Of a stretch of DNA of 64,000 bases, positions 1 to 64,000 are shown piece after piece (positions within the stretch are counted from its first letter, which is position 1; every line of letters starts with the position of its first letter). The position numbers and the translations under genes were made by a program. The notes beneath the pieces were generated by a model. It was not told the origin of the DNA, did no database searches, and saw nothing but the letters and a program-made list of their open reading frames with translations. This stretch comes from an uncultured Flavobacteriales bacterium (GTDB taxonomy: Bacteria; Bacteroidota; Bacteroidia; Flavobacteriales_D; Crocinitomicaceae), in assembly GCA_913059205.1 (NCBI GenBank), contig CAJXRM010000001.1, positions 22,636-86,635 of the forward strand, written 5' to 3'.

Positions 1-1226
1 GTTCCAACTCCTGTGCTTAGATCATTAAAAGTACTTAAGTAGGTTCCACCATTTTCACTGATTTTGTTGTTATAATTCAAATTAACTTCAAGCACACTTC
101 CTACGGTATCAGTTTCAAAAGAGTAATTCATAAAGGCACGGTTGTTTAACCATTTGTATTTGCTGTTAGAAGTTTTATTTGATACTGTTCTCAAGGTGTC
201 ATCCAACGTATAGTGACCGTCTTGATTGTTTTTTCCTCCGCCAAAAGAGGTGTTTCCGTTGATACCAAGTGTTAATTTCTGTTTTTCGGTGAAGTCGTAG
301 GACATTTTTAAATTGTAATAACTCCATGTATTTTGACCGTCATTCGTCGATTCACTTTTGTTTTCACGGAAAACGCCTTCTTGGGAAGTGGTTGTAAATT
401 CTCCCTTTGTTACATTTGAATTGTAATTTGCTCCCAAATAAGAATTAACAGTAAACTTGTTTTTTTTATAGCTATAACCTAAATTCAATCCACCTGTTGG
501 TTTAAGTTGTGTACTTAATCCTGCTTGACTGCGAACAGTCATTCGGTAACCTTCTAACTTAAAATTCTTTGTGTAAATTTCAATTACCCCATTTCCACTT
601 CCCCCAGCTTTATATTTTGCGGAGGGATTGGTAATGATTTCAATTTTTTCAACTTGATCAGCTGGAATAGCTTTCAATTCTTCATTCGAAATTAGGGCCT
701 GTCTATCGATTAAAATTTGTGGCTTTCCTTTTCCAACAATTTCAATTGATTCATCATCTGGTGAACTCAACCGTGGAGACGCTTTTAGTACATCAAACAA
801 GGTGTTGAGTTGTTGTAATTCTGTTCCTTCAACGTTAATTGTCATTCCGTCCATTGTTCGTTCGAACATTGGTTTTTTGTAACTCACCTTAACCTCATCC
901 AAGGTTAAATCAGCGATGAGACGAACCTCTCCTAAATCTATTTTCTTTGTATTCAAAGTAGAAAATGGAATGTATTGTTTATCGAATTCAGGAACGTCTA
1001 CAACAAACAGAAAGGCAGTGTCTTTTGTCGCGTCAAACTTTAAATCTACATCAAAAGACTCCAAATAACTTCCCTTAACAACTGTCGAGTCTGCTGCTTT
1101 TACCACTAAAACTCGACCTTCGCCTTCGTTTAAGTTTTCACCAACAACTTTAGCTGTAAGATGGATGGTTTGCGCAAAAAGAGATGGACCTATAATAAGA
1201 GAAGTGAGGAGAAGAAAATGTTTCAT
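1..1226 (-). CDS. TonB-dependent-receptor-like outer-membrane beta-barrel protein (N-terminal part; C-terminus runs off the window)
   Basis: Absent from the ORF track because no stop lies in the window. My translation from the ATG at 1226-1224 gives MKHFLLLTSLIIGPSLFAQ (signal peptide), then TIHLTAKVVGENLNEGEGRVLVVKAADSTVVKGSYL (carboxypeptidase-regulatory-like). Further on there is a plug-like IEIITNPSAKYKAGGSGNGVIEIYTK block. I checked the frame codon by codon for about 70 codons and read the rest less rigorously. Confidence 0.55.
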   Translation of the reverse strand, partial: MKHFLLLTSLIIGPSLFAQTIHLTAKVVGENLNEGEGRVLVVKAADSTVVKGSYLESFDVDLKFDATKDTAFLFVVDVPEFDKQYIPFSTLNTKKIDLGEVRLIADLTLDEVKVSYKKPMFERTMDGMTINVEGTELQQLNTLFDVLKASPRLSSPDDESIEIVGKGKPQILIDRQALISNEELKAIPADQVEKIEIITNPSAKYKAGGSGNGVIEIYTKNFKLEGYRMTVRSQAGLSTQLKPTGGLNLGYSYKKNKFTVNSYLGANYNSNVTKGEFTTTSQEGVFRENKSESTNDGQNTWSYYNLKMSYDFTEKQKLTLGINGNTSFGGGKNNQDGHYTLDDTLRTVSNKTSNSKYKWLNNRAFMNYSFETDTVGSVLEVNLNYNNKISENGGTYLSTFNDLSTGVG

Positions 1227-1352
1227 TAAGCGAGTATAAGTAAATTATATAATTGAATAATAACTAAAGGTTACAGCGTTTTGTTAATTAAAATTAAATC
1301 TAAATATAAGGCGATGAAGACCAACTTTTTAGGCGGTTAATGTAAATTAGTG

Positions 1353-1360
1353 TAAATTTG
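1353..1360 (+). promoter_or_regulatory. Bacteroidetes-type -7 promoter box (TAAATTTG)
   Basis: Matches the TAnnTTTG consensus of Bacteroidetes primary-sigma promoters and lies 16 nt upstream of the ATG at 1376. Confidence 0.35.
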
Positions 1361-1375
1361 AGTTCTAAATTGTAA

Positions 1376-2515
1376 ATGATGAAAAACCTATTAATTCTAC
1401 TACTTGTAACTTGCAATGTTGCGCACAGTCAGCAAACGATAACTTCTTCAATTATGCACGACGGACTTCAAAGAGATTATATTCTTTATGTTCCAGCGAA
1501 TTATACAGGAAGTCAAAATGTACCTTTGTTATTCAATTTTCATGGTTATACAAGCGATGCAACGGCACAAATGTATTATGGTGATTTTAGGCCAATTGCA
1601 GATACAGCAGGGTTTTTAATAGTTCACCCTCAAGGTAAAGAAGACGGAAATGGAAATACCCATTTTAATGTTTGGGGCACAACTTCGATTGACGATCTGG
1701 GATTTACATCTGCTTTGATAGATTCACTTCAGTTGGATTATGCGATAGACGAAGAGCGCGTTTATTCTACAGGAATGTCAAACGGTGGCTATATGAGTTT
1801 TCATTTAGCATGTAAATTAAGCAATAGAATCGCTGCAATTGCCTCTGTTACAGGAGCTATGGTGCCACAAACAATGTCAACTTGCGCAGCTAGCCATCCT
1901 ACAGCAATAATGCAAATCCACGGTACGGCTGATCCTACAGTTAATTACAACGGAACTGCGTTTGCTTCTGAATCTGTTCAAAGTATATTAAATTTTTGGT
2001 CTGGATATAACAATACGGATGTTACAGCAATCACAACAAATGTTCCCAACACCAACACCGGCGATGGTTGTACCGCTCAGCGCATTGAATATTTAAATGG
2101 TGATGCGTGTACGGAAGTTGTGCACTATAAGATTATAAATGGTGGTCACACTTGGCCAGGAGCGCCTGTAACAATTGGAGTTACCAACCATGATTTTGAT
2201 GCTTCAACAGAAATTTGGAAGTTTCTATCTAAATATGATATTAACGGGCTACGCGCTACATGTGCATTGTCCATTGAAAATATTGATGAAGGACACTTTA
2301 ACGTTTATCCCAATCCAAGTAATAAAGAAATAATAGTTAAAGGTGAGTTTTTGTCTGAGCAAAGCTATGAATTGATCAACACGACGGGCAAGCGAGTTGC
2401 GCACGGACATTTAAGTGACACGAAAAACACAATTGACCTTTCTAAATTAGATTCAGACGTTTACTTTTTAAAGTTGAACGACCAAACAATTCGAATTGTA
2501 AAGACAAAGAATTAA
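1376..2515 (+). CDS. secreted PHB-depolymerase-family / CE1-type esterase with T9SS C-terminal sorting domain
   Basis: Signal peptide, then LPLLFNFHGYTSDA, a GMSNGG nucleophile elbow and QIHGTADPTV, typical of PHB depolymerase/LpqC-type esterases. The C-terminal tail is a T9SS CTD (FNVYPNPSNKEIIV ... DVYFLKLNDQTIRIVK). Confidence 0.65.
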   Translation: MMKNLLILLLVTCNVAHSQQTITSSIMHDGLQRDYILYVPANYTGSQNVPLLFNFHGYTSDATAQMYYGDFRPIADTAGFLIVHPQGKEDGNGNTHFNVWGTTSIDDLGFTSALIDSLQLDYAIDEERVYSTGMSNGGYMSFHLACKLSNRIAAIASVTGAMVPQTMSTCAASHPTAIMQIHGTADPTVNYNGTAFASESVQSILNFWSGYNNTDVTAITTNVPNTNTGDGCTAQRIEYLNGDACTEVVHYKIINGGHTWPGAPVTIGVTNHDFDASTEIWKFLSKYDINGLRATCALSIENIDEGHFNVYPNPSNKEIIVKGEFLSEQSYELINTTGKRVAHGHLSDTKNTIDLSKLDSDVYFLKLNDQTIRIVKTKN

Positions 2516-4248
2516 TTTTTTAGAGCTTGTACAATTGATGTGTTTGTTTCAGTATTGACATGAATAAAATAAACTCCGCTCGAAAAATGTTCGGTTGTTA
2601 AATTTAGCGAGTTTTTGCTAGTGAATTCAGGGGAAATAATTTCCACCATTTTTACACCAACTGAAGAATACACTGTAATGTCTTTTACCAATAATTGACT
2701 TTCGAAAGTTAAAGTCAGTTCATTTTGAAAAGGAATTGGAGATACCGACAACAGGTTTAAATTAGTTGTTTCTATTCCACCTGTTCCACCACCAACTGTA
2801 ATTTGGGCTGTTGTACTGCACCCGTTCGGCCCTGTAATTATTACAGTATAAGTTCCTCCGCATAAATTTGTAGCTGATTGTGTAGTTTGATTTAAAGCAT
2901 CATTCCATTGATAGGTATAAACTGAAGCATCTCCCGAAATAACGACATAAGCCGCTCCATCGCATGTTCCATTATCTGCACTTTGAAAAAGGCTAAAGTT
3001 TATTTCTTCAGGTCCTTCAACAATAACACAAATGTTTTCAGCTTCTAACAACGCATCTGTTACAGTAACGCAATAGGTTCCTGCATTTAAATTTGAAATG
3101 GATTGACTGGTTTGATTTCCTGCGTTCGAATCCCACTGATAAGTATACGGACTTTGACCAGCATAGGCGTTGATAGTAATTGCACCATCCGCTTCTCCAT
3201 CGCAACTTACGTTGGTAATATCAGGATTAATTGCCAGACCATTACTTGTTGGATATGTAACAACAGTTTTTAGTGTAACCGGTAAATGATCTGACATATA
3301 ATATAGGGCTTTTACAACACTGTCTGGATACTGACTGTTTACGGGACCAGCTATTAGACTTGAATTGAAGTGATTTCCATCGTTGCCAATTGCGTCGTAT
3401 GAGTTTGGTAGATATTTTAAGCTGTCACTTCCGTTCATTACTGTGCCACTAACTAAAATTTGATCGAAGCGATCGTCAGAACCACCTTGAGAACCACAAT
3501 CTAGGTTTTGACCATTTCTTGTGGATTGCGTATGCAAATAGGCAAAAGAACCGTTATTATTCCAATTTCCGGGAGCGTTTATTGGGTCGATCAATGGATT
3601 GGAACCACCAGTAGTTAGGTTTTGATAACAACTTTCAGTACTTCGGTAAACATTTAAATCACCGCAAACAAAATGATTTCTATTTTGCGGTCGAGCATCA
3701 ATATAATTGCGGAGTAATGTCACTTGGTCATTTCTTATTGATTGCTCAGAAGATCCAGAGCCAGCTTTTAAATGACACATGTAAACTTCTATAAAAGTTG
3801 TGTCAAATAAATTCGACAAATTTGGATCGTTGACATACAAAACATAATGATCAATATCACGGACACTGGTTTCAATGACATGTTGTTCGTGCAAAATCAA
3901 TTTGGTGGAGTTGTAATACAACATGTTCTGTAAATCACCACCATTAGAATCGTTGTGATAATTTGCTGCCGCATAATTTGTTTCACCAAACACATTTAAC
4001 GATCGTGTTAAAACGCTGTCAGCGCCTCGTTTGTTTTGAATTTCGCATGCTACAAAAATGTCTGGTTGAGCGTAGTTCAAGATTTTTCTTAACGTATCAA
4101 ATCTGTTCGGAACGTTGGTGTTTGAACCGCAGTCATTTCTACCATCTGGAAAGTTGAGTAAATTGTAGGAAACGATTGTGATGGTATCGGATTGAGCACT
4201 CAAAGAAGATGCAATTGCCAAAGCAACTATTAAGAGAATGTTTTTCAT
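2512..4248 (-). CDS. secreted endonuclease/exonuclease/phosphatase (EEP) family protein with two SprB-type repeats and T9SS CTD
   Basis: The start is probably the internal MKNILLIVALAIASSLSAQ (ATG at 4248) rather than 4278. The N-terminal domain is EEP-like (SYNLLNFP ..., GDLNV, SDHLPV). Two SprB-type repeats follow (CDGEADGAITINAYAGQSPYTYQWDS...GTYCVTVTD and CDGAAYVVISGDASVYTYQWND...GTYTVIITGPNGC). The C-terminal tail (VSPIPFQNELTLTF...GVYFIHV) is a T9SS CTD. Confidence 0.65.
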   Translation of the reverse strand: MKNILLIVALAIASSLSAQSDTITIVSYNLLNFPDGRNDCGSNTNVPNRFDTLRKILNYAQPDIFVACEIQNKRGADSVLTRSLNVFGETNYAAANYHNDSNGGDLQNMLYYNSTKLILHEQHVIETSVRDIDHYVLYVNDPNLSNLFDTTFIEVYMCHLKAGSGSSEQSIRNDQVTLLRNYIDARPQNRNHFVCGDLNVYRSTESCYQNLTTGGSNPLIDPINAPGNWNNNGSFAYLHTQSTRNGQNLDCGSQGGSDDRFDQILVSGTVMNGSDSLKYLPNSYDAIGNDGNHFNSSLIAGPVNSQYPDSVVKALYYMSDHLPVTLKTVVTYPTSNGLAINPDITNVSCDGEADGAITINAYAGQSPYTYQWDSNAGNQTSQSISNLNAGTYCVTVTDALLEAENICVIVEGPEEINFSLFQSADNGTCDGAAYVVISGDASVYTYQWNDALNQTTQSATNLCGGTYTVIITGPNGCSTTAQITVGGGTGGIETTNLNLLSVSPIPFQNELTLTFESQLLVKDITVYSSVGVKMVEIISPEFTSKNSLNLTTEHFSSGVYFIHVNTETNTSIVQALKN

Positions 4249-4301
4249 TTGCTGTGAAATAAGACTACAAAAGTACAATGTTTTTTATTGAGAGAAATAA
4301 G

Positions 4302-6014
4302 TTAAGCTTCTTCTTCTCTGCGTTTCATTTTCTTTTGAGCGGGAGTCGGTTCCTTCACCCAAGAATTGTCGTATTTGGTCAATAAATCGGATGATTTTAA
4401 TTTGTCCAAGCCGATTTTGCCATCCATGTAATTTGCTAAAAGCTTAAATCGTTTTTTATCTTCCGTTTGCAGTACCAATAAAGTTGTATTGATAGAAGAT
4501 TTAATGGCAATTGGGATTCCACCTCCTAAATCAGCCCAATGTCCGCTTAAATAAAGGTTTTTAACAGGCGTAACATATGATGCAACCTTGCCTTGGTAAT
4601 TTTCTTTACCTGGTTTTTGGGCCATCATTGTTCCGTTCTTATTTCCAGTATAGCGATGATGAGTGATTGGAGTTGCCACATCACAATAAAGTATGTGTTT
4701 GCGTAGGTTTGGAATCAATTTTTCTTCTACACGTTCGATCAGAATGTCTGCATATTTTTGTTTCAATGCGTTGTATTCTTCACCGCGAATGTAGTTTCCA
4801 TTTTCATCTTTTTCACAGCCCCAGTAATTGTTGTTATCCATCCAAGCAGGAATAAATAAGGTTATTGTTCCATGTTCAGGCAGTGAAAGTGACTTGTCAC
4901 GCACCGTAGAGGCAAGAATGTGTATTCCACTTAAATGAGGATCACCTTGTCCTAATTCGTCTCTACTTACTGTCGGATCTGCAAGAAAAATAATTTCCTC
5001 ATCCAATCCAAGATCCTCTGACGGGCAATCGATACCAAGTGCAATTGTAATTGCCGAGGCGTACAATGGAGCTTTTTTTAAACGTTCTTTCATAAGAATT
5101 GGAACGGACTTTTCAGGTAACATTTTTTCGAACAATGTTTCCGCATCACAGGCTGCTATAACATAATTACTTCTTATTTCGTGTTGCGTACCACGATGAT
5201 CGAATCGCACTCCTTTTGCAACATTATTTTCCACCAGTACTTCGGTAACTTTCGATTTAAAAAAGATATCGCCGTTCATTTTTTCTGTCGCATACATTAA
5301 CCATTCAGGAAAACTTTGACTTCCACCATCTGGTGGAAGCTGAAAATCTTTAATATATGCCCAAGAAATGGGTATTAGACAGGATAATACGTCTGGCTCA
5401 GAACAAAATACACGATGAAGTTTTTCATCTTTAAAGTAGCGATTTAACCCCTTTTTTAGTTTCTCATTTCCAACAAATCGAACATGTGGTATAAAAGGCA
5501 TTGCAAAACGAAGCATTTTTAGACCATGAAACGGAATCTGATACCATTTCATCGAGTTCATTGTTCTACTTAGGTTTGCGTAGCGGTCAAATGACTTTCC
5601 AATTTTTTTTGCGTCCCTAAAAAAGCGTCGAATTCCTTTTTCTTCGTGCGGAAACTCCTTAATCCATTCTTCTTTTAGTTCGTCCGGGTTGTTACTTACT
5701 AAGTAGTCAAATTCATCGCTTACAAAACGTCGAATTCGTTTTTGGTCGCGACATTTTGGATAATCGTCTCCAATTATTTTGAAAATCTTGGTCACCAGCC
5801 CATTTGGACCGCAATTATTTAGCCAATGAATTGCAGAATCGAATCGGAAGTCATGTCGTCTGAACCCAGCTAAGTAGCCACCAGGTCTGTTGTCCATTTC
5901 AATAACACAACAAGAAATGCCAGCTTTACTGAACAAAGCAGCTGAGGTTAAACCACTAATTCCTCCTCCGATAATTACAACATCATAGTGTTGTTTTGGT
6001 TCAATTCCTCTCAT
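4302..6014 (-). CDS. NAD(P)/FAD-dependent oxidoreductase, CrtI/phytoene-desaturase-like superfamily
   Basis: N-terminal Rossmann motif DVVIIGGGISGLTSAALFSKAGISCCVIE; 570 aa, a length typical of the phytoene dehydrogenase-like family. The substrate cannot be read from the sequence. Confidence 0.6.
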   Translation of the reverse strand: MRGIEPKQHYDVVIIGGGISGLTSAALFSKAGISCCVIEMDNRPGGYLAGFRRHDFRFDSAIHWLNNCGPNGLVTKIFKIIGDDYPKCRDQKRIRRFVSDEFDYLVSNNPDELKEEWIKEFPHEEKGIRRFFRDAKKIGKSFDRYANLSRTMNSMKWYQIPFHGLKMLRFAMPFIPHVRFVGNEKLKKGLNRYFKDEKLHRVFCSEPDVLSCLIPISWAYIKDFQLPPDGGSQSFPEWLMYATEKMNGDIFFKSKVTEVLVENNVAKGVRFDHRGTQHEIRSNYVIAACDAETLFEKMLPEKSVPILMKERLKKAPLYASAITIALGIDCPSEDLGLDEEIIFLADPTVSRDELGQGDPHLSGIHILASTVRDKSLSLPEHGTITLFIPAWMDNNNYWGCEKDENGNYIRGEEYNALKQKYADILIERVEEKLIPNLRKHILYCDVATPITHHRYTGNKNGTMMAQKPGKENYQGKVASYVTPVKNLYLSGHWADLGGGIPIAIKSSINTTLLVLQTEDKKRFKLLANYMDGKIGLDKLKSSDLLTKYDNSWVKEPTPAQKKMKRREEEA

Positions 6015-6068
6015 TAATACTAAAGATAATCTGCAATGTAGAAAGAAATTAGCGAAGGCATAAAAAAA

Positions 6069-6094
6069 CCCCTCTAAAAAATATTAAAGAGGGG
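6069..6094 (-). terminator. rho-independent terminator of the esterase gene
   Basis: CCCCTCT / AGAGGGG 7-bp stem with an A/T loop. On the minus strand it is followed by a T7 run (A-run at 6062-6068 on plus). It lies 23 nt after the stop of 6117..7511. Confidence 0.6.
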
Positions 6095-6116
6095 TCTTAC
6101 CTAACCGATTAAACTA

Positions 6117-7511
6117 CTATTGTTTAACAAAGCGTTTGATGATCTTTTGATTTTCAGTATAAATATTTATTAAATAGCATCCTTTTTCCAAGTGATGGAC
6201 ATTAACTACTTTTCCATTCTGCATTTCGTCATCTAAATAAATTATTTTTCCATTTAGATCGGTAATGTTAATGGAATATGCACTTTTGATGTCTGTGTCA
6301 ATAGTTATTTTATCATTTGCTGGATTGGGATAAATGTTAAAGGTTGAACTCACTATTTCAGTTACGTCCAAAGTATTGGTGAAGTTGACGCAATTTGAAA
6401 TCTCCTTACACCCATTTACTTCTATTTCAACAGCGTAACTACCGTTCGTTATAGGTGAAAAAAGTTGATACGTTTCTGATGGTATTGGTGTATTACTTGA
6501 ACAGTCGAACCATTGATAAGAGGTCGCGTTCGCCTCATTTGAAGTTAACGATGTAGTTGAAACAGAGATGGTATTGTCAATAATTGGAATATTTATGTTG
6601 CACGTTTGGCTGTAACTAATTCTTGTTGATGTGACGACAGAGTCTTGAAAAACCGTGAATGCATTACAGTCATTTTTCAAAGTATAGTCGAGCCATGAGT
6701 TTACGAAATCAAAAGTGATTGAATGCTGTTCGTTTCTGGAAATTGAAATACCGTTTGATGAAGTTGACTCTCCAAAATCACAAGCAGCATTTGTGTTTGC
6801 AAAGTAACAGTGAGCGCCGCCAATTATGTTTAGTATAGTTTTACAAGTTGCTCCGAGTGCATTGTACATGGGAATATGATGGTCAATTGGAGGCGTAACT
6901 CCATCCTGAACACCAGATAAAATTAGTGCAGGAACCGTGATGTTTGTTGAAGATGATATTGATGAAACACCGTTCGTTGAGGATTCGGCTGGAGCTAATC
7001 CGACTAGTGTTTTTAAGTATTGATTGCCGTTTGAACAAAGCGAATCCGCAGCCAAAAATGCAGCACCACCGCCCATTGAATGACCCATTAAAGCTGTTGC
7101 TGGCGAAACGACGTTGTAAATAGGTGAAGTTGAAAGAACGTCTTCATTTTGAATTTCGTTTACTAAAAATTGCAAATCCCAACCAAAGTTTTGATGATTC
7201 GTAGAAAAAGCATTCCCTTCTGTTCTTGGGAATACCATTATATACCCTCGAGGTACAAATTCTTCCCATAAGTTCGTGTATGCATCCCACGCCATTACAA
7301 AACCGTGTCCAAATACAATTACAGGATATTCACCTGGAGAGGCAGTAACATTGTTGCCGGCTGTGATTGCAGGGTAGTAAATTTCAGTTTGGATATTGCG
7401 GTTATTGCGGGATGCATCAACGAATGTTTTTGTCATGTGCCCAATTTGTTGTTGAGCAATAGAAAGTCCGAATAGTAAAAATGTAGAAATAGAGAGTAGG
7501 AGAGTTTTCAT
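6117..7511 (-). CDS. secreted dienelactone-hydrolase-fold esterase, cutinase/PET-hydrolase-like, with T9SS CTD
   Basis: Signal peptide. Ser-Asp-His candidates sit in MGHSMGGGAAF, LILSGVQDGVTPP and IIGGAHCYF. From memory, these blocks resemble IsPETase/TfCut2/LCC ([41 protein letters not shown]). A Cys-containing beta domain follows, then the CTD FNIYPNPANDKITI...GCYLINIYT. Confidence 0.6.
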   Translation of the reverse strand: MKTLLLSISTFLLFGLSIAQQQIGHMTKTFVDASRNNRNIQTEIYYPAITAGNNVTASPGEYPVIVFGHGFVMAWDAYTNLWEEFVPRGYIMVFPRTEGNAFSTNHQNFGWDLQFLVNEIQNEDVLSTSPIYNVVSPATALMGHSMGGGAAFLAADSLCSNGNQYLKTLVGLAPAESSTNGVSSISSSTNITVPALILSGVQDGVTPPIDHHIPMYNALGATCKTILNIIGGAHCYFANTNAACDFGESTSSNGISISRNEQHSITFDFVNSWLDYTLKNDCNAFTVFQDSVVTSTRISYSQTCNINIPIIDNTISVSTTSLTSNEANATSYQWFDCSSNTPIPSETYQLFSPITNGSYAVEIEVNGCKEISNCVNFTNTLDVTEIVSSTFNIYPNPANDKITIDTDIKSAYSINITDLNGKIIYLDDEMQNGKVVNVHHLEKGCYLINIYTENQKIIKRFVKQ

Positions 7512-7514
7512 AGT

Positions 7515-8093
7515 TTATGATTTAAGTTTTATTGCGCCGTAGAGAATAAATTCTCTAAATTTTTTAGTTTCAGTTGGGATAATTACGATTTGATCAGTAA
7601 CATACATCTGAACTTCAAGTCCTTTAAGTGTGTTGACGATCATTTTTGCTGAAAAATCAACATCTAAAATTTCGATCGTATTGTTTTCCAATGCTTCTTC
7701 TAGAATGGCAGCAACATATTTTATTTCTTTTTGGTCAGAGCTTAGTCGATTGGCTTCCACGATAGGCATTAATTCAAAAAAGTCTTGTTTCAGGAAACTA
7801 TATCGGCTTGACAGTTGAAGCATTAACTTCATTCGGGTATCAATATATAATTCCAATTTTTCAATTGGGTTATTCACCTTTTCGACTGTGCTAAAAAGAG
7901 TTTTATTAAATGCCTCTGCCTCTGTTTCAACCAATTGAGCAAAAATTTCATCTTTTCCGCTGAAATAATAATAAATGGCCGTTTTAACTTTTCCAACGGA
8001 TTTCGCAATATCCGTTAATGTCGTTTTTTGGTAGCCATACTGTTCGAATAGCTCTTTGGACTTGGATAATATTTTAGTTTTGTTGGCCGACAT
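7515..8093 (-). CDS. TetR/AcrR family transcriptional regulator
   Basis: N-terminal HTH TTLTDIAKSVGKVKTAIYYYFSGKDEIF; 192 aa. Its stop is 4 nt upstream of the esterase start, so the two genes are likely one transcript. Confidence 0.8.
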   Translation of the reverse strand: MSANKTKILSKSKELFEQYGYQKTTLTDIAKSVGKVKTAIYYYFSGKDEIFAQLVETEAEAFNKTLFSTVEKVNNPIEKLELYIDTRMKLMLQLSSRYSFLKQDFFELMPIVEANRLSSDQKEIKYVAAILEEALENNTIEILDVDFSAKMIVNTLKGLEVQMYVTDQIVIIPTETKKFREFILYGAIKLKS

Positions 8094-8109
8094 TTGACAG
8101 TAGAATTAA

Positions 8110-8136
8110 TTTGAACTTTATAACAATATGTTCAAA
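8110..8136. promoter_or_regulatory. inverted repeat TTTGAAC-N13-GTTCAAA, candidate TetR operator
   Basis: Perfect 7-nt arms lying 17-43 nt upstream of the TetR start codon (8093). The right arm overlaps the -7 box at 8133-8140. Confidence 0.4.
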
Positions 8137-8140
8137 AGTA
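8133..8140 (-). promoter_or_regulatory. Bacteroidetes-type -7 promoter box (TACTTTTG on minus strand)
   Basis: The reverse complement of CAAAAGTA matches TAnnTTTG and lies 40 nt upstream of the TetR ATG. Confidence 0.35.
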
Positions 8141-8576
8141 TAAAAATAATCGGAGCCACATGCACTTCTGAACAATTTGTTAAATAACAAACAACTTTAC
8201 TTTTGGGTGTGAATTAAAATGGAAGAATAAAATCGCTCAGCACAGTGTTCTGGGCTTTCTATTGTGACCCAATGTGGGGCAGGTTTAAACCTTTTGGAGG
8301 ACGTTAATCGACTGATAATGTTTGAAAGCTCTAGGCTATAATAAAAAAAGAGCCCCGGTTTTTATCAATCCTCTTTTTAGTTGGATTCGTCTGGATTAAA
8401 ACCCTACATAATCAAATAGAGTTTTCATTTCTTTATTGCCTTTCTTTCAAATACACATCAAACAAATAAATGAGACCCGAATTTATCTAAATATTTTTTA
8501 TTCAATCTTCTTTCGATTCCCCCATCTATATGTTAAATTAGACGACTATAAACAAATGAACCCTATTACTTAAGAG

Positions 8577-10007
8577 ATGAGCTCCACTTCATGGTTTAAA
8601 GGACTTTTGATAATCCTTACACTGTTATTGGCAAGAAATTCAAAAGCCTATCAGGGAAACCTATTCGATCACGCAAAATGCTATGTGGACACAACTGGAT
8701 TTCTTACCATCGATGAAGTCTCATCTTCATCTCATACATCTCATTTTAAAACGTTTACTCAAGAAGTAAAAGAACAATCCTTTACTAATTACACTTATTG
8801 GCTGAAATTAGACCAAAAAGCCGTATCACAAAAAGATTTATATGTGATAAGTAAGAATGTGTTCATAGATAAAGTTTACCTCTATGTTGGCACAAAAGGA
8901 AATTGGAAAATAGCTAAAGCAGGTCTATTGATCCGTAAAAAAGTGAATAATGAACACTCTGTGATATCGCTAAAAATACCAGAAGTAAAGCCCGGAGATT
9001 GTATCTATATTTCTTTTCAGTCTGACTGTATTTCAATGCTCGACATTTGGCTCATAGATTCGATTAGTCTTACAAAGGAAGAATCCTTTAAACTCACCTT
9101 TTATTCAGTGATTCTTGCGCTCATTCTAATTTATCTGGCCATTGTACTGTTCTTGTATTTCTTCACCAAAATAAGTGGACTGCCAACTTTTATTCTCTAC
9201 AGTATTGCTTCTATAGGAATGATATTATTCACAAACGGTTATTTGTATCAATTTGGTCCTAGTTCATTTCTGCCTTTTTATAAATGGTCATTCGTATACT
9301 TTGTTGATTTATACTGGGGTGCAGCGGCATTATTAAGCTATCAATTATTAAACATACGCATTCTTTCCAAAGGATTAAACAGGGCTTACGTTGTTGCATT
9401 TTCCATTCTAGGAATAATGATGTTTACTCCGCTTATTATTCCTCGGCAAATAGTATCGCAAATTCATTTTATCATACCATCATTGTTCATATTTTTCAAT
9501 GTTGTAGTAGGTTTAATTATTTACTTCAAATACAAGAATAGAACAGCTTTATTATTATCATTTGGTTGGTTGGTTTATTTTGGATTTTTAATGATATGGT
9601 CAATAAGTAAAACAGGAGCCATTCCAACATCTTTTTTTGTAGATAACTGTCCTGTTTTTGGTTTGACGTTCGAATTCATCCTTTTCGGAGTTTTGGCTGC
9701 TAGAAGTTATATTGGCCAATATCATGAACGTAGTGTGCTGCATGAACGCATTAAAAACATCGAAAATTTAAAAGCCGAAGTAGAACAGGAGTTTGGTGAG
9801 ATTTATGCTTCTCTCTCGGAAAGAGAACGAGAGGTTTTACACTTAATTTCGGCAGGGCTTCTTGATAAAGAGATTTCAGACAAATTAGGACTTTCTGTAA
9901 CTTCCGTACGCACCTATTCTAAAAGAATTTATACCAAATTGAAAGTTTCTAACCGTACAGAAGCATCGCTCATTTATAATAAGGTAATACTCACCCAATC
10001 TATTTAA
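8577..10007 (+). CDS. 7TMR-DISM-type membrane receptor fused to a LuxR/GerE HTH (one-component regulator)
   Basis: Signal peptide plus an extracellular domain with FTNYTYWLKLDQ (7TMR-DISMED2-like). Seven hydrophobic helices follow, then a coiled-coil linker. The C-terminus is EREREVLHLISAGLLDKEISDKLGLSVTSVRTYSKRIYTKLKVSNRTEA, a LuxR-type HTH. Confidence 0.7.
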   Translation: MSSTSWFKGLLIILTLLLARNSKAYQGNLFDHAKCYVDTTGFLTIDEVSSSSHTSHFKTFTQEVKEQSFTNYTYWLKLDQKAVSQKDLYVISKNVFIDKVYLYVGTKGNWKIAKAGLLIRKKVNNEHSVISLKIPEVKPGDCIYISFQSDCISMLDIWLIDSISLTKEESFKLTFYSVILALILIYLAIVLFLYFFTKISGLPTFILYSIASIGMILFTNGYLYQFGPSSFLPFYKWSFVYFVDLYWGAAALLSYQLLNIRILSKGLNRAYVVAFSILGIMMFTPLIIPRQIVSQIHFIIPSLFIFFNVVVGLIIYFKYKNRTALLLSFGWLVYFGFLMIWSISKTGAIPTSFFVDNCPVFGLTFEFILFGVLAARSYIGQYHERSVLHERIKNIENLKAEVEQEFGEIYASLSEREREVLHLISAGLLDKEISDKLGLSVTSVRTYSKRIYTKLKVSNRTEASLIYNKVILTQSI

Positions 10008-10031
10008 CAGTATGTAATGCGTTGATTATCA

Positions 10032-10055
10032 GCTGTCATTAAAATTAATGACAGC
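10032..10055. other. perfect 11-nt-arm inverted repeat (GCTGTCATTAA-AA-TTAATGACAGC)
   Basis: Lies between the regulator stop (10007) and the next start (10142). No U-tract follows on either strand, so it is not a canonical terminator. Confidence 0.3.
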
Positions 10056-10141
10056 CAGAAAGGCTAAAAACATCCATGTTTATTACGCTTATGCGATTCG
10101 TTCTTCCCATACTTGTGCTGTAATCAAAAATTAAGCACAAA

Positions 10142-11527
10142 ATGATAAAATTAATTTCAATAATGACATTCGGTTTACTCGTAAATGTTTGTGTTGCACA
10201 GAACAATTTCCCAACAAAAGCAGAATGCGAAAAATTCATTCAAACCAATAGCAAACTGCGACAAGAGATTACTGAAGTGCTAGGAGTAGATTGGAGCAAA
10301 CTTACCATTCAAAGTGACAATTGGAAAGGTTATAATGGAAGCGTTTTTTCAATCAGTTTAACCGAATGTGGTAAAACCATGAGAAAGCGTGGTAACGCTT
10401 GGCCAGATGATGCAGCTTTTGCAAAGTGGATAGTTACAACGCCTAAAAACGCTGCGGGAATCTATAAAGAATTAGGAATCTACATGGATTACAAACGGAC
10501 AACTTATGATGGGGAATATTGTAAAATAGGCAATTGGCATTTTAACGGATACCGATTAGAAGGTGGAGAAGAATATGGGCATAAAGAGTTTACAACTCAA
10601 GAGATTAAAGATATTTTTTACACAGCAGCAGAAAATGGAGAAATCACCGCACTTAATAATTTCATTGAAATCCAAGAAATAACAGGTGATAACGACTTTA
10701 ATCAAAATGTTCCTCAACCAGGACAACGATACTTGTTTGTGTACTTCAAAGGAACAGAAGGTAATTTTGCAGATGATCATTCTGTCATGCACTGTTCTAG
10801 CGAAGATGGACACAAACTTACATTGAGTGTTGCTAAGGTTAATGACAAGTGGATTATCACCAATTCAAAACTTGATGATAGGGACCCTGCAGAGGCAGTA
10901 TTACCTTTAAGTCGGTATTGTTATATGGAACTAGGCGCCAAAGCTGAAAACTACGAATCTTATGAAACAGGTGGATGGAAAGCAATTTATGGCACAAAAA
11001 CAAAACGTTCTACTGAAGAAGGGAAATACGGTAAACTTATGTCGAGAATGGCAAAACTCAACGAAATACTCAAGTCCAAAGGAGCAGAAATTCAAGAGAG
11101 CGATCTAAAACCGTTTGTGAGAGTGGAAGCCCATGACGGGTTCATGGACGCAACCACCAACATTAGTGGAAGTAACCTCGAATATACATTGCCTTTTTTA
11201 ACACCAAAAGACGGTAAAAGTTTATTATTAATGGAATATTCCTTTGGTGGGGCTAGTATTGTATCGAAAGAACTCGAAGATGGATCAATCATTGAGTTTG
11301 GCTTACCAAATCTTGAATTGAAATATTCATCGATCAAGAAAAAAGGAAAAAATTGGCTGCCATACGGATACAATACTACAACACTTTATAGTTCAAGCGA
11401 ACTTGATAATGGTCATAGACAAGTATGGCTATACCTAAACGACGATTGGTTTTTATACGATGTTGCAAGTGCTTTTAACGCAAGTTCGGCAGCTTCTAAT
11501 TATGTTCATCAAGTCTTAGAGCCTTAA
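10142..11527 (+). CDS. secreted hypothetical protein, no recognisable domain
   Basis: 461-aa ORF with signal peptide MIKLISIMTFGLLVNVCVAQ. I recognise no motif. A strong terminator follows. Confidence 0.5.
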   Translation: MIKLISIMTFGLLVNVCVAQNNFPTKAECEKFIQTNSKLRQEITEVLGVDWSKLTIQSDNWKGYNGSVFSISLTECGKTMRKRGNAWPDDAAFAKWIVTTPKNAAGIYKELGIYMDYKRTTYDGEYCKIGNWHFNGYRLEGGEEYGHKEFTTQEIKDIFYTAAENGEITALNNFIEIQEITGDNDFNQNVPQPGQRYLFVYFKGTEGNFADDHSVMHCSSEDGHKLTLSVAKVNDKWIITNSKLDDRDPAEAVLPLSRYCYMELGAKAENYESYETGGWKAIYGTKTKRSTEEGKYGKLMSRMAKLNEILKSKGAEIQESDLKPFVRVEAHDGFMDATTNISGSNLEYTLPFLTPKDGKSLLLMEYSFGGASIVSKELEDGSIIEFGLPNLELKYSSIKKKGKNWLPYGYNTTTLYSSSELDNGHRQVWLYLNDDWFLYDVASAFNASSAASNYVHQVLEP

Positions 11528-11560
11528 CCACTCTATTCTAATAGTTCATTCTTTACAAGA

Positions 11561-11590
11561 AAAAAAGCACTCCATTAGGAGTGCTTTTTT
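11561..11590. terminator. bidirectional rho-independent terminator
   Basis: AAAAAA-GCACTCC-ATTA-GGAGTGC-TTTTTT. It serves the plus-strand ORF ending at 11527 and the minus-strand tRNA ending at 11592. Confidence 0.75.
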
Positions 11591-11591
11591 G

Positions 11592-11665
11592 TGACCCCGA
11601 CAGGATTCTAACCTGTAACCGCTGGAGCCGAAATCCAGTGCGCTATACAGTTGCGCCACGGGGCC
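11592..11665 (-). tRNA. tRNA-Arg (anticodon UCG), CCA not encoded
   Basis: The reverse complement folds as a cloverleaf: acceptor GGCCCCG/CGGGGTC, D arm GCGC-AACTGTATA-GCGC, anticodon arm CTGGA-TTTCGGC-TCCAG, variable loop CGGTT, T arm ACAGG-TTAGAAT-CCTGT, discriminator A. A20 and C35 fit Arg identity. Confidence 0.8.
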
Positions 11666-11808
11666 TTTTGAAAAGAATCTTGTTCTTTTGAACGGTAAAG
11701 TTAATATTGCCCTCAGATAAACGCAAGGTTCTTTCGAATTTGTTTGTGTTTCCTATTATTTCAAATAATTTTGATGTTTTACCGTTAATGTCATAGAAAA
11801 CAAAACAA

Positions 11809-14127
11809 ATGCGACTACTGATATCTCTTTTTGTAATTGGATTATTTCACACTGCGATGGCGCAAGTAGGAACTGGACAATGGCGTTTACATGTTCCTTC
11901 CAAAAATGCGCATGATGTTGTTGCATTCAATAATCGAGTATACGCTGCATATGTTAACGGAGTTTGTGAATATGACTTTGCCTCTGGAGAAACAACGATA
12001 TGGGATGCAGTAAATTCATTGTCTGACATTTCAGTTTCATGTCTTGGAAAATACGCCAATAGTGTTTGGATTGGCTATGAAAATGGAAATATTGACAAAA
12101 TAAGTGACAATAGAGTTACGAATATTTCAGCGATAAAACTGGCTGAAATACAAGGCTCTAAAACCATAAATCGCTTGGTGGAACACGGAAACTTTATATA
12201 CGCTGCAACCGGTTTTTCGATTGTAAAGTTAGACCCTGCAAAGAATGAAGTTCGTGACACGTATTATCCTACAAATGGTAACGAATCAATATTAGATATT
12301 GCATTTAAAAACGATTCTATTTATGCTATTACGAGTGACAGACTTTATAAAGGAAAAACCTCGAATATTGCTTTAGCCGACCCTACCCAATGGCAAGTAG
12401 ACACCCGTGTTCCTGTTTTAACAAATAATCAATATTCGGAAATTGAAGTTTCTAATAATGAAATTTATATTTTATATAATGATGACTCCTTTGGATTGGA
12501 CAGTGTATTTAGACTGGAAGATCAAGGATTGGTATCAGTTGTTAATGAGCTTTTTGCCATGGAAATAAAATCCATTAATGCTGTCGATAATAATTTGGCG
12601 GTTCATTTTTTCGATGGATCAAAGATTTATAAAAGTGATTTTACAACTGAAGAGTCAATTCTGTCGTATTCTTCTGGCGGTAATGTACGCCCAAGGAGAG
12701 TTGCACGAGCGGATGGTCATTATTGGGTTGCGGATGAAGAAAACGGACTGGTAAAATACACCTCTTTTGCTAATTCCCTTGACATATCATTTCCCGGGCC
12801 ACCGAAGAATAGTTATTATTCAATGGACTGGTACAATGGAAAATTAGTTGTGGCTGGAGGGAGCTTGTCTGGTGAGTCCGGTACTATTAATCGTTCAGGG
12901 ATATATATTTTTGAAGATGAAAAGTGGAAATTGAAAGACCCTGCGAATATGACTCTTTGGAATACTCCAAACTTTTGGGATGCAATTGCGGTTTCAATTA
13001 ATCCAGTTAATGAAAATCAAATTGCGGTCGGAAGCTACTCTCTTGTACCACTGTCTTTATTAGCTGACGACGGACAAGTTACAGATACTCTAACACCAAA
13101 TAATTCTATTTTGGAATGGGGAAGTATAGGGAATGGGTCGTCTGAAGTTACTGATCTTAAATATGACGAATCTGGCAACTTGTGGATATTAAATGGATAC
13201 TCGAATAAACCGTTGAAAGTGTTAACAAAAGAAAATGAGTGGTATCAATTTGATTTAGCCGCTGGATCGAAGAATAAGCATTCGCAAAAAATGGCCATTG
13301 ATTACAATGGTAATAAGTGGGTTTCTATCAAGGATGCGGGATTATTTGGATTTAAAGATAATGGTACGATTTCGTCGCTTGGCGATGATAAAACAATTCG
13401 TTTGACAATGGGACAGAATCAAGGGAACTTGCCCTCCAATCAAATTAACGCTATTGCAGTTGATTTTGATAATGAGATCTGGATTGGAACTGATGCTGGC
13501 TTTGCAATACTGTATAATTCTGATGCGGCGTTTGATGGTGGTGCTGGCGATTTTGATGCTCAACGGATTAAAATTGAGTTCGAAGGAAATGTTGAATATG
13601 TTTTGGGAGCAACAGATATTACATCTATTGTAGTTGATGGTGCAAATAGAAAATGGTTTGGAACGGCTAGTGCAGGAATAGTATTAATGTCTGCCGATGG
13701 TCTAGATATTTTGGAGCAACACACGATGGAAAATTCACCACTTATTTCCAATACGATCGTTGATTTGGAACTAGATCAATCAACAGGTGAATTGTTTATT
13801 ATTACTGATAAAGGATTAGTATCCTACCGAACTGATGCAACATACGAAGACCCTGATTATGAAAATGTAATTGTTTTCCCAAATCCAGCTAGACCTGATT
13901 TTGACGGGCCAATTACTATACAAGGAATTCGATATAATTCGGATGTAAAAATAACGGATGTTGCAGGAAACCTTGTTTATAGTACAACTTCAAACGGAGG
14001 AACTGCTACGTGGAACGGTAAAACGCTTAACGGTGAGCCCGTTGGAACGGGAGTATATTTAATTTGGACGGCTGCTAATGAAGGAAAAGGTAAAAAAGTT
14101 GGAAAAGTCCTTGTGGTTAACGACTGA
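11809..14127 (+). CDS. two-component-regulator-propeller (double beta-propeller) protein with C-terminal sorting domain, PorZ-like T9SS component
   Basis: 772 aa with a signal peptide. Repeated propeller blades (WIGTDAGFAIL, KWFGTASAGIVL, LFIITDKGLVSY). The C-terminus VIVFPNPARPDF...GVYLIWT is CTD-like. Size and architecture match PorZ of the type IX secretion system. Confidence 0.5.
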   Translation: MRLLISLFVIGLFHTAMAQVGTGQWRLHVPSKNAHDVVAFNNRVYAAYVNGVCEYDFASGETTIWDAVNSLSDISVSCLGKYANSVWIGYENGNIDKISDNRVTNISAIKLAEIQGSKTINRLVEHGNFIYAATGFSIVKLDPAKNEVRDTYYPTNGNESILDIAFKNDSIYAITSDRLYKGKTSNIALADPTQWQVDTRVPVLTNNQYSEIEVSNNEIYILYNDDSFGLDSVFRLEDQGLVSVVNELFAMEIKSINAVDNNLAVHFFDGSKIYKSDFTTEESILSYSSGGNVRPRRVARADGHYWVADEENGLVKYTSFANSLDISFPGPPKNSYYSMDWYNGKLVVAGGSLSGESGTINRSGIYIFEDEKWKLKDPANMTLWNTPNFWDAIAVSINPVNENQIAVGSYSLVPLSLLADDGQVTDTLTPNNSILEWGSIGNGSSEVTDLKYDESGNLWILNGYSNKPLKVLTKENEWYQFDLAAGSKNKHSQKMAIDYNGNKWVSIKDAGLFGFKDNGTISSLGDDKTIRLTMGQNQGNLPSNQINAIAVDFDNEIWIGTDAGFAILYNSDAAFDGGAGDFDAQRIKIEFEGNVEYVLGATDITSIVVDGANRKWFGTASAGIVLMSADGLDILEQHTMENSPLISNTIVDLELDQSTGELFIITDKGLVSYRTDATYEDPDYENVIVFPNPARPDFDGPITIQGIRYNSDVKITDVAGNLVYSTTSNGGTATWNGKTLNGEPVGTGVYLIWTAANEGKGKKVGKVLVVND

Positions 14128-14133
14128 TAAATA

Positions 14134-14829
14134 ATGAAATCGAATGACCTGGGAATTTTTTTGCATCGATCTGTTTATTCCGATTCAAGTCTGATCGTTT
14201 GGTTTTTTACTCGAGAAAATGGAGTGCAGAAATTTTTATTTCGCGGAGGTAAAAAAAAGGCTCACTCTCTTTTTCCATTGGCTGTTTGTGAATTGTCATA
14301 TTATGGGCATAAAAACTCTGACCTTTTAAATATAACAGCGGTAGAAAGTGCCCAATCAACTACTTTTCAATTTAATCCGATATCTTCCACAATAGCTTTT
14401 TTTTGCGTTGAATGTGTGAAAAAATGTATGCACCAAGGAGATAGGGATGAGAACGTATTTCAGTTTTTAGCGAACTTTTCAAATAGATTGGAGAATGAAA
14501 AAAATAAGGGAGTTTTGCCTCTTCAATTTTTAGTCGATTTTTCTGATGTGTTGGGACTTAAACCGCAATTTGAGGACGAGGATGGGAGTTTTTTTAATAT
14601 TCATACAGGTGTTTTTCAATCAACTACAAACTCGTTTGAGCGTATTGTTTCTGGACCTGGAACAGATTTAATTAGAAGCAGCATAATGCATTCGTCAACT
14701 TCAGATAATTATAATAAGCAAACGAGAGATGAGGCGCTGAATATAATGCTCGAATACTATAAAGTGCACATTCCACGTTTCGATAACCTTGAAACATTTG
14801 ACGTGGTGAAAGAAATATTGAGTGCATAA
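14134..14829 (+). CDS. recO: DNA repair protein RecO
   Basis: 231 aa. The N-terminal OB-fold-like pattern and overall layout resemble Bacteroidetes RecO (LIVWFFTRENGVQKFLFRGGKKK ... FFCVECVKK ... FLVDFSDVLGLKPQF). Confidence 0.55.
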   Translation: MKSNDLGIFLHRSVYSDSSLIVWFFTRENGVQKFLFRGGKKKAHSLFPLAVCELSYYGHKNSDLLNITAVESAQSTTFQFNPISSTIAFFCVECVKKCMHQGDRDENVFQFLANFSNRLENEKNKGVLPLQFLVDFSDVLGLKPQFEDEDGSFFNIHTGVFQSTTNSFERIVSGPGTDLIRSSIMHSSTSDNYNKQTRDEALNIMLEYYKVHIPRFDNLETFDVVKEILSA

Positions 14830-14832
14830 AAA

Positions 14833-14854
14833 AACGGAACATTTCTGCTCCGTT
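14833..14854 (-). terminator. rho-independent terminator (mainly for the minus-strand binding-protein gene)
   Basis: AACGGA(A)CA-TTTC-TG(C)TCCGTT hairpin with one mismatch. On the minus strand it is followed by a T7 run. It lies between convergent genes. Confidence 0.5.
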
Positions 14855-14878
14855 CTCATTTATTTACTTAAAATTCGA

Positions 14879-16585
14879 TTAATCTTTAGGCTCTTTAATA
14901 AAGACTTCAGTCAAATTAAGGCTTTCCATTGAATTGGCTTTAAAGTCTCTAACACGTGAATTCACTAAAACGATGTGGTCTTCAGTTCTCAGAGGCATTA
15001 TAGCTGCTTGATCAACAACCATCTGGTCACATTTCACCAATAAATCGATACGTTTATCACTATCAGACTCCAACAATGCTTCTTTAAAAAGAGCATCATA
15101 CTCAGCATTTTTGAACCTGAAGTTATTCATCATTGAAGACTCTTTCATTATATTTCCACTATAAAACATCGCCAAGAAATTTTCTGGATCTGGGTAGTCT
15201 GCCACCCAACCAGCTCGCCAAATTTTTGCTTTTCCAGAATGAATTGCTGCTTCACGTTCATCAATCGTACATAACTTAATATTAAGGTTTATGTTCAAGT
15301 TTGCTTTTAATTGTGCAGCAACACCAGAAACAGCTTTATAAACCGTTGATCCTTTAGTGGTGTTTACATAGAAATCTAACGTCGGGAAGTTTTCGCCATT
15401 TGGATAACCCGCTTCCTTCATTAATGCTTTTGCTTTTTCAGGGTTATACGCATGTCCAACAACCTTTTCAATAGGATAATTATTCATTTTAGGAACAAAA
15501 CCGTGGGTAGCCGCCCAGCCTTCTCCATCAATCCAATCGTTGATAATTACTTCACGATCCACAGCAATATTAAATGCTTTTCGTACACGAACATCACTAA
15601 ACTCTTTACTTTCAATGGCCATAGCAATATAACCCATACTCATACTTGACTCGGATTCTACTTTGTGCTTAATGTTTTTACCGTTCTGCGCCTCAATTAA
15701 AGTTCCTAGAATATTTTCAATCACTTCAACTGGAACTTCAAGAACAAGGTCCGACTCTGACTTTCTGAAGGCTAAAAGTTCGCTTGTTTTATCCTTTGCA
15801 TAGGAAACGATTACCTTTGACAAAAAGGGCAACTGGTTTCCTAATTCATCTTTTCTCCAATAGGCGTTATTTCGTTTTAATACGATTTTTTCATCTTCCA
15901 TTGACTCTAAAGCAAAAGGACCTGATCCTACAGGGTGCTTGCCAATCTCTTTGCCGTATGTGTCCCATGCTTCTTGTGGGAAAATACCCAAACTAGAATG
16001 AGTTAAAATATTTTCAAATCCAGAAAAGGAATTTACTAATGTAATTTGAACCGTATGATCGTTGATCACTTTAATTCCACTCACACCTCCTTTTGGTAAC
16101 GAATTTTTAGATTTTTTATTGAACTCACTCGCTCCTTGAATACGATTGATTAATAAATATCCAATACTGTTAACTGCCAAACCAGAGCACGCCAGGTCAA
16201 GAGAAAACTTAACATCGTGCGCATCAAGTTCGTGATCGTCACCAATACAGTCGTCAGAGTGAAATTTAATTCCCTTTCGAATCGTAAATGTGTAAACCTT
16301 CGCATTATTACTTACTTTGAAGCTTTCCGCTACCGCTGGAATAACGGCCATTGTTTGGGGGTCTAGCTGAAGTAAAGGCTCAAAAATTTGTGAAATTAAT
16401 CGAGAAGAGTATTGAGTTCCTGATGAAGTAGGAAGCAATGTGGTGATTTTTTCTTCTGACATGAATTTAAATTCACCGCCATATTTTTTTCCTCCAACTG
16501 CGACTAAATCTTCCGTTGTTGTTTCACCGCATGAAGAGACAATCAAGGCAAGAACAAGTGTAGTAATTATGTGATAATATTTCAT
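14879..16585 (-). CDS. ABC transporter substrate-binding protein, family 5 (peptide/nickel type), lipoprotein
   Basis: Lipobox LALIVSSCG. 568 aa with family-5 SBP layout (KFHSDD..., WRAGWVADYPDPENFL). No permease gene is adjacent. Confidence 0.65.
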   Translation of the reverse strand: MKYYHIITTLVLALIVSSCGETTTEDLVAVGGKKYGGEFKFMSEEKITTLLPTSSGTQYSSRLISQIFEPLLQLDPQTMAVIPAVAESFKVSNNAKVYTFTIRKGIKFHSDDCIGDDHELDAHDVKFSLDLACSGLAVNSIGYLLINRIQGASEFNKKSKNSLPKGGVSGIKVINDHTVQITLVNSFSGFENILTHSSLGIFPQEAWDTYGKEIGKHPVGSGPFALESMEDEKIVLKRNNAYWRKDELGNQLPFLSKVIVSYAKDKTSELLAFRKSESDLVLEVPVEVIENILGTLIEAQNGKNIKHKVESESSMSMGYIAMAIESKEFSDVRVRKAFNIAVDREVIINDWIDGEGWAATHGFVPKMNNYPIEKVVGHAYNPEKAKALMKEAGYPNGENFPTLDFYVNTTKGSTVYKAVSGVAAQLKANLNINLNIKLCTIDEREAAIHSGKAKIWRAGWVADYPDPENFLAMFYSGNIMKESSMMNNFRFKNAEYDALFKEALLESDSDKRIDLLVKCDQMVVDQAAIMPLRTEDHIVLVNSRVRDFKANSMESLNLTEVFIKEPKD

Positions 16586-16606
16586 TTAACGTATCGTTTA
16601 GTTAGA

Positions 16607-16614
16607 CAAAAATA
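16607..16614 (-). promoter_or_regulatory. Bacteroidetes-type -7 promoter box (TATTTTTG on minus strand)
   Basis: Matches TAnnTTTG and lies 22 nt upstream of the ATG at 16585. Confidence 0.35.
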
Positions 16615-16635
16615 AAAGAAAAAGTAGAACTTCGA

Positions 16636-17604
16636 TTAGTAACCCAAACTTTCTCTTACTCTAGTCAAAACACTTTTTGCAATTTTTCGAGCTTTTTCTG
16701 CGCCAACTTGCAAAGCATTTTCAATTTCTTCGGGGTGCAACATGAGAGAAGTATATTTGGCTCTTTGTGCACTATACTTGGATAGTATTAATTCGAAAAG
16801 CTCCTGTTTAGCATGACCATAACCGTAGTTTGCACCTGCATAGTTGGCCTTCATTTGCTCTATTTCTTTTTCACTTGCGAGTAATTTATATAAACCAAAT
16901 ACATTGCATTCATCAGGATTTTTAACATCGTTCAATCCTTTTGAGTCCGTTTGAATGGTCATAATTTGTTTTCGAAGTTCTTTTTCTGGTAAAAACAGAT
17001 TAATAGTGTTGTTTTTTGACTTACTCATTTTCGCTCCATCAGTACCAGGTATTAGCATGGTGTTTTCTTGAACAACGCCTTCTGGAAGTACGAAAACTTC
17101 ACCCATTTTAGCATGGAACCTTGATGCAACATCACGTGCCATTTCAATATGTTGCATTTGGTCTTTCCCGACGGGAACCAATTCTGCATCATACAATAAA
17201 ATATCTGCAGCCATAAGCATCGGATATGAAAACAAACCAGCATTAACATCTTCCAGTCGATCAGCCTTATCTTTAAAACTATGCGCTAACGTTAGACGTT
17301 GGTAAGGAAAGAAACAACTTAAATACCAAGTCAGCTCAGTAGTTTCGGGCACATCACTTTGTCTATAAAACACTACATTTTCTATGTCTAACCCGAAAGC
17401 AAGCCAAGTTGCAGCAACACTTAGGGTGTTTTCCCTAAGTTCTTTGGCGTTTTTTATTTGGGTTAGTGAATGCATATCAGCGATGAACAAAAATGAATTG
17501 TTCGCTTCATTTTTAGACATTTCGATTGCGGGTAAAATAGCACCAAGAATATTACCTAAATGTGGAGTTCCTGTGCTTTGAATACCTGTTAAAATTCGAG
17601 CCAT
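16636..17604 (-). CDS. trpS: tryptophan--tRNA ligase
   Basis: GIQSTGTPHLGNILG (HIGH-type) and KMSKS motifs; 322 aa. Confidence 0.9.
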   Translation of the reverse strand: MARILTGIQSTGTPHLGNILGAILPAIEMSKNEANNSFLFIADMHSLTQIKNAKELRENTLSVAATWLAFGLDIENVVFYRQSDVPETTELTWYLSCFFPYQRLTLAHSFKDKADRLEDVNAGLFSYPMLMAADILLYDAELVPVGKDQMQHIEMARDVASRFHAKMGEVFVLPEGVVQENTMLIPGTDGAKMSKSKNNTINLFLPEKELRKQIMTIQTDSKGLNDVKNPDECNVFGLYKLLASEKEIEQMKANYAGANYGYGHAKQELFELILSKYSAQRAKYTSLMLHPEEIENALQVGAEKARKIAKSVLTRVRESLGY

Positions 17605-17682
17605 AGAGATGTGTTTTAAGAGTGTAAATTTAACATTTTTAGCCGAATTTTAGGTTGAATCGTTTTGAATGATTCTATTTTG

Positions 17683-17690
17683 TAAATTTG
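17683..17690 (+). promoter_or_regulatory. Bacteroidetes-type -7 promoter box (TAAATTTG)
   Basis: Matches TAnnTTTG directly upstream of the ATG at 17695. Confidence 0.3.
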
Positions 17691-17694
17691 ATGA

Positions 17695-18456
17695 ATGAAA
17701 TACATCCGAGGGATACTTTCGTTGCTGTGGAAGCTATATATAGGGTTGATTTTTGTAGTAACTGCAATTATCTTTTATCCTATTATTGTTCCGTTTTTAT
17801 TTTCCGAAAACTCCAAAAGAATCGCATTTAGACTGTTTGTTGCTTGGAGTTGGACTGTACGTGTTTGTTGCTTTTATTTTGTTAGGCACTTGTCTAAAAA
17901 TGATCTACCACAAGGACCTTATATCATCGTTGCAAATCACGCCTCTTACTTAGACATATTTTTGATTTACTCAATTGTTCCGAAAGAAGCTTTTATCTTT
18001 TTAGGTAAAATTGAAATTTTAAGCTATCCGCTTATCAAAACGTATTTTAAACGATTCAACATTCCAGTAGACAGAGGAAGCTTGATCAAGTCTGCAAGAT
18101 CACTTATAGTTGCTGGCAATAAAGTAAAAGAAGGATGGTCTCTTATGATTTTTCCTGAAGGGGGAATTCCAGATGAAAACAATCCTAAAATGGTACCATT
18201 CAAAGAAGGTGCATTTCAATTGGCAAAGAGTTTGAAGGTTCCAATCGTGCCTATTACATTTATGAATAATTATCGCTTATTATCGGACCCTTCGGACATT
18301 TTAGGGCCAGCAAGTCCTGGCACAATAAAAGTACATATTCATCCATATTTTTCGAAAGAAGAGGTTGAAAACATGACGCAAAAAGAACTTAGCTTGGCTT
18401 GTTTTAATAGAATTAATGCTCCGATTTTGAAAGAGTTTCCGCAATTCAAAGAATAG
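17695..18456 (+). CDS. plsC: 1-acyl-sn-glycerol-3-phosphate acyltransferase family protein
   Basis: NHASYLD (HX4D) and FPEGG acyltransferase motifs, with an N-terminal TM helix. Confidence 0.75.
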   Translation: MKYIRGILSLLWKLYIGLIFVVTAIIFYPIIVPFLFSENSKRIAFRLFVAWSWTVRVCCFYFVRHLSKNDLPQGPYIIVANHASYLDIFLIYSIVPKEAFIFLGKIEILSYPLIKTYFKRFNIPVDRGSLIKSARSLIVAGNKVKEGWSLMIFPEGGIPDENNPKMVPFKEGAFQLAKSLKVPIVPITFMNNYRLLSDPSDILGPASPGTIKVHIHPYFSKEEVENMTQKELSLACFNRINAPILKEFPQFKE

Positions 18457-18460
18457 TTAT

Positions 18461-18468
18461 TATCTTTG
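18461..18468 (+). promoter_or_regulatory. Bacteroidetes-type -7 promoter box (TATCTTTG)
   Basis: Matches TAnnTTTG 8 nt before the gatC ATG. This would imply a near-leaderless mRNA. Confidence 0.3.
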
Positions 18469-18475
18469 TGAACAC

Positions 18476-18766
18476 ATGAAAATAACAGAAGAAATAGTTG
18501 ATCATATTGCGCATTTAGCTCGTCTCGAGTTTGATGGTGACAAGAAAGCTGCCATTCGACAAGATTTGGAAAGAACAATTACGTTCATGGACAAGTTGAG
18601 AGAAGTTGACACGGAAAATGTTGAGCCGCTTGTTTTCATGACAAATGAAGTGAATCGTTTGCGTGAGGATGAGCCAATCGTGACTTTAAGTCAAAGTGAG
18701 GTACTTAAAAATGCTCCAAAAAAAGATTCAGACTACTTCCGTATCCCGAAGGTATTGGATAAATAA
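18476..18766 (+). CDS. gatC: Asp-tRNA(Asn)/Glu-tRNA(Gln) amidotransferase subunit C
   Basis: 96 aa; IAHLARLEF...VDTENVEPL...REDEP pattern typical of GatC. Confidence 0.85.
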   Translation: MKITEEIVDHIAHLARLEFDGDKKAAIRQDLERTITFMDKLREVDTENVEPLVFMTNEVNRLREDEPIVTLSQSEVLKNAPKKDSDYFRIPKVLDK

Positions 18767-18826
18767 TCGAATCTAAAAAATCATTTTCTGGGTCATCAAT
18801 CCTGTCGGAGAATGAATTTATGGAAA

Positions 18827-19906
18827 TTATATAGTAGATTGGGTGATTGAGCCTGTCGAAATCTCCCAGTCGTATTGGTCAATTTCCGAAACACAAGCAG
18901 ATAGTAAGTCAATGCTTCCCTGAATATCATCTTTGTGTGCCATTTCAATTACTTGATGCAAGTGACGTGTTGGGATAGAAACTGCCCCAGCAATTGAACC
19001 GCCTTCTGTCATTCGTTGAATTCCTGCTGTATCTGTACCGCCAGCTGTTAAGATTTCTGGCTGCCATGTAATTTTGTGCTTGTCTGCCGTTTTTTTCATG
19101 AAATCAACCATTCGATAATCGCAAATAGTTGAAGCATCCATGATTTTTATCGCTGTTCCTTTTCCTAATTCAGTGATTTTTTCATGAGCTGCAGCACCTG
19201 GTAAATCGAATGCAATAGTTGTGTCTAAACCAAATCCAAAATCCGGATTGATGCGCATTGAAGAAACGTTTGCACCGCGAATTCCAACTTCTTCTTGAAC
19301 CGTAAACACTCCATAAATGTCATAGGGAACGGTTTTTCCAACTAGCCCTCTAAACATCTCAATCAGTATAAAAACTGCCAAACGGTTATCCAAAGACTTA
19401 CCATTCACGCAATTTCCCATCTCAATGAATTCGCGTTCTCTCGTGATTGGATTTCCTATTTGAACTAGTTCTTTCACTTCTTCTGCTGAGAGCCCTGTAT
19501 CGATAAAGTAATCGGACAATTTCGCTACTTTATTTCGCTCATCAGCAGTCATAACGTGAATAGGCTTGGAGGCCATTACGCCTATAATGTCTTTTTTACC
19601 GTGAATGATTACCCGCTGTGCTGTTAATGTTTTTGGGTCAAAACCACCTAGCGTATGAAAACGTATAAAACCATTGTCATCAATATGTGTCACCATAAAT
19701 CCAATTTCGTCCATGTGTGCACCAATCATCACTCGTTTGTCGCCTGTTCCGCGTTTGATAGCGTAAACATTTCCCATGTTGTCGATTTCTACTTCGTCAA
19801 CTAAGCCTTTTAACTCGCGAAGAACCAATTCACGAATTTCTTTTTCAAAACCTGGAGCACCTGGAGTAGTGCATATTTTATTGAGTAACGCTGTATTGAT
19901 AGCCAT
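18827..19906 (-). CDS. M42 family metallopeptidase (FrvX/YsdC-like aminopeptidase)
   Basis: 359 aa; GAPGFEKEIRE, GAHMDEIGFMV, SLDNRLAV, FTVQEEVGIRGA motifs. Confidence 0.8.
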   Translation of the reverse strand: MAINTALLNKICTTPGAPGFEKEIRELVLRELKGLVDEVEIDNMGNVYAIKRGTGDKRVMIGAHMDEIGFMVTHIDDNGFIRFHTLGGFDPKTLTAQRVIIHGKKDIIGVMASKPIHVMTADERNKVAKLSDYFIDTGLSAEEVKELVQIGNPITREREFIEMGNCVNGKSLDNRLAVFILIEMFRGLVGKTVPYDIYGVFTVQEEVGIRGANVSSMRINPDFGFGLDTTIAFDLPGAAAHEKITELGKGTAIKIMDASTICDYRMVDFMKKTADKHKITWQPEILTAGGTDTAGIQRMTEGGSIAGAVSIPTRHLHQVIEMAHKDDIQGSIDLLSACVSEIDQYDWEISTGSITQSTI

Positions 19907-19948
19907 AAATTTTCTTTTGCTTAAAAGTACAAATGATTTTAGAAAAGA

Positions 19949-19956
19949 TAACTTTG
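19949..19956 (+). promoter_or_regulatory. Bacteroidetes-type -7 promoter box (TAACTTTG)
   Basis: Matches TAnnTTTG 5 nt before the ATG at 19961. Confidence 0.3.
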
Positions 19957-19960
19957 TAAC

Positions 19961-20626
19961 ATGAACAGATTCATCTTTCTTGTGATTTTTTTGACTTTAG
20001 GTATTTCGATAACCTACTATATGATTCAACCAGAGGAAAAATTACTGCCTGTTATTAACCCAGTGGATTTGGATGAAGAAATGGTAGACCGAGATGTTCT
20101 TATGAACCGCAAAGGATATGGACACAAAATTGGTGACTTTTCTTTTTTGAATCAGAATGGTGAAGTAATTACACAAGAATTCGTTAAAAACAAGGTTTTT
20201 GTTGCTGAATACTTTTTCACAACATGTGGTTCCATTTGTCCGATTATGAATAAGCAAATGAAACGAGTTCAAGACGCCTTTGCCGACAATGAAGGAGTGA
20301 AAATATTAAGTTTTACGGTGGACCCGGCAACTGATAGCGTTGAACAAATGAAACGTTATGCGGAGGGTCATTTTGCCAACGACCATCAATGGCAGTTTTT
20401 GACAGGTAATAAGGGGAAGCTGTATGAGCTTGCACGCAAATCATTCTTCGTTTTAAAACCAGCTGAGGCAGAAAACCTTGGCGATGCTGGAAGCGACTTT
20501 ATTCATACAAACAACTTTGTTCTAGTTGATCGAAAAAAACGAATTAGAGGCTATTACGACGGAACTTCTGTAACGTCAGTAGATTCACTGATTTATGATA
20601 TAGGCAGATTGTTAAAGGAGTTTTAA
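19961..20626 (+). CDS. SCO1/SenC family thioredoxin-like copper chaperone
   Basis: N-terminal TM helix, FFTTCGSICP (CxxxC) motif and a conserved downstream His (FIHTNNFVLVD). Confidence 0.75.
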   Translation: MNRFIFLVIFLTLGISITYYMIQPEEKLLPVINPVDLDEEMVDRDVLMNRKGYGHKIGDFSFLNQNGEVITQEFVKNKVFVAEYFFTTCGSICPIMNKQMKRVQDAFADNEGVKILSFTVDPATDSVEQMKRYAEGHFANDHQWQFLTGNKGKLYELARKSFFVLKPAEAENLGDAGSDFIHTNNFVLVDRKKRIRGYYDGTSVTSVDSLIYDIGRLLKEF

Positions 20627-22261
20627 CTACTTCTTCTCAATCTCACTCAAACTCTCCATCTTTTTCGTTGCCAAGAAACCTTTGATGTCCTCAAAGTGCT
20701 CTTTCACACGTTGGTTCCCAAATTCAAATACTTTTTCAGCTAAGCCGTCTAAGAAATCACGATCGTGAGATACAAGTATTAATGTTCCGTCAAACGCTTT
20801 TAAAGCATCTTTGATAATGTCTTTCGTTCGCATATCCAAGTGATTGGTAGGCTCATCAAGAATTAGAAGGTTCACGGGCTCCAATAACAATTTCATCATT
20901 GCTAAACGTGTTTTTTCTCCCCCAGAAAGTACTTTCACCAATTTCGAACTATTATCTCCCCCAAACATAAATGCTCCAAGTAAATCTCTGATTTTATTTC
21001 GAATATCGCCTTTTGCAATGTTATCAATTGTATCAAAAACAGTAATATTTTCATCCAAAAGGGCAGCTTGATTTTGAGCGAAATAACCAATTTGAACATT
21101 ATGACCTAATTCCATTGACCCTTCAACTTCAATCTCTTTCATTATCGCTTTGATCATGGTAGATTTACCTTCTCCATTTCGTCCAACAAAAGCGACTTTT
21201 TCACCTCGCTCTATAACCAAAGAAGCGTCCTTGAACACGGTATGATCGCCGTATTTTTTTGTCATTTCTTTTACTACAACTGGATAACTTCCTGCACGTG
21301 GAGCTGGCGGAAATTTTAAGCGCAGAGCTGAAGAGTCTACTTCGTCAATCTCAATTATTTCTAATTTTTCCAGCATCTTTACACGAGACTGAACTTGATT
21401 TGTTTTAGAAAAAGTTCCTCTAAAGCGATCAATAAATTCTTGGTTATCTGCAATGTAACGCTGTTGTTCCTCGTATTGCTTTTGTTGCTGTTCACGACGC
21501 TCTTTTCGCAACTCTAAGTAGTGAGAGTATTTCGCTTTATAATCGTAAATCCTACCCATCGTTACTTCTATTGTACGATTGGTAATGTTGTCCACAAATG
21601 CCCTGTCGTGAGAGATAACAACTACCGCTTTTGCTTGGTTAATTAAGAAATCTTCTAACCATTCAATGGAATCAATATCCATATGGTTGGTAGGCTCATC
21701 AAGTAAAATCAAATCTGGTTGTTGCAACAATATTTTAGCCAATTCGATTCGCATTCTCCACCCACCACTGAATTCAGAAGTTGGTCGAGTGAAATCAGAA
21801 CGCAAGAAACCTAATCCTTGTAAGACTTTTTCAACCTCAGCTTCGTAGTTGATTTCTTCAATAGAATAGTATTTTTCACTTAATTCAGAAACCTGCTCGA
21901 TGATTTTCATGTATTCGTCAGAATCGTAATCAGTTCGAATTGTTAATTCGTCATTTAAACGATCCATTTCCGCCTTCATGGCGAAGATACTAGCAAATGC
22001 TTTTGATGTTTCTTCAAAAACTGTTGCATCATCTTGTGTCAATAAATGCTGAGGTAAATAGGCTATTACAGTATCTTTTGGAGCAGAAACGCCACCACGA
22101 GTTGGCTTGTTTACGCCTGCAAGAATTTTTAACAATGTCGATTTCCCAGCACCGTTTTTTCCCATTAAGGCGATTTTGTCATTTTCGTTGATGACGAAGG
22201 AAACATCACTAAACAAGGTGCTTCCACTAAACTCAACCGTTAAATTATCTACCGATACCAT
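20627..22261 (-). CDS. ABC-F family ATPase (two ABC domains, no TM domain)
   Basis: Two Walker A motifs (GKNGAGKST, GRNGEGKST), two LSGG signatures and a charged linker REQQQKQYEEQQR. Confidence 0.85.
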   Translation of the reverse strand: MVSVDNLTVEFSGSTLFSDVSFVINENDKIALMGKNGAGKSTLLKILAGVNKPTRGGVSAPKDTVIAYLPQHLLTQDDATVFEETSKAFASIFAMKAEMDRLNDELTIRTDYDSDEYMKIIEQVSELSEKYYSIEEINYEAEVEKVLQGLGFLRSDFTRPTSEFSGGWRMRIELAKILLQQPDLILLDEPTNHMDIDSIEWLEDFLINQAKAVVVISHDRAFVDNITNRTIEVTMGRIYDYKAKYSHYLELRKERREQQQKQYEEQQRYIADNQEFIDRFRGTFSKTNQVQSRVKMLEKLEIIEIDEVDSSALRLKFPPAPRAGSYPVVVKEMTKKYGDHTVFKDASLVIERGEKVAFVGRNGEGKSTMIKAIMKEIEVEGSMELGHNVQIGYFAQNQAALLDENITVFDTIDNIAKGDIRNKIRDLLGAFMFGGDNSSKLVKVLSGGEKTRLAMMKLLLEPVNLLILDEPTNHLDMRTKDIIKDALKAFDGTLILVSHDRDFLDGLAEKVFEFGNQRVKEHFEDIKGFLATKKMESLSEIEKK

Positions 22262-22332
22262 AGCTCAAAATTTGGGCGCAAAGATAAGGTGAAATAATTG
22301 AAATTTGAACAAGAAAGATACTACAAGAGGGT

Positions 22333-22581
22333 TTAATCAGTAAACTTTTTCAAGTTATCGATCAAATATTCATTTTTTTGATCAAAATCAATTTTTAATG
22401 AATCTTGGATTTCGCAATGCACAAAGGGATAGGCCAAAACGGTATTAGCATCACTTTTACCTTGACTTTTTCTATATGCATTGATTTTTGCCAGCTCTGA
22501 GGCTTCCATCGCGATTAGAATCCCCAATTCTGTTTCCTCGTAGGTCAGCAAAATTGGTTTTTTTGGCATTTTTATATCCAT
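22333..22581 (-). CDS. hypothetical protein (82 aa)
   Basis: ORF only. It lies on the same strand as, and 5 nt downstream of, the cupin gene. No motif recognised. Confidence 0.35.
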   Translation of the reverse strand: MDIKMPKKPILLTYEETELGILIAMEASELAKINAYRKSQGKSDANTVLAYPFVHCEIQDSLKIDFDQKNEYLIDNLKKFTD

Positions 22582-22586
22582 AAATA

Positions 22587-22919
22587 CTATACGTTTTTAA
22601 CGCGTTCTAAAGTGTCCATTTTTGAAAGTGAAAGTCGCACCACACTATCCTCATGTGCAACTAAATCGTGAGGAACATTCGCTTCCAATCCGATTATGTC
22701 GCCAATTTTTAATTGTAATTCCTCTCCTTCAACGCCAAATTTAATACTTCCTTGGATAACTTGCACTATAATTGGGAATGGAGCTTTATGTTCTTTCATA
22801 AATTGGCCTGTTTGCATAGCAATTCGAATTTCTTTTGTGGCTGATGTTTCTACAAGAACTTGTATTGCTGGCTTGTTTTCGTTCCATTCGATATTTGATA
22901 AAAATGACGCTTTTTTCAT
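22587..22919 (-). CDS. cupin domain protein
   Basis: 110 aa; small beta-barrel pattern (KEHKAPFPIIVQVIQGSIKF...GDIIGLEANVPHDLVA). Confidence 0.55.
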   Translation of the reverse strand: MKKASFLSNIEWNENKPAIQVLVETSATKEIRIAMQTGQFMKEHKAPFPIIVQVIQGSIKFGVEGEELQLKIGDIIGLEANVPHDLVAHEDSVVRLSLSKMDTLERVKNV

Positions 22920-22921
22920 AA

Positions 22922-23122
22922 TTAATTCTTTTCCAATTCTTTTAGAATCTGATTCACATCTTCCTCGGTTGATGTCAATTTTTCTTTACAGATTTTAATC
23001 AATTCTGAAGCTCGTTTTACCTTTATGCTTAATTCATCTACAGAAATCTCTCCGTCTTCGATGTCAGAAACAATTTGCTTTAATTCTTCGAATGCATCTG
23101 TGTATTTTAAATCCTTACTCAT
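22922..23122 (-). CDS. xseB: exodeoxyribonuclease VII small subunit
   Basis: 66 aa; FEELKQIVSDIEDGEISVDELSIKVKRASELIKICKEKL. It overlaps the xseA stop by 8 nt. Confidence 0.8.
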   Translation of the reverse strand: MSKDLKYTDAFEELKQIVSDIEDGEISVDELSIKVKRASELIKICKEKLTSTEEDVNQILKELEKN

Positions 23123-24503
23123 CGTTTTCCTTGATATCGATTATTGTCGATTTTATGTTAAAATTAGCTGTTTTTGTTACAATTTCATCTCCTTTTTGTC
23201 CTTTATTACCATCTTTTAACGTTTTTCCGTTAATTGTGGTAATTGAAAAACCTCGTTTTAAGACGTTGATCGGATCCATTAACTGAACAGAGTGAAATAG
23301 GTTGTCAAGGCGATTGTTTTCTTGGAAAATTGCGGACTTCAACATCCGTGGTATTCCATCCTTAATTAATTCAATTTTTTCCTGTTCTCGCTGAAATATA
23401 TGTACAGATTCACGTAACGTATTTTGAGTCAATCGTTCAATTTTTTGTCTGTTATGCTGCAGATTATAACGCACGTTAGATCCTACTTCACGACTTTGTG
23501 CAATTAGTTTTTGATGATTGTTGTACAACGACTGCTGCGCTCCATTTTTAAAATGCTTTGATAGGTTGTTCAAATCAGTTTTTTCATCTTCTACTTTGGC
23601 AACAGCATAGTATTTGATACTTTTTAGTGCGTCTTTCAATGGCTCAGAAAAGTTGTGAAACGCTTGCAGTAAAAAGTCGCCAAGTTCTGTCGGGGTGATT
23701 GCGTTTCTGAAGGCAATCATTTCTGCTACTGTTAAATTAGTTGAGTGACCAATTCCTGTCAATACAGGCAAGGGAAAGGAAGCAATTGCTTTACAAAGCT
23801 CATAGTTGTTGTAACAAGACAACCCAACTTCACCACCACCACCGCGCACAATTACCACCACATCAAAATAATGAAGAACTTTTTTGATTCTTTCTAATTG
23901 TGTAATGATAGAGCTTGCTGCATTATCACCTTGTAAATACGCGGGGAACAACATGGTAAAAAAGGAATAGTTCCATTCATTTTTATCCAAAACCTGCATG
24001 AAATCGGATAATCCCTTGCTTGAATCTGCCGAAATAATGGCTACTCTCTTTGGTAACAAAGGAAATTGAAGTTGTTGATTTGCATTAATTAGCCCTTCTT
24101 TTTGAAGTTTTCGTAGTGTTTCTTGCCGTTCCCGTTGCAATTCTCCCAGTGCATAATTCGGATCGATATCTACTATTTGTAGACTTAAGCCATAGGATTC
24201 GTGAAAGGTTACTTTCACCTGCATTAATAACGTTGTATCTTCTTTTAAAGGCTCTTTTACAACTTGAATAAATCGTTGGTTGATTTGCTCGAATTGATGA
24301 TTCCAAATGGTTCCGCGAATTTGAGCAACAATTTTCCCGTCTTCTTTTTGAAGTAATTCAGGAAAGCAGTGACCACTCGCAAATCGATTTAACTTATGCA
24401 TTTCTGCTTTTACCCAATAATATTGCTGGTAACGCTCCTCAATTGTTTTTCGAATAGAAGAGACGACTTGTTGAAGCGTAAATATTTTTGGAGTATCTGA
24501 CAT
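23115..24503 (-). CDS. xseA: exodeoxyribonuclease VII large subunit
   Basis: N-terminal OB-fold region (WVKAEMHKLNRFASGHCFPELLQK), VIVRGGGG motif and a long C-terminal coiled coil; 462 aa. Confidence 0.8.
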   Translation of the reverse strand: MSDTPKIFTLQQVVSSIRKTIEERYQQYYWVKAEMHKLNRFASGHCFPELLQKEDGKIVAQIRGTIWNHQFEQINQRFIQVVKEPLKEDTTLLMQVKVTFHESYGLSLQIVDIDPNYALGELQRERQETLRKLQKEGLINANQQLQFPLLPKRVAIISADSSKGLSDFMQVLDKNEWNYSFFTMLFPAYLQGDNAASSIITQLERIKKVLHYFDVVVIVRGGGGEVGLSCYNNYELCKAIASFPLPVLTGIGHSTNLTVAEMIAFRNAITPTELGDFLLQAFHNFSEPLKDALKSIKYYAVAKVEDEKTDLNNLSKHFKNGAQQSLYNNHQKLIAQSREVGSNVRYNLQHNRQKIERLTQNTLRESVHIFQREQEKIELIKDGIPRMLKSAIFQENNRLDNLFHSVQLMDPINVLKRGFSITTINGKTLKDGNKGQKGDEIVTKTANFNIKSTIIDIKENDE

Positions 24504-24516
24504 AAAAAGAAAACGC

Positions 24517-24876
24517 TTAGTTTTCTGCGTACACTTTCATTATATCCATTGAACTTACGATTCCAACAACTTGTCCGTCTTCCATGACAACTAAGTGATG
24601 TACGTTATGTTTTACCATTATTCCAGCAGCATCTTGCACACGATTATTTTTAAGGACAATATGTACCCGATCAGACATTAAATTTTGTACTATTTCGTTT
24701 TCATCGTGACACTTCGCAACGTCACTTGTTGAAATAATTCCTGTAATAGTTCCGTCTTCCTCTAAAACAGGGACAGCATTAATGTTTTTTCGAGTAATAA
24801 GATCTTTTAAATGAAAAACTTTGTTGTTTCTGCTCGTTACCGTAACTGGAGAGCTCATGATTTCTTCAATTCTCAT
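24517..24876 (-). CDS. CBS domain pair protein
   Basis: 119 aa with two CBS-like repeats (MSSPVTVT..., AVPVLEEDGTITGIISTSD, HHLVVMEDGQVVGIVSSMD). Confidence 0.7.
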   Translation of the reverse strand: MRIEEIMSSPVTVTSRNNKVFHLKDLITRKNINAVPVLEEDGTITGIISTSDVAKCHDENEIVQNLMSDRVHIVLKNNRVQDAAGIMVKHNVHHLVVMEDGQVVGIVSSMDIMKVYAEN

Positions 24877-24899
24877 TTTTTGAGTATGTTTTATTTACT

Positions 24900-25340
24900 T
24901 TACCAGCTGATTACAATTTTACCATTCACAGGCTGAGGGTTAGATTCTATTATGATTATGTCACCCGCCTCTTGAATTTTTTTATGAGAACGAGAAGCAA
25001 AACGCAAAACCTGCTCACCCTTTTTTGTTTCTACTATTTTATATACGACCGAAACTGGAGATTTTGTTGTTCCTTCTCCGGGATCTGCTAATTGAAGAAC
25101 TTTCTTTTGGATTTCTGGAATGTTCGGATCCTCGAAAATAAGTTTAGCATTGATATAATCTTTATCCGTATTCATAACCTGAATATTGCTCACCGGCACT
25201 TCATTCATAGTTCTACCATTAATTATTAAGGTGAATTTTAGTCCGTTTTCAGAATAGATTTCCAAATCGTGAGAAATTTGCGAAAAACTTGAGCTTATTG
25301 AAAAAAGCGTAAATAGTGAAAATAAAATTATTGACTTCAT
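24900..25340 (-). CDS. secreted hypothetical protein (146 aa)
   Basis: ORF with signal peptide MKSIILFSLFTLFSISSSFSQ. No motif recognised. Confidence 0.4.
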   Translation of the reverse strand: MKSIILFSLFTLFSISSSFSQISHDLEIYSENGLKFTLIINGRTMNEVPVSNIQVMNTDKDYINAKLIFEDPNIPEIQKKVLQLADPGEGTTKSPVSVVYKIVETKKGEQVLRFASRSHKKIQEAGDIIIIESNPQPVNGKIVISW

Positions 25341-25403
25341 GTGTTTATAGTTTTTTATATAAAGATAGTGCTTTTGGGCGGTTGTACAATTTTAGGGATT
25401 GAC

Positions 25404-25411
25404 TATCTTTG
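25404..25411 (+). promoter_or_regulatory. Bacteroidetes-type -7 promoter box (TATCTTTG)
   Basis: Matches TAnnTTTG. It overlaps the first ATG of the track ORF (25409), which argues for the second ATG (25433) as the pgk start. Confidence 0.4.
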
Positions 25412-25432
25412 CATACATCAAAAACAACAAAC

Positions 25433-26626
25433 ATGCAAAGCATACATTCATACGATTTTTCGGGAAAAAGAGCACTTATTCGTGTAGATTTTAATGTTCC
25501 ATTGGACAAACAAACCAAAGAGGTTACAGATGACACGCGTATTAGAGCTGCTGCCAGAACGATACAATTTATACTTAAAAAGGGCGGAAGTGTTGTTTTG
25601 ATGTCACATTTAGGGAGACCTAAAGATGCATCGGATGTTGAGTTTTCGTTGCAGCAAATTGTGGCGCATACGTCAAAAGTGTTGGGAGTTGATGTAAAGT
25701 TTGGAGGCGACTGTATTGGTGCTGAAGGATTAGAAATGAGTAAAAACTTAAAGGCAGGTGAAGTCTTGATGTTAGAAAATGTGCGTTTTTACAAACAAGA
25801 AACGACAGGAACTGAGAGCTTTGCTGAGGCACTTTCAAAACACGGAGATGTCTACGTAAATGATGCTTTTGGAACTGCGCACCGGGCGCACGCAAGTACT
25901 ACAGTTGTGGCTAAGTTCTTTCCTAACGATAAAATGTTTGGGTTTTTGCTCGAGGGAGAAATCGATAGTGTAGATAAAGTATTGAATAGCACAGAAAAAC
26001 CATTAACAGCAATTGTAGGTGGGGCAAAAGTGTCTTCGAAAATTACAATAATTGAACGTTTACTGGATAAAGTAGATAACCTCATTGTGGGTGGTGGAAT
26101 GGCATACACTTTTGTCAAAGCCAAAGGAGGAAAAGTGGGAAATTCATTGGTTGAAGACGACTTTTTACCAATGGCTCTTGAAATAATTAAAAAAGCGAAA
26201 GATAAAGGTGTGAATTTGTACATTCCTGTTGATACAGTGATCGCTGACGGGTTTTCTAATGACGCAAATCGGCAGACAGTTGCAATTGATGAAATTCCAG
26301 AAGGCTGGATGGGATTGGATGTTGCAACTAAAACGGCTAAGGATTGTGCAGAAATAATTGAAAATTCTCGATTGATTTTATGGAACGGTCCTATGGGTGT
26401 TTTTGAAATGGAAAACTTCCAAGCCGGAACAAAAGCAGTTGCAGATGCGATAGTCGCAGCAACATCGAAGGGAGCTTTTTCATTAATTGGAGGCGGAGAT
26501 TCGGTTGCAGCTATCAATAAATTTAACCTCGCGGATAAAGTAAGCTACGTTTCTACCGGTGGTGGCGCAATGTTGGAATATTTGGAAGGAATAGAGTTGC
26601 CAGGAATCATAGCAATCAAGGCATAA
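25433..26626 (+). CDS. pgk: phosphoglycerate kinase
   Basis: [30 protein letters not shown] and STGGGA motifs. The start is moved to MQSIHSYDF, giving 397 aa. Confidence 0.9.
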
Positions 26627-26712
26627 AGACCATTCTAGTTTTGTGATTGGGAATAAAATTTGGCGAAAGAGTTCTTTTTTATGTAAATTGGGTTTTTAAA
26701 CTAATTGAATCT

Positions 26713-27177
26713 ATGACTAAACGAGGACTACTTTTGTTCTCTCTGCTATCTACTATTGGCGTTTCGGCGCAAGAAGTTGTTTCAACACAGGGAGAATCGT
26801 ATTCAAATTCAAATGGAAGTATCAATTTCACAATAGGGGAAGTTTCTATTGATACTGGAACTGACGGTACAAATGACATTACTCAAGGTTTTCATCAAAC
26901 AAATTGGAGCTTTTTAGGTTTAGAAGATCACGTTACGAGCTTTAATGCCTCAATTTTTCCTAATCCGACTTCTGAGGTTTTAATTCTTAAAATAAGTGCA
27001 TTCAATAATGTGCACTATTATTTATATGATGCTCAAGGAAAGTTGGTTCTCAATGATATTATTTCTGCTGAAGAGACATTGATTCAAGTGGGTCAATTTG
27101 CACCAGGCAACTATACTTTGAAATTAAACAAAGAAAATCAACACCTTAAAACATTTAAACTAGCTAAAAATCACTAA
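26713..27177 (+). CDS. small secreted protein with T9SS C-terminal sorting domain
   Basis: Start taken at MTKRGLLLFSLLSTIGVSAQ. A roughly 60-aa N-terminal module ends in ITQGFHQ. The CTD follows (SIFPNPTSEVLILKI...GNYTLKLN). Confidence 0.55.
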   Translation: MTKRGLLLFSLLSTIGVSAQEVVSTQGESYSNSNGSINFTIGEVSIDTGTDGTNDITQGFHQTNWSFLGLEDHVTSFNASIFPNPTSEVLILKISAFNNVHYYLYDAQGKLVLNDIISAEETLIQVGQFAPGNYTLKLNKENQHLKTFKLAKNH

Positions 27178-27180
27178 CCT

Positions 27181-28761
27181 ATGAAAAGAATAATTTTATC
27201 ACTCATAACAGTTATAGCCACGTTTTCGACATTCGGACAGGCTCCAGAAGGGTTTAAGTATCAAGCTGTAGTACGCGATGCTGGAAACGCTATTTTGGTT
27301 AATCAAGCAATTGGAATGCGCTTAACAATCCAACAAGGAAGCATAGGAGGTACGGCTATTTATACAGAAACCTTCGCGCCAACAACGAATGCCTATGGTC
27401 TTGTTAATTTGGAAATTGGTTCAGGGACAACAGTGGATAATTTCTCCATGATAAATTGGGCAAATGGTCCTTTTTATATGGAAACGGCTGTGGATGTAAC
27501 CGGTGGCTCAAGCTATTCTGTCATGGGAACGAGTCAATTAATGAGCGTTCCGTATGCACTTTATGCAAAAATAGCGGAATCTGTTACTAATGATGCAGTG
27601 AATGATGCTGATTCAAATCCAACAAATGAAATTCAATCGCTTCAATTGGTAGGACAAAACCTTACAATCACTGGTGGAAATACGGTAGTTATTCCTGGAG
27701 GCGGGAATACTTTAGATCAAGCTTACGATCAGGGAGGAGCTGGACTTGGAAGAGTTATTACTGTTGATGCGGGTGAAGTTGAACTGTCAAATGCAACACC
27801 AAATGGGATTGGATTGAGAGCTACAACTACAAATACGGGTGTAGGAATATTAGCAACATCATCAAATTCTGCGAATGGGTTTTCTCCAATACAAGCGAGC
27901 ACTAATGCCTCAAGTACCTTAACGTCAGCGATTGTTGGTAGTACAACAGGTGCAGCTTCTGCGGTATCTGGACAAGTTCAATCGACTGCAACTGCTGCAC
28001 AAGGAGTTTATGGAAACAACTTGAGAACAAATGGTGGATATGGAACGTATGGAATTGGACATAGTGGGACCGTAGGTGAAACAAACTACCAACTTGGATT
28101 TGGACTTTATGGACGAAATTATGACGCAATCGGACCATTGGGAAATGCAGTTGGAACTTATGGTATGGGTTACATTGGTGTTTGGGGAGATCAAAGTGAT
28201 CCGCTTGGCTACTCTGTATACGCGAATGGCGATTTTGGAGCCGCAGGAACTAAGGCGTTCGCAATAGATCACCCACTGGACCCGGCAAACAAATACCTGA
28301 AGCATTACAGTATAGAATCCAATGAAGTTTTGAACATGTATAGAGGAACGACTGCATTCGATGCGAACGGTGAAGCGGTTGTTACAATGCCAAATTATTT
28401 CGATGCGGTGAACACAAACTTTAGCTATCAATTGACACCAATTGGTGGATTTGCACCGCTATACATAAAGGAAAAATTGAATAATGGAGTATTTGTAATT
28501 GCAGGTGGGCTGCCTGGAATGGAAGTGTCTTGGTCTGTTTATGCAGAACGAAACGACCCGTATTTGCAGCAACACCCTGGATCAAAACAAGTTGAGGTGG
28601 TTAAGGAAGATTGGAACAAAGGAAAGTACTTACAACCAGATTTATACAATGAACCAGCGAGTAAGAAAATTGTTAAACAACTAGAAACAGGTGAAGCAAC
28701 ACAGGAAGGTGGTGTTGAGCAGAAGGAGGTTCAATTGATGGAAAGTAACAGAGAAAAGTAA
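27181..28761 (+). CDS. secreted tail-fibre/adhesin-like protein
   Basis: Signal peptide. An N-terminal FKYQAVVRDAGNAILVNQAIGMRLTIQQGS...AYGLVNLEIGSG module is followed by NDADSNPTNEIQSLQLVGQNLTITGGN, as in tail-fibre-like Bacteroidetes proteins, and a Gly/Thr/Ser-rich middle. I recall the C-terminal block IDHPLDPANKYLKH..ESNEV.NMYRG...YQLTPIGG..PLYI...VSW as a recurrent domain of unknown function. Confidence 0.45.
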   Translation: MKRIILSLITVIATFSTFGQAPEGFKYQAVVRDAGNAILVNQAIGMRLTIQQGSIGGTAIYTETFAPTTNAYGLVNLEIGSGTTVDNFSMINWANGPFYMETAVDVTGGSSYSVMGTSQLMSVPYALYAKIAESVTNDAVNDADSNPTNEIQSLQLVGQNLTITGGNTVVIPGGGNTLDQAYDQGGAGLGRVITVDAGEVELSNATPNGIGLRATTTNTGVGILATSSNSANGFSPIQASTNASSTLTSAIVGSTTGAASAVSGQVQSTATAAQGVYGNNLRTNGGYGTYGIGHSGTVGETNYQLGFGLYGRNYDAIGPLGNAVGTYGMGYIGVWGDQSDPLGYSVYANGDFGAAGTKAFAIDHPLDPANKYLKHYSIESNEVLNMYRGTTAFDANGEAVVTMPNYFDAVNTNFSYQLTPIGGFAPLYIKEKLNNGVFVIAGGLPGMEVSWSVYAERNDPYLQQHPGSKQVEVVKEDWNKGKYLQPDLYNEPASKKIVKQLETGEATQEGGVEQKEVQLMESNREK

Positions 28762-28968
28762 TTGGATGGTAGAAGCTGGTTTTTATGTAATGAAACCTGT
28801 AGTTTAAAGGATAGTTTTAGTGGGAACAAGGTGTATTTGTTGCGATGTTAAAACTTAATTTGTCCGTTTTACCTATGATTTAAAGCAACTCAACGAGGAA
28901 AAATGCTTTTTAAGCGAACTCTATTGTATTCGCATTACTTTAAACACCTTATTTCGAGCGAATTGAGT

Positions 28969-28976
28969 TATATTTG
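28969..28976 (+). promoter_or_regulatory. Bacteroidetes-type -7 promoter box (TATATTTG)
   Basis: Matches TAnnTTTG inside the 5' end of the track ORF 28903..29388 and 11 nt before the internal ATG at 28987. Confidence 0.35.
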
Positions 28977-28986
28977 TTTTGCAGAT

Positions 28987-29388
28987 ATGGATACCGATTT
29001 GGAAATAACAAAGGTGATGAACATTGTTCATGGAGTAATAGAGCTAAGGTCTGATAATATTTTATCTTTTAGACCAAACGCTGCTACTTTTAAGAATTAT
29101 GATCACAAAGTTTTATCGGATTTGTTGGAAGCTTTTATTGAAATAACAGAAGGTATACCAAGACCTTATTTATGCGATAACAGTTATGTTTCAGGAATTG
29201 TTAACAAGGAGGAATTGGCCTATATGAACGAAAACTTTGGTCGCTTCGCTACACATGCAGCAATGATTACCAGTTCTAATTTGATTCGAGTACTTCTAAA
29301 CAGTTACAATACCCTTTTTAAACCAAAAGTGGAGCTTAGATTGTTCAACTCAGAGAAGAAAGCCGTTGAATGGCTTTTGTCAAAATAA
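28987..29388 (+). CDS. hypothetical protein (133 aa from the internal start), possibly STAS/SpoIIAA-like
   Basis: ORF with a promoter box upstream and a strong terminator downstream. The family call rests only on a weak resemblance. Confidence 0.35.
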   Translation: MDTDLEITKVMNIVHGVIELRSDNILSFRPNAATFKNYDHKVLSDLLEAFIEITEGIPRPYLCDNSYVSGIVNKEELAYMNENFGRFATHAAMITSSNLIRVLLNSYNTLFKPKVELRLFNSEKKAVEWLLSK

Positions 29389-29400
29389 AAGAAATAACCC

Positions 29401-29436
29401 AAAATGGCGTCCAATTCAATTGGACGCCATTTTTTT
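29401..29436. terminator. bidirectional rho-independent terminator
   Basis: AAAATGGCGTCCAATT-C-AATTGGACGCCATTTT is a perfect 16-nt-arm palindrome followed by TTT. It lies 13 nt after the plus-strand stop (29388) and abuts the stop of the minus-strand micro-ORF. Confidence 0.75.
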
Positions 29437-29518
29437 AGCAACAGCTATTTGGTGTGCATTGACACGTACATGTGCAGTTACAGTTTTGATTTGTACAGCA
29501 CGTTTCTTGATTTTCCAT
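29435..29518 (-). CDS. 27-aa cysteine-rich peptide (metallothionein-like micro-ORF), not in the ORF track
   Basis: The minus strand reads ATG GAA AAT CAA GAA ACG TGC TGT ACA AAT CAA AAC TGT AAC TGC ACA TGT ACG TGT CAA TGC ACA CCA AAT AGC TGT TGC TAA, which is MENQETCCTNQNCNCTCTCQCTPNSCC. It has 9 Cys in 27 residues. An ECF-like promoter motif lies 34 nt upstream and a terminator follows immediately. Confidence 0.5.
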   Translation of the reverse strand: MENQETCCTNQNCNCTCTCQCTPNSCC

Positions 29519-29551
29519 GACTTTTATTTTAATTAATACTCTTTATTAAAG

Positions 29552-29577
29552 AGACGGAAGAATAAAAAAAAGACGCA
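29552..29577 (-). promoter_or_regulatory. ECF-type promoter candidate TGCGTC-N15-CGTCT (upstream of the Cys-rich micro-ORF)
   Basis: The minus strand reads TGCGTC TTTTTTTTATTCTTC CGTCT. The same half-sites and identical 15-nt spacing recur at 30130-30155. Confidence 0.45.
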
Positions 29578-29580
29578 AAA

Positions 29581-30114
29581 TTAGCACGAGCAGTTATCGA
29601 TGTTGGACGACATTATATTTCCGTATCGATCTGATTGTACTGCACAACATTGTGTAAATAGTTCTTTTAACTTCTGTCTTCCACGTTGAACTCTTGACTT
29701 TACTGTAGTATAAGAGAGACCAAGGTTTTCGGCATATTCTTTTTGAGAAATTTCTCCGTAAACGGTTTTTTCCAATGCATCCTTATATTTTTCAGGTAAC
29801 TGACTAATAAAGGGCATCATGCATTTAATAAATTGTGGATTTAAGCCGGATTCTTCATTTTGTTCTTGATGAATTATTACATCTTCAACCAACGGCAATT
29901 TCTTTTTGCGATAATGATCGATAATGGTATTTCGAGTAACTTGATATATCCAACTTGCAAGTTTATTTTCATCCAAAAGTTGATTTGAGTTTTGGTGTAT
30001 TTTAATAAAAACTTCTTGAAGTATGTCTTCAGCTACTGTCTTATCATTAATTCTTGCCTTAATAAATCCTAATAATTGACCGCTAAACTCTTTCCAAATA
30101 CGCTCTGTATTCAT
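29581..30114 (-). CDS. ECF sigma-70 family factor with Cys-rich C-terminal extension (SigZ / CorE-like)
   Basis: Region 2 (AEDILQEVFIKIH, WIYQVTRNTIIDHYRKKK) and region 4 (SQKEYAENLGLSYTTVKSRVQRGRQKLK) are present. An extra tail follows (FTQCCAVQSDRYGNIMSSNIDNCSC). No anti-sigma gene is adjacent. Confidence 0.7.
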   Translation of the reverse strand: MNTERIWKEFSGQLLGFIKARINDKTVAEDILQEVFIKIHQNSNQLLDENKLASWIYQVTRNTIIDHYRKKKLPLVEDVIIHQEQNEESGLNPQFIKCMMPFISQLPEKYKDALEKTVYGEISQKEYAENLGLSYTTVKSRVQRGRQKLKELFTQCCAVQSDRYGNIMSSNIDNCSC

Positions 30115-30129
30115 ACTTTTTTATAATAA

Positions 30130-30155
30130 AGACGAATGCGAATAAAAAAGACGCA
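30130..30155 (-). promoter_or_regulatory. ECF-type promoter candidate TGCGTC-N15-CGTCT (upstream of the sigma gene)
   Basis: The minus strand reads TGCGTC TTTTTTATTCGCATT CGTCT, ending 15 nt before the sigma ATG (30114). Confidence 0.45.
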
Positions 30156-30173
30156 TTTTTAAAACGCATGAAC

Positions 30174-30818
30174 CTAATTTTGATTGTAAACTAGTGTAAA
30201 AGTTACTTTAATTTCATCTTTGTTGATGTCCTTAGCGGTTACTTTATCGCGCAAAGGAAAATCAAGGGTGTTTACGACAAAAGAACCGGATAAAATATGT
30301 TCGCCATTTTCTTTAGTTGAGGAAATAGTAACATTCATTTTCTTAGACGTATTTTCAATTGTAAGTTCGCCATTTGCTTTAGAATCTGTTATTTCTGTTA
30401 AAATAAGAGTAGAATTTGGATGTTTTTTTATATCAAATAAGCCATTCCCTTTTTCTTTGGCAATCTTAAACGAAGCCATGTCAAAAATTACTGTAGCTTT
30501 CGTTAGGGCTTCATCCGTTGTAGTTAATTCTCCGTCTTTTAATGTTGCACTTCCGTTTGAGTTTAGCTTAACGGCTCCTAATTCGATATCAACAATTTGT
30601 CCAAACAGTTTCGTTTTTTGCTTTGTCGGTTTTTGATCCAAAGTGCGCTCCCAGTCCGCGCTGCTTTTATTGGGATTTAACGTATACTCCGCTACGATTG
30701 CTTCAATTTCTTCAACGGTTTGATTATCGGATTTGGGTGTTGAATTATCCGAAGTGTTTTCTGCACATGAAGAGAATAACAATCCAATTGTACAGAATAC
30801 CATAAATGATTTTTTCAT
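30174..30818 (-). CDS. YceI-like lipoprotein
   Basis: Lipobox LLFSSCA. The pattern YTLNPNKSSADW...ATVIFDMASF...LFDIKKHPNSTLILTEI...ANGELTIENTSKKMNV resembles the YceI polyisoprenoid-binding fold. Confidence 0.4.
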   Translation of the reverse strand: MKKSFMVFCTIGLLFSSCAENTSDNSTPKSDNQTVEEIEAIVAEYTLNPNKSSADWERTLDQKPTKQKTKLFGQIVDIELGAVKLNSNGSATLKDGELTTTDEALTKATVIFDMASFKIAKEKGNGLFDIKKHPNSTLILTEITDSKANGELTIENTSKKMNVTISSTKENGEHILSGSFVVNTLDFPLRDKVTAKDINKDEIKVTFTLVYNQN

Positions 30819-31003
30819 AGAGTGAAATTTTAGGTTAGGATCTAAATATACAGAAAAGATGTGGTATTAATTTCCATTAATATCAGAAGTTCTCAGCAAA
30901 TTACAGACATTTCGATACTAAGAATTGCGTTTTGACAAGTACAAGGATTTGTTGATACTGAATTGTACGTAGCATCTATTCCTTTATAAACCGGTAGTGA
31001 TTT

Positions 31004-31936
31004 TTACATTTGCTCCAAAACTGCTATCCTTTTCTCTATTGGAGGATGAGTGGCAAAAACGCCAGAAATGGAAGCCATAAACCCTTTGGTAGATTCGCTG
31101 TTGTCGATGAACATTTGTTTTACATCGTCGCTTTTTGCTTCAATGTCTGAGTTTCCTGAAATTTTACGCAGCGCATTGGCCATAGCCAGCGGATTCTTGG
31201 TCATTTCGACTGCACCAGCATCTGCTAAATATTCGCGCTTTCGTGATAGTGCAAACTTGAAAACGATGGAAAGCGCATAAACGACCGCCGCAATTGCTAA
31301 CATTACAAGAATAGCTGCGCCTCCACCATCTTTTCCGTTGTTCTTTCTCCTCCCTGCTCCGCCGTACAATACTGAACGGAAAAGAACTTGTACAGCAAAC
31401 GCAAAAATTCCAACAAAAATGATTGTTATAATTAACAAACGAACGTCTTTGTTGCGAATGTGTGTTAATTCGTGTGCAATAACACCTTCCAACTCTCTGT
31501 CGTCCAATTTTTCAATTATTCCACGAGTTAAAGTTACAGCAAACGTTTTGTCATTAATACCGGAGGCAAAAGCATTCAAAGAATCAGTTTCAATAATGTA
31601 CAATTTAGGCATTTTCATTCCCACAGACATACACAAATTCTCCGTCAAGTTGTATATGCGCATATTGTCTTTTCGCTCTAAAGTTTTGGAATTGGTCGCC
31701 ATTTGAATAAGCGCGGAGTGAGACGCAAAGGCAATTAAAAACCAAATAAGAACCCCGGCAACTACAAATGGAATGTAGGTGATAAAACGGTAGTTAACTT
31801 CTTCCCATTCAGGTTGAAACATGAAGAAACAAAAGGCATAAACCGCTACAAAAATAAGTAGCGGAAATGCAATAAGTAAAAGAGCAGAACGTGTATTGTT
31901 TCTGCTAATTTGAGCGTGTAATCCTACGTATTTCAT
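31004..31936 (-). CDS. M48 family zinc metalloprotease (HtpX-like)
   Basis: HELTHI (HExxH) motif, four TM segments, and a C-terminal FATHPPIEKR typical of M48. Confidence 0.8.
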   Translation of the reverse strand: MKYVGLHAQISRNNTRSALLLIAFPLLIFVAVYAFCFFMFQPEWEEVNYRFITYIPFVVAGVLIWFLIAFASHSALIQMATNSKTLERKDNMRIYNLTENLCMSVGMKMPKLYIIETDSLNAFASGINDKTFAVTLTRGIIEKLDDRELEGVIAHELTHIRNKDVRLLIITIIFVGIFAFAVQVLFRSVLYGGAGRRKNNGKDGGGAAILVMLAIAAVVYALSIVFKFALSRKREYLADAGAVEMTKNPLAMANALRKISGNSDIEAKSDDVKQMFIDNSESTKGFMASISGVFATHPPIEKRIAVLEQM

Positions 31937-31943
31937 TCAATAA

Positions 31944-32507
31944 TTAGAATTTTACTTCTGGTGCAACGTCCATTTGAGCACGTCCGGCATCACCTAAATC
32001 AAACATTGGTTGAACAGTATATTTCTTAATACTTGCCACGATATTTGATGGAATGGATTCCACTGCATTGTTGTACTCTTTTGTTGCTGAGTTAAAGAAA
32101 CGACGCACGGCAGCTAATTTATTCTCAATATCCGAAATCTCGTGTTGCAATTGCATAAAGTTTGAGTTCGCTTTTAAGTCTGGATACGCTTCAATTTGAA
32201 TTTGGAAAGCGCTCATCGCCGCACCTAATTCTTTTTCTGCTGCGATTTTATCGTTTACTCCTGAAGCACCCATTGCTCGAGATCGAGCCTCCGTAACGCG
32301 AGTTAACACACCACTTTCGTGATCCATATACCCTTTTACTGCTCCCATCAATTGAGGAATCAAATCATGACGTTGTTTCAATTGCACATCAATATCTGCA
32401 AACGCATTTTCGCGGTTGTTCTTAAGTGCAACTAATTTGTTATTTGCTGAAATGTACCAAAGAATAAGAATCAATAAAATTCCTCCTCCTACTAATAATC
32501 CGATCAT
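31944..32507 (-). CDS. lemA: LemA family protein
   Basis: N-terminal TM helix, then NKLVALKNNRENAFADIDVQLKQRHDLIPQL...; 187 aa. It is immediately upstream of the M48 protease, which is a common pairing. Confidence 0.8.
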   Translation of the reverse strand: MIGLLVGGGILLILILWYISANNKLVALKNNRENAFADIDVQLKQRHDLIPQLMGAVKGYMDHESGVLTRVTEARSRAMGASGVNDKIAAEKELGAAMSAFQIQIEAYPDLKANSNFMQLQHEISDIENKLAAVRRFFNSATKEYNNAVESIPSNIVASIKKYTVQPMFDLGDAGRAQMDVAPEVKF

Positions 32508-32632
32508 TTTTAAAGTTTAAATTGTTTATCTAAAGATATGCTTTTTTTGAATATTCACAACAAGCCTATAATCAGTGAACTAAAAATTATGATTTTTTGT
32601 GTATAAGAATTAAAATAATATTTTTTCCCTCC

Positions 32633-32660
32633 TGTAACTTTTCTTTAACTTGTCAGTCTT
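32633..32660 (+). promoter_or_regulatory. ECF-type promoter candidate TGTAAC-N17-GTCTT
   Basis: Resembles the generic ECF -35 (G)AAC / -10 CGTCT layout and ends 23 nt upstream of the sigma ATG (32683). Confidence 0.3.
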
Positions 32661-32682
32661 ACATGTATAACCAAACAATTGA

Positions 32683-33165
32683 ATGACTGCACGAGAGTAC
32701 AATTTAGCGGTAGATGATTACTCGGATAATATTTTCCGATTTGCATTGAAACACCTCAAAAACGAGATGTCAGCTAAGGATATTGTGCAAGAAACGTTTG
32801 CAAAAGTGTGGTCGAAACATGAAGACATCAACGTAGAAAAGGTGAAATCGTATTTGTTTATAACGGCTTACCACGCAATTGTAGATTGGGTGAAGAGTGA
32901 AAAGCGTTCGGGAGATATTGAGCAAACCAAAGAACAAGGAACAAGCGGGAATGTGTCATTTGACTTACAAAGTGTATTAAATGAAGCGCTTGAAAAATTA
33001 CCGGAAGTTCAGAAGTCTGTTGTTTTATTAAGAGATTATGAGGGATATAATTATGCAGAAATTTCAGAAATAACAGGACTGAATGAATCGCAAGTGAAAG
33101 TGTATATTTTTAGGGCACGATTGACTTTGCGAGAATATCTAAAACGACTTGATTTAGTAATATAA
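32683..33165 (+). CDS. ECF sigma-70 family RNA polymerase sigma factor
   Basis: 160 aa; region 2 (AKDIVQETFAKVW, YLFITAYHAIVDWVK) and region 4 (YAEISEITGLNESQVKVYIFRARLTLRE). Confidence 0.8.
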   Translation: MTAREYNLAVDDYSDNIFRFALKHLKNEMSAKDIVQETFAKVWSKHEDINVEKVKSYLFITAYHAIVDWVKSEKRSGDIEQTKEQGTSGNVSFDLQSVLNEALEKLPEVQKSVVLLRDYEGYNYAEISEITGLNESQVKVYIFRARLTLREYLKRLDLVI

Positions 33166-34163
33166 TGGAGAGAATAAGTATATTTAATTATGAAGCATTC
33201 TACCTCGATTTTCTTGAAGGAAATTTGAACGAGGAGGATACTTTGTTGCTTATGAGTTTCTTAGAGGCAAATCCAAACTTGCAAGTTGAAATGGATGACG
33301 AACTTCCGATTTTTGAGGAAGAAAACGAAGTGCTTGATAATTTTTCGAAGTTGATGCTAAAATTAAACATCGATGAAGAAGTAATCACCTCTGAGAACGT
33401 CGATTATTTTATAATTGCTCATTCAGAAGGATTGTTGGATGAGGTTAAATCAAATGAATTAACCAACTTTATTTCAGGAAATGTCGTTTTGGAGGACGAA
33501 AGTAAATTAGCTGGTTTTGTTTCTTTTCAGGCAAATACAGAAATCGTTTATGCTGATAAATTAGGATTGAAAAAGAAACGAAAAGTGTTTGTTCTTTGGC
33601 CTTATGCTTCTTCTATTGCGGCTGCTTCAGTTGTAGTTTTTTTCATGAGCATTATTGATGATGCTCCTATTTCAGTTGATCCAGTTAGAGTGAAAACGGT
33701 GAATACAGAGTTACCTAATGGAAACAACCACAAAATTGTTAAACACGATGGTGTTCACTCTTCTTCAAATTCAAAGGATGAGTTGAGAAATTCTATTAAC
33801 TCAATTAATATTAATCAGGTTGCTACTGTGGGAAAGGGAAATAAAATTAAACAGAAGGGTGTAGATAAAATAAAAAGTAATCCTGCGGGCCCTATTGCTA
33901 CTATTAATGAACAAAAATTAGCACCAATAGGAACAAGGTATTCCAACCCAACAAATACAGCAAATCAGAACAAAGAAGTAGATGTATTGGCGCTTTCTCC
34001 TAAATCGGAGATGCATAACCCAATTGAGCCTTTGACTAAGTTTGTAAGTAAAAAGACCAATACGGAAATAGATTTTAAAACGACGGAAAAGGTAGAAGAC
34101 GAACGCCGAGGATTTCATTTGAAAATTGGCAAGTTTGAAATCTCAAGAAATAAGCGCCGTTAG
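33165..34163 (+). CDS. putative membrane-anchored anti-sigma factor
   Basis: Its ATG overlaps the sigma stop by 1 nt. It has a short N-terminal cytoplasmic domain, a single TM helix (WPYASSIAAASVVVFFMSII) and a low-complexity periplasmic tail. The call rests on position only. Confidence 0.45.
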   Translation: MERISIFNYEAFYLDFLEGNLNEEDTLLLMSFLEANPNLQVEMDDELPIFEEENEVLDNFSKLMLKLNIDEEVITSENVDYFIIAHSEGLLDEVKSNELTNFISGNVVLEDESKLAGFVSFQANTEIVYADKLGLKKKRKVFVLWPYASSIAAASVVVFFMSIIDDAPISVDPVRVKTVNTELPNGNNHKIVKHDGVHSSSNSKDELRNSINSININQVATVGKGNKIKQKGVDKIKSNPAGPIATINEQKLAPIGTRYSNPTNTANQNKEVDVLALSPKSEMHNPIEPLTKFVSKKTNTEIDFKTTEKVEDERRGFHLKIGKFEISRNKRR

Positions 34164-36019
34164 ATTTTAATGAACGGTCTAGAAACAGTTGTTCCATTTA
34201 TTTCTACTTTCAAAATATAACTTCCTGAGCGAAGTTCTTTTACGTTGATCTCTCCATTAGTATAACTGCTACTTTTCAGTATTCTTCCGCTTAAATCAAC
34301 TATTGAATACTGCGTTATTTTCTCTTCTGATTGAAGAACTAACACGTCATTCGTTGGATTAGGATACATCGAAAAATGAATTGAATTCAACTTGTTTGCA
34401 GATAAAGTTGGATTGCTCCCAGGCAAATTTATTTTGGATGGATAAGTACTACTGTGATGTACCGTAATGTTTGCCACGTTTGTATCTCCGGCAACATACA
34501 TTGTTCCGCCGTTTTGAAGATTCACATCCCAACGGTAGGAGCTATTACCTCCAATATAAGCTTTGATTTTATGTCCAACCTCCCAAGTATAATTAGTCAC
34601 TGCCAATTGAACCTGTGCTTGATAAATTGTTCCCGGAGTCATAAACGCTTCGTTGGCTGCGGTATATCCATTTCTGAAACGCATTCGCTTTATTCCATCT
34701 GTAATGAGCATGTTTCTGCCATCCGGATAAACATCGACTAAACGAACAGAAATATCACAATCAGGTTGATCTGCTTCAACGAATAAATCCAAAGTTACAT
34801 TTCCGGAAATTGAAATTTCGCTTGTGGCCGTTGCAGATTCAAATGCAATTATATCACCGCGCGATTCTAACGAAATTTGGTCATATGGACCTTGGTCTAA
34901 AGTACTGTGCAATGTCGCTCCACCAATTGTTGGTGATGGGTTTCGCGGGTCTGAGACAAAACTTGTAGATCCATTTCCTGTAGAATTGGATAATTGATTG
35001 TTTTCGTTTAGAAATAATGCATCATAAGTTGTTACGTCAATTCGTGTTGAATTGGAACTGTTCCAAACATCTTTACCCATTTCGTAGTAAGTAATTAAGT
35101 CTGTGTTATTCCAGTTATTCGGGGAATCCAACAAATAATAATCTAAGAAATCTCTTGCCATTGTATTTGCTACACCTGCAGCATTCGGATAGGAAAGCTC
35201 ACCTTGTAAAGAGCTGCCAACAGTTGCTGCACCGGTTCCACCGTGTACCCATGGGCCTACCAATAACCATTGTTCGTCTTGAACCGCCAATGCAGATGAG
35301 TTACGCGTGGCTTCGTACCAGTCCAACATTTTATCAATGTTATGATCGTACCAGCCACCAATTTGAAGAGTGGGAATAATAATGTCACTAGGATACCAAG
35401 AATTGTTTTCTGAAAATGTCCAGGCTGCACTATAATAAGTGTTTGCTAGAACGATTGGAGATAGACCGTAACCAAGCGCATCCAATTGCTCTAATCGTGC
35501 TTTTTCCAAAGTACCACCGTAATAGTAACCTTCATAATGTTGTTGCGGATGAGCAACTAATGGAACAGCACAGGTGTGATTTGGATGTTGTTCTTTTGCA
35601 GTATTGTATTGTACACCTCCTAAAGCAGAAGGTCCCCACGTTCCAATTCTATCTGCATGCCACAATTGCTGCGTAATCCATTCACAAATATCATAGCCAT
35701 CTTCTCCTCGTGTAAAATTGGATAAATCCGCTCCGCTTGACCCGTAAAACCCTCTCCAATCAACAATTACCCAGATATAAGGTTGTGAATCTAAATTCAT
35801 ACCAATCCCCAACGGCAATGACCATGAAAATAAATCTTTGTTGTAAGGTGTTTGAACTAATATTACTTCGGCTGTTACCGTTGCTGTTGGGATATATACA
35901 TCGGCTTCCAAGTATTCGCCATCGCGCATTTGAATTAATATGTCGTCATACGTGGGTGTCATTTGCGCAATTGCTCCAAAGCCGAAAGTTGCGAAAACAG
36001 AAAGTAGTAGTAGTCTCAT
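34160..36019 (-). CDS. CocE/NonD (S15 X-Pro dipeptidyl-peptidase-like) family hydrolase with T9SS CTD
   Basis: Signal peptide, then VQTPYNKD, DWRGFYGSSG and WGPSALGG serine-hydrolase blocks. The C-terminal tail is FSMYPNPTNDVLVL...GSYILKVE. Confidence 0.7.
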   Translation of the reverse strand: MRLLLLSVFATFGFGAIAQMTPTYDDILIQMRDGEYLEADVYIPTATVTAEVILVQTPYNKDLFSWSLPLGIGMNLDSQPYIWVIVDWRGFYGSSGADLSNFTRGEDGYDICEWITQQLWHADRIGTWGPSALGGVQYNTAKEQHPNHTCAVPLVAHPQQHYEGYYYGGTLEKARLEQLDALGYGLSPIVLANTYYSAAWTFSENNSWYPSDIIIPTLQIGGWYDHNIDKMLDWYEATRNSSALAVQDEQWLLVGPWVHGGTGAATVGSSLQGELSYPNAAGVANTMARDFLDYYLLDSPNNWNNTDLITYYEMGKDVWNSSNSTRIDVTTYDALFLNENNQLSNSTGNGSTSFVSDPRNPSPTIGGATLHSTLDQGPYDQISLESRGDIIAFESATATSEISISGNVTLDLFVEADQPDCDISVRLVDVYPDGRNMLITDGIKRMRFRNGYTAANEAFMTPGTIYQAQVQLAVTNYTWEVGHKIKAYIGGNSSYRWDVNLQNGGTMYVAGDTNVANITVHHSSTYPSKINLPGSNPTLSANKLNSIHFSMYPNPTNDVLVLQSEEKITQYSIVDLSGRILKSSSYTNGEINVKELRSGSYILKVEINGTTVSRPFIKI

Positions 36020-36126
36020 AAGGTTGTGCTTTTATATATCAAGTAAATTTATGACAAAAAATTCGGTTTTCCTTTTTTTTCGAATTACATCCGTTATATT
36101 TACTATTCTTAAAAGAAACCTAACGT

Positions 36127-38046
36127 TTGAAGGAAACATCATTCATAGATCAAAATAAAGAAAAGTGGAATCGCTTTGAAAAACTGTATGAGTCGCAATC
36201 AAACGACCCTGAAGAGTTGAGTGATTTGTACATGGATATAACAGACGATTTAAGCTATGCACAAACGTTTTATAGACGGCGAACAGTTCGTGTTTATCTC
36301 AATCAATTGGCGCAACGTGTTTATACGGGCGTTCATAAGCAAAAGGGTGAATCGTTTAAAAAGTTTTTAACGGTTTGGAAGACCTCATTGCCACTAGAAA
36401 TTTATCGTTCAAGAAAAAACTTGTTGTTTGCCTTAGCAATTTTTTTAGTTTACATGATGATCGGTGTTGCAACGACATACATTGATCCAGATTTTCCACG
36501 TGTTGTATTGGGAGATGGTTATGTCGAAATGACGCTTCAAAATATCCAAGATGGTAACCCTCTCAAAGTGTATGAAACGACGGACCAAATGGCAATGTTC
36601 GTGCAAATTACCACCAACAATATGAAGGTGGCTTTTCTGACCTTTTTTGTTGGATTTTTCTTTACGATTGGAACGCATTTACTGCTGTTTTACAACGGTG
36701 TCATGCTCGGTGCTTTTCAATATTTTTTTCATGCCAAAGGATTATTAATTACCAGTTTTCTTGGAATATGGATTCATGGAGCATTTGAAATTTCTGCAAT
36801 TGTTTTAGCTGGCGGAGCAGGTATTACAGCCGGTAACGGATTGCTCTTTCCAAAAAGCTATACACGAATTCAATCGCTTCAACTTTCGACCAAAAGAGGG
36901 CTGAAAATAATGATGAGTCTAGTGCCTTTTATTATCGCTGCAGGGTTCCTCGAGAGTTATGTAACTGCAAACTATCAAGTTTTGCCCAATTGGTCCAAAT
37001 GGGCGTTGATTATGTTCTCTTTTGCCATCATTTTGTTTTTCTATGTGTTTTATCCGATGTACGTAGCAAGAAAACATCCTGAATTATTGAACAAAGAAGA
37101 AGTTGGAAATTTTACTTTGCGAAAGGAGTTTAATTTTAATAAAATTAGAACTATTGGTGAATTGATTGCCGATGCATTTCGCTTATACCGCGCAGAGTTT
37201 ATTAAGTTCACAAAAATAAATGGTCTAATCGTTTTACCCATTATTCTGATTGTCGTTTTTCTGCAGGATGTTAATCACTTTGAGCTGCAAAAAACAGAAT
37301 ACTATTTTGACTGGGCTAGTCAACTTCAATTTATGATTGGATATGGCTTTTATAGTCTCCAAGACGGAATCGTTTTTGGCCTTTGGACGTTGATTTTTGC
37401 ACTGATTTTCACGTCTGTTTTTTGGAGTGTGTCTACAGTAGGTGAAGCATTTTCTTGGAAAAGTTTCTTTCGTTTTTTAAAACAACGCTTCCTTAGAATT
37501 TGGTTGGGAAATTTACTGTTAGTGCTAACTGTATGCCTTTTACCATATTACTTTTTAATACCCGTTGTGTTTTTATTGCCGTTTTTCTATTTGAATGCAG
37601 CTGCTATGGCACTTTCTCCGTTAGAAAGAAAAGGGAAGTTTGGATTGGGTTTTAGTTATAGTGCAAAGCACTATGGGAAATCGTTGGTGGTTTTGTTGAT
37701 TTTACTTCTTTTAACCGCGATGTTAATGCAACCAATAGGCTTTGTTTTTAGCATTCATCAGGGGTGGACAAATGAGCCACTGGTTCGAGACATTTTGGAT
37801 ATGGCAGCTGATTTTGTGAAGCGTGTTGCACAAGTTTTCGTTCCTGGGGATGAGTACATGGTTTGGAGTAATGGTTTTAGACAGCTGATATACATTTTGG
37901 TGATGTTGGGAATTCTTCCCCTTTTAATTATGACAATGGCTTTAGGTTACTACAACGAAAGAGAAAAAACCGAAGCATTTGGATTACGCAAGGAGTTCGA
38001 AAAATTTGGGAAACGAAGTAGAATTAAAGAAACGTCCGTTGATTAA
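36127..38046 (+). CDS. SpoIIM-like (DUF95) membrane protein fused to a second polytopic membrane domain
   Basis: TTG start. The N-terminus KETSFIDQNKEKWNRFEKL...YAQTFY and the following TM block resemble stage II sporulation protein M-family proteins. Residues from about 340 to 620 add another set of TM helices. Confidence 0.55.
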   Translation: MKETSFIDQNKEKWNRFEKLYESQSNDPEELSDLYMDITDDLSYAQTFYRRRTVRVYLNQLAQRVYTGVHKQKGESFKKFLTVWKTSLPLEIYRSRKNLLFALAIFLVYMMIGVATTYIDPDFPRVVLGDGYVEMTLQNIQDGNPLKVYETTDQMAMFVQITTNNMKVAFLTFFVGFFFTIGTHLLLFYNGVMLGAFQYFFHAKGLLITSFLGIWIHGAFEISAIVLAGGAGITAGNGLLFPKSYTRIQSLQLSTKRGLKIMMSLVPFIIAAGFLESYVTANYQVLPNWSKWALIMFSFAIILFFYVFYPMYVARKHPELLNKEEVGNFTLRKEFNFNKIRTIGELIADAFRLYRAEFIKFTKINGLIVLPIILIVVFLQDVNHFELQKTEYYFDWASQLQFMIGYGFYSLQDGIVFGLWTLIFALIFTSVFWSVSTVGEAFSWKSFFRFLKQRFLRIWLGNLLLVLTVCLLPYYFLIPVVFLLPFFYLNAAAMALSPLERKGKFGLGFSYSAKHYGKSLVVLLILLLLTAMLMQPIGFVFSIHQGWTNEPLVRDILDMAADFVKRVAQVFVPGDEYMVWSNGFRQLIYILVMLGILPLLIMTMALGYYNEREKTEAFGLRKEFEKFGKRSRIKETSVD

Positions 38047-38914
38047 GTCTGTTTTACATATCATAATCGTTATTGTTCCCTTTTTATTGAGTGCGCAAGG
38101 AAAGAAAGAAGCAACTTGGAAAAAGGAAAAAGACTATCTCGAATATAGAAAAACGGATAGTTACGATGGTCCAGAAGATTGGTATGGCTCTTATCCGGCT
38201 AACATGAAGGATGAAAACAATTCATACGGAGGCTCTTCTGGAAACAACAACACTTATCAAGGAATTCAATACACACCTCAACAAATTCAAAAAGACAGAC
38301 AAAAAAGATACAGAGGTTACAACCGTGGAGGTGGACAAGGAACAGTTCCTTATGATCCAAAAGTAAAAGATCCAGATCCAATAGAAATTCCTGATGTTGA
38401 TGCACCGGACATTGATTTACCAGATGTTGATTTGGATTTAGATGCGCCTTCTATTTCTCCAGGAGTATGGAAAATTCTGTTGTTCATTCTTCTTGGAGCT
38501 GCCTTATTGTGGATCGCTTATTTAATTATCAAAAACAAAAAAGCACCAAATACAAAGGTGGTGATAGATGTAGAAGATGATTGGAATCCGGAAATTATCA
38601 CTAAAACAGAACTTGAATTGCGACTTGAAGCAGCAATGCTTGATGAAGACTATAGAGAATGCGTTCGAATTTATTTTACGTTTATTCTGAAAGAGTTGAT
38701 TCGAAAATCTTGGATTTCATGGAAACGAGAAAAAACCAATTACCATTATGTGCTTGAAATGCACAAACGCGAAAATGCCTCACATTTTAATGAATGCGTG
38801 CGCGTTTATGATATTGTTTGGTACGGTGATTACAAAATTGACCGCGAAATATTTGAGCTGTTGCAACCTACGTTTGAAAACTATTACAAATCCTTGGATC
38901 CAGTAAATGAATAA
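38039..38914 (+). CDS. DUF4129-like membrane protein
   Basis: The track ORF starts at 37979, inside the upstream gene. A TTG at 38039 gives (M)IKSVLHIIIVIVPFLLSAQ, a clean signal peptide that overlaps the upstream stop. An acidic/Pro-rich linker and one TM helix follow. The C-terminal helical domain (ECVRIYFTFILKELIRK...TNYHYVLEM...FNECVRVYDIVWYG) is DUF4129-like. Confidence 0.5.
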   Translation: MIKSVLHIIIVIVPFLLSAQGKKEATWKKEKDYLEYRKTDSYDGPEDWYGSYPANMKDENNSYGGSSGNNNTYQGIQYTPQQIQKDRQKRYRGYNRGGGQGTVPYDPKVKDPDPIEIPDVDAPDIDLPDVDLDLDAPSISPGVWKILLFILLGAALLWIAYLIIKNKKAPNTKVVIDVEDDWNPEIITKTELELRLEAAMLDEDYRECVRIYFTFILKELIRKSWISWKREKTNYHYVLEMHKRENASHFNECVRVYDIVWYGDYKIDREIFELLQPTFENYYKSLDPVNE

Positions 38915-40601
38915 ACAAACGAAAATAGGAGTAATCGGAGGGGTCATCATTGCGATGTTCCTACTCGTTTGGTTGTTTTCTAGCGGGGAAAAGGAAAAGA
39001 AGGATAAACGTGCAAAGTTCATTTCTTCTAATTGGAATTCACGTTTTCAAGTGGACGATAAAAAACCAATGGGTCTTTATCTTCTAACTTCTTTAACTCA
39101 GGCGCATTTGGATTCGAACCATCACGTTTCTGTGGTTACAGATTGGATTGATATGGACTCCATTTTTGAAAACGATAAAAGCAAAAAGACCTTTTTCTTT
39201 GTGGGAAATAATTTTGGGTTAAAAAGTGATGAGATTGACACTATATTATCGGAAGTAAAAAAAGGTTCAAGTTTGTTTTTGAGTTTTAACGACTTAACTG
39301 AAAATCTGTTTTCTAAACTGTTTTATGAGTATCAAACAAAATATGAATATGATGATCATGTCAATGTGTTTTCCGATAAGCATAAGTTTAAAATGATTAA
39401 CCTTTTTCAAAATGATACGATAGCCACAGATTGGAAAGCGTTTGAAAAGGTCCAATCTTTAGGTCCACATAAATCACTGTCTTCATTCATGGAAATGTCG
39501 AATTTTATTAAGGTGAAGCACGGTGAAGGCTTCTTGTTTTTTCATTCGAACCCAGAAATGTTTTACAATTACCAATTGAAGCGTTTACCAGGGTTTAAAT
39601 ATGCCGAATTTACCTTGAACCAATTGTCGTCGGAACAAGATGTTTATCTACTTGAATTAGGTCGTTTAACAGATAACTACGGAAATCAAGACGTGGATGA
39701 TGATTCCGGAGAAGATGGAAAGGTGGACGATAGTTATTTTAAACTCATCTTCCAAAATCCAACTTTGCTCACTGCGCTTTTGTTAAGTATTTTGGGAATT
39801 TTATTATTTATCATTTTCCGATCTAAACGAACGGAACCCGTTGTTCCTTATATCGCTAAGAAGAAAGATATGACTTTGGCATTTACAGAGACAATAACGT
39901 CCATTTATTTTGCAAAACGCCATCCTTACGGCTTATTGCAAGTGCAGCGGAAGAATTTTTACGCGACTATCCAAAAGCATTTTTTCATTGATTTGAATCG
40001 TGGATCAGACCACAAAGTTCTGGATGTTTTGTCCGAGAAGTGCAATATGGAGCGCGCAGAAATTGACGAGCTGGTAAATATGCTGGAAACGAAGGAAGCA
40101 TCACAAATTTCAGATCAATATATAACGGATGTTAATAAAAAGATGCATGTTTTTTACCGCAAAATTGGAGTGATTTCGGATAAGCTAAACGAAAAAATTC
40201 AAGCACGCGAAATGGTGTTCAGAAGAGCAATGCTTTTACCAATTCTCTTTGTTTTTTCTGGAATTTCGCTTTTTATTTTAGGCGTTTATTATCTTATGAG
40301 CTCAATAGGTGTGGGAATTTTGTTTTGGCCATTGGGAATTTTACTAGTGATTTTGGGAATTCTCAGAATGTCAAATCCGTACATGAAAGTGAACGCGAAC
40401 TCGATAGAATATTATTCTGCTTTCGGGAAAAAGTATAGTTTTGATAAGGATGATTTAATCTCAACCGAATTGAAAACAAAGGGAGCAATATTGAATTTTA
40501 AAAACAATAAACAGTTGATTATTAATTATTGGGACTTAAGTCGTTTTGATCAAAAGCAATTCAAGCGATTTGTTGCCAAATTTCATAACCTCGAACTATG
40601 A
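38907..40601 (+). CDS. DUF4350-like membrane protein
   Basis: N-terminal TM helix, a periplasmic domain of about 250 aa, a mid TM helix (LLTALLLSILGILLFIIF), a cytoplasmic helical region and two more TM helices. A small C-terminal domain may be PH-like. It overlaps both neighbours (8 nt and ATGA). Confidence 0.45.
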   Translation: MNKQTKIGVIGGVIIAMFLLVWLFSSGEKEKKDKRAKFISSNWNSRFQVDDKKPMGLYLLTSLTQAHLDSNHHVSVVTDWIDMDSIFENDKSKKTFFFVGNNFGLKSDEIDTILSEVKKGSSLFLSFNDLTENLFSKLFYEYQTKYEYDDHVNVFSDKHKFKMINLFQNDTIATDWKAFEKVQSLGPHKSLSSFMEMSNFIKVKHGEGFLFFHSNPEMFYNYQLKRLPGFKYAEFTLNQLSSEQDVYLLELGRLTDNYGNQDVDDDSGEDGKVDDSYFKLIFQNPTLLTALLLSILGILLFIIFRSKRTEPVVPYIAKKKDMTLAFTETITSIYFAKRHPYGLLQVQRKNFYATIQKHFFIDLNRGSDHKVLDVLSEKCNMERAEIDELVNMLETKEASQISDQYITDVNKKMHVFYRKIGVISDKLNEKIQAREMVFRRAMLLPILFVFSGISLFILGVYYLMSSIGVGILFWPLGILLVILGILRMSNPYMKVNANSIEYYSAFGKKYSFDKDDLISTELKTKGAILNFKNNKQLIINYWDLSRFDQKQFKRFVAKFHNLEL

Positions 40602-41713
40602 TGAATGAAGACGTAAATAACCCTGAAGGGAACGAAAACCTGCCTGCCGCGAATACAGAAAACGCCGCATATATGCCAAAGGAACAAGTTCCAGCCGAAG
40701 AAACTCCTGTAACTTCTCAAACGGACACTCCGACTCAATCTTATGGATTTGAACGGCAGAATTCCGATTTATTGTGGATTGCTCAAAAAGTGAGCGATGT
40801 GCGAACGGAACTTTCAAAATTTGTAATTGGACAAACTGAAATGGTCGATTTGTTATTGACTGGAATTTTTTCAAATGGACATATTTTGTTAGAAGGAGTT
40901 CCTGGTGTTGCAAAAACCTTGTCAGCGAAAGTTCTTTCTAAGTCGTTGAATGTTGAATTTGCACGTATTCAATTCACACCAGACATGATGCCTTCCGATG
41001 TGATTGGAACGTCTGTTTTTAACATGAAAGATGGCCAGTTTTCATTTAGAAAAGGACCAATTTTCTCAAATATTGTGTTAATTGATGAAATCAACCGTGC
41101 TCCGGCCAAAACGCAGGCTGCGTTATTCGAAGTAATGGAAGAACGCCAAATTACTTACGATGGAACGCAGTATCCAATGTCATTTCCTTTCTTGATAATT
41201 GCAACGCAAAACCCAATTGAACAAGAAGGGACGTATAATCTTCCTGAAGCACAATTGGACAGGTTTTTATTTAAAATTAAATTGGATTATCCGCAATTAA
41301 AGGAAGAAGAAGAAATTTTGCACCGTTACAAGAATGAAATTAAAACGCCAAGTTTTGATAGCATCGCAAAAGTATTCACACCAGATGAAATTCAAAAGAT
41401 TCAAAATGCGGTTGAAAAGGTAATTGTAGAAGATAATTTAGTGAAATACATTGCTGCAATTACACATAAAACACGTAATCACGGTAAAATTTACTTGGGA
41501 GGATCCCCACGTGCTTCATTGTCAATTATTAAATCTGCAAAAGCTATTGCGGCTATTCGAGGACGTGATTTTGTAACTCCAGATGACATTCAATTTGTAG
41601 CAGTTCACGTTCTAAATCACCGTTTAATTTTAACACCTGAAGCGGAAATGGAAGGTGTTAGAACCGAAGATGTAATACTGGAAATAGTGAAAACAATCGA
41701 AGTTCCTAGATAA
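40598..41713 (+). CDS. MoxR family AAA+ ATPase
   Basis: Walker A LEGVPGVAKT, Walker B VLIDEINRA, then ATQNPIEQEGTYNLPEAQLDRF and GGSPRAS. It carries a low-complexity N-terminal extension of about 55 aa. Confidence 0.85.
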   Translation: MMNEDVNNPEGNENLPAANTENAAYMPKEQVPAEETPVTSQTDTPTQSYGFERQNSDLLWIAQKVSDVRTELSKFVIGQTEMVDLLLTGIFSNGHILLEGVPGVAKTLSAKVLSKSLNVEFARIQFTPDMMPSDVIGTSVFNMKDGQFSFRKGPIFSNIVLIDEINRAPAKTQAALFEVMEERQITYDGTQYPMSFPFLIIATQNPIEQEGTYNLPEAQLDRFLFKIKLDYPQLKEEEEILHRYKNEIKTPSFDSIAKVFTPDEIQKIQNAVEKVIVEDNLVKYIAAITHKTRNHGKIYLGGSPRASLSIIKSAKAIAAIRGRDFVTPDDIQFVAVHVLNHRLILTPEAEMEGVRTEDVILEIVKTIEVPR

Positions 41714-41714
41714 A

Positions 41715-43046
41715 TTGAAGTTTGCCAAAAATATCTATTTGACCAAATGGTTTTTTGCTGCGTTCGTTGCGGTGATTCTCCTGTATGTCTTGGCGTTTAG
41801 CATTCCTTCGCTTGAATTTATTGCAAATGTAGTACTGGCTTCTTTGGTTGGACTGACATGTGTTGATGCTTTAATAGTATTTAGTAGTAAAGAACCGATA
41901 GCAATTGAACGCAAACTGAATAACCGTTTGAATTTAGGAGATGAAAATCACGTGGTTCTTACAATTAAAAACGCGACTGCCCAACCGATTAATTTTTCAA
42001 TGATTGAAGGTTTTCCCGTTGAAATGCAGGTGCGTTCAACAGTGTTTAAAGGAATTGTTGGTTCAGATAGTTCGAAAGATTTTAGGTATAATTTTGTTCC
42101 AAAGCGGAGAGGCGAATTTGAATTCGGTGATGTGTTTGTTATTATTCGTTCAATGTTCTTTTTGGCCTCTCGCCGAATTGATTATCCTTTGAAAGAAACA
42201 GTGCATGTTTACCCGTCAGTTTTGCAAATGAAACAATATGAACTACAAGTGTTTCAACAGCAGAAAACAAGCGCAGGGATAAAGAAAATTCGTCGTTTAG
42301 GAAACAATAGCGAGTTCGAACAAATTAAAAATTACGTTCAAGGGGATGAGCTAAAAACGATAAATTGGAAAGCCACAAGTCGTAGAAATGAGTTGATGGT
42401 AAATCAATATCAAGAAGAAAAGTCGCAGAACATTTATTGCATCATTGATAAAAGTCGTAACATGCAAATGGAGTTTGATGAGCTTTCCATGCTCGATTAT
42501 TCCATTAATTCGAGTCTTGTTTTTTCAAACATCGCGCTGAGAAAAGGAGACAAAGCAGGGTTGATCACTTATTCAGATAAAATTGGAACTATGCTTGCGG
42601 CTGAACGTTCTGGTGGACAGATGCGAAGAATTCAAGAAGCATTATACAATCAAAAAACACAATACAAAGAATCGAATTTTGAATTGCTGTATAATTCCAT
42701 TCGTAGAACAGTTAAATCAAGATCCTTATTGGTGTTGTTTACCAATTTTGAAACTGAATTTGCAATGCGTAGAGCGATGCCATATTTACGTAAACTCAAT
42801 CAAAAACATGTGCTAATGGTGGTGTTTTTCCAGAATAGTGAGTTACAAGAATTGGCATTTCAGCCCTCAAAAACCATTCACGAAGTGTATCAATCTGCCG
42901 TTGCGGAGCGAATGATTTCGATTAAAACAAAAGTAGCGCGTGAATTACGCCAAAATGGAATTCAAACTGTGCTCACCCTCCCAGAAGAATTGTCGATCAA
43001 CACTATCAATAAATACTTGGAGTTAAAAGCGAAAGGGGCGATTTAA
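41715..43046 (+). CDS. DUF58 (vWA-like) domain protein
   Basis: TTG start 2 nt after the MoxR stop. Two N-terminal TM helices, then EFEQIKNYVQGDELKTINWKATSRRNELMVNQYQEE (DUF58 signature) and a vWA-like C-terminal half. Confidence 0.75.
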   Translation: MKFAKNIYLTKWFFAAFVAVILLYVLAFSIPSLEFIANVVLASLVGLTCVDALIVFSSKEPIAIERKLNNRLNLGDENHVVLTIKNATAQPINFSMIEGFPVEMQVRSTVFKGIVGSDSSKDFRYNFVPKRRGEFEFGDVFVIIRSMFFLASRRIDYPLKETVHVYPSVLQMKQYELQVFQQQKTSAGIKKIRRLGNNSEFEQIKNYVQGDELKTINWKATSRRNELMVNQYQEEKSQNIYCIIDKSRNMQMEFDELSMLDYSINSSLVFSNIALRKGDKAGLITYSDKIGTMLAAERSGGQMRRIQEALYNQKTQYKESNFELLYNSIRRTVKSRSLLVLFTNFETEFAMRRAMPYLRKLNQKHVLMVVFFQNSELQELAFQPSKTIHEVYQSAVAERMISIKTKVARELRQNGIQTVLTLPEELSINTINKYLELKAKGAI

Positions 43047-43723
43047 AACTTGGACTTTCTTCTTTTTTTTGATTCATCAAAGATGTTTAGAGCACGCGTA
43101 ATTTTATTGCCGAATTCATCTTTTATTACAATTATGTAACGACCAGGCTCGTAATCTTTGATGTTGAGTAAATAATGGTTGTATCCTTTTTCGCTATAAA
43201 CATTGTCCTTAAACGTATTCGTTCCTGCTTGATTTGTTACCGTAAGTTCGCCATGCGACGAGATCAGCGAATCATATGAGAGCCGAATCTCTTCTTCTAT
43301 TTTTCCCTGAATTGGGATTAATATGAAATTGGCGAGAACTGGTTGGTGAATGTTAATTTCATCTAGAACAGTTTTGGCACCATAAAGATCGATTCGAGAA
43401 ATTCGAAAATATTCATTTTTCGCTTCTACCAAGTTGATTTCTGAAACTGAATAAGTATGTCGTTCTTTATGATTTGCAATGGATTCAACTTGTGATACTG
43501 TTCTCCATTCTTTTTGATCTGTTGACTTTTCAATAATGAAATAATCTCCGCTTTGCTCCGCGTTCACATCCCATTGAAAATGAATAATTTTTGAAGAAAG
43601 GGTTGCTTCGATTGCGATAAAGTCAATAGAAGAGTCTTCAGTGCTATCTATTTCAAAACCATACGCTGTACAGGAAATCAGGCATAGACCAACCGAAATG
43701 AGGATTGTAGAAATTGTATTCAT
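43043..43723 (-). CDS. secreted hypothetical protein
   Basis: Start taken at MNTISTILISVGLCLISC (ATG 43723). It has Ig/Fn-like repeats (FQWDVNAEQSGDYFIIEKSTDQKEW...) and a basic C-terminal tail. Confidence 0.4.
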   Translation of the reverse strand: MNTISTILISVGLCLISCTAYGFEIDSTEDSSIDFIAIEATLSSKIIHFQWDVNAEQSGDYFIIEKSTDQKEWRTVSQVESIANHKERHTYSVSEINLVEAKNEYFRISRIDLYGAKTVLDEINIHQPVLANFILIPIQGKIEEEIRLSYDSLISSHGELTVTNQAGTNTFKDNVYSEKGYNHYLLNIKDYEPGRYIIVIKDEFGNKITRALNIFDESKKRRKSKF

Positions 43724-43884
43724 AATTGACAGAGTTTTAATGGTTACTAAATTCCGTTCTTCTTTCAATTTACAAATATATGCGCGCATAATAAAATAAA
43801 ATTGAAAAGAGTTATTAACAAAGGGTTCTTGATGGTTTGGGAATGATTATTGTAAAGCAAAGACTAATTTTTAATTTCCAATGT

Positions 43885-44424
43885 ATGCGAATAGTTTTTT
43901 CTTTTGTATTGTCATTCGTCCTATTTTCGAGCTGTGCTCAAAAGAAGCTTCAAGATATTGTTAAGGAATTAAAACCGCCTAAATCTGAATTAAAAGTGGT
44001 AATAGATAAGTCGGATTATACTCTATCTGTTTATCATAAAGACAAGCACTTAATTACTTATCCATGTGTGTTTGGGTTTAACGCTGTTGACGATAAAAGT
44101 CGCGAAGGAGATGGTTGTACACCTGAAGGGACGTTTAAAATTCGAAGCATGTATGCACACAAAAGTTGGTCCTATTTTATCTGGATTGATTATCCAAATG
44201 CCACATCTTGGGAACGTTTTAGAAAGCGAAAGGCAGAGGGAAAAATTCCTTCAAATGCAACAATTGGAGGAGAAGTTGGTATTCATGGAGTTCCAGATGG
44301 CAGAGATGATTTAATAGATTCTAAAACCAACTGGACGCTTGGTTGTATTTCACTTAAAACAAGCGATATAACAGACCTGTATAAGTCTATCGGCAATACA
44401 AGTGTGTTGATTATAAAGCCTTAA
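43885..44424 (+). CDS. L,D-transpeptidase (YkuD) family lipoprotein
   Basis: Start taken at MRIVFSFVLSFVLFSSCAQ. The catalytic block is GIHGVPDG...NWTLGCISL (His ... Gly-Cys). Confidence 0.65.
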   Translation: MRIVFSFVLSFVLFSSCAQKKLQDIVKELKPPKSELKVVIDKSDYTLSVYHKDKHLITYPCVFGFNAVDDKSREGDGCTPEGTFKIRSMYAHKSWSYFIWIDYPNATSWERFRKRKAEGKIPSNATIGGEVGIHGVPDGRDDLIDSKTNWTLGCISLKTSDITDLYKSIGNTSVLIIKP

Positions 44425-44822
44425 GCAGTTTTGTACTCGTGCACAACAGTTGCGCCAACATTATTGATAATTCGTAGTTTCATTGAATCTTTTTCCAACT
44501 TAATTATTTCATAGGAATCAACTGAACCATCTCCATTTGTCACAAGAACATGTGTTTTGTTTGAGTCAAAGGCCCATATTGCATTTGAAGAAGTTACAAC
44601 TCCGTTTACTTCTCCATACACTGTAAATGTGTTATTTGAATGGATGTCAACACCGGTAATTAACTTAAGACCTGTAATGTCAAAACCGTTCGCAGTCATT
44701 GTTACCATCGTCCAATTATTTATTAACCTTGATCTTTTACTAGCAAATGAAGGAGAACCTTCTTCATATTTACTGCAAGACCCAAAACTCAATATAATAA
44801 AGGCAAATAATAAAATTCTCAT
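44421..44822 (-). CDS. small lipoprotein, lipocalin-like
   Basis: Lipobox ILSFGSCS; 133 aa, beta-rich (NWTMVTMTANG...SYEIIKLEKDSMKL). Confidence 0.4.
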   Translation of the reverse strand: MRILLFAFIILSFGSCSKYEEGSPSFASKRSRLINNWTMVTMTANGFDITGLKLITGVDIHSNNTFTVYGEVNGVVTSSNAIWAFDSNKTHVLVTNGDGSVDSYEIIKLEKDSMKLRIINNVGATVVHEYKTA

Positions 44823-44943
44823 AACTGTTGATTTTTAGTTGATAACGTAAAAATAAGGTATTTTATTAAATAGTGAATTTTTCATCCAAATATAGTTGTG
44901 TCAATTCAATGATGAATCAATCTTGATTTTTGTAGAATAAAAT

Positions 44944-44951
44944 TATCTTTG
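44944..44951 (+). promoter_or_regulatory. Bacteroidetes-type -7 promoter box (TATCTTTG)
   Basis: Matches TAnnTTTG and lies 37 nt upstream of the ATG at 44988. Confidence 0.35.
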
Positions 44952-44987
44952 TCTATCATCTTTTTTTGAAGGTAAAATTGCGATACA

Positions 44988-46529
44988 ATGGACAAGAATC
45001 AAGAATTAGTAAATAGAAGAAAAGCGTCACATCTTGGTGGTGGGGAACAGCGAATTGCGCGTCAGCATGAACAAGGTAAGCTAACAGCGAGAGAACGTGT
45101 AATACTTTTATTGGATGAAGGTTCATTTCAAGAAATTGGACAATTTGTTGAACACAGAGCAACCTCTTTTGGTTTAGATAAGAATAAAATTCCGGGAGAT
45201 GGAGTTGTTACTGGTTTTGGTACGATTCACGGTCGTTTAATTTATGTTTTTTCACAAGATTTTACCGTTTTGGGAGGATCTCTTTCAGAAACACATGCTG
45301 CAAAAATTTGCCGCGTGATGGATTTGGCAGTGAAGAATGGTGCGCCAATCATCGGATTAAACGATTCTGGTGGAGCACGTATCCAAGAAGGCGTTGTTTC
45401 GTTGGCTGGTTATGCAGATATTTTTTACAGAAATACACGTGCATCAGGAGTTATTCCTCAATTGAGTGTAATTATGGGGCCGTGTGCTGGTGGTGCTGTA
45501 TATTCTCCAGCTTTGACGGATTTTGTTATGATGGTTGAAGACACATCATATATGTTTGTAACAGGACCAAATGTTGTTAAAACAGTAACTCACGAAGAAG
45601 TTTCATCGGAAGATTTAGGAGGAGCGAAAGCACATGCTGAAAAATCGGGTGTAAACCATTTTACTGCTTCGAATGACGTGGAAGCATTGAAAAAAGTGCG
45701 AGATCTAATTACATACATGCCTCAAAACGCAAATGAATTGGCACCGAATCCAACAAAATTTGAGTTTACCAATTCTAAATTATCAACGATTAATGATGTT
45801 TTGCCAGAAAACAGTACGTTGCCTTACGATATTCGAAAAGTTGTTGAGTGCGTAATTGATGATAACAGCTTTAGAGAAGTTCACGAAGATTTTGCGAAAA
45901 ACATCGTTGTTGGATTTGCTCGAATAGAGGGTAAAACCATTGGAGTAGTTGCAAACCAACCGGCTGCAATGGCTGGAGTATTAGACATCGACTCTTCTCG
46001 AAAAGGTGCTCGTTTTGTACGTTTTTGTGATTCATTCAATATTCCATTGTTGGTATTTGAAGATGTTCCTGGATTTTTACCTGGTACTGATCAAGAATGG
46101 AGAGGAATTATCACGCACGGAGCAAAACTGTTATATGCTTTCTGTGAAGCGACTGTTCCAAGAATTACGGTAATTACGCGTAAAGCCTACGGTGGAGCAT
46201 TCGACGTAATGAACTCAAAAAGTATTGGTGCAGATTTGAACTTTGCTTGGCCTACGGCAGAAATTGCGGTGATGGGAGCAAAAGGAGCGGCAGAAATTAT
46301 TTTCAAAAGAGAAATTAATGAAGCGGCAGATCCACAAGCTAAATGGTTAGAAAAGGAAGCTGAATACGCTGAAATGTTTGCTAATCCTTATCGTGCAGCT
46401 GAACGAGGAATTGTAGACGATGTTATTCTTCCTTCTGAAACACGCGCTAAAGTAATTGCTGGATTCAAAATGTTGGAAAATAAAGCTGAAACGCTTCCGT
46501 ATAAAAAACACGGGAATATTCCATTGTAG
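44988..46529 (+). CDS. acyl-CoA carboxylase carboxyltransferase (beta) subunit, propionyl-/methylmalonyl-CoA type
   Basis: 513 aa; [35 protein letters not shown] and [11 protein letters not shown] blocks. Confidence 0.85.
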
Positions 46530-46533
46530 TGTT

Positions 46534-47451
46534 TTACTTTTTTGATTGAATGAAATCAGAAAAGTTATGCGCTAAATCGACATTGAGTTCTTTTAACACT
46601 CTAGAATTGTCAAGCGTTGATGGTTGCGATATATAATCAATAGATTGTTGACTAAATGAAATTGGAATTTTTAGTAACTGACACAAAAAGACAATACTTC
46701 GGACCAAGCGTATAGGTAGCTCCACAAACTGAATATTCTTTGATTTTAATTGACCAATTTCTGTGAATACTTCTCGCAATTCATAATTAATCCGGTCGCA
46801 TACATTGTAAACATGTACACCTTTTTTAGAATTGTTTACGATCAATTGAACTACTTCAGCTAAATTGTTCACATTCGTCAAAGAGCTTTTTACACGCAAA
46901 TTTCCTGGGACCGTGAATTTTCCATTTTTGAACCCCTTGGCTATTTTTGGGAAAAGCGTTTGATCAAAATCACCATAAACGGCTCTTGGTCGAAGAATAT
47001 ACGATGAAGTAAAACTGGATTCTTGAACAACTTTTTCCGCCAATAGTTTGCTTCGACCATAAGTTGAGAGTGCGTTATTTAAAGATGCGTTTTCTTCTTT
47101 GGCCAAAGGATTCTTTTTAAAATCGTACACGGATGCAGATGACACAAAAATGAACAAATCACAACCTTTCAATCTGCGAATTAAGTTTTCTGTAGCGATT
47201 ACATTTTGCAGAATCAGGTCTTTATTCGTTGACTTGTCATCGGCCAATCCTGCACAATGTATACAAATATCAAATTCTAAATCTGAGAATGAATTATTAA
47301 GATCCATCTGAAAGTATTCGATGGTGTCATTTAAATTTTTCGGCCTTGCTTTACGTCCCGTGGCAAAAACCTTGAATTTTTCATTTTCACTCAACTTTCT
47401 CGATATCGTGCCTCCAATAAAACCGCTACCTCCTGTTACTAGTATTTTCAT
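46534..47451 (-). CDS. extended short-chain dehydrogenase/reductase (NAD-dependent epimerase/dehydratase, 3beta-HSD-like)
   Basis: MKILVTGGSGFIGG Rossmann motif and YGRSK (YxxxK) catalytic motif. Its ATG overlaps the upstream stop (ATGA). Confidence 0.75.
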   Translation of the reverse strand: MKILVTGGSGFIGGTISRKLSENEKFKVFATGRKARPKNLNDTIEYFQMDLNNSFSDLEFDICIHCAGLADDKSTNKDLILQNVIATENLIRRLKGCDLFIFVSSASVYDFKKNPLAKEENASLNNALSTYGRSKLLAEKVVQESSFTSSYILRPRAVYGDFDQTLFPKIAKGFKNGKFTVPGNLRVKSSLTNVNNLAEVVQLIVNNSKKGVHVYNVCDRINYELREVFTEIGQLKSKNIQFVELPIRLVRSIVFLCQLLKIPISFSQQSIDYISQPSTLDNSRVLKELNVDLAHNFSDFIQSKK

Positions 47452-48977
47452 TTATGGAATTCTTTTTCAAGTTCAATTCTAATTTTTTTCCGATCGATTT
47501 TATTTTGCCTCCCTAATCGAAGTAATTTTTGAAAAATGATTTTATCTGGTATGGCCTCTTTATCAATGGAATACATGCCAAATAACAATAACTTTTTTAA
47601 GTCATTTTCGTTGATTTTATTGTCCGATTCAACGATTAGATAAACAGTTTCATCTGCAGTTTTTTTATCATAAACACCTATTAACGCAGCTTCTACAATT
47701 CCTGGAATTTTATTAATAGTAGGCTCATATAATCCTGGATATATATTAAAATTTCTACGAATTAGCATGTCTTTTTTTCTTCCAATTAATAATAGTCTAC
47801 CTTCCTTATCAAGTTCGCCTAGATCACCGGATAAGTGAACCTCATGATTGTATTTTTCATGCCAGTATCGCGCAAATTTTTGTGCAGATTTAATACCAAC
47901 TTCTCCTCCCAGATTAATGGATAATGTTACCCCAGAAAATGGTCGCCCTACCAAATCTCCAATTCCTTTATAGTTTATTTTTTCATGCCCATCTTGTATA
48001 CAAACCATTAAATTCTCAGTCATACCATAGAGACAAGTTAATTTCACAGAATTACAAACGTCATCTATTTTTTGTAGGAAGGATTGATAGACAGGCGCTG
48101 AACCGAAATAGAATTGGTTGATACAATCTGGAAATTTAAGCGATTGACTTTTTAATTGATTTATCATTGGAATAAAATCACTTGGCGGTCCAAAAATGGT
48201 GGTAATTGAATTGGCTTTGATAAATTTTAATTTTTCGTTTGGTGAAAGTTCATTGTTCCAGATAAATACTACTTTCCCTGCGTTTATACCCAAGAGCATG
48301 AAATGAGGAAGGTGAGTTGCGATTCGGTCATTTTCTCCTTCATTTAACATCTTTGTCAATAAGTGCATAGTTTCACCTAGACTTTCATAGGTATGAACCA
48401 CTCCTTTTGGTTCATTTAGTGTGCCACTTGTGTAGGTAACTAAAAAATCTTCGGATGGATTAATATCATTAAAATTGGGGGTCAACTTAGTTTTAAATGC
48501 GTGTGTTTTTAGATGCTTGTGCTTTTTAAAAATTGGGAGACGTCTCCCCAAAGTGAATAACTTACACCCTTCAGCTTTTGGTAGAAATGGTAATGTTGGT
48601 CGCAGCTTTTGAAGAAGGTAACGTAGAACAGGATGCTCATTAATTAAAGCCAATCGACTATCAACAAAAGCATGTTGGGGCTTGAATTGTTTAAATTTTG
48701 CGTTGTAGTTTTCTCTTCCCATTTCAGGGTCTATTATGGAAATAATGGTCCCAAGAAGCATATTCGCATACATAATTATTAAAAATTGAGAACCTGGATG
48801 AAGAATTATAACTGTACGGTCACCTTTTTTAACGCCATTTTTTAATAATTCATTTGCAATGGAAATGCTACTATTTAATAATTCTCCAGCTGTTATTGCT
48901 TTACCGTTTTCAACAAGCAGCACCTTGTCATGTTCCCAAGACTTGAGCGTTTCTATAAATACATTCGAAAACATCAT
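47448..48977 (-). CDS. ANL-superfamily adenylating enzyme (AMP-dependent synthetase/ligase)
   Basis: TYTSGTLNEPKGVVHTY, LYGMTEN and SGDLGELDKEGRLLLIGRKKDMLI core motifs; 509 aa. Confidence 0.8.
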   Translation of the reverse strand: MMFSNVFIETLKSWEHDKVLLVENGKAITAGELLNSSISIANELLKNGVKKGDRTVIILHPGSQFLIIMYANMLLGTIISIIDPEMGRENYNAKFKQFKPQHAFVDSRLALINEHPVLRYLLQKLRPTLPFLPKAEGCKLFTLGRRLPIFKKHKHLKTHAFKTKLTPNFNDINPSEDFLVTYTSGTLNEPKGVVHTYESLGETMHLLTKMLNEGENDRIATHLPHFMLLGINAGKVVFIWNNELSPNEKLKFIKANSITTIFGPPSDFIPMINQLKSQSLKFPDCINQFYFGSAPVYQSFLQKIDDVCNSVKLTCLYGMTENLMVCIQDGHEKINYKGIGDLVGRPFSGVTLSINLGGEVGIKSAQKFARYWHEKYNHEVHLSGDLGELDKEGRLLLIGRKKDMLIRRNFNIYPGLYEPTINKIPGIVEAALIGVYDKKTADETVYLIVESDNKINENDLKKLLLFGMYSIDKEAIPDKIIFQKLLRLGRQNKIDRKKIRIELEKEFHK

Positions 48978-48978
48978 A

Positions 48979-49968
48979 TTACCAAGTGATTAATTGAACT
49001 GAAACACTGATTCCTGCAGCTAATCCTACGATCATTAACTTGTCCTTTTTCTTCAACTTTTGGTGCTTTATGGCATAATCGATTGCTAATGGAATGGAAG
49101 CCGCAGCTGTATTTCCATATTGCTCAAAGACATTGATACATTTTTCGGTTGGAACACCAAGCACATTTGCTGTAAAATCGACCATTTCTTTCGAAACTTG
49201 ATGGGTAATTAGGCAGTCAATATCTTCGATCTTCCATGGGCTTTTTTCAATTTCTTCAATAATGAATGGCAAAGCGTTATCAAAAAACATTTCACTTAAT
49301 CCTGCGGTATTTCCTTCAAAATAGTAACTCTCAGGGTTTCTGAAAGATCGAGACCCGCCACCAGCAACTGTGCATAACTCCCAGAATTCACCCCAGGAAT
49401 TAGAACTCTGAAATTCGATTAAGCTGCCATTTTTCGATGAAATTAACACTGCTGTACCGGCATCTCCCAAACTGTAACCAGCAAGGCAACGTTTTAAATG
49501 TTCTTTGTCTTTTGGGTTAAAATTTATGACTTCACTCAATTTTTCGCCGTTTACAATTAAAACGTTGTTGTACATTCCTGAGGAGATATACGCGCTTGCC
49601 GCTTGAATGGCAGCGGTTACACTGTTACATGCATTTTTAATGTCCATAACTGGACATGTGATTCCAAGCTTTTGTTGTACAATGTTGGAAGTTGCTGGCT
49701 CTATCATATCTGATGAAGCAGCGGCAAAAATCAGAAGGTCAATTTTCTCATCAATTCTATCTATAATAATTTTTCCAGCTTCTGCCGCTAGGTCACTAAC
49801 CTGCATTGATTTTTCGGCAATGTGTCTGTTTTTTGAACCAAATAACTTATGTAATGTTCCTTCTTGCAGATGAGATCCGTTAACTCTTATTTGACTTTCA
49901 ATGTCTTTATCAGAAAGAATTTTTTCTGGAAGGTAGACAGCTAAATCTTTAATATATGCCTTTATCAT
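48979..49968 (-). CDS. KAS III-type (FabH/OleA-like) thiolase-fold condensing enzyme
   Basis: Start taken at MIKAYIKDL (ATG 49968, an ATGA overlap with the upstream stop). Cys-His-Asn candidates lie in IKNACNSV, LITHQVS and YGNTAAASIP. Confidence 0.75.
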   Translation of the reverse strand: MIKAYIKDLAVYLPEKILSDKDIESQIRVNGSHLQEGTLHKLFGSKNRHIAEKSMQVSDLAAEAGKIIIDRIDEKIDLLIFAAASSDMIEPATSNIVQQKLGITCPVMDIKNACNSVTAAIQAASAYISSGMYNNVLIVNGEKLSEVINFNPKDKEHLKRCLAGYSLGDAGTAVLISSKNGSLIEFQSSNSWGEFWELCTVAGGGSRSFRNPESYYFEGNTAGLSEMFFDNALPFIIEEIEKSPWKIEDIDCLITHQVSKEMVDFTANVLGVPTEKCINVFEQYGNTAAASIPLAIDYAIKHQKLKKKDKLMIVGLAAGISVSVQLITW

Positions 49969-50870
49969 ACTGATGCCTTTAAAATTTTTCTCCAAAGCGG
50001 CTTCGTTATCCAATTGAAACCGTTAAACGAATTGACAAATTCAATTGAAGCCTTAAGTGAGTTTTCCGCAAACTTTCCACGATAATGTTTAATTGCTGCC
50101 TTATAATATTTGTTAGGATTTTCGACGCCAATTTTTTGAAAAAATTCCTTTTTAACGTACAATGTTCGCATAAAATAGATGTTTAACATCACTACAATGC
50201 TGTATTGTGTTGCTCGAAAAAATCCAGCCTTTGCAGTAAATTTTTTCAGCCATGACTCGGTATAAAAAATATGTCTTCCTTCTTCTATATAATGAAGTTC
50301 AGAAGATTTACGCATAACCGAGAATACCTTTTCATCTTTGCGAATGTGTTTAGCATAAATGTCAGCCATCAACTCAATCGATAATACAGACATAAAAACA
50401 AGAGATGGTCTTAACCGCTTTACAGTTAAATTTCCGAAAAACTTATGTAGACGCGTAGGCATTATTGGAATCCGGTCTAATTTTTTAATGGCCATCCCAA
50501 ACATTTCTTGATGACGATACTCCTCAATTAATTCACGGATTAAAAAACGATACTCGGAACTATCTGGGTTTAGTTTTAGTAAGTGTCTGTTAAAAAAATG
50601 GCATGCCAATGTCTCTGACCAAGCATAAGAATACATAACTTGAACAACTTCTAATCGGCCTAGCTCTATTTGTTGTTCTTTAGTCAAAGTATCCCACAAT
50701 GGATGTCCAGCAAGTGACACTAATTTTTCAGGCATGAATAATGTGTCTTGATTTGGTTCATCGTCCCAAGGAACGTATGTTTCTGGCAGAAGAGGTTTTT
50801 CTTTACTAATCCGAATCATTCGCTCCACTTGAGCTTCGAATTCATCAGAATTGGTTTCCATTCGTTTCAT
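49965..50870 (-). CDS. ferritin-like diiron oxygenase (AurF-like family)
   Basis: All-helical 301-aa protein with two ExxH motifs (IEEYRHQ and IEEGRHI) plus further conserved Glu/His (SETLACH, SIELMADIYAKH). Confidence 0.6.
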   Translation of the reverse strand: MKRMETNSDEFEAQVERMIRISKEKPLLPETYVPWDDEPNQDTLFMPEKLVSLAGHPLWDTLTKEQQIELGRLEVVQVMYSYAWSETLACHFFNRHLLKLNPDSSEYRFLIRELIEEYRHQEMFGMAIKKLDRIPIMPTRLHKFFGNLTVKRLRPSLVFMSVLSIELMADIYAKHIRKDEKVFSVMRKSSELHYIEEGRHIFYTESWLKKFTAKAGFFRATQYSIVVMLNIYFMRTLYVKKEFFQKIGVENPNKYYKAAIKHYRGKFAENSLKASIEFVNSFNGFNWITKPLWRKILKASV

Positions 50871-50891
50871 ATTCTGTTACATTTTATAGGA

Positions 50892-50899
50892 CAAATTTA
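50892..50899 (-). promoter_or_regulatory. Bacteroidetes-type -7 promoter box (TAAATTTG on minus strand)
   Basis: Matches TAnnTTTG and lies 22 nt upstream of the diiron oxygenase ATG (50870). Confidence 0.4.
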
Positions 50900-50950
50900 G
50901 ATGTAGTCTTACCATATTTATTACTGAATCACACACGTGAAATTTTGCGA

Positions 50951-50967
50951 GTTGCGATTTTCGCAAC
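50951..50967. promoter_or_regulatory. inverted repeat GTTGCGA-TTT-TCGCAAC in a divergent promoter region
   Basis: Perfect 7-bp arms, preceded by another TTGCGA copy (50945-50950). It sits between the divergently transcribed biosynthetic operon and aspS. Confidence 0.3.
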
Positions 50968-51051
50968 AGCGACAATAAGTAGGCAAGGTATAATATGGAG
51001 TTTTACCATGTAATGAGCTGTCTTTTGTCTTGCAGACTTGACTCTAATGTC

Positions 51052-51059
51052 TATCTTTG
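51052..51059 (+). promoter_or_regulatory. Bacteroidetes-type -7 promoter box (TATCTTTG)
   Basis: Matches TAnnTTTG and lies 21 nt upstream of the aspS ATG. Confidence 0.4.
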
Positions 51060-51079
51060 CAACCGATTAATTTTATCTC

Positions 51080-52828
51080 ATGTACAGATCACATACTTGT
51101 GGCGAATTACGCCCAGAACACATTGGAAATAAAGTAACCTTAGCAGGTTGGGTACAAAAGTCACGCGATTTAGGTGGAATGACCTTTATGGATTTGCGCG
51201 ATCGTTATGGTATTACTCAGCTGGCTTTCAATGTGGATGAAAATGCTGAATTGACTGCTCAGGCAAGAAAGTGTGGACGTGAGTTTGTGATTCAAATTGA
51301 AGGTGAAGTAATAGAGCGTTCTAGCAAAAACAAGAACATTGCAACAGGAGAAATTGAAATTAAAGTAACTCATTTGACTGTTCTAAATAGTTCGCTTACT
51401 CCCCCATTTACTATCGAAGACGATACAGATGGCGGAGAAGAGTTACGTGCGAAATACCGCTATTTGGACTTAAGAAGAAATCCTGTTCAAGAGAAATTGA
51501 GATTGAGAAACCGTGTGGCTTTGGAAACACGGAAGTATTTGGATACCCAAGAGTTTTTAGATGTTGAAACTCCAGTTTTGATTAAATCTACACCAGAAGG
51601 AGCAAGAGATTTTGTTGTTCCAAGTCGAATGAACGAAGGGCAGTTTTATGCATTACCTCAATCGCCTCAAACATTTAAACAATTGTTGATGGTATCTGGT
51701 TTTGATCGTTACTATCAAATTGTTAAGTGCTTCAGAGATGAAGATTTGCGTGCCGATAGACAACCGGAGTTTACACAAATCGATTGCGAAATGGCATTTG
51801 TGGAACAAGAAGACATTTTAAATATGTTCGAAGGATTAATTAAACATTTGTTTAAATCTGTTCGAAATGTGGATCTGGACGAAAAATTCCCTCGAATGAC
51901 GTATGCTGAAGCGATGGAACGTTATGGTTCTGATAAACCAGACATTCGTTTTGGAATGGAATTCATTGATTTAACGTCGTTGGCGCAAGGAAAAAACTTC
52001 CCAATTTTCGATAACGCGGAAGCTGTTCTAGCAATTAACGCAGAGCAATGTGCAGCGTACACAAGAAAACAATTAGACGCATTGGTTGATTGGGTGAAAC
52101 GCCCACAAATTGGTGCGCTAGGAATGGTTTACGTCAAGTGTAATGAAGACGGTACGTTTAAATCAACCGTGGATAAATTTTATTCAGAAGCTGATTTGGC
52201 AGAATGGGCAAAAGCTGCAAACGCTAAACCGGGAGATTTAATCTTGGTATTGAGTGGCGGATTGGATAAAGTACGCAAGCAAATGAACGAGCTGCGTTTA
52301 CACATGGGGAATGAATTGGGACTGAGAAATCCAAATGTGTTCAAACCACTGTGGGTTGTTGATTTTCCGTTATTGGAATGGGACGAAGAATCCGGTCGAT
52401 ACCACGCTATGCATCATCCATTTACATCTCCAAAACCAGAGGATTTCGATTTAATTGATACGGAACCAGGAAAAGTGAGAGCAAATGCATATGATTTAGC
52501 AATGAACGGTGTTGAATTGGGTGGTGGATCTATTCGAATTCACGATAGAGCCTTGCAATCAAGAATATTCGATTTATTAGGATTCACAAAAGAAGAAGCA
52601 CAGGCTCAGTTTGGATTTTTAATGAGTGCGTTCGAATACGGTGCTCCTCCTCACGGTGGATTGGCATTCGGTTTAGACCGTTTAGTTGCAACAATGGGTG
52701 GATCAGAATCCATTCGTGATTACATCGCTTTCCCGAAGAACAACAGTGGAAGAGATGTCATGATTGATGCGCCTTCTCCCTTGAACGAAGAGCAAATGAA
52801 AGAATTGGGAATTAAATTATATAAATAA
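51080..52828 (+). CDS. aspS: aspartate--tRNA ligase
   Basis: [42 protein letters not shown] and GLDRLV motifs; 582 aa. Confidence 0.92.
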
Positions 52829-52854
52829 ATTTCTGATACTTCAGACGGCATTTT

Positions 52855-53079
52855 ATGGAAAACATCAACGAATACATCGGCTATTTAGCCTCAGGAGTTT
52901 TACTTCTTTCATTTATGATGAAGAAAATGTCCACGTTGCGTATCATCAACACGATTGGTTGTGGTATTTTTATCCTTTATGGTTCACTAATTGGCTCTTT
53001 TCCAGTAATTATTACGAATGTGGCTATTTGTTTGATCAATCTTTATTATTTGCTAATTAAAGACAAGCTAAAGAGTTAA
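52855..53079 (+). CDS. small three-TM membrane protein (half-size YgjV/SemiSWEET-like)
   Basis: 74 aa with three hydrophobic helices. The family assignment is a weak guess. Confidence 0.3.
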   Translation: MENINEYIGYLASGVLLLSFMMKKMSTLRIINTIGCGIFILYGSLIGSFPVIITNVAICLINLYYLLIKDKLKS

Positions 53080-54041
53080 TTCATTTGCTCCAACTGTATT
53101 TTACGCTTCCTTAATCGAACCAAATAATTGTTCGCCAACTTATCACCGCACTCCAACGCGGCTTTTTCGGCGTAGAAAATTGCACTATCAACATCTCCCT
53201 GACCTTCCTTTACTAAGGCTAGATTAAACAGAACTCGGCCTCTGATTTTTTCTTTGTGATGGTCAATATCAAGAAGCAATTGTTTTTCAGCAATGTCCCA
53301 ATTTCCTTCTTTTATCATTGGACGAGCTCTTTTTAAGACATCGCTTCCCTTCGTGTAATAATCCCGGTCAACCCAAACCCAATTTGGATAAATTAGCTTT
53401 GCCATTCCATAGCCTAATTCATAACCAAGCGCTCGATAATACTCTTGTTTTCTTTTGACATCGTTGAGAATATCGATGATGGTAGTAGTACCACTTAATG
53501 GAATGTTGTAAAAACGTCTGATGCGCAATCGCTCTATTATTTCGTGCGTATTAGCAATGTAAATATTAGCATATAAATATCCTTCTAATCGAGTGGATGA
53601 TTGTCCCGTTGAACTTGCTAACAAACTTCCACCAACAGGAGAAATTGTTTGAACTTCAGTTAATTCTAGAATTCCTTGAAGGACTTGGGAGTTGCAAATA
53701 CTGTCAATTGCAGACCAATTTACGTTTCCATCGTAAGTTTTAATTTCTCCATTCGCCAAAGTCTTTCCAATTAAATTCGAGGACTTTCCAAGCCCTCTTA
53801 AAACTCCTTCGACTGCTCTTTCAGCTGCCACGGTGTTTCCATTAATGCTTTGAGATTGAAGCAACACTTCAATAATTTTTTCAGGACTATTCTCTTTATT
53901 AACATTGTTTAAAACTCCAATTGTCCGCACTTCTGAAGGAATTTTCACAATGGAAGGTTCTTTCACAGAAATACGAAATGACGTTTTACACGAAGCAAGA
54001 ATAAAAACACTTAATAAAACAATGGGAAACTTAAATTTCAT
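53076..54041 (-). CDS. lipoprotein with C-terminal TPR-like helical repeat
   Basis: Lipobox FILASCK. The C-terminus GNWDIAEKQLL...FNLALVKEGQGDVDSAIFYAEKAAL is TPR-like. Confidence 0.4.
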   Translation of the reverse strand: MKFKFPIVLLSVFILASCKTSFRISVKEPSIVKIPSEVRTIGVLNNVNKENSPEKIIEVLLQSQSINGNTVAAERAVEGVLRGLGKSSNLIGKTLANGEIKTYDGNVNWSAIDSICNSQVLQGILELTEVQTISPVGGSLLASSTGQSSTRLEGYLYANIYIANTHEIIERLRIRRFYNIPLSGTTTIIDILNDVKRKQEYYRALGYELGYGMAKLIYPNWVWVDRDYYTKGSDVLKRARPMIKEGNWDIAEKQLLLDIDHHKEKIRGRVLFNLALVKEGQGDVDSAIFYAEKAALECGDKLANNYLVRLRKRKIQLEQMN

Positions 54042-54138
54042 AGCTTTAGTTATATAGTTCTATGTCAATATATCAATTTCTGTGCTAAAAATCATTTTTT
54101 GAAGTCTGAAGGTTTGATTTTAAGAAAATACAAATCCT

Positions 54139-54146
54139 TATATTTG
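54139..54146 (+). promoter_or_regulatory. Bacteroidetes-type -7 promoter box (TATATTTG)
   Basis: Matches TAnnTTTG inside the 5' end of the track ORF and 19 nt before the internal ATG at 54165. Confidence 0.35.
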
Positions 54147-54164
54147 TTCAACAAACACCGTTTA

Positions 54165-55625
54165 ATGAGCAAGCAAAATCTTTCTATTTACAATAGTCTG
54201 TCGGGACAAAAAGAAGCATTTCAACCAATTTACGAAGGTCGAATTGGCATGTATGTTTGTGGACCAACACTTTACAGTGAGCCGCATATGGGAAACATGC
54301 GAACGTTCATTAATTTTGATTTGATTTACCGTTATTTATTGGTGGCAGGATACAAGGTGAAGTACGTGCGTAATATCACTGACGCTGGTCATATTACGAA
54401 TAGTGCAGGTGAAGCAGTTGATAGCATTGGAAAAGCGGCGCGACAAGAACAAATGCAATCGCTGGAAATCGTTTATAAGTACAATGTGATTTTTCAAGAT
54501 TTACAACGTACATATAATATGTTGCCTCCGAGTATTGAGCCAACGGCAACGGGTCACATTCAAGAACAAATAGAAATTATTGAGAAAATCATCGAAAATG
54601 GATTCGCCTATACAGTGAACGGTTCGGTTTATTTTGACGTGAAAGCATACAGTGAAAAACATCAATATGGAATTCTAAGTGGAAGAAAGATTGACGAGTT
54701 GGCAGAAGAAACACGCGAATTAAATGCACAGGACGAGAAGCGTTTCTTTGCAGATTTCGCCTTGTGGAAGAAAGCGAATCCTGAAGACATGCAAATATGG
54801 CGTTCTCCTTGGGGCGATGGCAATCCAGGTTGGCACATCGAATGTACAGCAATGAGCACAAAGTACTTGGGAAATCATTTTGATATACACGGTGGTGGAA
54901 TGGATTTGAAATTCCCGCATCATGAAGATGAAATTGCACAAAACTGTGGTTCATTGGGTTGTTCACCAGCTAAATATTGGATGCACGCGAATATGTTAAA
55001 TGTGAACGGTCAAAAAATGAGCAAGTCCTTTGGTAATTACTTTTTACCAATGGAAATTGTCAATGGCTCAACAGACTTATTTGAAAAACCATTTTCTCCA
55101 AATGTTATTCGATTTGCCATGATGCAAGCACATTACCGCAGCAACATGGACATGACAAACGATGCACTTATCGCGACGGAAAAAGGATACAACAGATTAA
55201 TTGAAGCAATGAAGACCTTAAGTTCGTTAAAAACGAGCAATGAATCTTCTCAAAATATAGAGGAAATGGTGGAATCCTTTTATGCTGCTATGAATGACGA
55301 TTTTAATGCACCAATTTTGATTGCCAATTTATTCGATGCCGCAAAATTCATCAACACTGTAAAAGATGACAACGCGACAATCAGCGCTAGTGATTTGGAG
55401 TTGCTAACTAAAGCAATGAACACCTTTGTTTTTGATGTGCTCGGAATGAAAGCGGAAGCTGAATCGGCGAATGATCGATTGAGTCCTGTTATGGATTTGG
55501 TTTTGGATTTGCGTCAAGAAGCACGTACAAATAAGGATTGGACCACTTCAGATAAAATTAGAGACGGTCTAGCAGCGGCAGGCATTACGGTCAAAGATTC
55601 AAAAGAAGGAACAAGCTGGAATTAG
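54165..55625 (+). CDS. cysS: cysteine--tRNA ligase
   Basis: The start is moved to MSKQNLSIYNS. PHMGN (HIGH-type) and KMSKS motifs are present, plus GWHIECTAM and HGGGMDLKFPHHEDE. Confidence 0.9.
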   Translation: MSKQNLSIYNSLSGQKEAFQPIYEGRIGMYVCGPTLYSEPHMGNMRTFINFDLIYRYLLVAGYKVKYVRNITDAGHITNSAGEAVDSIGKAARQEQMQSLEIVYKYNVIFQDLQRTYNMLPPSIEPTATGHIQEQIEIIEKIIENGFAYTVNGSVYFDVKAYSEKHQYGILSGRKIDELAEETRELNAQDEKRFFADFALWKKANPEDMQIWRSPWGDGNPGWHIECTAMSTKYLGNHFDIHGGGMDLKFPHHEDEIAQNCGSLGCSPAKYWMHANMLNVNGQKMSKSFGNYFLPMEIVNGSTDLFEKPFSPNVIRFAMMQAHYRSNMDMTNDALIATEKGYNRLIEAMKTLSSLKTSNESSQNIEEMVESFYAAMNDDFNAPILIANLFDAAKFINTVKDDNATISASDLELLTKAMNTFVFDVLGMKAEAESANDRLSPVMDLVLDLRQEARTNKDWTTSDKIRDGLAAAGITVKDSKEGTSWN

Positions 55626-55693
55626 ACGTAAAGACTAAAAGAGACAAGATTTCATGACTTGATCTATTGTAGCATTTTTGGTTGATTACTTTG

Positions 55694-55724
55694 ATTTTGT
55701 GTTCTTTGTTTCTTTTGTGGTTAA
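55694..55724 (+). repeat. triple tandem 8-10-mer (ATTTTGTG TTCTTTGTT TCTTTTGTGG) ending in TTAA, copy 1
   Basis: Read directly in the cysS-polA spacer. It is related to copy 2, which lies 94 nt downstream. Confidence 0.5.
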
Positions 55725-55787
55725 AAATTAATGTACACTATTTTGTAAGAGCTTAATTATTTCACAAAATTTTATCTGCAATAGAGG

Positions 55788-55817
55788 TCTTTGTGTCTTT
55801 TGTGCCCTTGTGGTTAA
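55788..55817 (+). repeat. triple tandem 8-9-mer (TCTTTGTG TCTTTTGTG CCCTTGTGG) ending in TTAA, copy 2
   Basis: Read directly. It shares the YCTTTGTG unit and the GTGGTTAA end with copy 1 and lies 19 nt upstream of the polA -7 box. Confidence 0.5.
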
Positions 55818-55835
55818 TTAAAGTCAATAAATAAT

Positions 55836-55843
55836 TAGATTTG
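55836..55843 (+). promoter_or_regulatory. Bacteroidetes-type -7 promoter box (TAGATTTG)
   Basis: Matches TAnnTTTG and lies 22 nt upstream of the polA ATG. Confidence 0.35.
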
Positions 55844-55864
55844 TAAGTCTTCAATAATACAACT

Positions 55865-58672
55865 ATGATTTCACCGGAACACGATAAAAAATTATTTCTA
55901 ATTGACGCTTACGCTTTAATTTTTAGAGCCTATTTTGCATTTGCAAAGAATCCCCGAATGAATTCGTTGGGCCAAAACACATCTGCGGCTTTTGGATTCA
56001 CAAATTCATTAATTGATGTGATAAAAAACGAAAAACCAACTCATCTAGCGGTTGTTTTTGATCCACCAGGAGGTTCTGTTTCTCGGAGAGAGGAATTTGA
56101 AGCGTATAAAGCTCACCGAGAAGAAACTCCAGAAGGAATTACTTCGATGATTGAACCAATTAAAGAGATTATACGTGCGTTCAATGTTCCAATTATTCAA
56201 GTGAATGGTTATGAGGCAGATGACGTTATTGGAGCGCTTGCTAAAAAAGCTGAAAAGAAAGGATATAAAACCTATATGATGACTCCCGATAAAGATTTCG
56301 GACAGTTGGTGAGTGAAAATATTTTTATGTTTCGTCCAGGAAGAGGTGGTGACCCAGCTCAAATTTGGGGCGTGAAGGAAGTCTGTGAAAAGTTTGATTT
56401 GGATTCAGTGGATCAGGTAATTGACTTATTGGGTTTACAAGGAGATGCGGCAGATAATATTCCTGGAATACCCGGAATTGGTCCAAAAACGGCTTCAAAA
56501 TTATTGAGGCAGTACGGTTCCGTAGAAGGCATTATTGAACATTCGCATGAGTTGAAAGGAAAACAAAAAGAAAACATCGAAAATTTTGCGGAGCAAGGAT
56601 TAATGTCAAAATCGCTGGCAACAATAATTTTGGACATCGATGTGGAGCTGGACGAGGAAAATTTGGTGATGTGCGATAGCGACCCGGATAAAATTCGTGA
56701 AGTTTTTACAAAATTAGAATTTCGAAACTTGGCCCGAAGAGTTTTGGGTGAAGAAATTGTGGTTTCGCAAACCTCAGCACCAGAATCGAATGGCCAAATG
56801 GACTTGTTTGGAACACAGAGTTTAGTTGTTGAACAAGCAGCAACTGAAACAGCAGAATACAAGACCATCGCTACAGAGAAATCCAGTTACCATTTAATTA
56901 CACGACCAGAAGAGCGAAAAGAGCTTTTGGAAATTTTGATGAAGCAAAAATCTGTGTGTTTTGACACTGAAACGGATCGTTTGGATGCACTGCACGCCAA
57001 CTTGGTTGGAATGTCATTTTGTTATAAGGAAAGAGAAGCGTTCTATGTTGCAACTCCAACTAATTTTGAAGATGCGAAGAAAATAGTCGAGGAATTTAGA
57101 CCATTTTTCGAGTCTAATACAATCGAAAAGATTGCGCACAACATAAAATATGATATAAAGGTCATCAACCGCTACGGGGTAAGCGTCAATGCACCAACAT
57201 TCGACACCATGATTGCTCATTATTTGATCAATGCGGATTCGAAACAGAGCATGGATTTCTTAGCTGAGTTTTACCTGAATTATAAGCCAGTTTCCATTGA
57301 AACACTGATTGGAAAAAAAGGAAAGAATCAAAAAAGCATGGCTGATTTAGCACCTGAGGAGATTTCAGATTATGCGTGTGAAGATGCCGACATTACGTTT
57401 CAATTAAAGCAAATATTTGAACCAGAGATTCAAAAGGAACACTTGAAGAAGTTGTTCTTTGAAATGGAAATGCCACTTGTAGAAGTGTTAAAAGACATGG
57501 AACGCGAAGGTATTTCAATTGATTCTGATGGTTTATTGAAATATTCTGAAGAACTTGGAAAAACGCTAGATGAGCTCGAAGTTTCCATCACCAACGAAGC
57601 AGGAATGAAATTCAATATCGATTCACCAAAGCAATTGGGAGACGTACTTTTTGAGCACTTGAAAATTTCTGCAAAAGCAAAGAAAACGAAAACCGGTCAA
57701 TATGCGACAGGTGAAGATATTCTTCAAAAATTGGTGCATGTACATCCAATTATTCCAATGATATTGGATTACCGACAATTACGTAAGTTAAAGAATACGT
57801 ATGTTGATCCACTTCCGACATTGATGGATGAGGTGGATGGAAGAATCCATACCAATTACATGCAGGCTGTTGCAGCAACGGGTCGATTGAGTTCTAATAA
57901 TCCAAATCTTCAGAACATTCCAATTCGCTCAGAGAAAGGGAAGGAGATTCGTAAATCATTTATTTCTCGTGGGAATGGGTTTAAATTGATGGCTGCGGAT
58001 TATTCTCAAATTGAGTTGCGCATTATTGCAGCGTTGAGTGAGGATGAAAATATGATTAATGCGTTTAAAGGCGGACAAGATATTCACGCAGCTACGGCTG
58101 CAAAAGTGTTCAATGTTCCCTTAGAAGAAGTAACACGTGATCAACGAAGCTCTGCTAAAGCAGTCAATTTTGGAATTATTTACGGTCAATCCGCATTTGG
58201 CTTGGCGCAAAACTTAAATATATCAAGAACTGAGGCAAAACAAATTATTGATAGTTATTTTGAACAATACCCAACGATTAAAGGATATATGGACGGTGCT
58301 GTGGCCAAAGCGCGTGAAAATGGATATGTTGAAACAATTATGAAACGACGACGTTATTTATCGGATATTAATTCTGCAAATGCGATTGTTAGAGGTTTTG
58401 CGGAGCGAAATGCGGTAAATGCTCCAATTCAAGGTTCAGCAGCTGATGTTATAAAACTTGCAATGATTCGCGTTCACAATGCCATGAAAGAAGCAGAATT
58501 GAAATCCAAAATGTTACTTCAAGTGCATGATGAGTTGGTGTTTGATGTGCATGAAAGTGAAATTGACCTAATGAAGAACTTGGTTAAACGAGAAATGGAA
58601 GCTGCTATTTCTATAGCGGTTCCAATGGAAGTGGAAATCGAAGTTGGAGATAATTGGCTGGACGCACATTAA
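55865..58672 (+). CDS. polA: DNA polymerase I
   Basis: 935 aa with three domains. The 5'-3' exonuclease domain has LIDAYALIFRAYFA and GIPGIGPKTA. The 3'-5' exonuclease domain has CFDTETD. The polymerase domain has DYSQIELR, AKAVNFGIIYG and QVHDELVF. Confidence 0.95.
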   Translation: MISPEHDKKLFLIDAYALIFRAYFAFAKNPRMNSLGQNTSAAFGFTNSLIDVIKNEKPTHLAVVFDPPGGSVSRREEFEAYKAHREETPEGITSMIEPIKEIIRAFNVPIIQVNGYEADDVIGALAKKAEKKGYKTYMMTPDKDFGQLVSENIFMFRPGRGGDPAQIWGVKEVCEKFDLDSVDQVIDLLGLQGDAADNIPGIPGIGPKTASKLLRQYGSVEGIIEHSHELKGKQKENIENFAEQGLMSKSLATIILDIDVELDEENLVMCDSDPDKIREVFTKLEFRNLARRVLGEEIVVSQTSAPESNGQMDLFGTQSLVVEQAATETAEYKTIATEKSSYHLITRPEERKELLEILMKQKSVCFDTETDRLDALHANLVGMSFCYKEREAFYVATPTNFEDAKKIVEEFRPFFESNTIEKIAHNIKYDIKVINRYGVSVNAPTFDTMIAHYLINADSKQSMDFLAEFYLNYKPVSIETLIGKKGKNQKSMADLAPEEISDYACEDADITFQLKQIFEPEIQKEHLKKLFFEMEMPLVEVLKDMEREGISIDSDGLLKYSEELGKTLDELEVSITNEAGMKFNIDSPKQLGDVLFEHLKISAKAKKTKTGQYATGEDILQKLVHVHPIIPMILDYRQLRKLKNTYVDPLPTLMDEVDGRIHTNYMQAVAATGRLSSNNPNLQNIPIRSEKGKEIRKSFISRGNGFKLMAADYSQIELRIIAALSEDENMINAFKGGQDIHAATAAKVFNVPLEEVTRDQRSSAKAVNFGIIYGQSAFGLAQNLNISRTEAKQIIDSYFEQYPTIKGYMDGAVAKARENGYVETIMKRRRYLSDINSANAIVRGFAERNAVNAPIQGSAADVIKLAMIRVHNAMKEAELKSKMLLQVHDELVFDVHESEIDLMKNLVKREMEAAISIAVPMEVEIEVGDNWLDAH

Positions 58673-58675
58673 AAA

Positions 58676-58697
58676 AAGGGCAAATCAAGTTGCCCTT
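58676..58697. terminator. bidirectional rho-independent terminator
   Basis: AAGGGCAA-ATCAAG-TTGCCCTT hairpin flanked by an A-run and a T-rich tail. It lies between convergent polA and the lipoprotein gene. Confidence 0.6.
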
Positions 58698-58726
58698 TAT
58701 ATAAATGTATCTAATTTGAGTACCTA

Positions 58727-59263
58727 TTATTTTTGTTCTTCAGTTGCGGGTGGAGGTGAGGTTTGTGTCCATTTTTCCGATTCCAAAAGATCATCAAATA
58801 ATTTTTCGAAGCTTAAAATTTCTTGTGGATATTTATAGCGACGTCGAATTGCTTTCCGTTTTCCGTCTATTACAATTGAAGTTTTCGTTTCAGGTAAATC
58901 AGTAATCATATCATTGTCATAAGCATCTTCCATTTCAAAATACCCTATGCTTTTCGCTTTTGCAATTAAGGCGCGCATTTTATCTTTAGAAATGGTTGTC
59001 GAGTATTCGCCTAGTAATTCTACAGCTCGTATTCCATTTAACTCAGCAAAACCTGAATTATAAATTTTTAATTCATACGTAGGACAATTTCCATAACAAG
59101 CACCGCGGCGTATATATGCAAATAATGAATCGCCTTTTTCGACATCTCTAAATTCAGCATTATCCGAAGGTTTTATGTTGTCTTTACCTTCTTTTGTACT
59201 AGCACATGAAATCAAAAGGGCGGTAAATAGGATTGAGGAGAGTATATATTTCATAATTTTCAT
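58727..59263 (-). CDS. lipoprotein, function unknown
   Basis: Lipobox ALLISCAS and a RRGACYGNCPTYELKIYNSG block; 178 aa. Confidence 0.45.
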   Translation of the reverse strand: MKIMKYILSSILFTALLISCASTKEGKDNIKPSDNAEFRDVEKGDSLFAYIRRGACYGNCPTYELKIYNSGFAELNGIRAVELLGEYSTTISKDKMRALIAKAKSIGYFEMEDAYDNDMITDLPETKTSIVIDGKRKAIRRRYKYPQEILSFEKLFDDLLESEKWTQTSPPPATEEQK

Positions 59264-59327
59264 TTTTATAAAGTTATAATTTAATTAATGAATCAAAACA
59301 AAAAACTTGCCAGAAGAGCATCTTTCG

Positions 59328-59335
59328 TATATTTG
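59328..59335 (+). promoter_or_regulatory. Bacteroidetes-type -7 promoter box (TATATTTG)
   Basis: Matches TAnnTTTG and lies 49 nt upstream of the ATG at 59384. Confidence 0.3.
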
Positions 59336-59383
59336 AATCATTGATTATGCGCAAAATAGAATTGAAAATGAACATTGATAGAT

Positions 59384-60787
59384 ATGCTTTTTAGTAGTCT
59401 CGTTTTTATATTCTATTTTCTTCCTGCAATTTTAATTGCCTATTATTTGTCTCCAAAAAGCTGGAAAAATTATATTCTTCTTCTATTTAGTTTCATTTTT
59501 TATGCTTGGGGAGGAGTAAGTTATTCTGTTGTTTTTTTGATTTCCATTGTGTTGAATTATTTTTTTGCTCGAGGTATTTCGAATTCAAAAAACAATAGTA
59601 AAGCCTGGTTAAGAGGCGGTATTTTCTTCAATATAGCCTTACTTTTTTCGTTTAAATATTTCGTTTTTTTAGTTGAGAATATCAACAACATTGGTGCATT
59701 TTTTGAATATGACTTTGTTCTTTTTGATAAGTTGAAAATACTCCTTCCTTTGGGAATTTCTTTTTATACATTTCAACAAATGTCAATGTTATGGCACATC
59801 TATGGCTCAGAAGTAAAGTCAAAAATTAAATTCTCAGAAACGGCTTTGTATATTGGTTTTTTCCCCCAATTGGTTGCTGGTCCAATTGTAAGGTATAACG
59901 ATATAATTAATCAAATAAGAAGCAGAAAAGAAACGATTTCATTGTTTCACTCCGGAGTAGAACGTTTCATTATTGGGTTGTTCAAAAAAGTGATAATAGC
60001 AAATGCTTGTGGTCTGCTAGTTGATACAATTTTAAAAAGTGAAGTTGAACTGTTGAGCTTTTCGGCCGCGTGGTTGGGAATTGTTGCGTATGCTTTTCAA
60101 ATTTATTTTGATTTTTCTGGGTATTCGGATATGGCAATTGGTCTAGGTAGAATGTTTGGCTTTGAGATCCTTGAGAATTTCAACTTTCCATATATTTCAA
60201 AAAGCATACGAGAATTTTGGCGGAGATGGCACATTTCACTTTCAACTTGGTTTAGGGATTATGTTTACATTCCTTTAGGTGGAAATAAATCATCTGTTAA
60301 TAAGACGTACCGCAATTTATTGATAGTATTTTTACTAACGGGTTTTTGGCATGGAGCAACTTGGAGCTTTGTATTTTGGGGTGTTTATCATGGTTCATTT
60401 ATAATCATAGAACGCTTAGGCTTTTCTAGAGTCCTAGAGAAATTACCTTTTGGAATAAGTTGGTTGTATAGTAGCGTAGTAATACTTGTTGGTTGGGTGT
60501 TTTTCAGAATCGAGGATTTTGGTGAGGCTTTGAGTTTTATTTATGAAATGTTCAACTTCACAAAAACAGATGGAGTTAGTGCATTGAGCTTTTTGAATTC
60601 TGAAAACGTTGTCATTTTGTTACTTGCGGCTATTTTAAGTACGCCATTATTAGCAAAATTGACATCCATGAAATCAACTAATATGTTTCTATTCATGAAG
60701 AACTCCGCTTTAATACTTATGTTTATTTATTCAGTAATGGCCATTAATTTTGGTTCATATAATCCATTCATTTATTTCAAATTTTGA
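59384..60787 (+). CDS. MBOAT family O-acyltransferase (AlgI/DltB-like)
   Basis: Start taken at MLFSSLVFIFYFLP (ATG 59384). Polytopic membrane protein with FWRRWHISLSTWFRDYVYIPLGGN, which contains the conserved MBOAT His. Confidence 0.85.
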   Translation: MLFSSLVFIFYFLPAILIAYYLSPKSWKNYILLLFSFIFYAWGGVSYSVVFLISIVLNYFFARGISNSKNNSKAWLRGGIFFNIALLFSFKYFVFLVENINNIGAFFEYDFVLFDKLKILLPLGISFYTFQQMSMLWHIYGSEVKSKIKFSETALYIGFFPQLVAGPIVRYNDIINQIRSRKETISLFHSGVERFIIGLFKKVIIANACGLLVDTILKSEVELLSFSAAWLGIVAYAFQIYFDFSGYSDMAIGLGRMFGFEILENFNFPYISKSIREFWRRWHISLSTWFRDYVYIPLGGNKSSVNKTYRNLLIVFLLTGFWHGATWSFVFWGVYHGSFIIIERLGFSRVLEKLPFGISWLYSSVVILVGWVFFRIEDFGEALSFIYEMFNFTKTDGVSALSFLNSENVVILLLAAILSTPLLAKLTSMKSTNMFLFMKNSALILMFIYSVMAINFGSYNPFIYFKF

Positions 60788-61896
60788 CGAATATTATAAA
60801 ATATCAGTTAATCGTATTGTTCGTTGGGGTTTTGCTTTTGCCTTTTCTGAATGATGGAATTGGATTTGCTAAATTCGATAGAAGAAAAGAGAATAGAAGC
60901 TTTAAAGACTCGGTAGTCATTGACGCGGCAGATTTAGATAATTTACCAGGAGATGTTGAGGAGTATATTAATGACAATTTTAGTTTTAGAGAGCCTTTAA
61001 TTAAATCGTTTTCCAGAATTAAGTATTATGGTTTTGGCGTATCACCGAAACCTGAACATACAATTATTGGTAAGGATGGATGGTTGTTTATGGAAAAGTT
61101 TGAAATTGATTGCTACAGAGGGAGAGAAGACTTTGATAAAGAAGAATTAAATACATTAACTAAAATTTGGAATGAACGGCATAATTATTTTGTTCAACAC
61201 AATTTGAAGACATATTGGTTAATTGCTCCCATTAAACATTCTGTTTATTCTGATAAAATTCCATTCAAGTTTCAAAAATCGCGCGGAATTTCTCGTGTGG
61301 ACCAATTAAAAAAGAAGTTCGGTAAATCGCTTCCTGGATTTATCATTGATCCTGCTCCTGAATTAATTAAAGCTTCAACAAGGGATAAGGTGTTTTACAA
61401 GATGGATAATCACTGGAATTACAAAGCAGGATTGGTAGCAACTAAGTTACTAATTGATAGATTGTCTAAAGATTTCCCTCAAGTGAACATGAAATTTAAA
61501 GTAGAGTGGAAAGACACTACTCTTCAAAAAGGAATTCATTATGATGTACTTGGATTGGAGGAGCTTTCTGAAGAAGATTTCTCACCAATAATTCAAAATA
61601 AAAAATCGAGAGAAGTGAAGAAATTTGGTCTTCAATCACCTGAAGGGTTCGCTTATGAGTGGGAATATGAAAGGTATTTTAAAAATCCCGATGCTGGAAA
61701 CAACTTGAAAGTTTTGGTTATTCGTGATTCATTTGGTGAACAAATGATCCCATTTGTGTCAGAGCTGTTTAGCGAAACCTTGTTTATTTTTGATGATTGG
61801 AAGTATGGTTTAAACGAGGAAATTATCGAATTCTATAAACCAGATATCGTTGTCTATATTACCTTGGAAACGTTAATGAATAATCTTTTGCAGTAA
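60784..61896 (+). CDS. AlgJ/AlgX-like (DHHW/SGNH-type) O-acetyltransferase partner protein
   Basis: TTG start overlapping the MBOAT stop (TTGA). N-terminal signal anchor, then KMDNHWNYKAG (DxHW signature) and VLVIRDSFG. Confidence 0.6.
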   Translation: MTNIIKYQLIVLFVGVLLLPFLNDGIGFAKFDRRKENRSFKDSVVIDAADLDNLPGDVEEYINDNFSFREPLIKSFSRIKYYGFGVSPKPEHTIIGKDGWLFMEKFEIDCYRGREDFDKEELNTLTKIWNERHNYFVQHNLKTYWLIAPIKHSVYSDKIPFKFQKSRGISRVDQLKKKFGKSLPGFIIDPAPELIKASTRDKVFYKMDNHWNYKAGLVATKLLIDRLSKDFPQVNMKFKVEWKDTTLQKGIHYDVLGLEELSEEDFSPIIQNKKSREVKKFGLQSPEGFAYEWEYERYFKNPDAGNNLKVLVIRDSFGEQMIPFVSELFSETLFIFDDWKYGLNEEIIEFYKPDIVVYITLETLMNNLLQ

Positions 61897-64000
61897 TTAC
61901 GTATATACAATGTTCCAACCTCTAACTTTAAGAACATTCTGCAAGGTTACAAGTTCTTTCGCGGATGTAAGTTGATTTTGAATTGATTTAAAAGTTAAAG
62001 TGTTTTTTGACTTTTCAGGAATTAATTGGTGAGGAAATACTTGATTTTCATTTTCAGAATACGATTCAGAAAAATGTACCCATTGACGCAAAAGATTAAT
62101 GGATTCATTATCACTTAATTTGAAATCAGATGATTTAATAGAGCAATAAAAAGAAATTGTTTCTTTTGCTCGTGTTACTAATACATTCAGGCGCTTACGG
62201 CCGTTTACCGTATTCATCGGACCGAATCTGTTATGCAATTCATCGTCTTCATTTTTACTGTAACCAAAACTAATCAATAGGTGATCGCATTCATCGCCTT
62301 GAACATTTTCGAGTGCCTTGAAGAAAGCCGTGTTATTATCTTGTCTAGTAGAAAGCTTTTCTTGAGTTTTGACAGATAAATTACGCCAAATGCAGTTCAA
62401 TTGTTCCTCTGAAAAAGCGACGATGCCGATCGAGTTTTTATGAGTCAACCGAGCTTCAATTTCCTTGGCAATTTCTTTTGCTTCAACTTCGTTTTGTCGG
62501 TTGATAAAAACTCCTGTTTCGCAATAATTATGTTGGATTGGTTTTTCGGATTTATACGATGGGTAAGCTTTTAACTTGTTATTGTATATGTGCTTGTTCG
62601 AAAATGAAATTAAGTCTGGATGATTACTACGGTAATGGTGTGACAAGGGAACTTTTTGCAAATGATAACTCGCTTGATGCAACAAATCCATGGGTTCACT
62701 TGTCCCTCTTTTAAAATAAGAGCTTGGACCCATTTGGTGTTCATCACCAGCAATAATAATTCGTTTACTTCTTTGTACCGCGCCTAGTGCATTTTGTAAC
62801 GGTATTTGACTTGCTTCATCAAAAATCGCAACATCGAACAAGCCTTCTTCCATAGGAAAGCATTTTGCCAACTGAGCCGGATTACTTAACCAAATAGGCT
62901 TTAACAATTGAATCCAAATACGAGCTTCTGAATTATAAATTTCGCGTAAGGACGGGTGACTTCTAGTTTTGGAAAATTCTTTTACTAATATCGACTTTCC
63001 TTTTCTCAATGTTGCCTTTAACTCTTTTTGCTGATCGCTTAATTTTCGGGAAGATGTATTTAGTAACTCGTGATATTTTTGAAAATTTGAATTGATTTGC
63101 TCTTCAATAGTTTTAGAAAAAAGAAGTGCTTCATTAATCTGAAGTGTTATGATTTCGTCAATTTTGTCAGTCAAATTATGCATTGAAAATTGCGCCAAAT
63201 TTGGAAAACGATTTTTAAATTGAGTTAAATGTGAGGAGTAAACTTCTTGTTCAAACGACTTAAAATCGGTGTTGTTTTTAAAACCATTTAGCGCATTTTG
63301 GGATAACAATGCAAAATGTTTATGGTTTGAAATCAATTTTCCAAAAACGGATCTAAGTGCTTTTAGGTACTTTAAGACATCATCGGTTTCATTTAAATTA
63401 AAGTATGTTTGCAGGTCGCGTTGAAGACGTTCTAGAAGGTGATGCGAAGAAGTAATTTTAGTTCTTTTTTCAATAGGAATTTTTGAAAGTGTATCCCATT
63501 CCGTCTCCGAAATTGCGTTGATGGTAGTGTAAATTTGTTCAACATTAATTTCTGGACTTTCGACACCTAATTCGCAAAATTCAACAGTTAAATGCGATAT
63601 AGTTTTTAACGTTTGTAGATTTTTTAGATGCACTTCAAGTTCCTTTTGAGCGATTTCAAATGGTAAATGCGTGATTTCTTTCCAGCGTTTCTTCGTTTTA
63701 AAGCGTTTTGTAAAGGTCGATTTCTGTATCGATTGAAGCAAGGAAATAGTTTCTACTTCAGAAGGAATAATTTTCCAATGCGAGTTTTCACTTTCAATTT
63801 GTTTTCGTTCAATTAATAATCGATTGAATTTTTTTCTTAATGTTATAAATTTCTTTTGTGCTTTTGAATTAGGAGTAAAAAGTGCACTGTATTTTTTATA
63901 ATACTCGTTTTCAAAAATTTGACATTGTATAGCCTCTTTTGTCAATTGTTGAAGGTCAATCCATTCGTTAAATTCAAAAATTTGCTGAAGTGTGTTTAAG
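61897..64000 (-). CDS. superfamily 1 (Upf1/DNA2-like, AAA_11/AAA_12) helicase, N-terminus outside the window
   Basis: The frame stays open from 63945 to the window edge (…LNTLQQIFEFNEWIDLQQ). Motif II is VAIFDEASQ, followed by GDEHQMGP, SHHYRSNHP, VQGDECD and LNVLVTRAK. About 330 aa of helical region precede motif II. Confidence 0.7.
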   Translation of the reverse strand, partial: LNTLQQIFEFNEWIDLQQLTKEAIQCQIFENEYYKKYSALFTPNSKAQKKFITLRKKFNRLLIERKQIESENSHWKIIPSEVETISLLQSIQKSTFTKRFKTKKRWKEITHLPFEIAQKELEVHLKNLQTLKTISHLTVEFCELGVESPEINVEQIYTTINAISETEWDTLSKIPIEKRTKITSSHHLLERLQRDLQTYFNLNETDDVLKYLKALRSVFGKLISNHKHFALLSQNALNGFKNNTDFKSFEQEVYSSHLTQFKNRFPNLAQFSMHNLTDKIDEIITLQINEALLFSKTIEEQINSNFQKYHELLNTSSRKLSDQQKELKATLRKGKSILVKEFSKTRSHPSLREIYNSEARIWIQLLKPIWLSNPAQLAKCFPMEEGLFDVAIFDEASQIPLQNALGAVQRSKRIIIAGDEHQMGPSSYFKRGTSEPMDLLHQASYHLQKVPLSHHYRSNHPDLISFSNKHIYNNKLKAYPSYKSEKPIQHNYCETGVFINRQNEVEAKEIAKEIEARLTHKNSIGIVAFSEEQLNCIWRNLSVKTQEKLSTRQDNNTAFFKALENVQGDECDHLLISFGYSKNEDDELHNRFGPMNTVNGRKRLNVLVTRAKETISFYCSIKSSDFKLSDNESINLLRQWVHFSESYSENENQVFPHQLIPEKSKNTLTFKSIQNQLTSAKELVTLQNVLKVRGWNIVYT

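What the first reader, a model, noticed from the sequence alone, without database searches (positions are those of the whole stretch)
29435..29518. Unannotated 27-codon ORF with 9 cysteines, bracketed by a promoter-like motif and a terminator
The minus strand encodes MENQETCCTNQNCNCTCTCQCTPNSCC, with the cysteines arranged as CC, four overlapping CxC and a final CC. This is below the ORF-track length cutoff.

A 28-codon open frame alone means little. One third Cys codons in a low-GC genome is not a chance pattern, however. The frame is also preceded by a promoter-like motif 34 nt upstream and ends exactly at a strong bidirectional terminator.

CxC-rich composition is the hallmark of metallothioneins. 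The peptide lies directly downstream, on the same strand, of an ECF sigma factor with its own Cys-rich tail. If real, it would be an unusually short bacterial metallothionein-like peptide. Alternatives are a redox or metal buffer, a RiPP precursor, or a small sigma-binding modulator.
Basis: partly seen in the sequence, partly recalled or inferred. Interest (0 to 1): 0.75.

Follow-up and report, generated by a model that had tools for sequence, protein, structure and literature searches.

The report
Sigma-controlled cysteine-rich mini-gene, metallothionein-like
The 27-codon, 9-cysteine ORF is a real, conserved but almost never annotated gene with its own promoter and terminator, paired with a cysteine-bearing SigZ-type sigma factor in many bacteria, and it most likely soaks up thiol-seeking toxic metals or metalloids.

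Summary
Window 29435..29518 (-) encodes MENQETCCTNQNCNCTCTCQCTPNSCC, 62 nt downstream of a SigZ-family (ECF238) sigma gene, and a 15-bp-stem terminator starts 1 nt after the stop.

It is not a chance ORF. Of 170 SigZ loci fetched from genomes and metagenomes, 88 carry a small Cys-rich ORF behind the same bipartite motif, TTTGCGTC(T/C)TTTT-N10/11-CGTCTAT.

- This motif occurs exactly twice in the 64-kb window: before sigZ and before the peptide ORF.
- In ten close homologues all ten Cys columns are invariant, yet each uses both TGT and TGC (pS 0.73, pN 0.18).
- No flanking gene other than sigZ is shared.
- Gene callers miss the ORF. Eight of ten homologues are absent from a 15-billion-protein collection. 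No Pfam, NCBIfam or PDB match exists.

In other lineages the same promoter sits in front of arsenite methyltransferase, ArsI/CadI, ArsP-type permeases and DUF2703/DUF6428 proteins with Cys tails.

Best reading: SigZ senses a metal(loid) through its own cysteines and switches on a metallothionein-like peptide. Induction and metal binding are inferred, not shown.

This is a new variant of a known kind, and it gives the uncharacterised SigZ group a testable function.

The parts
30130..30155 (-). SigZ-type ECF promoter motif (TGCGTC-N15-CGTCT) 15 nt upstream of the sigZ ATG; inferred autoregulatory promoter
   Evidence: One of only two exact matches in the 64-kb window (expected 0.06). The same position upstream of sigZ is occupied in 70 of 170 related loci.
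29581..30114 (-). SigZ-family (ECF238) sigma factor, 177 aa. Conserved Cys98 in the linker, Cys156-Cys157, and a C-terminal Cys175-x-Cys177.
   Evidence: TIGR02959 SigZ scores 194.6 bits, above its cutoff. Sigma70_r2 and r4_2 domains are present. Cys conservation is seen across 30 homologues. The ECF238 assignment of SigZ is from PMC7826278.
29552..29580 (-). Second SigZ-type promoter (TTTTGCGTCTTTTTTTTATTCTTCCGTCT), starting right after the sigZ stop codon and driving the small ORF
   Evidence: Exact motif hit. The motif is conserved in the sigZ-to-peptide intergenic region of about 32 aligned loci. In the position matrix the spacer is 15 nt in 109 hits and 16 nt in 50. 88 hits precede small Cys-rich ORFs.
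29519..29551 (-). Short A/T-rich leader between the -10-like CGTCT and the ATG (33 nt; the transcript's 5' UTR is probably about 25 nt). The block GAGTATTAATTAAAA is shared with close relatives.
   Evidence: Sequence and comparison with L161-L170. The distance from CGTCT to the ATG has a median of 42 nt and a range of 22-56 nt across the family. The transcription start is inferred, not mapped.
29435..29518 (-). 27-codon ORF, MENQETCCTNQNCNCTCTCQCTPNSCC. It has 9 Cys (33%), no aromatic residues and no His.
   Evidence: Codon analysis gives pS 0.73 against pN 0.18, with all Cys columns invariant and both Cys codons used in each. The 99%-identical relative L161 carries the identical peptide.
29401..29433 (.). 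Intrinsic terminator: a 15-pair stem flanked by A- and T-tracts, shared with the convergent DUF7793 gene (28903..29388 +)
   Evidence: Close relatives carry a terminator of different sequence at the same place. 67 of 81 family loci have a hairpin plus T-tract within 90 nt of the stop.

Best explanation
The ORF is a genuine monocistronic mini-gene: ECF promoter, short leader, 27 codons, terminator. It forms a two-gene module with the SigZ-type sigma factor just upstream.

Proposed mechanism:
1. SigZ has no anti-sigma partner. Like its ECF238 relatives CorE and CorE2, it carries its own sensor: the conserved linker Cys98, Cys156-157 and the C-terminal CxC.
2. Binding of a thiol-seeking metal or metalloid makes SigZ competent for transcription. 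Candidates are As(III)/Sb(III), Cd, Hg, Cu and Zn.
3. SigZ-RNA polymerase then fires from the two TGCGTC-N15-CGTCT promoters. This raises sigZ itself and produces the Cys-rich peptide.
4. The cytoplasmic peptide binds the metal(loid) through its CC, CxC and C-terminal CC thiolates. It acts as a metallothionein-like buffer, or as a hand-off tail.
5. As free metal(loid) falls, SigZ switches off, giving negative feedback.

Shown here:
- The gene is real, conserved and under purifying selection.
- It shares its promoter motif with sigZ.
- In other lineages the same promoter precedes arsenic and heavy-metal resistance genes.

Inferred:
- SigZ recognises this motif.
- SigZ is activated by a metal(loid).
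- The peptide binds that metal(loid).
For: Gene reality:
- The ORF, the sigma gene and the terminator are where reported.
- A small Cys-rich ORF lies downstream of sigZ on the same strand in 42 of 80 genome loci, mostly 64-92 nt away. Across all 170 loci, 88 carry one behind the motif.
- The family consensus is M[KE]NQxxCC..NCxCxxCxCNCxC..xxCC-stop.
- In ten close homologues all 10 Cys columns are invariant, each uses both TGT and TGC, and pS is 0.73 against pN 0.18.
- Flanking genes differ between relatives, while the promoter, ORF and terminator stay together. Only sigZ is shared across the peptide loci.

Regulation:
- The motif occurs exactly twice in the window, before sigZ and before the ORF, against 0.06 expected.
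- The same two positions are occupied in related loci. The spacer is 15 or 16 nt in 159 of 161 hits.
- ECF sigma factors usually autoregulate, which identifies their target promoter (PMC7826278).

Function:
- Behind the same motif in other lineages lie arsenite methyltransferase (NF008823: 326.7, 283.9 and 327.2 bits against a cutoff of 263) and ArsI/CadI (189.7 against 116).
- Also found there are ArsP_1 permeases, DUF2703 and DUF6428 proteins with Cys-rich or CC tails, and a PIG-L deacetylase.
- ECF238 members CorE and CorE2 are activated by metals through Cys-rich C-terminal extensions and lack anti-sigma factors (PMC7826278 and PMC8999054).
- The peptide is 33% Cys with no aromatic residues or His. 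One 89-aa homologue is labelled 'Metallothionein' in UniRef.
Against: - No expression, translation, induction or metal-binding data exist for any member.
- There is no sequence homology to any described metallothionein family, nor any Pfam, NCBIfam or PDB match.
- The sensed signal is unknown. The target genes would also fit a general thiol or electrophile stress response; they include a hexapeptide-repeat (CysE-like) protein and a PIG-L deacetylase.
- B. subtilis SigZ is reported as not directing its own transcription and has an undetermined function (PMC4105308). The family may therefore be heterogeneous.
- CorE and CorE2 are only partly autoregulated.
- Assigning the motif to SigZ rests on co-occurrence only.
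- The window's SigZ lacks the CxC linker motif of CorE-like sigmas.
Confidence: 0.6

Rival explanations
1. The peptide is mainly a regulator of SigZ rather than a bulk metal buffer. It would be a mini anti-sigma-like or feedback partner that binds SigZ's cysteine tail directly, or strips or donates its metal, and so sets the switch-off kinetics of a sigma factor that has no conventional anti-sigma.
For: - The ORF occupies the slot directly downstream of the sigma gene, where ECF anti-sigma genes normally sit.
- ECF238 has no known anti-sigma factor.
- sigZ is the only gene that always accompanies the ORF.
- Both proteins have CC and CxC motifs and end in Cys pairs.
Against: - The peptide has its own promoter, so it is a target as well as an operon partner.
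- In other lineages the same slot and promoter hold enzymes and transporters (ArsM, ArsP-like, ArsI), which are effectors rather than regulators.
- Length (20-101 aa) and Cys spacing vary widely, which is unusual for a specific protein-binding partner.
- There is no anti-sigma domain and no HxxxCxxC motif.
Confidence: 0.15
2. The module answers thiol, redox or electrophile stress rather than metals. SigZ's cysteines would sense oxidation or alkylation, and the peptide would be a sacrificial thiol buffer.
For: - Cys-based sensing of disulfide stress is known in other ECF systems (SigK is discussed in PMC7826278).
- Some motif-preceded genes relate to thiol supply: a PIG-L deacetylase and a hexapeptide-repeat, CysE-like protein.
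Against: - The recognisable recurrent targets are specific to arsenic or heavy metals: ArsM 10 hits, ArsP-like 8, ArsI/CadI 1.
- Characterised ECF238 members respond to Cu, Cd and Zn.
- CxC and CC arrays without spacing for stable disulfides are typical of metal-thiolate clusters (general knowledge).
Confidence: 0.12
3. The ORF is a precursor of a ribosomally made, modified or exported peptide (RiPP, bacteriocin or signal).
For: It is small, Cys-rich and unannotated. Some Saprospiraceae loci carry longer Cys-rich ORFs with a hydrophobic, signal-peptide-like N-terminus.
Against: - No maturation enzyme, protease or transporter gene is shared among the 89 loci with the peptide (the 88 related loci plus the window); only sigZ is.
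- Only about 6 residues precede the first Cys, so there is no leader.
- There is no signal peptide in the window peptide.
- Most loci have a terminator right after the ORF.
Confidence: 0.04
4. It is not a protein-coding gene. It would be a chance ORF, a Cys-codon leader for attenuation, or a non-coding RNA.
For: It is very short and A/T-rich with no Shine-Dalgarno sequence. A 9-Cys ORF did arise once in 200 randomisations. It is followed immediately by a terminator, as attenuator leaders are.
Against: - Frame and Cys are conserved across phyla with synonymous TGT/TGC turnover.
- No gene follows the terminator on the same strand; the next gene is convergent.
- No Rfam match was found.
- Bacteroidota commonly lack Shine-Dalgarno sequences (general knowledge).
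Confidence: 0.03

Closest known systems
CorE / CorE2 of Myxococcus xanthus and B. subtilis SigZ (ECF group ECF238)
   Same: The adjacent sigma factor has only sigma2 and sigma4 domains, a short Cys-bearing C-terminal extension, a conserved linker Cys, and no anti-sigma gene. It scores as SigZ.
   Different: The linker has a single Cys, not the CxC of CorE-like (former ECF44) sigmas. The targets found here are a Cys-rich peptide and, in other lineages, ars-type genes, rather than a P-type ATPase, multicopper oxidase or CDF transporter. The SigZ regulon and signal were previously undetermined.
Fungal copper metallothioneins of about 25-26 residues (Neurospora crassa, Agaricus bisporus); recalled from general knowledge, not tested here
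   Same: Similar size and Cys fraction, CxC-dominated spacing, no aromatic residues.
   Different: No detectable homology. The bacterial family has a conserved M[KE]NQ start, an N-terminal CC and a C-terminal CC at the very end. Its metal preference is unknown.
Bacterial metallothioneins with dedicated sensors: SmtA/BmtA under SmtB, and MymT under RicR
   Same: A small Cys-rich cytoplasmic protein placed under a metal-sensing regulator encoded next to it or in the same regulon (MymT/RicR is described in PMC10141476).
   Different: Those use repressors of the ArsR/SmtB or CsoR type. Here the regulator is an alternative sigma factor acting positively. There is no match to Pfam metallothionein models. 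The peptide is about half the size of SmtA or MymT.
Yeast Ace1/Cup2 and CUP1 (general knowledge)
   Same: The logic is the same: a transcription activator whose own cysteine cluster binds the metal turns on a metallothionein gene, which then buffers the metal.
   Different: It is a eukaryotic DNA-binding activator, unrelated in sequence and mechanism to a bacterial sigma factor.
Vicinal-cysteine metal(loid) acquisition sites: the MerA C-terminal CC and the ArsD / ArsR Cys pairs (general knowledge)
   Same: A CC pair at the extreme C-terminus recurs on the peptide (48 of 75 unique members). It also recurs on other motif-preceded proteins: DUF2703 ...SSSCC, DUF6428 ...GGGCC, and a flavoprotein ...RGCC.
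   Different: In those proteins the pairs belong to larger enzymes or chaperones. No transfer function has been shown for the peptide.

Membership tests
SigZ / ECF238 sigma factor (the adjacent gene) | ECF architecture (sigma2 plus sigma4 only) and a match to the SigZ equivalog model | tested here: met
   PF04542 and PF08281 match. TIGR02959 scores 194.6 bits against a cutoff of 168.65. NF007215 scores 205.2 bits, just under its 212 cutoff.
SigZ / ECF238 sigma factor (the adjacent gene) | Short (about 20 aa) Cys-containing C-terminal extension and no anti-sigma factor gene nearby | tested here: met
   CC156-157 and C175-x-C177 are conserved in 30 homologues. No anti-sigma-like gene lies next to sigZ, and none is shared across loci. 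The definition is from PMC7826278.
CorE-like sigma factors (former ECF44) | CxC motif in the sigma2-sigma4 linker, strictly conserved in ECF44 | tested here: not met
   There is only a single invariant Cys98 (..FIKCMMPF..) in the linker. The criterion is from PMC6851896 and PMC8999054.
CorE-like / ECF238 | Activation by binding of a specific metal to the Cys-rich extension | not testable with these tools
   This needs in vitro transcription or reporter assays with metals.
Metallothionein (operational definition) | Low molecular mass; high Cys content in CC, CxC or CxxC motifs; few or no aromatic residues | tested here: met
   The peptide is 27 aa with 9 Cys (33%): CC, four overlapping CxC, then CC. 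It has no F, W, Y or H. The family median is 39 aa and 28% Cys.
Metallothionein (operational definition) | Formation of metal-thiolate clusters; metal-inducible expression | not testable with these tools
   This is inferred only from the promoter being shared with ars and heavy-metal genes in other lineages.
Described bacterial metallothionein families (SmtA/BmtA and others in Pfam, NCBIfam or PDB) | Detectable sequence homology to the family model | tested here: not met
   There are no hits for the window peptide or for 8 homologues in Pfam and NCBIfam, even at E of 1-10. There are none in PDB sequences. HMMER's composition filters may hide weak matches.
RiPP precursor peptide | Co-located maturation enzyme(s) or transporter, and a leader-core layout | tested here: not met
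   Neighbour clustering over 89 loci finds only sigZ shared. The first Cys is at residue 7. A terminator follows the ORF.
ECF anti-sigma factor (class I ASD / zinc-binding ZAS) | Anti-sigma domain of about 80-90 aa, with HxxxCxxC in ZAS proteins | tested here: not met
   The peptide is 27 aa with no His and no domain hit. Only the gene position downstream of the sigma gene resembles an anti-sigma factor.
Attenuation leader peptide | Regulated structural genes downstream of the terminator on the same strand | tested here: not met
   The next gene (28903..29388) is on the opposite strand and convergent. No minus-strand ORF longer than 66 aa lies below it in 26000..29400 apart from shadow frames of plus-strand genes.

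The most novel reading that the evidence does not exclude
SigZ-type ECF238 sigma factors would be one-component sensors of arsenite or other thiol-seeking metal(loid)s. Their commonest target would be a previously unrecognised, phylum-spanning family of 20-100-residue metallothionein-like peptides. These peptides are missed by gene callers because most fall below length cutoffs. Their invariant C-terminal CC would act as a capture or hand-off site. This would be the first metallothionein-type system under direct sigma-factor control, and the first assigned function for SigZ.
Probability: 0.4. Interest if true: 0.8.

Novelty: new variant of a known kind. Interest (0 to 1): 0.72.

Why it matters
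- It reveals a widespread small-gene family that annotation pipelines and protein databases almost entirely miss. None of the eight close-relative contigs that extend past sigZ has a gene called there, and 8 of 10 homologues are absent from 15 billion proteins.
- It gives the SigZ/ECF238 group a concrete promoter motif and a concrete target set. B. subtilis SigZ is still listed as 'function not determined'. The question 'what does SigZ sense and do?' becomes directly testable with a reporter fusion and a handful of metals.
- If the peptide binds metal(loid)s, it would be among the shortest metallothioneins known. It would also be a new regulator-effector pairing: a sigma factor with an on-board cysteine sensor coupled to a cysteine-rich buffer.
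- This is relevant to arsenic and heavy-metal handling by marine and soil Bacteroidota, and it could serve as a compact, orthogonal metal-inducible expression module.

Tried and rejected
- A profile search of 5.8 billion proteins with the 32-member alignment gave nothing at E of 1 or below. The profile is too short and too low in complexity for that database size, so this says nothing about rarity.
- Pfam and NCBIfam scans of the peptide and 8 homologues gave no hits. PDB sequence searches gave none. An Rfam scan of 28800..30300 gave no hit.
- The generic sigma-70 promoter scan found nothing relevant on the minus strand. The real signal is an ECF-type motif.
- The metagenome scan with the single SigZ protein returned only relatives of 55% identity or less. 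Close relatives had to be fetched one at a time.
- A 5'-UTR hairpin looked conserved by eye in Sphingobacteriia-type loci. It is absent from the window's clade and is not universal (mean z -0.95), so it was dropped as a defining part.
- Supplementary text of the ECF reclassification paper, which may give the ECF238 promoter motif and context, is not held.
- Literature searches found no description of the peptide family or of a SigZ-arsenic link.
- Structure prediction was not run. A 27-residue metal-dependent peptide would give an uninformative model, and the tool returns no inter-residue distances with which to test Cys clustering in SigZ.

Full report
**1. The observation**

The minus strand of window 29435..29518 encodes MENQETCCTNQNCNCTCTCQCTPNSCC: 27 codons, an ATG start and 9 Cys.

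- The gene 62 nt upstream on the same strand (29581..30114) is a 177-aa ECF sigma factor. It matches the SigZ equivalog TIGR02959 above its cutoff (194.6 against 168.65 bits) and has only sigma2 and sigma4 domains.
- A 15-pair hairpin flanked by A- and T-tracts (29433..29401) starts 1 nt after the stop codon. It is the only terminator-like site in 28800..30400. It also serves the convergent DUF7793 gene at 28903..29388.
- The window is 36% G+C. This ORF has the highest Cys count of all 434 ATG-ORFs of at least 20 aa; among those of 60 aa or fewer the next has 5 Cys. An ORF of 20-60 aa with at least 9 Cys appeared in 1 of 200 Markov-1 randomisations.

On its own this is suggestive. With the comparative data below it is decisive.

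**2. Conservation**

I aligned 30 SigZ homologues. Invariant or near-invariant are Cys98, Cys156-157, and Cys175 and Cys177. I used that alignment to fetch 80 loci from species-representative genomes, then 80 metagenome loci and 10 close relatives.

- A small Cys-rich ORF lies downstream of sigZ on the same strand in 42 of the first 80 loci, usually 64-92 nt after the stop.
- Across all 170 loci, 88 have such an ORF behind the motif described below.
- Carriers include Flavobacteriales, Sphingobacteriia-like and Cytophagales Bacteroidota, Balneolales, Kapaibacteria and Paenibacillus.
- The consensus is M[KE]NQxxCC..NCxCxxCxCNCxC..xxCC-stop.
- There are 75 unique peptides, with a median length of 39 aa (range 20-101) and a median Cys content of 28%. 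Of these, 48 end in CC.

In the ten closest homologues, all ten Cys columns are invariant. Every one of those columns uses both TGT and TGC. Pooled pS is 0.73 against pN of 0.18. That is the signature of selection on the protein, not on the DNA or RNA.

The flanking genes differ even among close relatives: YceI and DUF7793 here, but CarboxypepD_reg, Phenol_MetA_deg or EPSP synthase elsewhere. The promoter, ORF and terminator stay attached to sigZ throughout. Clustering of all neighbouring ORFs of at least 90 aa finds no family shared across the peptide loci except sigZ.

**3. The gene is essentially unannotated**

- None of the eight close-relative contigs that extend past sigZ has a gene called between sigZ and the next gene.
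- Eight of ten homologous peptides, including the window's, are absent from a 15-billion-protein collection. The Flammeovirga 89-aa form is 'hypothetical protein', with one UniRef label of 'Metallothionein'.
- No Pfam, NCBIfam, PDB or Rfam match exists.

**4. Regulation**

The sigZ-to-peptide intergenic regions share a strong bipartite motif, TTTGCGTC(T/C)TTTT-N10/11-CGTCTAT.

- The spacer between TGCGTC and CGTCT is 15 nt in 109 hits and 16 nt in 50.
- This looks like an ECF promoter: a -35 element followed by a T-tract, then a CGTC-type -10 element.
- In the 64-kb window the pattern TGCGTC-N14-17-CGTCT occurs exactly twice, against 0.06 expected. One copy is at 30130..30155, 15 nt before the sigZ ATG. 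The other is at 29552..29577, 33 nt before the peptide ATG.
- The same pair of positions recurs in the related loci.
- Of 213 relaxed motif hits, 70 precede sigZ and 88 precede a small Cys-rich ORF.

ECF sigma factors typically autoregulate, and this is how their target promoters are usually recognised (PMC7826278). The simplest reading is therefore that this is the SigZ promoter, and that the mini-gene is SigZ's main local target.

No terminator separates sigZ from the ORF, so read-through from the sigZ promoter is also possible. Most family members (67 of 81) have a terminator within 90 nt of the stop.

The association survives rearrangement. In Marinifilum the motif and an 83-aa Cys-rich ORF lie upstream of sigZ. 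In L056 the ORF is convergent with sigZ.

**5. What the module is for**

SigZ belongs to ECF238, which merged the former ECF24 and ECF44. The group has no anti-sigma factor. Its characterised members, CorE and CorE2, are switched on by Cu or by Cd/Zn binding to Cys-rich C-terminal extensions (PMC7826278, PMC8999054 and PMC6851896). The function of B. subtilis SigZ is 'not yet determined' (PMC4105308).

In lineages without the small ORF, the same promoter motif in the same slot precedes other genes:

- Arsenite methyltransferase, NF008823 above cutoff in L039, L061 and L066.
- An ArsI/CadI metalloenzyme in L068.
- ArsP_1 permeases related to Cu/Zn and organoarsenical efflux proteins, in 8 loci.
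- DUF2703 and DUF6428 proteins carrying Cys-rich or CC tails.
- A PIG-L deacetylase and a hexapeptide-repeat, CysE-like protein.
- A flavoprotein that ends in ..RGCC.

So the regulon signature is detoxification of thiol-seeking metal(loid)s.

The peptide's composition fits the operational definition of a metallothionein: 33% Cys in CC and CxC arrays, no aromatic residues, no His and no signal peptide. The recurring C-terminal CC resembles the vicinal-Cys capture sites of MerA, ArsD and ArsR (general knowledge).

**6. Mechanism proposed**

A metal(loid) binds SigZ's own cysteines. SigZ-RNA polymerase then fires both promoters. The peptide accumulates and binds the metal(loid). Free metal falls and the system resets.

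Shown here:
- The gene is real and under selection.
- It shares its motif with sigZ.
- Ars and heavy-metal genes sit behind the same motif elsewhere.

Inferred:
- SigZ reads this motif.
- SigZ is activated by a metal(loid).
- The peptide binds that metal(loid).

**7. Rivals**

- *Direct regulator of SigZ.* A feedback or anti-sigma-like role is not excluded, given the gene's position and its exclusive pairing with sigZ. It is weakened because effector enzymes occupy the same slot in other lineages, and because peptide length and Cys spacing vary widely.
- *General thiol or electrophile stress.* This is possible but fits the ars-type targets less well.
- *RiPP precursor.* Disfavoured: there is no shared enzyme or transporter, no leader, and a terminator follows the ORF.
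- *Attenuator leader.* Excluded in the window, because nothing follows on the same strand.
- *Chance ORF or non-coding RNA.* Contradicted by the codon evidence.

**8. Comparison with known systems and novelty**

The module works like a sensor-metallothionein pair, such as SmtB/SmtA, RicR/MymT or yeast Ace1/CUP1. The difference is that the sensor here is a sigma factor.

- The peptide is not a member of any described metallothionein family by sequence.
- The sigma factor is SigZ-type. It is not CorE-type, because it lacks the linker CxC motif.
- In the held literature I found no description of the peptide family, of the promoter-target pairing, or of a SigZ-arsenic link. The ECF238 supplementary text could not be read. 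It may already list the promoter motif and the annotated neighbours, but it could not have seen unannotated ORFs.

Verdict: this is a real feature and a new variant of a known kind. Interest is 0.72.

Noticed in passing
L039:3594-4385, L061:3692-4468, L066:1178-2017, L068:3642-4079, L070:3639-4586, L076:3795-4880: In SigZ loci without the small ORF, the same promoter motif directly downstream of sigZ precedes arsenite methyltransferase, ArsI/CadI or ArsP_1 permease genes. I found no published link between SigZ-type sigma factors and arsenic or heavy-metal resistance.
   Followed up: partly
L115:637-1080, L152:715-1179, L062:354-1766, L109:2391-2807: Larger proteins behind the SigZ-type motif carry Cys-rich tails. 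DUF2703 ends ...GCGCNSSSCC, DUF6428 ends ...PGGGCC, a flavoprotein ends ...RGCC, and another DUF2703 starts with a CC/CxC cluster. A terminal CC looks like a hallmark of this regulon.
   Followed up: partly
L013, L014, L015, L018, L021, L024, L025, L028, L029, L046 (5' UTR of the peptide gene, about 3565-3600): In Sphingobacteriia-type loci the leader begins with a hairpin (GGTTATA..TATAACC; z of -2 to -5 against shuffles) right after the -10 element. It is absent from the window's clade. It may be a 5'-end stabiliser or a regulatory element.
   Followed up: partly
L036, L040, L042, L047, L052, L094 (minus strand, upstream of sigZ): Saprospiraceae SigZ loci carry instead a divergent ORF of about 100-130 aa. 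It has a hydrophobic, signal-peptide-like N-terminus and many CC pairs (..CCDVSVCC..CCDLSTCC..), and may be an exported variant of the Cys-rich partner.
   Followed up: no
L033, L034, L037, L067 (about 3589-3652): Imperialibacter loci have an extreme 20-codon version (MGDDCCGGGCCGGGSSTGCC) behind a one-mismatch motif (AGCGTC..CGTCT). In L067 a second motif precedes a PIG-L family deacetylase.
   Followed up: no
L088 (peptide ORF downstream of sigZ): One member (MENQKNCCSTETTTCKCENNTCKCTCNCNCTCDDKN) stops before the otherwise conserved terminal SCC seen in its close relatives L083, L089 and L090. This could be a natural truncation or an assembly error.
   Followed up: no
window 32683..33165 (+): A second, unrelated ECF-type sigma ORF (160 aa) lies about 2.5 kb away on the opposite strand. 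It was not examined.
   Followed up: no
window 30174..30818 (-) and 31004..32507 (-): Upstream of sigZ on the same strand are a YceI-domain lipoprotein-like gene, then an M48 peptidase and a LemA-like pair. Both are kept in the 99%-identical contig L161 but not in relatives at about 70% identity, so they are not part of the module.
   Followed up: partly

What the first reader, a model, noticed from the sequence alone, without database searches (positions are those of the whole stretch)
29552..30155. The same TGCGTC-N15-CGTCT motif precedes both the Cys-tailed ECF sigma gene and the Cys-rich micro-ORF: a putative anti-sigma-less metal/redox regulon
On the minus strand, TGCGTC TTTTTTATTCGCATT CGTCT lies at 30155-30130, 15 nt before the sigma ATG. 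TGCGTC TTTTTTTTATTCTTC CGTCT lies at 29577-29552, before the micro-ORF. The half-sites are identical and so is the 15-nt spacing.

A -10 element containing CGTC is typical of ECF promoters, and ECF sigma genes are usually autoregulated. The duplication therefore suggests that the sigma factor drives both itself and the peptide.

The sigma has a C-terminal extension (QCCAVQSDRYGNIMSSNIDNCSC) and no adjacent anti-sigma gene. That matches the CorE-type and SigZ-type ECF groups, in which a Cys-rich domain replaces the anti-sigma factor and senses metals directly. A sensor sigma plus a single Cys-rich effector would form a complete two-gene stress module.
Basis: partly seen in the sequence, partly recalled or inferred. 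Interest (0 to 1): 0.7.

Follow-up and report, generated by a model that had tools for sequence, protein, structure and literature searches.

The report
SigZ sigma promoters driving cysteine-rich micro-protein
The repeated motif is the conserved promoter of a SigZ-type sigma factor that lacks an anti-sigma partner; it sits before the sigma gene and before an unannotated 27-residue cysteine-rich peptide, a pairing found across many bacteria that links this poorly understood sigma family to defence against arsenic-like toxic metals.

Summary
TGCGTC-N15-CGTCT occurs exactly twice in 64 kb, against 0.02 expected. One copy lies 15 nt before the sigma ATG. The other starts 3 nt after the sigma stop codon and lies 33 nt before a 27-codon ORF that is 33% Cys and ends at a strong terminator.

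The sigma is a SigZ-family ECF (TIGR02959, above cutoff). It has five conserved Cys and no conserved neighbour apart from the peptide.

Comparative data turn the guess into a strong prediction. In 76 of 80 sigZ loci from several phyla the consensus tTTGCGTC[C/T]TTTT-N10/11-CGTCTATA is present. It lies upstream of sigZ in 49 loci and just downstream in 57. A motif-only metagenome scan returned 34 stretches, and 27 of them carry sigZ.

The downstream gene is usually a Cys-rich micro-protein. In other lineages it is ArsM, ArsP, ArsI/CadI or DUF2703, and one further site precedes cysE-cysK. Two loci sit inside arsR/acr3/arsC clusters.

Best reading: an autoregulated sigma with an on-board thiolate sensor for a soft metal(loid) drives a metallothionein-like sink. 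The published ECF238 description states that no conserved promoter or autoregulation exists, so this refines it. No experiment supports the inducer; arsenic is inferred from other lineages.

The parts
30130..30155 (-). Predicted SigZ-dependent promoter of the sigma gene. The -35 element is TGCGTC followed by a T-run; the -10 element is CGTCT. It implies positive autoregulation.
   Evidence: Exact motif match. Scores 29.5 bits on the cross-genome matrix. A homologous site lies within 150 nt upstream of sigZ in 49 of 80 loci. It lies 15 nt before the ATG. In relatives the distance from CGTC to the ATG is never below 8 nt and is often 8-9 nt, which suggests leaderless mRNAs.
29581..30114 (-). sigZ: a 177-aa SigZ-family ECF sigma factor (ECF238, formerly ECF24) with an on-board Cys sensor formed by C98, C156-C157 and C175-x-C177.
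   Evidence: TIGR02959 scores 194.6 bits, above the 168.65 cutoff. Sigma70_r2 and r4_2 are the only domains. C98 and C157 are invariant, and C156, C175 and C177 are at least 90% conserved in 31 homologues. The same Cys pattern is present in 63 of the 80 sigmas compared.
29552..29577 (-). Second predicted SigZ-dependent promoter. It starts 3 nt after the sigZ stop codon and drives the micro-ORF.
   Evidence: Exact motif match. It is the top-scoring site in the window at 32.5 bits. A homologous site lies directly after the sigZ stop in 57 of 80 loci.
29435..29518 (-). 27-codon micro-ORF MENQETCCTNQNCNCTCTCQCTPNSCC: 9 Cys (33%) and no aromatic or hydrophobic core residues. Predicted metallothionein-like thiolate peptide.
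   Evidence: Cys-rich ORFs occupy the same position in about 38 loci. The Bacteroidota form has a shared M[EK]NQ start, CxC runs and a CC end. Synonymous codon differences exceed non-synonymous ones between close relatives: 11 vs 3 and 12 vs 5. It is the only hydrophilic ORF in the window with at least 15% Cys. No Pfam or NCBIfam family matches it.
29401..29433 (-). Intrinsic terminator that closes the sigZ/micro-ORF unit. It is shared with the convergent DUF7793 gene.
   Evidence: 15-bp stem with 6 G-C pairs, followed by a T-rich tail. It is the only terminator-like site in 28800-31000. No terminator lies between sigZ and the micro-ORF.

Best explanation
The two motifs are copies of the promoter recognised by the SigZ-family ECF sigma factor encoded between them.

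The first promoter, P1 (30155-30130), gives positive autoregulation of sigZ through a very short 5' leader. The second, P2 (29577-29552), begins 3 nt after the sigZ stop codon. It transcribes a 27-residue, 33%-Cys peptide and ends at a strong terminator. No terminator separates the two genes, so P1 transcripts should also read into the micro-ORF, and P2 adds extra peptide expression.

The sigma has no anti-sigma factor. Five conserved cysteines most likely form an on-board thiolate site: C98 in the sigma2-sigma4 linker, the vicinal pair C156-C157, and C175-x-C177 at the C-terminus. Binding of a soft metal(loid) at this site would switch the sigma to its active conformation, as shown for CorE and CorE2. 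As(III) or methylarsenite is the best-supported candidate, judging from the regulon in other phyla. Cd, Zn, Cu(I) and Hg remain alternatives.

The peptide would be a metallothionein-like sink. By binding the inducer it would both detoxify it and shut the sigma off, giving negative feedback. ArsM, ArsP and ArsI would do the same in lineages where they occupy the peptide's position.

Shown: the sequence features, the family assignment, the cross-phylum conservation of motif position, orientation and spacing, the conservation and purifying selection of the peptide ORF, and the identities of the alternative target genes.

Inferred: that SigZ itself reads the motif, that the cysteines bind a metal(loid), which one it is, and that the peptide binds it.
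For: Motif statistics in the window: 2 matches against 0.02 expected. The two sites score 32.5 and 29.5 bits; the next site scores 14.6 and the best shuffle 21.

Phylogenetic footprint: a search seeded only with the window's half-sites found GCGTC-N14-17-CGTC about 40 nt upstream of sigZ and just after its stop codon in most of 80 loci. These come from Bacteroidota, Ignavibacteriota, Bacillota, Chloroflexota, Cyanobacteria, Planctomycetota and Acidobacteriota. The consensus from 107 sites is tTTGCGTC[C/T]TTTT-N-CGTCTATA, with a spacer of 15 nt (68 sites) or 16 nt (38 sites) and near-background composition in the central spacer. 76 of 80 loci have at least one site scoring 20 bits or more, and five shuffles of all loci gave none.

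Reverse test: a motif-only scan of metagenome contigs gave 34 stretches, and 27 of them encode a sigZ homologue.

Promoter-like geometry: sites are always on the strand of the downstream gene. CGTC lies 8 nt or more before the sigZ ATG, with 13 of 47 at 8-9 nt. The median distance to target-gene ATGs is 43 nt. The TGCGTC-T-run / N15-16 / CGTC layout parallels the ECF architecture, for example the B. subtilis SigW promoter TGAAAC-N16-CGTA (my own knowledge).

Sigma features: TIGR02959 above cutoff, conserved Cys, and no conserved neighbour.

Targets: about 38 Cys-rich small proteins, 12 ArsM by sequence similarity (three of them plus one metagenome ArsM scanned, NF008823 above its cutoff), 3 ArsP_1 permeases, 2 DUF2703 after sigZ (a further site in L077 precedes another), and 1 ArsI/CadI (above cutoff). 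In the metagenome loci, a site also precedes cysE-cysK in L088 and ArsI/CadI in L092. sigZ lies inside clusters holding ArsR, ArsC, a MIP channel or Acr3 in L074 and L077.

Peptide coding evidence: 11 synonymous vs 3 non-synonymous and 12 vs 5 codon differences between close relatives.

Literature: ECF238 members are proposed to be activated by metal binding to the C-terminal and linker cysteines, and this is demonstrated for CorE2 (PMC7826278; PMC8999054).
Against: No transcription start site, expression or binding data exist for this or any close relative.

The published ECF238 description reports no conserved promoter and no autoregulation, and says B. subtilis SigZ appears not to be autoregulated. 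The motif may therefore not hold for the whole family.

The window contains no arsenic gene, so the inducer is extrapolated from other lineages.

The -35 element TGCGTC lacks the AAC core typical of ECF promoters.

The weight matrix was trained on the same loci it was used to count. The seed regex and the metagenome scan are independent of it.

The AlphaFold model gives the C-terminal tail only pLDDT 56-63 and cannot show a Cys cluster.
Confidence: 0.7

Rival explanations
1. The architecture is the same (SigZ promoter pair plus Cys-rich peptide), but the signal is thiol oxidation or electrophile stress, not a metal(loid). The sigma's cysteines would form disulfides, and the peptide would act as a sacrificial thiol buffer.
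For: Five conserved Cys include a vicinal CC pair and a CxC. One relative places a SigZ-type promoter before cysE-cysK, which supply cysteine. Other ECF systems use Cys redox switches, for example SigK, noted in PMC7826278.
Against: The non-peptide targets are arsenic- or soft-metal-specific: ArsM, ArsP, ArsI/CadI, DUF2703, and a MerT-like gene after ArsM. Some loci sit in arsR/acr3/arsC clusters. No thioredoxin, peroxiredoxin or similar redox enzyme was found directly behind the motif in the loci examined. Extra cysteine supply is equally needed for making thiolate ligands.
Confidence: 0.15
2. The motif is an operator for a different DNA-binding regulator, such as an ArsR/MerR-type protein binding the direct repeat GCGTC...CGTC. 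It would be co-inherited with sigZ but not read by it.
For: The two half-sites form a direct repeat about two helical turns apart. Target promoters carry an additional conserved block just downstream (GG-N-TG-W-AA) that could be an operator. The -35 lacks the usual AAC.
Against: No other regulator gene is conserved beside the motif; only sigZ is. The site is strictly oriented with the downstream gene and lies at promoter-like distances, never closer than 8 nt to an ATG. CGTC(T) at -10 with a spacer of 15-16 nt and a T-run after the -35 is the ECF layout. No sigma-70-like promoter is predicted at either site, so this motif would be the only promoter available.
Confidence: 0.07
3. The micro-ORF is not a metal-binding peptide. 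It would instead be a RiPP/lantibiotic-type precursor, a small regulatory partner of the sigma (a novel anti-sigma), or an untranslated RNA.
For: One homologue is auto-named 'Lantibiotic' in UniRef. Genes co-transcribed with ECF sigmas are usually anti-sigma factors. The shortest homologues are not called as genes in public collections.
Against: No modification enzyme or transporter is conserved nearby. There is no leader/core organisation, and length varies from 20 to 89 aa while 24-34% Cys is kept. In other lineages detoxification enzymes and permeases take the same position, which argues for an effector rather than an anti-sigma. The excess of synonymous changes shows the ORF is translated.
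Confidence: 0.06
4. The two matches are a chance or local-duplication artefact with no function.
For: The genome is AT-rich, and T-runs are common in intergenic DNA.
Against: Only 0.02 matches are expected. The spacers differ while the half-sites are conserved. The same arrangement recurs in about 100 independent loci from several phyla.
Confidence: 0.01

Closest known systems
CorE / CorE2 of Myxococcus xanthus (former group ECF44, now inside ECF238)
   Same: An ECF sigma without an anti-sigma factor. Cys in the sigma2-sigma4 linker plus a Cys-rich C-terminal extension of about 20 aa act as an on-board metal sensor. The targets are metal-detoxification genes (PMC7826278, PMC8999054, PMC6851896).
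   Different: The defining CxC motif in the linker is absent. Only a single invariant Cys (C98) is present. The tail motif is CC-x4-D-x2-GN-x8-9-CxC. The regulon is Cys-rich peptides and arsenic genes rather than Cu/Cd/Zn P-type ATPases or CDF transporters. The promoter is TGCGTC-T-run/CGTCTATA. The inducer is unknown.
Bacillus subtilis SigZ (ECF238s9; TIGR02959 family)
   Same: Same HMM family, scoring above cutoff. No anti-sigma factor. C-terminal cysteines are present.
   Different: B. subtilis SigZ has no known signal or regulon and is reported as apparently not autoregulated. In the clade studied here the promoter is conserved upstream of the gene itself, with a conserved adjacent target. 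The B. subtilis locus was not examined here.
ArsR/SmtB-controlled ars operons
   Same: Cysteine-thiolate sensing of As(III). They control ArsM, ArsP, ArsI and Acr3, the same genes found behind the SigZ-type promoter in other phyla.
   Different: ArsR is a repressor released by As(III). Here the sensor would be the sigma subunit itself, acting positively. No ArsR gene is present at the window locus. In L074 and L077 both systems coexist.
Bacterial metallothioneins (SmtA/BmtA, MymT)
   Same: A small, Cys-rich, hydrophilic peptide with no aromatic residues and CxC/CC motifs, induced together with a metal-stress regulon.
   Different: No sequence homology to any Pfam or NCBIfam family. It is shorter (27 aa), has no His, and is rich in N, Q and T. 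It is unannotated, or not even called as a gene, in public data. Metal binding is untested.
OrbS of Burkholderia cenocepacia (ECF sigma with an on-board iron sensor)
   Same: The concept is the same: a Cys-rich C-terminal extension on an ECF sigma senses a metal directly (PMC9023288, title and abstract as listed).
   Different: OrbS is an iron-starvation sigma in a different ECF group, and metal binding inhibits it. Its targets are siderophore genes.

Membership tests
SigZ family / ECF238 (former ECF24) | Scores above the curated cutoff of the SigZ HMM | tested here: met
   TIGR02959 scores 194.6 bits against a cutoff of 168.65. The second model, NF007215, scores 205.2, just below its cutoff of 212.
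SigZ family / ECF238 (former ECF24) | Only sigma2 and sigma4 domains, with a short (~20 aa) Cys-rich C-terminal extension and Cys in the linker | tested here: met
   Sigma70_r2 and r4_2 are the only domains. C98 (linker), C156, C157, C175 and C177 are conserved.
SigZ family / ECF238 (former ECF24) | No anti-sigma factor encoded nearby | tested here: met
   The neighbours are YceI-like and DUF7793 genes. Neither is found near sigZ in 114 other loci.
SigZ family / ECF238 (former ECF24) | Assignment by the ECF Hub group HMMs | not testable with these tools
   The ECF Hub models are not available here. Membership is inferred from the TIGR02959 match and the described group features.
CorE-like sigma factors (ECF44 in the strict sense) | CxC motif in the sigma2-sigma4 linker | tested here: not met
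   The linker reads FIKCMMPF, with a single Cys. Only C98 is invariant in the alignment. CxC is stated to be restricted to the ECF44 clade.
CorE-like sigma factors (ECF44 in the strict sense) | C-terminal Cys-rich domain | tested here: met
   The tail is QCCAVQSDRYGNIMSSNIDNCSC, with conserved CC and CxC.
CorE-like sigma factors (ECF44 in the strict sense) | Metal-dependent activation | not testable with these tools
   Requires in vitro transcription or reporter assays.
ECF-type autoregulated promoter | Bipartite -35/-10 with fixed spacing, CGT(C) in the -10, located upstream of the sigma's own gene and conserved among orthologues | tested here: met
   TGCGTC-N15/16-CGTC lies upstream of sigZ in 49 of 80 loci and after it in 57 of 80. 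The reverse scan recovers sigZ.
ECF-type autoregulated promoter | Canonical AAC core in the -35 element | tested here: not met
   The -35 is TGCGTC (G 91% / A 8% at the third position), followed by a T-run.
ECF-type autoregulated promoter | Mapped transcription start and sigma dependence | not testable with these tools
   No transcript data are available.
Metallothionein (functional class) | Small size, at least 15-30% Cys in CxC/CC motifs, and no aromatic residues | tested here: met
   27 aa, 9 Cys (33%), CC at residues 7-8 and 26-27, a run of CxC motifs, and no F, W, Y or H.
Metallothionein (functional class) | Homology to a described metallothionein family | tested here: not met
   No Pfam or NCBIfam match for the window peptide. 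No NCBIfam match for it or for nine homologues, even at E <= 1.
Metallothionein (functional class) | Metal(loid)-thiolate cluster formation | not testable with these tools
   Needs peptide chemistry (ICP-MS, ESI-MS, UV titration).
ars (arsenic resistance) regulon | Presence of arsenic-specific genes under the same control | tested here: inconclusive
   There are none in the window. In other lineages ArsM, ArsP, ArsI/CadI and DUF2703 follow the same motif, and sigZ lies in arsR/arsC/acr3 clusters.

The most novel reading that the evidence does not exclude
SigZ-family sigma factors would be direct sensors of arsenite or other soft metalloids, making them the first sigma-factor-based arsenic regulators, acting positively and in parallel to ArsR repressors. 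Their conserved first target in Bacteroidota would be a previously unannotated family of metallothionein-like micro-proteins (20-90 aa), mostly too short to be called as genes. This would give B. subtilis SigZ and the roughly 85% of ECF238 with no known function both a signal and a regulon.
Probability: 0.35. Interest if true: 0.85.

Novelty: new variant of a known kind. Interest (0 to 1): 0.68.

Why it matters
SigZ-type sigma factors (the ECF24 part of ECF238) are widespread, yet they have no known signal, promoter or regulon. The reference classification states that they lack a conserved promoter and are not autoregulated.

This locus and about 100 relatives show the opposite for a large clade. 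They have a sharply defined promoter, autoregulation and a conserved target set: Cys-rich micro-proteins, ArsM, ArsP, ArsI/CadI, DUF2703 and cysE-cysK.

That makes the question of what SigZ senses and controls directly testable with one reporter and a panel of metal(loid)s. It also points to a positive, sigma-level arsenic or soft-metal sensor, and it exposes a family of metallothionein-like peptides that gene callers miss. A compact sensor-promoter pair of this kind would also be a candidate orthogonal metal(loid) biosensor part.

Tried and rejected
- **Chance.** Rejected by the shuffles.
- **Further sites in the window.** None. The 14.6-bit hit at 54692-54716 is below the shuffle maximum.
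- **RNA element.** The Rfam search over 29200-30400 gave only sub-threshold noise. The 5'UTRs of 53 target promoters are no more structured than shuffles (median z +0.27).
- **Conserved neighbours as hidden partners.** The YceI-like gene and the DUF7793 gene (a weak SpoIIAA-like hit) are absent from the other loci.
- **Arsenic genes in the window.** No homologues of the ArsM, ArsP, ArsI or DUF2703 proteins found at related loci. The genes examined within about 10 kb on either side are housekeeping genes or a second ECF system.
- **Known family for the peptides.** No NCBIfam hit even at E <= 1. Exact look-ups give 'hypothetical protein' or nothing.
- **Solved structures.** Only generic ECF sigmas matched; no SigZ or CorE structure exists.
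- **AlphaFold2 model.** Mean pLDDT is 77, but the linker (residues 75-91) is below 50 and the tail is 56-63. No coordinates are returned, so Cys clustering could not be assessed. No fold search was run because it would not address the question.
- **Motif hits without sigZ.** Four metagenome hits (L089, L099, L102, L105) are one recurrent chance match. It lies antisense to a Lys/Arg-rich coding stretch.
- **Literature.** No paper in the held library links SigZ, ECF24 or ECF238 to arsenic, to this motif or to Cys-rich peptides. Staron et al. 2009 is not held. Rhodius et al. 2013 does not mention ECF24 or ECF44 in its main text.
Full report
**1. The observation**

Reading 28800-30600 on the minus strand shows both sites exactly as described. 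The first is TGCGTC-TTTTTTATTCGCATT-CGTCT at 30155-30130. It ends 15 nt before the ATG (30114) of a 177-aa ORF (29581-30114). The second is TGCGTC-TTTTTTTTATTCTTC-CGTCT at 29577-29552. It begins 3 nt after that ORF's stop codon and ends 33 nt before the ATG (29518) of a 27-codon ORF, MENQETCCTNQNCNCTCTCQCTPNSCC.

The pattern has two matches in 64 kb against 0.02 expected. One mismatch adds nothing.

A 15-bp-stem terminator (29433-29401) follows the micro-ORF directly. No terminator separates the two ORFs, and neither site is accompanied by a sigma-70-like promoter.

**2. The proteins**

The 177-aa protein scores above the curated cutoff of the SigZ model TIGR02959 (194.6 vs 168.65 bits). It contains only sigma-70 regions 2 and 4.

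In an alignment with 30 homologues, C98 (linker) and C157 are invariant. C156, C175 and C177 are at least 90% conserved. The resulting pattern is C(linker)...CC-x4-D-x2-GN-x8-9-CxC.

The flanking genes are a YceI-like lipoprotein gene upstream and a convergent DUF7793 gene. Neither is an anti-sigma factor, and neither recurs beside sigZ elsewhere.

The micro-ORF has no Pfam or NCBIfam match.

According to the ECF re-classification, B. subtilis SigZ and the former ECF24 group now sit with the CorE-like ECF44 group in ECF238. Members have a Cys-rich tail of about 20 aa, Cys in the linker and no anti-sigma. Only CorE and CorE2 have been studied (PMC7826278; PMC8999054).

**3. Comparative test of the motif**

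A scan of one genome per species with the sigma alignment returned 80 loci from several phyla. These include Bacteroidota, Ignavibacteriota/Kapaibacteria, Bacillota (Paenibacillus, Ornithinibacillus, Thermincola), Chloroflexota, Cyanobacteria, Planctomycetota and Acidobacteriota.

A regex taken only from the window's half-sites (GCGTC-N14-17-CGTC) hit about 40 nt upstream of sigZ and just after its stop in most loci. It hit almost nowhere else.

From 107 such sites the consensus is tTTGCGTC[C/T]TTTT-N-CGTCTATA. The spacer is 15 nt in 68 sites and 16 nt in 38, and the central part of the spacer is near background composition.

With a weight matrix at 20 bits or more:
- 76 of 80 loci have at least one site.
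- 49 have one upstream of sigZ, 57 have one just downstream, and 41 have both.
- Five shuffles of all loci gave zero hits.

The matrix is circular with respect to these loci. The seed regex is not, and neither is the reverse experiment. A motif-only scan of metagenome contigs (TTGCGTCYTTTT-N10-CGTCTATA) gave 34 stretches, 27 of which encode a sigZ homologue. Four more are one recurrent chance match antisense to a Lys/Arg-rich coding stretch. Three lie near contig ends or on very short contigs, and one of those is followed by ArsM.

Sites are always co-oriented with the next gene. CGTC lies at least 8 nt before the sigZ ATG, and 13 of 47 sites lie at 8-9 nt, which implies leaderless mRNAs. The median distance to target-gene ATGs is 43 nt.

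This geometry, the CGTC -10 and the T-run after the -35 fit an ECF promoter. The -35 itself, TGCGTC, is atypical because it lacks AAC.

Within the window only the two sites score high: 32.5 and 29.5 bits, against 14.6 for the next site and 21 for the best shuffle.

**4. What lies behind the motif**

Of the 57 downstream sites:
- About 38 precede a Cys-rich small protein of 20-125 aa with 9-34% Cys. The Bacteroidota form starts M[EK]NQ, carries CxC runs and ends in CC.
- 12 precede a protein similar to arsenite methyltransferase ArsM. Three of these, and one ArsM from a metagenome locus, were scanned, and all score above the NF008823 cutoff.
- 3 precede an ArsP_1 permease.
- 2 precede a DUF2703 protein. 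A further site in L077 precedes another.
- 1 precedes an ArsI/CadI enzyme (above cutoff).
- 1 precedes a 2Fe-2S domain protein with a Cys-rich N-terminus.

Most of the 16 other sites also precede Cys-rich ORFs or DUF2703.

Additional sites in the metagenome loci precede a cysE(EpsC)-cysK operon, a PAP2-like phosphatase plus a PatB C-S lyase, and ArsI/CadI.

In a Chloroflexia genome (L074), sigZ-arsM follows an ArsR-ArsC fusion gene, a MIP channel gene and arsC. In Thermincola (L077), sigZ is followed by two DUF2703 genes, arsR and acr3. In several Bacteroidota, ArsM is followed by a MerT-like Cys-rich membrane protein.

The sigma's Cys pattern is the same in peptide-, ArsM-, ArsI- and DUF2703-linked loci. 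ArsP-linked sigmas lack the linker Cys but carry a CCCC tail.

**5. Is the micro-ORF a gene?**

Its position, start context and Cys-rich composition are conserved while length and sequence drift. Between close relatives, synonymous codon differences outnumber non-synonymous ones: 11 vs 3 for L018/L087 and 12 vs 5 for L006/L104.

It is the only hydrophilic ORF with at least 15% Cys in the window.

Public collections do not contain the short versions at all. The longer ones are labelled 'hypothetical protein', apart from one automatic 'Metallothionein' and one 'Lantibiotic' label.

**6. Mechanism proposed**

SigZ-RNAP initiates at P1 (autoregulation) and at P2 (peptide). P1 transcripts should read through into the micro-ORF.

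The conserved cysteines form an on-board thiolate site whose occupation by a soft metal(loid) activates the sigma, by analogy with CorE and CorE2.

The peptide sequesters the inducer, giving detoxification plus negative feedback. This is the same logic as ArsM, ArsP or ArsI at the equivalent position in other phyla.

Vicinal CC pairs are classic As(III) ligands in the metallochaperone ArsD (my own knowledge). Together with the arsenic-specific targets, this makes As(III) or MAs(III) the leading candidate. For this marine-type Flavobacteriales genome, Cd, Zn, Cu(I) and Hg cannot be excluded.

The steps that are shown and those that are inferred are listed under the best explanation.

**7. Comparison with what is known**

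The kind is known: an ECF sigma without an anti-sigma and with a Cys-rich sensor tail, as in CorE and CorE2.

Strict CorE-like membership fails on the linker CxC motif. SigZ/ECF238 membership holds.

[quoted passage not shown] The present data contradict that for a large, multi-phylum SigZ clade. A likely reason is that pooling all subgroups blurred the motif and that the main neighbour is an uncalled micro-ORF.

I found no paper in the held library connecting SigZ, ECF24 or ECF238 with arsenic, with this motif or with Cys-rich peptides.

**8. Verdict**

It is refined in two ways: the sigma is SigZ-type rather than CorE-type, and the signal is probably a soft metalloid rather than generic redox stress.

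This is a new variant of a known kind, with a testable and fairly surprising extension. Everything functional remains prediction.

Noticed in passing
L001-L080, downstream (target) promoters; window 29535-29551: Target promoters carry a third conserved block 9-17 nt after the C of CGTC: CGTCTATA-GG-N-TG-W-AA. G is 49-61% at positions 9-10 and A is 71-77% at positions 15-17, across phyla. It is absent from the sigZ-upstream promoters, except that the leaderless ones read AGGTTATG at the same place. It may be the start-site/initially transcribed region or an operator. In the window's copy it is degenerate.
   Followed up: partly
L088 11118-12902; L082 5125-7216: SigZ-type promoters also precede a cysE(EpsC)-cysK cysteine-synthesis operon. 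In another contig one precedes a PAP2-like phosphatase plus a PatB C-S lyase. This suggests the regulon can include thiol supply.
   Followed up: partly
L074 847-4630; L077 2932-6543: In a Chloroflexia genome and in Thermincola ferriacetica, sigZ lies inside canonical arsenic clusters. These hold an ArsR-ArsC fusion, a MIP channel, ArsC and ArsM in the first, and two DUF2703 genes, ArsR and Acr3 in the second. A sigma-based and a repressor-based system therefore coexist.
   Followed up: partly
L037 4389-4913 (also L036 and L060): ArsM is followed by a 167-178-aa membrane protein with a GGACGVACAASGCCG segment. It is distantly similar to the mercuric transporters MerT/MerTP.
   Followed up: partly
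L001 3001-3534; L081 487-1010; L103 10487-11010: In these contigs sigZ appears interrupted, either by a premature stop or by two tblastn segments in different frames. The downstream promoter and the Cys-rich ORF are intact. This could be sequencing error or a decaying sigma gene.
   Followed up: no
L089, L099, L102, L105 (e.g. L105 5071-5100): The motif also matches antisense to a Lys/Arg-rich C-terminal coding stretch (KRKKRRKKRKKRRKKRAK) of a 393-aa protein on related metagenome contigs. This is a recurrent false positive, not a promoter.
   Followed up: yes
window 32683-34163 (+): A second ECF sigma gene of 160 aa lies here. Its best match is the GFO_1088/PG0214 family at 120 bits, below the cutoff of 130. 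Its stop overlaps the start of a 332-aa ORF with no Pfam match, which is probably its anti-sigma factor.
   Followed up: partly
window 31004-32507 (-): A LemA-family gene and a peptidase M48 (HtpX-like) gene lie in tandem just upstream of the YceI-like gene.
   Followed up: no
window 28903-29433: The terminator after the micro-ORF (29401-29433) also serves the convergent DUF7793 gene (28903-29388), which has a weak SpoIIAA-like match. That gene is not conserved near sigZ elsewhere.
   Followed up: yes
window 34160-36019 (-): An S15-family peptidase carries a type IX secretion C-terminal sorting domain. This is consistent with a Bacteroidota origin (Flavobacteriales, Crocinitomicaceae-like) for the 36% G+C window. 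The closest sigZ homologues come from Crocinitomicaceae MAGs.
   Followed up: no

Follow-up and report, generated by a model that had tools for sequence, protein, structure and literature searches.

What lipid, if any, is made by four tightly packed minus-strand genes in an uncultured Flavobacteriales bacterium? The operon (positions 46534-50870 of the window, the whole stretch of 64,000 nucleotides analysed) encodes an AurF-family diiron protein, a KAS III, an ANL adenylase and an extended SDR. The earlier note had read it as the oleA-oleC-oleD logic of head-to-head condensation, devoid of oleB and supplemented with an AurF-like oxygenase, an interpretation that is partly supported by the present analysis. 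Its gene structure and family assignments held up (Table 1). Identical metagenomic contigs carry public gene calls of the same four lengths, and the junctions read in the sequence are an ATGA overlap between the diiron and KAS III genes (gtATGAtaa, 49968-49965), a 1-nt gap between the KAS III and ANL genes (TAAtATG, the lone t being position 48978) and a further ATGA overlap between the ANL and SDR genes (aaATGAaa, 47451-47448). Besides its ATG, the KAS III open reading frame has an alternative TTG start at 50013 in the ORF listing. No gene for an ACP, a thioesterase or an alpha/beta-hydrolase lies within the operon, as had been noted, and none adjoins it. A convergent carboxyltransferase gene ends at 46529, with its stop 4 nt from that of the SDR gene (46534), and on the 5' side just 209 nt precede the divergent aspS.

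Table 1. Features of the four-gene operon and its candidate promoter element (positions in the window)
Feature	Position	Strand	Details
Putative diiron (ferritin-fold) oxygenase	49965..50870	-	301 aa; PF11583 AurF, 8.6e-41
KAS III-type thiolase	48979..49968	-	329 aa from ATG; ACP_syn_III + ACP_syn_III_C
ANL adenylate-forming enzyme	47448..48977	-	509 aa; AMP-binding
Extended SDR	46534..47451	-	305 aa; Epimerase, 3Beta_HSD, NAD_binding_4
Candidate -7 promoter box TAAATTTG	50892..50899	-	matches Bacteroidota consensus TAnnTTTG

A -7 box belonging to the operon itself had also been proposed. The sequence TAAATTTG is indeed present 21 nt 5' of the ATG of the diiron gene and is the sole minus-strand TAnnTTTG match within 46534-51079. 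It fits a Bacteroidota promoter and by itself is no evidence for one; since the window shows no enrichment of the motif (79 matches versus 90 expected), the box is a candidate only.

The order diiron-KAS III-ANL-SDR recurs in at least 33 loci, corresponding to 33 of the 38 related loci with a KAS III gene; the remaining five hold fewer than four of the genes, several of them on contigs that break off within the cassette. Holders include Chitinophagaceae, Dyadobacter, Saprospiraceae, Adhaeribacter and one Flavobacteriia MAG, and the four genes are linked again, at about 30-37% identity, in candidate-phylum contigs in which UGA is recoded to glycine. Extrapolated median intergenic gaps across related loci are -1, +4 and -5 nt. 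Such an arrangement is far beyond chance. In the synteny check suggested in the earlier note, the genes stay together across orders and do not belong to any larger cluster, and no conserved fifth gene was found among the cassette loci. One contig (L089) carries diiron, ANL and SDR genes with no KAS III in between, and the diiron gene occurs without the other three in about 40 loci of Mucilaginibacter and Hufsiella, which indicates that it does not strictly need them. Lipid-type neighbours of the cassette elsewhere comprise FA_hydroxylase together with PAP2, a START-domain gene, and an additional ANL gene with those for a PPTase and an MFS transporter.

The KAS III combines a Cys114-His256-Asn286 triad with a Glu90-Pro91 pair of the OleA/PpyS type, and all five residues are invariant in 39 orthologues. 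The pair aligns with the Glu-Pro of the Xanthomonas campestris OleA chain (LEP in 3row), which was equated with OleA Glu117-Pro118 through PMC7064751 and an offset argument. This glutamate is the general base of non-decarboxylative condensation in OleA and PpyS (PMC7064751 for OleA). Phe-Pro occupies the position in the FabHs of Neisseria, Staphylococcus aureus, Burkholderia and Escherichia coli, and Asp-Pro in PqsD; as PqsD is nevertheless a decarboxylative KAS III, an acidic residue there is suggestive rather than proof. The FabH motif HQAN is replaced by HQ(V/I)S in the orthologues, arginine is absent from the five commonest residues at the position aligned with the FabH docking Arg249, and the score of 174 bits falls below the FabH cut-off of 249. 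Overall, FabH (138 bits) is a closer match to the protein than OleA (82 bits). Many orthologues carry the JGI label 'acyl-CoA:acyl-CoA alkyltransferase'. Judged by these sequence features, the enzyme is OleA-like at the single residue that defines the OleA mechanism, it is not a housekeeping FabH, and it is a putative head-to-head (non-decarboxylative) condensing enzyme.

The OleD-like assignment of the SDR was supported as well. OleD is the top NCBIfam model for all 26 orthologues (best 4e-52 versus 1e-26 for the next family), NAD_binding_4 and thioester-reductase models are also matched, and Ser (S104/S105/S107), Tyr131 and Lys135 are conserved, so that the protein is a putative OleD-like 2-alkyl-3-oxoacid reductase. 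The equation of the ANL enzyme with OleC was not supported: its OleC score of 88 bits, where the cut-off is 900, is exceeded by the fatty-acid-CoA-ligase models PRK09274 (151 bits) and PRK06187 (147 bits). The best PDB match is FadD13, and the JGI label is a generic acyl-CoA synthetase. The A10 lysine is kept (K493), and the A8 motif is unusual (GRKKDMLIRRNFNIYPGLYEP); we take it to resemble the fatty-acyl-CoA-synthetase signature, as in E. coli FadD. Since fatty-acyl-CoA-ligase models fit the enzyme better than OleC does, beta-lactone formation is unproven, and the enzyme may either close a beta-lactone, like OleC, or make an acyl-CoA.

The description of the first gene product as AurF-like stood only at the level of the Pfam family. 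Seven putative ligands (E86, E117, H120, E166, H193, E197 and H200; four Glu, three His) correspond to the full AurF-type set and are invariant in alignments A1 and A5. An AF2 model (pLDDT 89.6) has AurF and CmlI as its top Foldseek matches in the PDB (E about 1e-4), with weak matches to aldehyde-deformylating oxygenase (ADO; E 0.04-0.1) also present. The likeness did not extend to the sequence itself, because no PDB match, AurF and CmlI included, was returned by sequence or profile search. Orthologues are 50-86% identical across orders and form a small, separate group within Pfam AurF (480 representative clusters). The protein is a member of an uncharacterised AurF subfamily and probably a new kind of diiron enzyme. 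To our knowledge, characterised AurF-family enzymes all oxygenate nitrogen, not carbon. AurF and CmlI (arylamine N-oxygenases) and LitN (the lipothrenin amide N-hydroxylase) share with it the Pfam family and the ligand pattern E...ExxH...E...HxxxExxH; they act on an amine or amide, whereas no amine substrate is evident for the cassette.

Several known systems resemble parts of the cassette. With OleABCD of X. campestris and Shewanella it shares a KAS III-fold Cys-His-Asn condensing enzyme with Glu-Pro where OleA has its base, an ANL enzyme, an OleD-type extended SDR and the gene order A-C-D, so that the proposed oleA-oleC-oleD logic without oleB is borne out by the gene order. It differs by the missing OleB, the added diiron oxygenase and an ANL closer to CoA-ligase models, and its three proteins fall well short of the curated cut-offs for OleC, OleD and PRK09258. 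OleB is also absent from the actinobacterial clusters lstABCD (lipstatin) and nltABCD (nocardiolactone), whose published product is a beta-lactone, and nltABCD is likewise a minimal four-gene operon. These clusters, however, have no oxygenase and use a heterodimer (LstA/B, NltA/B) with the glutamate on a truncated, triad-less subunit, whereas a single KAS III carries both triad and Glu in the cassette. The closest annotated relatives of the trio are found on Streptomyces viridifaciens pKVP2 (30%, 26% and 26% identity) in the order KAS III-GT2-ANL-P450-SDR. There, the KAS III has D-I-x-E-P-A-T (DICEPAT) and NACNSF in common with that of the cassette, as the ANL has the A8 motif GRxKDMxxRRxxNIYPGLYEP. 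The same architecture is that of the Actinoplanes atraurantiacus OleA-GT-OleC-P450-OleD cluster, published as a predicted beta-lactone cluster with an OleA active in a p-nitrophenyl ester assay (PMC7064751). Both this type and the cassette embed an oxygenase and omit OleB, but the former has a P450 and a glycosyltransferase, the latter a diiron protein and no glycosyltransferase. The earlier note had called the combination uncharacterised; no paper describing diiron-KAS III-ANL-SDR was found in a literature search, although these oleACD clusters with a P450 oxygenase are a near published precedent.

Other readings of the four genes have to be weighed. The ANL could make an unusual acyl-CoA, perhaps pre-oxidised by the diiron enzyme, which the KAS III would condense with malonyl-ACP or malonyl-CoA like FabH or PqsD, and reduction of the 3-oxo group by the SDR would give an unusual fatty acid, or a short hydroxy acid, destined for a membrane lipid or a signal. 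In favour of such a primer module are the top overall matches of the KAS III (FabHs) and of the ANL (fatty-acid-CoA ligases), the chemistry of PqsD despite its Asp-Pro at the 'OleA' site and the absence of the KAS III from L089. We nevertheless consider it unlikely in view of the FabH hallmarks missing from the orthologues (Phe87 and HQAN, with Arg249 not among the five commonest residues), an SDR that is specifically OleD-like, the OleA name given by JGI to many KAS III orthologues and the lack of a linked ACP or malonyl-transfer gene in 33 loci. Nor does the variant raised in the earlier note, a FAAL with a primer KAS III, gain anything, as the 60 best PDB matches include no FAAL structure and the FabH hallmarks are missing.

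An arylamine route, comparable to AurF with AurE or PqsA with PqsD and PqsL, is improbable: the ANL would activate an aminobenzoate-type acid, the KAS III extend it with malonyl-CoA, the diiron enzyme N-oxygenate the amine and the SDR reduce the keto group. Family membership, the full ligand set, the structural matches to AurF and CmlI and PqsD among the KAS III relatives would fit, but sequence and profile searches fail to detect AurF or CmlI, no anthranilate, PABA or other amine-supplying synthesis gene was found near any locus inspected, accessory neighbours at other loci are of lipid type, and the ANL points to fatty acids by its FadD13 match and, presumably, its A8 motif. The Cys-to-Glu spacing of 24 residues equals that of PpyS (C129, E105; 26 in OleA), in which the glutamate is functionally required, and would suit a KAS III that makes an alpha-pyrone signal from an acyl and a 3-oxoacyl thioester, with tailoring by the other enzymes. 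PpyS and PyrS, which also condense head to head, stand alone, though, without the linked ANL, OleD-like reductase or oxygenase of the cassette, and the conserved SDR points to a reducible 3-oxo acid, which makes a pyrone or another head-to-head product of this kind very improbable. The faintest likelihood is given to a hydrocarbon made without condensation, from a fatty acid activated by the ANL, reduced to the aldehyde by the SDR as thioester reductase and converted to an alkane by an ADO-like diiron enzyme. It would explain the reductase-model and ADO matches and the L089 variant; against it, OleD models lead by 25 orders of magnitude, ADO matches far more weakly than AurF and CmlI and lacks the third histidine of the diiron protein, and the near-universal KAS III is left without a role.

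The cassette is a real, self-contained and uncharacterised variant of oleACD logic with a diiron oxygenase. That it works as a divergent, self-contained relative of the oleA-oleC-oleD pathway for head-to-head lipids, with the diiron oxygenase as fourth enzyme, has in our estimate about an even chance of being correct. This reading is favoured by the OleA-type residues and missing FabH hallmarks of the KAS III, the OleD-like SDR, the gene order, the actinobacterial relatives, the linkage of the four genes and the lipid-type neighbours. Evidence against it comes from the CoA-ligase scores and JGI label of the ANL, the overall closeness of the KAS III to FabH, the Asp-Pro of PqsD, the diiron gene occurring alone, the L089 contig and the nitrogen chemistry of characterised AurF-family enzymes. 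Judged by its residues, the KAS III would accept a fatty-acyl thioester at Cys114, the partner subunit's Glu90 would remove the alpha-proton, and the carbanion would attack a second acyl thioester to yield a 2-alkyl-3-oxo acid, which the SDR, by its family, would reduce to the 2-alkyl-3-hydroxy acid. The free acid would then be adenylated by the ANL and either closed to a beta-lactone, as by OleC, LstC and NltC, or transferred to CoA or another acceptor. By analogy with the part ascribed to the P450 in the homologous clusters of actinobacteria, the diiron enzyme may use O2 for the hydroxylation, desaturation or other oxidation of one acyl chain or an intermediate. As OleB is absent, an olefin would not be expected; the predicted product is a long-chain, branched and oxidised hydroxy acid or beta-lactone. 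If this is true, two fatty-acyl chains would be joined head to head, reduced and then oxidised by a new kind of diiron enzyme.

The four genes of the cassette are tightly packed on the minus strand. Reading of the minus-strand sequence confirmed the ATGA overlaps at 49968-49965 and 47451-47448 and the single spacer base at 48978 (TAA-t-ATG) described in the earlier note, and gene calls on several public metagenomic contigs comprise identical genes with lengths of 301, 329, 509 and 305 aa. The KAS III gene starts at the ATG at 49968 (329 aa), a start that both the alignment of orthologues and the public calls support; the mechanical ORF (48979-50013) begins with a TTG at 50013 inside the diiron gene and encodes 344 aa. 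The box TAAATTTG, which had been assigned to the cassette as its own -7 box, is indeed present, but the window shows no enrichment of TAnnTTTG (79 observed versus 90 expected) and the box is therefore to be taken only as a candidate promoter element.

Features of the cassette in the window and of its outgroup counterparts
Feature	Location	Position	Strand	Length or remark
Diiron protein (PF11583 AurF, 8.6e-41)	window	49965-50870	minus	301 aa
KAS III (ACP_syn_III + ACP_syn_III_C)	window	48979-49968	minus	329 aa
ANL adenylase (AMP-binding, 1.9e-31)	window	47448-48977	minus	509 aa
SDR (Epimerase, 3Beta_HSD, NAD_binding_4)	window	46534-47451	minus	305 aa
Candidate promoter element TAAATTTG	window	50892-50899	minus	TAnnTTTG match
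Full cassette, same order	L092	5465-9800		KAS III with DITEPAT
Diiron-KAS III-ANL	L090	429-3692		
Diiron-KAS III-ANL	L091			
Diiron-ANL-SDR	L089	513-3469		no KAS III between

The window has a G+C content of about 36%, and the flanks of the cassette consist of housekeeping genes, namely a convergent carboxyltransferase, a divergent aspS, DUF6340, cysS, polA, a MoxR/DUF58 pair and a YkuD transpeptidase. The stop codon of the SDR gene lies 4 nt from that of the carboxyltransferase gene (mmdA/PCC-beta-like, 44988-46529; window 46529-46534), which leaves no space for a terminator, so that the two transcripts must overlap or end within the opposite gene. No ACP, thioesterase or alpha/beta-hydrolase is encoded among the cassette or flanking genes in the window, and the proposed absence of OleB extends to the related loci inspected, where no alpha/beta-hydrolase lies within or adjoins the cassette. 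The idea that the cassette belongs to a larger gene cluster, such as one for flexirubin or aryl polyenes, was rejected, since the flanks are housekeeping genes and different in every lineage.

When one genome per species was scanned, 129 relatives of the diiron protein were returned, of which 80 were kept. The KAS III gene follows the diiron gene in 38 of these 80 loci and the order diiron-KAS III-ANL-SDR is complete in 33 of the 38, which bears out the view that the four genes stay together. Median intergenic gaps, obtained by extrapolation, are -1, +4 and -5 nt. Hosts include Chitinophagaceae, Dyadobacter isolates, Saprospiraceae, Adhaeribacter, a Sphingobacteriaceae MAG and a Flavobacteriia MAG; among cultured strains, the cassette is found in Dyadobacter sp. 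CY312, CY323 and MSC1_007, and at least the KAS III in Adhaeribacter aerolatus. Clustering of all flanking ORFs of the loci revealed no fifth conserved gene, and the immediate neighbours of the cassette vary between lineages. The diiron protein shows the highest identity of the four (49-86%, with 24-61% for KAS III, ANL and SDR). No stop codon separates the KAS III from the C-terminal half of the diiron protein in the public ORF P0240 (478 aa; on a 10.6-kb ENA contig), which may be a fusion that occurs naturally or may result from a frameshift or from misassembly.

Identity to the window diiron protein is 29-34% for the two nearest outgroup clusters, which lie on contigs of 21-37% G+C. In-frame TGA codons of these genes align to glycine of the window proteins in 58 of 123 cases and to tryptophan in 3 of 123, and no internal TAA or TAG codons occur in the outgroup cassette genes. 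The genetic code of these contigs is code 25, of the Gracilibacteria/Absconditabacteria type. The presence of the cassette in UGA=Gly contigs as well argues that the linkage between the diiron gene and the KAS III-ANL-SDR trio is old. In L092, the outgroup locus with the full cassette, a second ANL, a C92 amidase, a PPTase and an MFS transporter are encoded upstream. The SDR gene of another outgroup locus is broken (L089:2939-3781), with the N-terminal 177 codons on the plus strand and C-terminus-like sequence on the minus strand, a pattern that points to an inversion or to chimeric assembly.

Only the diiron gene of the cassette is present in about 40 loci of Mucilaginibacter and Hufsiella (L024, L036-L080). 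These solo sequences form one clade nested among cassette-bearing sequences, and with the nearest cassette KAS III as query no Mucilaginibacter orthologue was retrieved among the 120 matches listed, down to 48% identity; the three partner genes were thus probably lost in this clade. The solo gene is preceded by a PAP2_C or glyoxalase gene and stands convergent to bioB (e.g. L036:7251-9982). A functional tie to bioB was rejected because the genes are convergent, and the arrangement is probably genus synteny. Among the cassette loci, six encode a START-domain (lipid-binding/SRPBCC) protein after the SDR (including L025:12401-13012), and on the JGI metagenomic contig L085 a membrane FA_hydroxylase, named 'Delta7-sterol 5-desaturase', and a PAP2 phosphatase follow the SDR directly on the same strand (L085:12569-14036). 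L085 also has a DUF6340 gene near the cassette, as does the window (53076-54041). Such lipid-type accessory genes, present in some of the loci (FA_hydroxylase with PAP2, START, and PAP2_C before the solo gene), fit a lipid product.

The condensing enzyme has the KAS III fold, and its catalytic triad C114-H256-N286 is invariant in 26-39 orthologues. The window motif SSDMIEPATSNIV aligns with SRDYLEPSTASIV of the Xanthomonas campestris OleA chain 3row, whose Glu-Pro was equated with Glu117-Pro118 by way of the published description (PMC7064751) and an offset argument, no numbering being printed. In OleA, Glu117, which a proline follows, reaches into the partner subunit and acts as the base for non-decarboxylative Claisen condensation; this glutamate is unique to OleA homologues and occurs in nearly all of them (PMC7064751), and its counterpart in PpyS is Glu105 (PMC4578411). 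The corresponding Glu90-Pro91 of the cassette protein is invariant in 39 orthologues, and FabHs carry Phe-Pro at this site (Neisseria DMQFPST, S. aureus DMPFPTV, Burkholderia DFVFPST), with the caveat that the decarboxylative PqsD has Asp-Pro there. The aligned residue of Escherichia coli FabH is Phe87. Furthermore, the HQAN motif of FabH is changed to HQ(V/I)S (HQVS in the window), and the position aligned to FabH Arg249, the residue that docks ACP, is occupied by G, N, S, D or T.

Among PDB chains, FabHs are the best matches of the KAS III (138 bits versus 82 bits for OleA). The FabH model PRK09352 gives 174 bits (cut-off 249) and PRK09258 139 bits (cut-off 285), and there is no OleA-named NCBIfam model among the KAS III model matches. 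A housekeeping FabH was rejected because the protein stays below every curated FabH cut-off, has Glu in place of Phe87 and lacks both HQAN and Arg249. Product names from JGI are divided, with many orthologues called 'acyl-CoA:acyl-CoA alkyltransferase' (OleA, EC 2.3.3.20) and others FabH. The likeness to OleA proposed earlier is upheld in that the triad and the Glu-Pro are both present, yet by overall PDB score the enzyme stands nearer to FabH. A DarB/StlD resorcinol synthase was discarded (50 bits, no DarA), as were BioZ and HMG-CoA synthase.

For the other two members of the trio, the Ole assignment stood in part. S104, S105, S107, Y131 and K135 are invariant among the SDR orthologues, as in an extended SDR with a Ser-Tyr-Lys triad. 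OleD is the top model for all 26 SDR orthologues (best 4e-52; the next unrelated family, thioester reductases, gives 1e-26 at best), but none of them reaches the cut-off of 580 bits (NF042422, NF042423), and the window protein is divergent (63 bits for OleD versus 58 bits for GalE). The comparison of the ANL protein with OleC drew support from adenylation motifs A3, A5, A7, A8 and A10, present in our own reading of the translation, with the A10 lysine K493 invariant, and from the position of the gene between KAS III and SDR in at least 33 loci; OleC model membership failed. By model the ANL protein is outside the OleC family, since it reaches 88 bits with the OleC models (NF045786, NF045785), where the cut-off is 900 (best orthologue 4e-31), and fatty-acid-CoA-ligase models rank higher in 26 of 26 orthologues (in the window PRK09274 with 151 bits, best orthologue 1e-52, and PRK06187 with 147 bits). 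The PDB neighbours are FadD13, malonyl-CoA synthetase and MenE; a FAAL was rejected, as the 60 best PDB matches contain no FAAL structure. This placement relies on model scores and the nearest annotated relative.

Of 759 ANL matches on plasmids, the best comes from pKVP2 of Streptomyces viridifaciens, where it is part of a cluster with the order ketoacyl-ACP synthase III, GT2, acyl-CoA ligase, cytochrome P450 and NAD(P)-oxidoreductase. Identities to the window proteins are 30% for KAS III, 26% for ANL and 26% for SDR, and shared motifs comprise DICEPAT and NACNSF in the KAS III, GRLKDMVLRRARNIYPGLYEP in the ANL and VSSASVYD...RPRAVYG in the SDR. The pKVP2 trio has an equally weak model profile, again with OleD as the best SDR model. 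This architecture is that of the OleA-GT-OleC-P450-OleD cluster of Actinoplanes atraurantiacus, the OleA of which is active in an ester assay and the predicted product of which is a hydroxylated, glycosylated beta-lactone (PMC7064751). On the strength of these shared motifs and this architecture, the window cassette is a relative of a recognised, uncharacterised oleACD subtype, with a diiron oxygenase where the actinobacterial subtype has a P450.

In the diiron protein, E86, E117, H120, E166, H193, E197 and H200 are invariant in both alignments, A1 and A5. The pattern E, ExxH, E, HxxxExxH (four Glu and three His) predicts a ferritin-fold diiron site, and the last four ligands have the same 27/4/3 spacing as E196/H223/E227/H230 of AurF. 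The Pfam AurF HMM matches with 140 bits, and with the AF2 model (pLDDT 89.6) Foldseek retrieves AurF and CmlI at E of about 1e-4 (TM 0.5-0.65) and RNR R2, R2lox and ADO at E of 0.015-0.1. Neither phmmer with the diiron protein as query nor the family profile detected AurF or CmlI among PDB chains. The label 'AurF-like' of the earlier note holds only at the level of the Pfam family, not as a pairwise or profile relation to AurF or CmlI. The subfamily is small: an exhaustive profile search of 1.84 billion representatives yielded only 480 clusters at E <1e-3, 19 of them at E <1e-30. The next tier of relatives are mycobacterial 'AurF N-oxygenase family' proteins, the genes of which are followed by or fused to DUF4873 (L087:7001-8619, L088:7001-8248); their gene contexts gave no functional lead. 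The same DUF4873 pairing is known from LitN/LitO of lipothrenin, which N-hydroxylate an acyl-threonine amide (PMC10616846). An antiphage system was also considered and rejected; Ukko has an AurF-like protein but other partners.

The best-supported mechanism is a four-step route of condensation, reduction, activation and oxidation. The Glu-bearing KAS III would join two chains head to head, the OleD-like SDR would reduce the condensation product, the ANL enzyme would activate the carboxylate to give a lactone or thioester, and the diiron enzyme would oxidise a putative pathway substrate with O2. A more daring and rather unlikely proposal is that the diiron protein represents a new AurF-family branch acting on a lipid and not on an amine, for example in an O2-dependent change of a 2-alkyl-3-hydroxy acid or beta-lactone, possibly as an oxidative substitute for OleB. 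Should this hold, the lipid or beta-lactone made by the cassette, condensed head to head and oxidised, would belong to a class not known before, with Bacteroidota and fatty-acid-scavenging, UGA-recoded bacteria of the Gracilibacteria/Absconditabacteria type as hosts.

Proteobacteria, Actinobacteria and some further phyla are known to condense lipids head to head by the Ole-type route. A literature search found no description of the cassette, in agreement with the earlier note, which knew of no characterised example of the combination, and no report of Ole-type condensation in Bacteroidota or candidate-phyla bacteria. Already published are the oleACD logic and clusters in which an oxygenase is added to oleACD. 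New are the diiron partner of an oleACD-type trio, a minimal operon of four genes whose KAS III is a single-subunit, Glu-bearing enzyme, and the hosts, Bacteroidota and UGA-recoded bacteria.

Only four genes make up this compact cassette, none of them for an accessory carrier protein. It has been kept between deeply diverged lineages and, being present in cultured strains, is directly testable. No member of its diiron subfamily has been characterised, and the pairing of such an enzyme with Ole chemistry could therefore lead to a new lipid or beta-lactone as well as to a new AurF-family reaction. Among beta-lactones of this type are inhibitors of serine hydrolases, for instance lipstatin. To our knowledge, UGA=Gly bacteria are usually thought to be without fatty-acid synthesis, and the presence of the cassette there would bear on the remodelling of scavenged lipids in these organisms.
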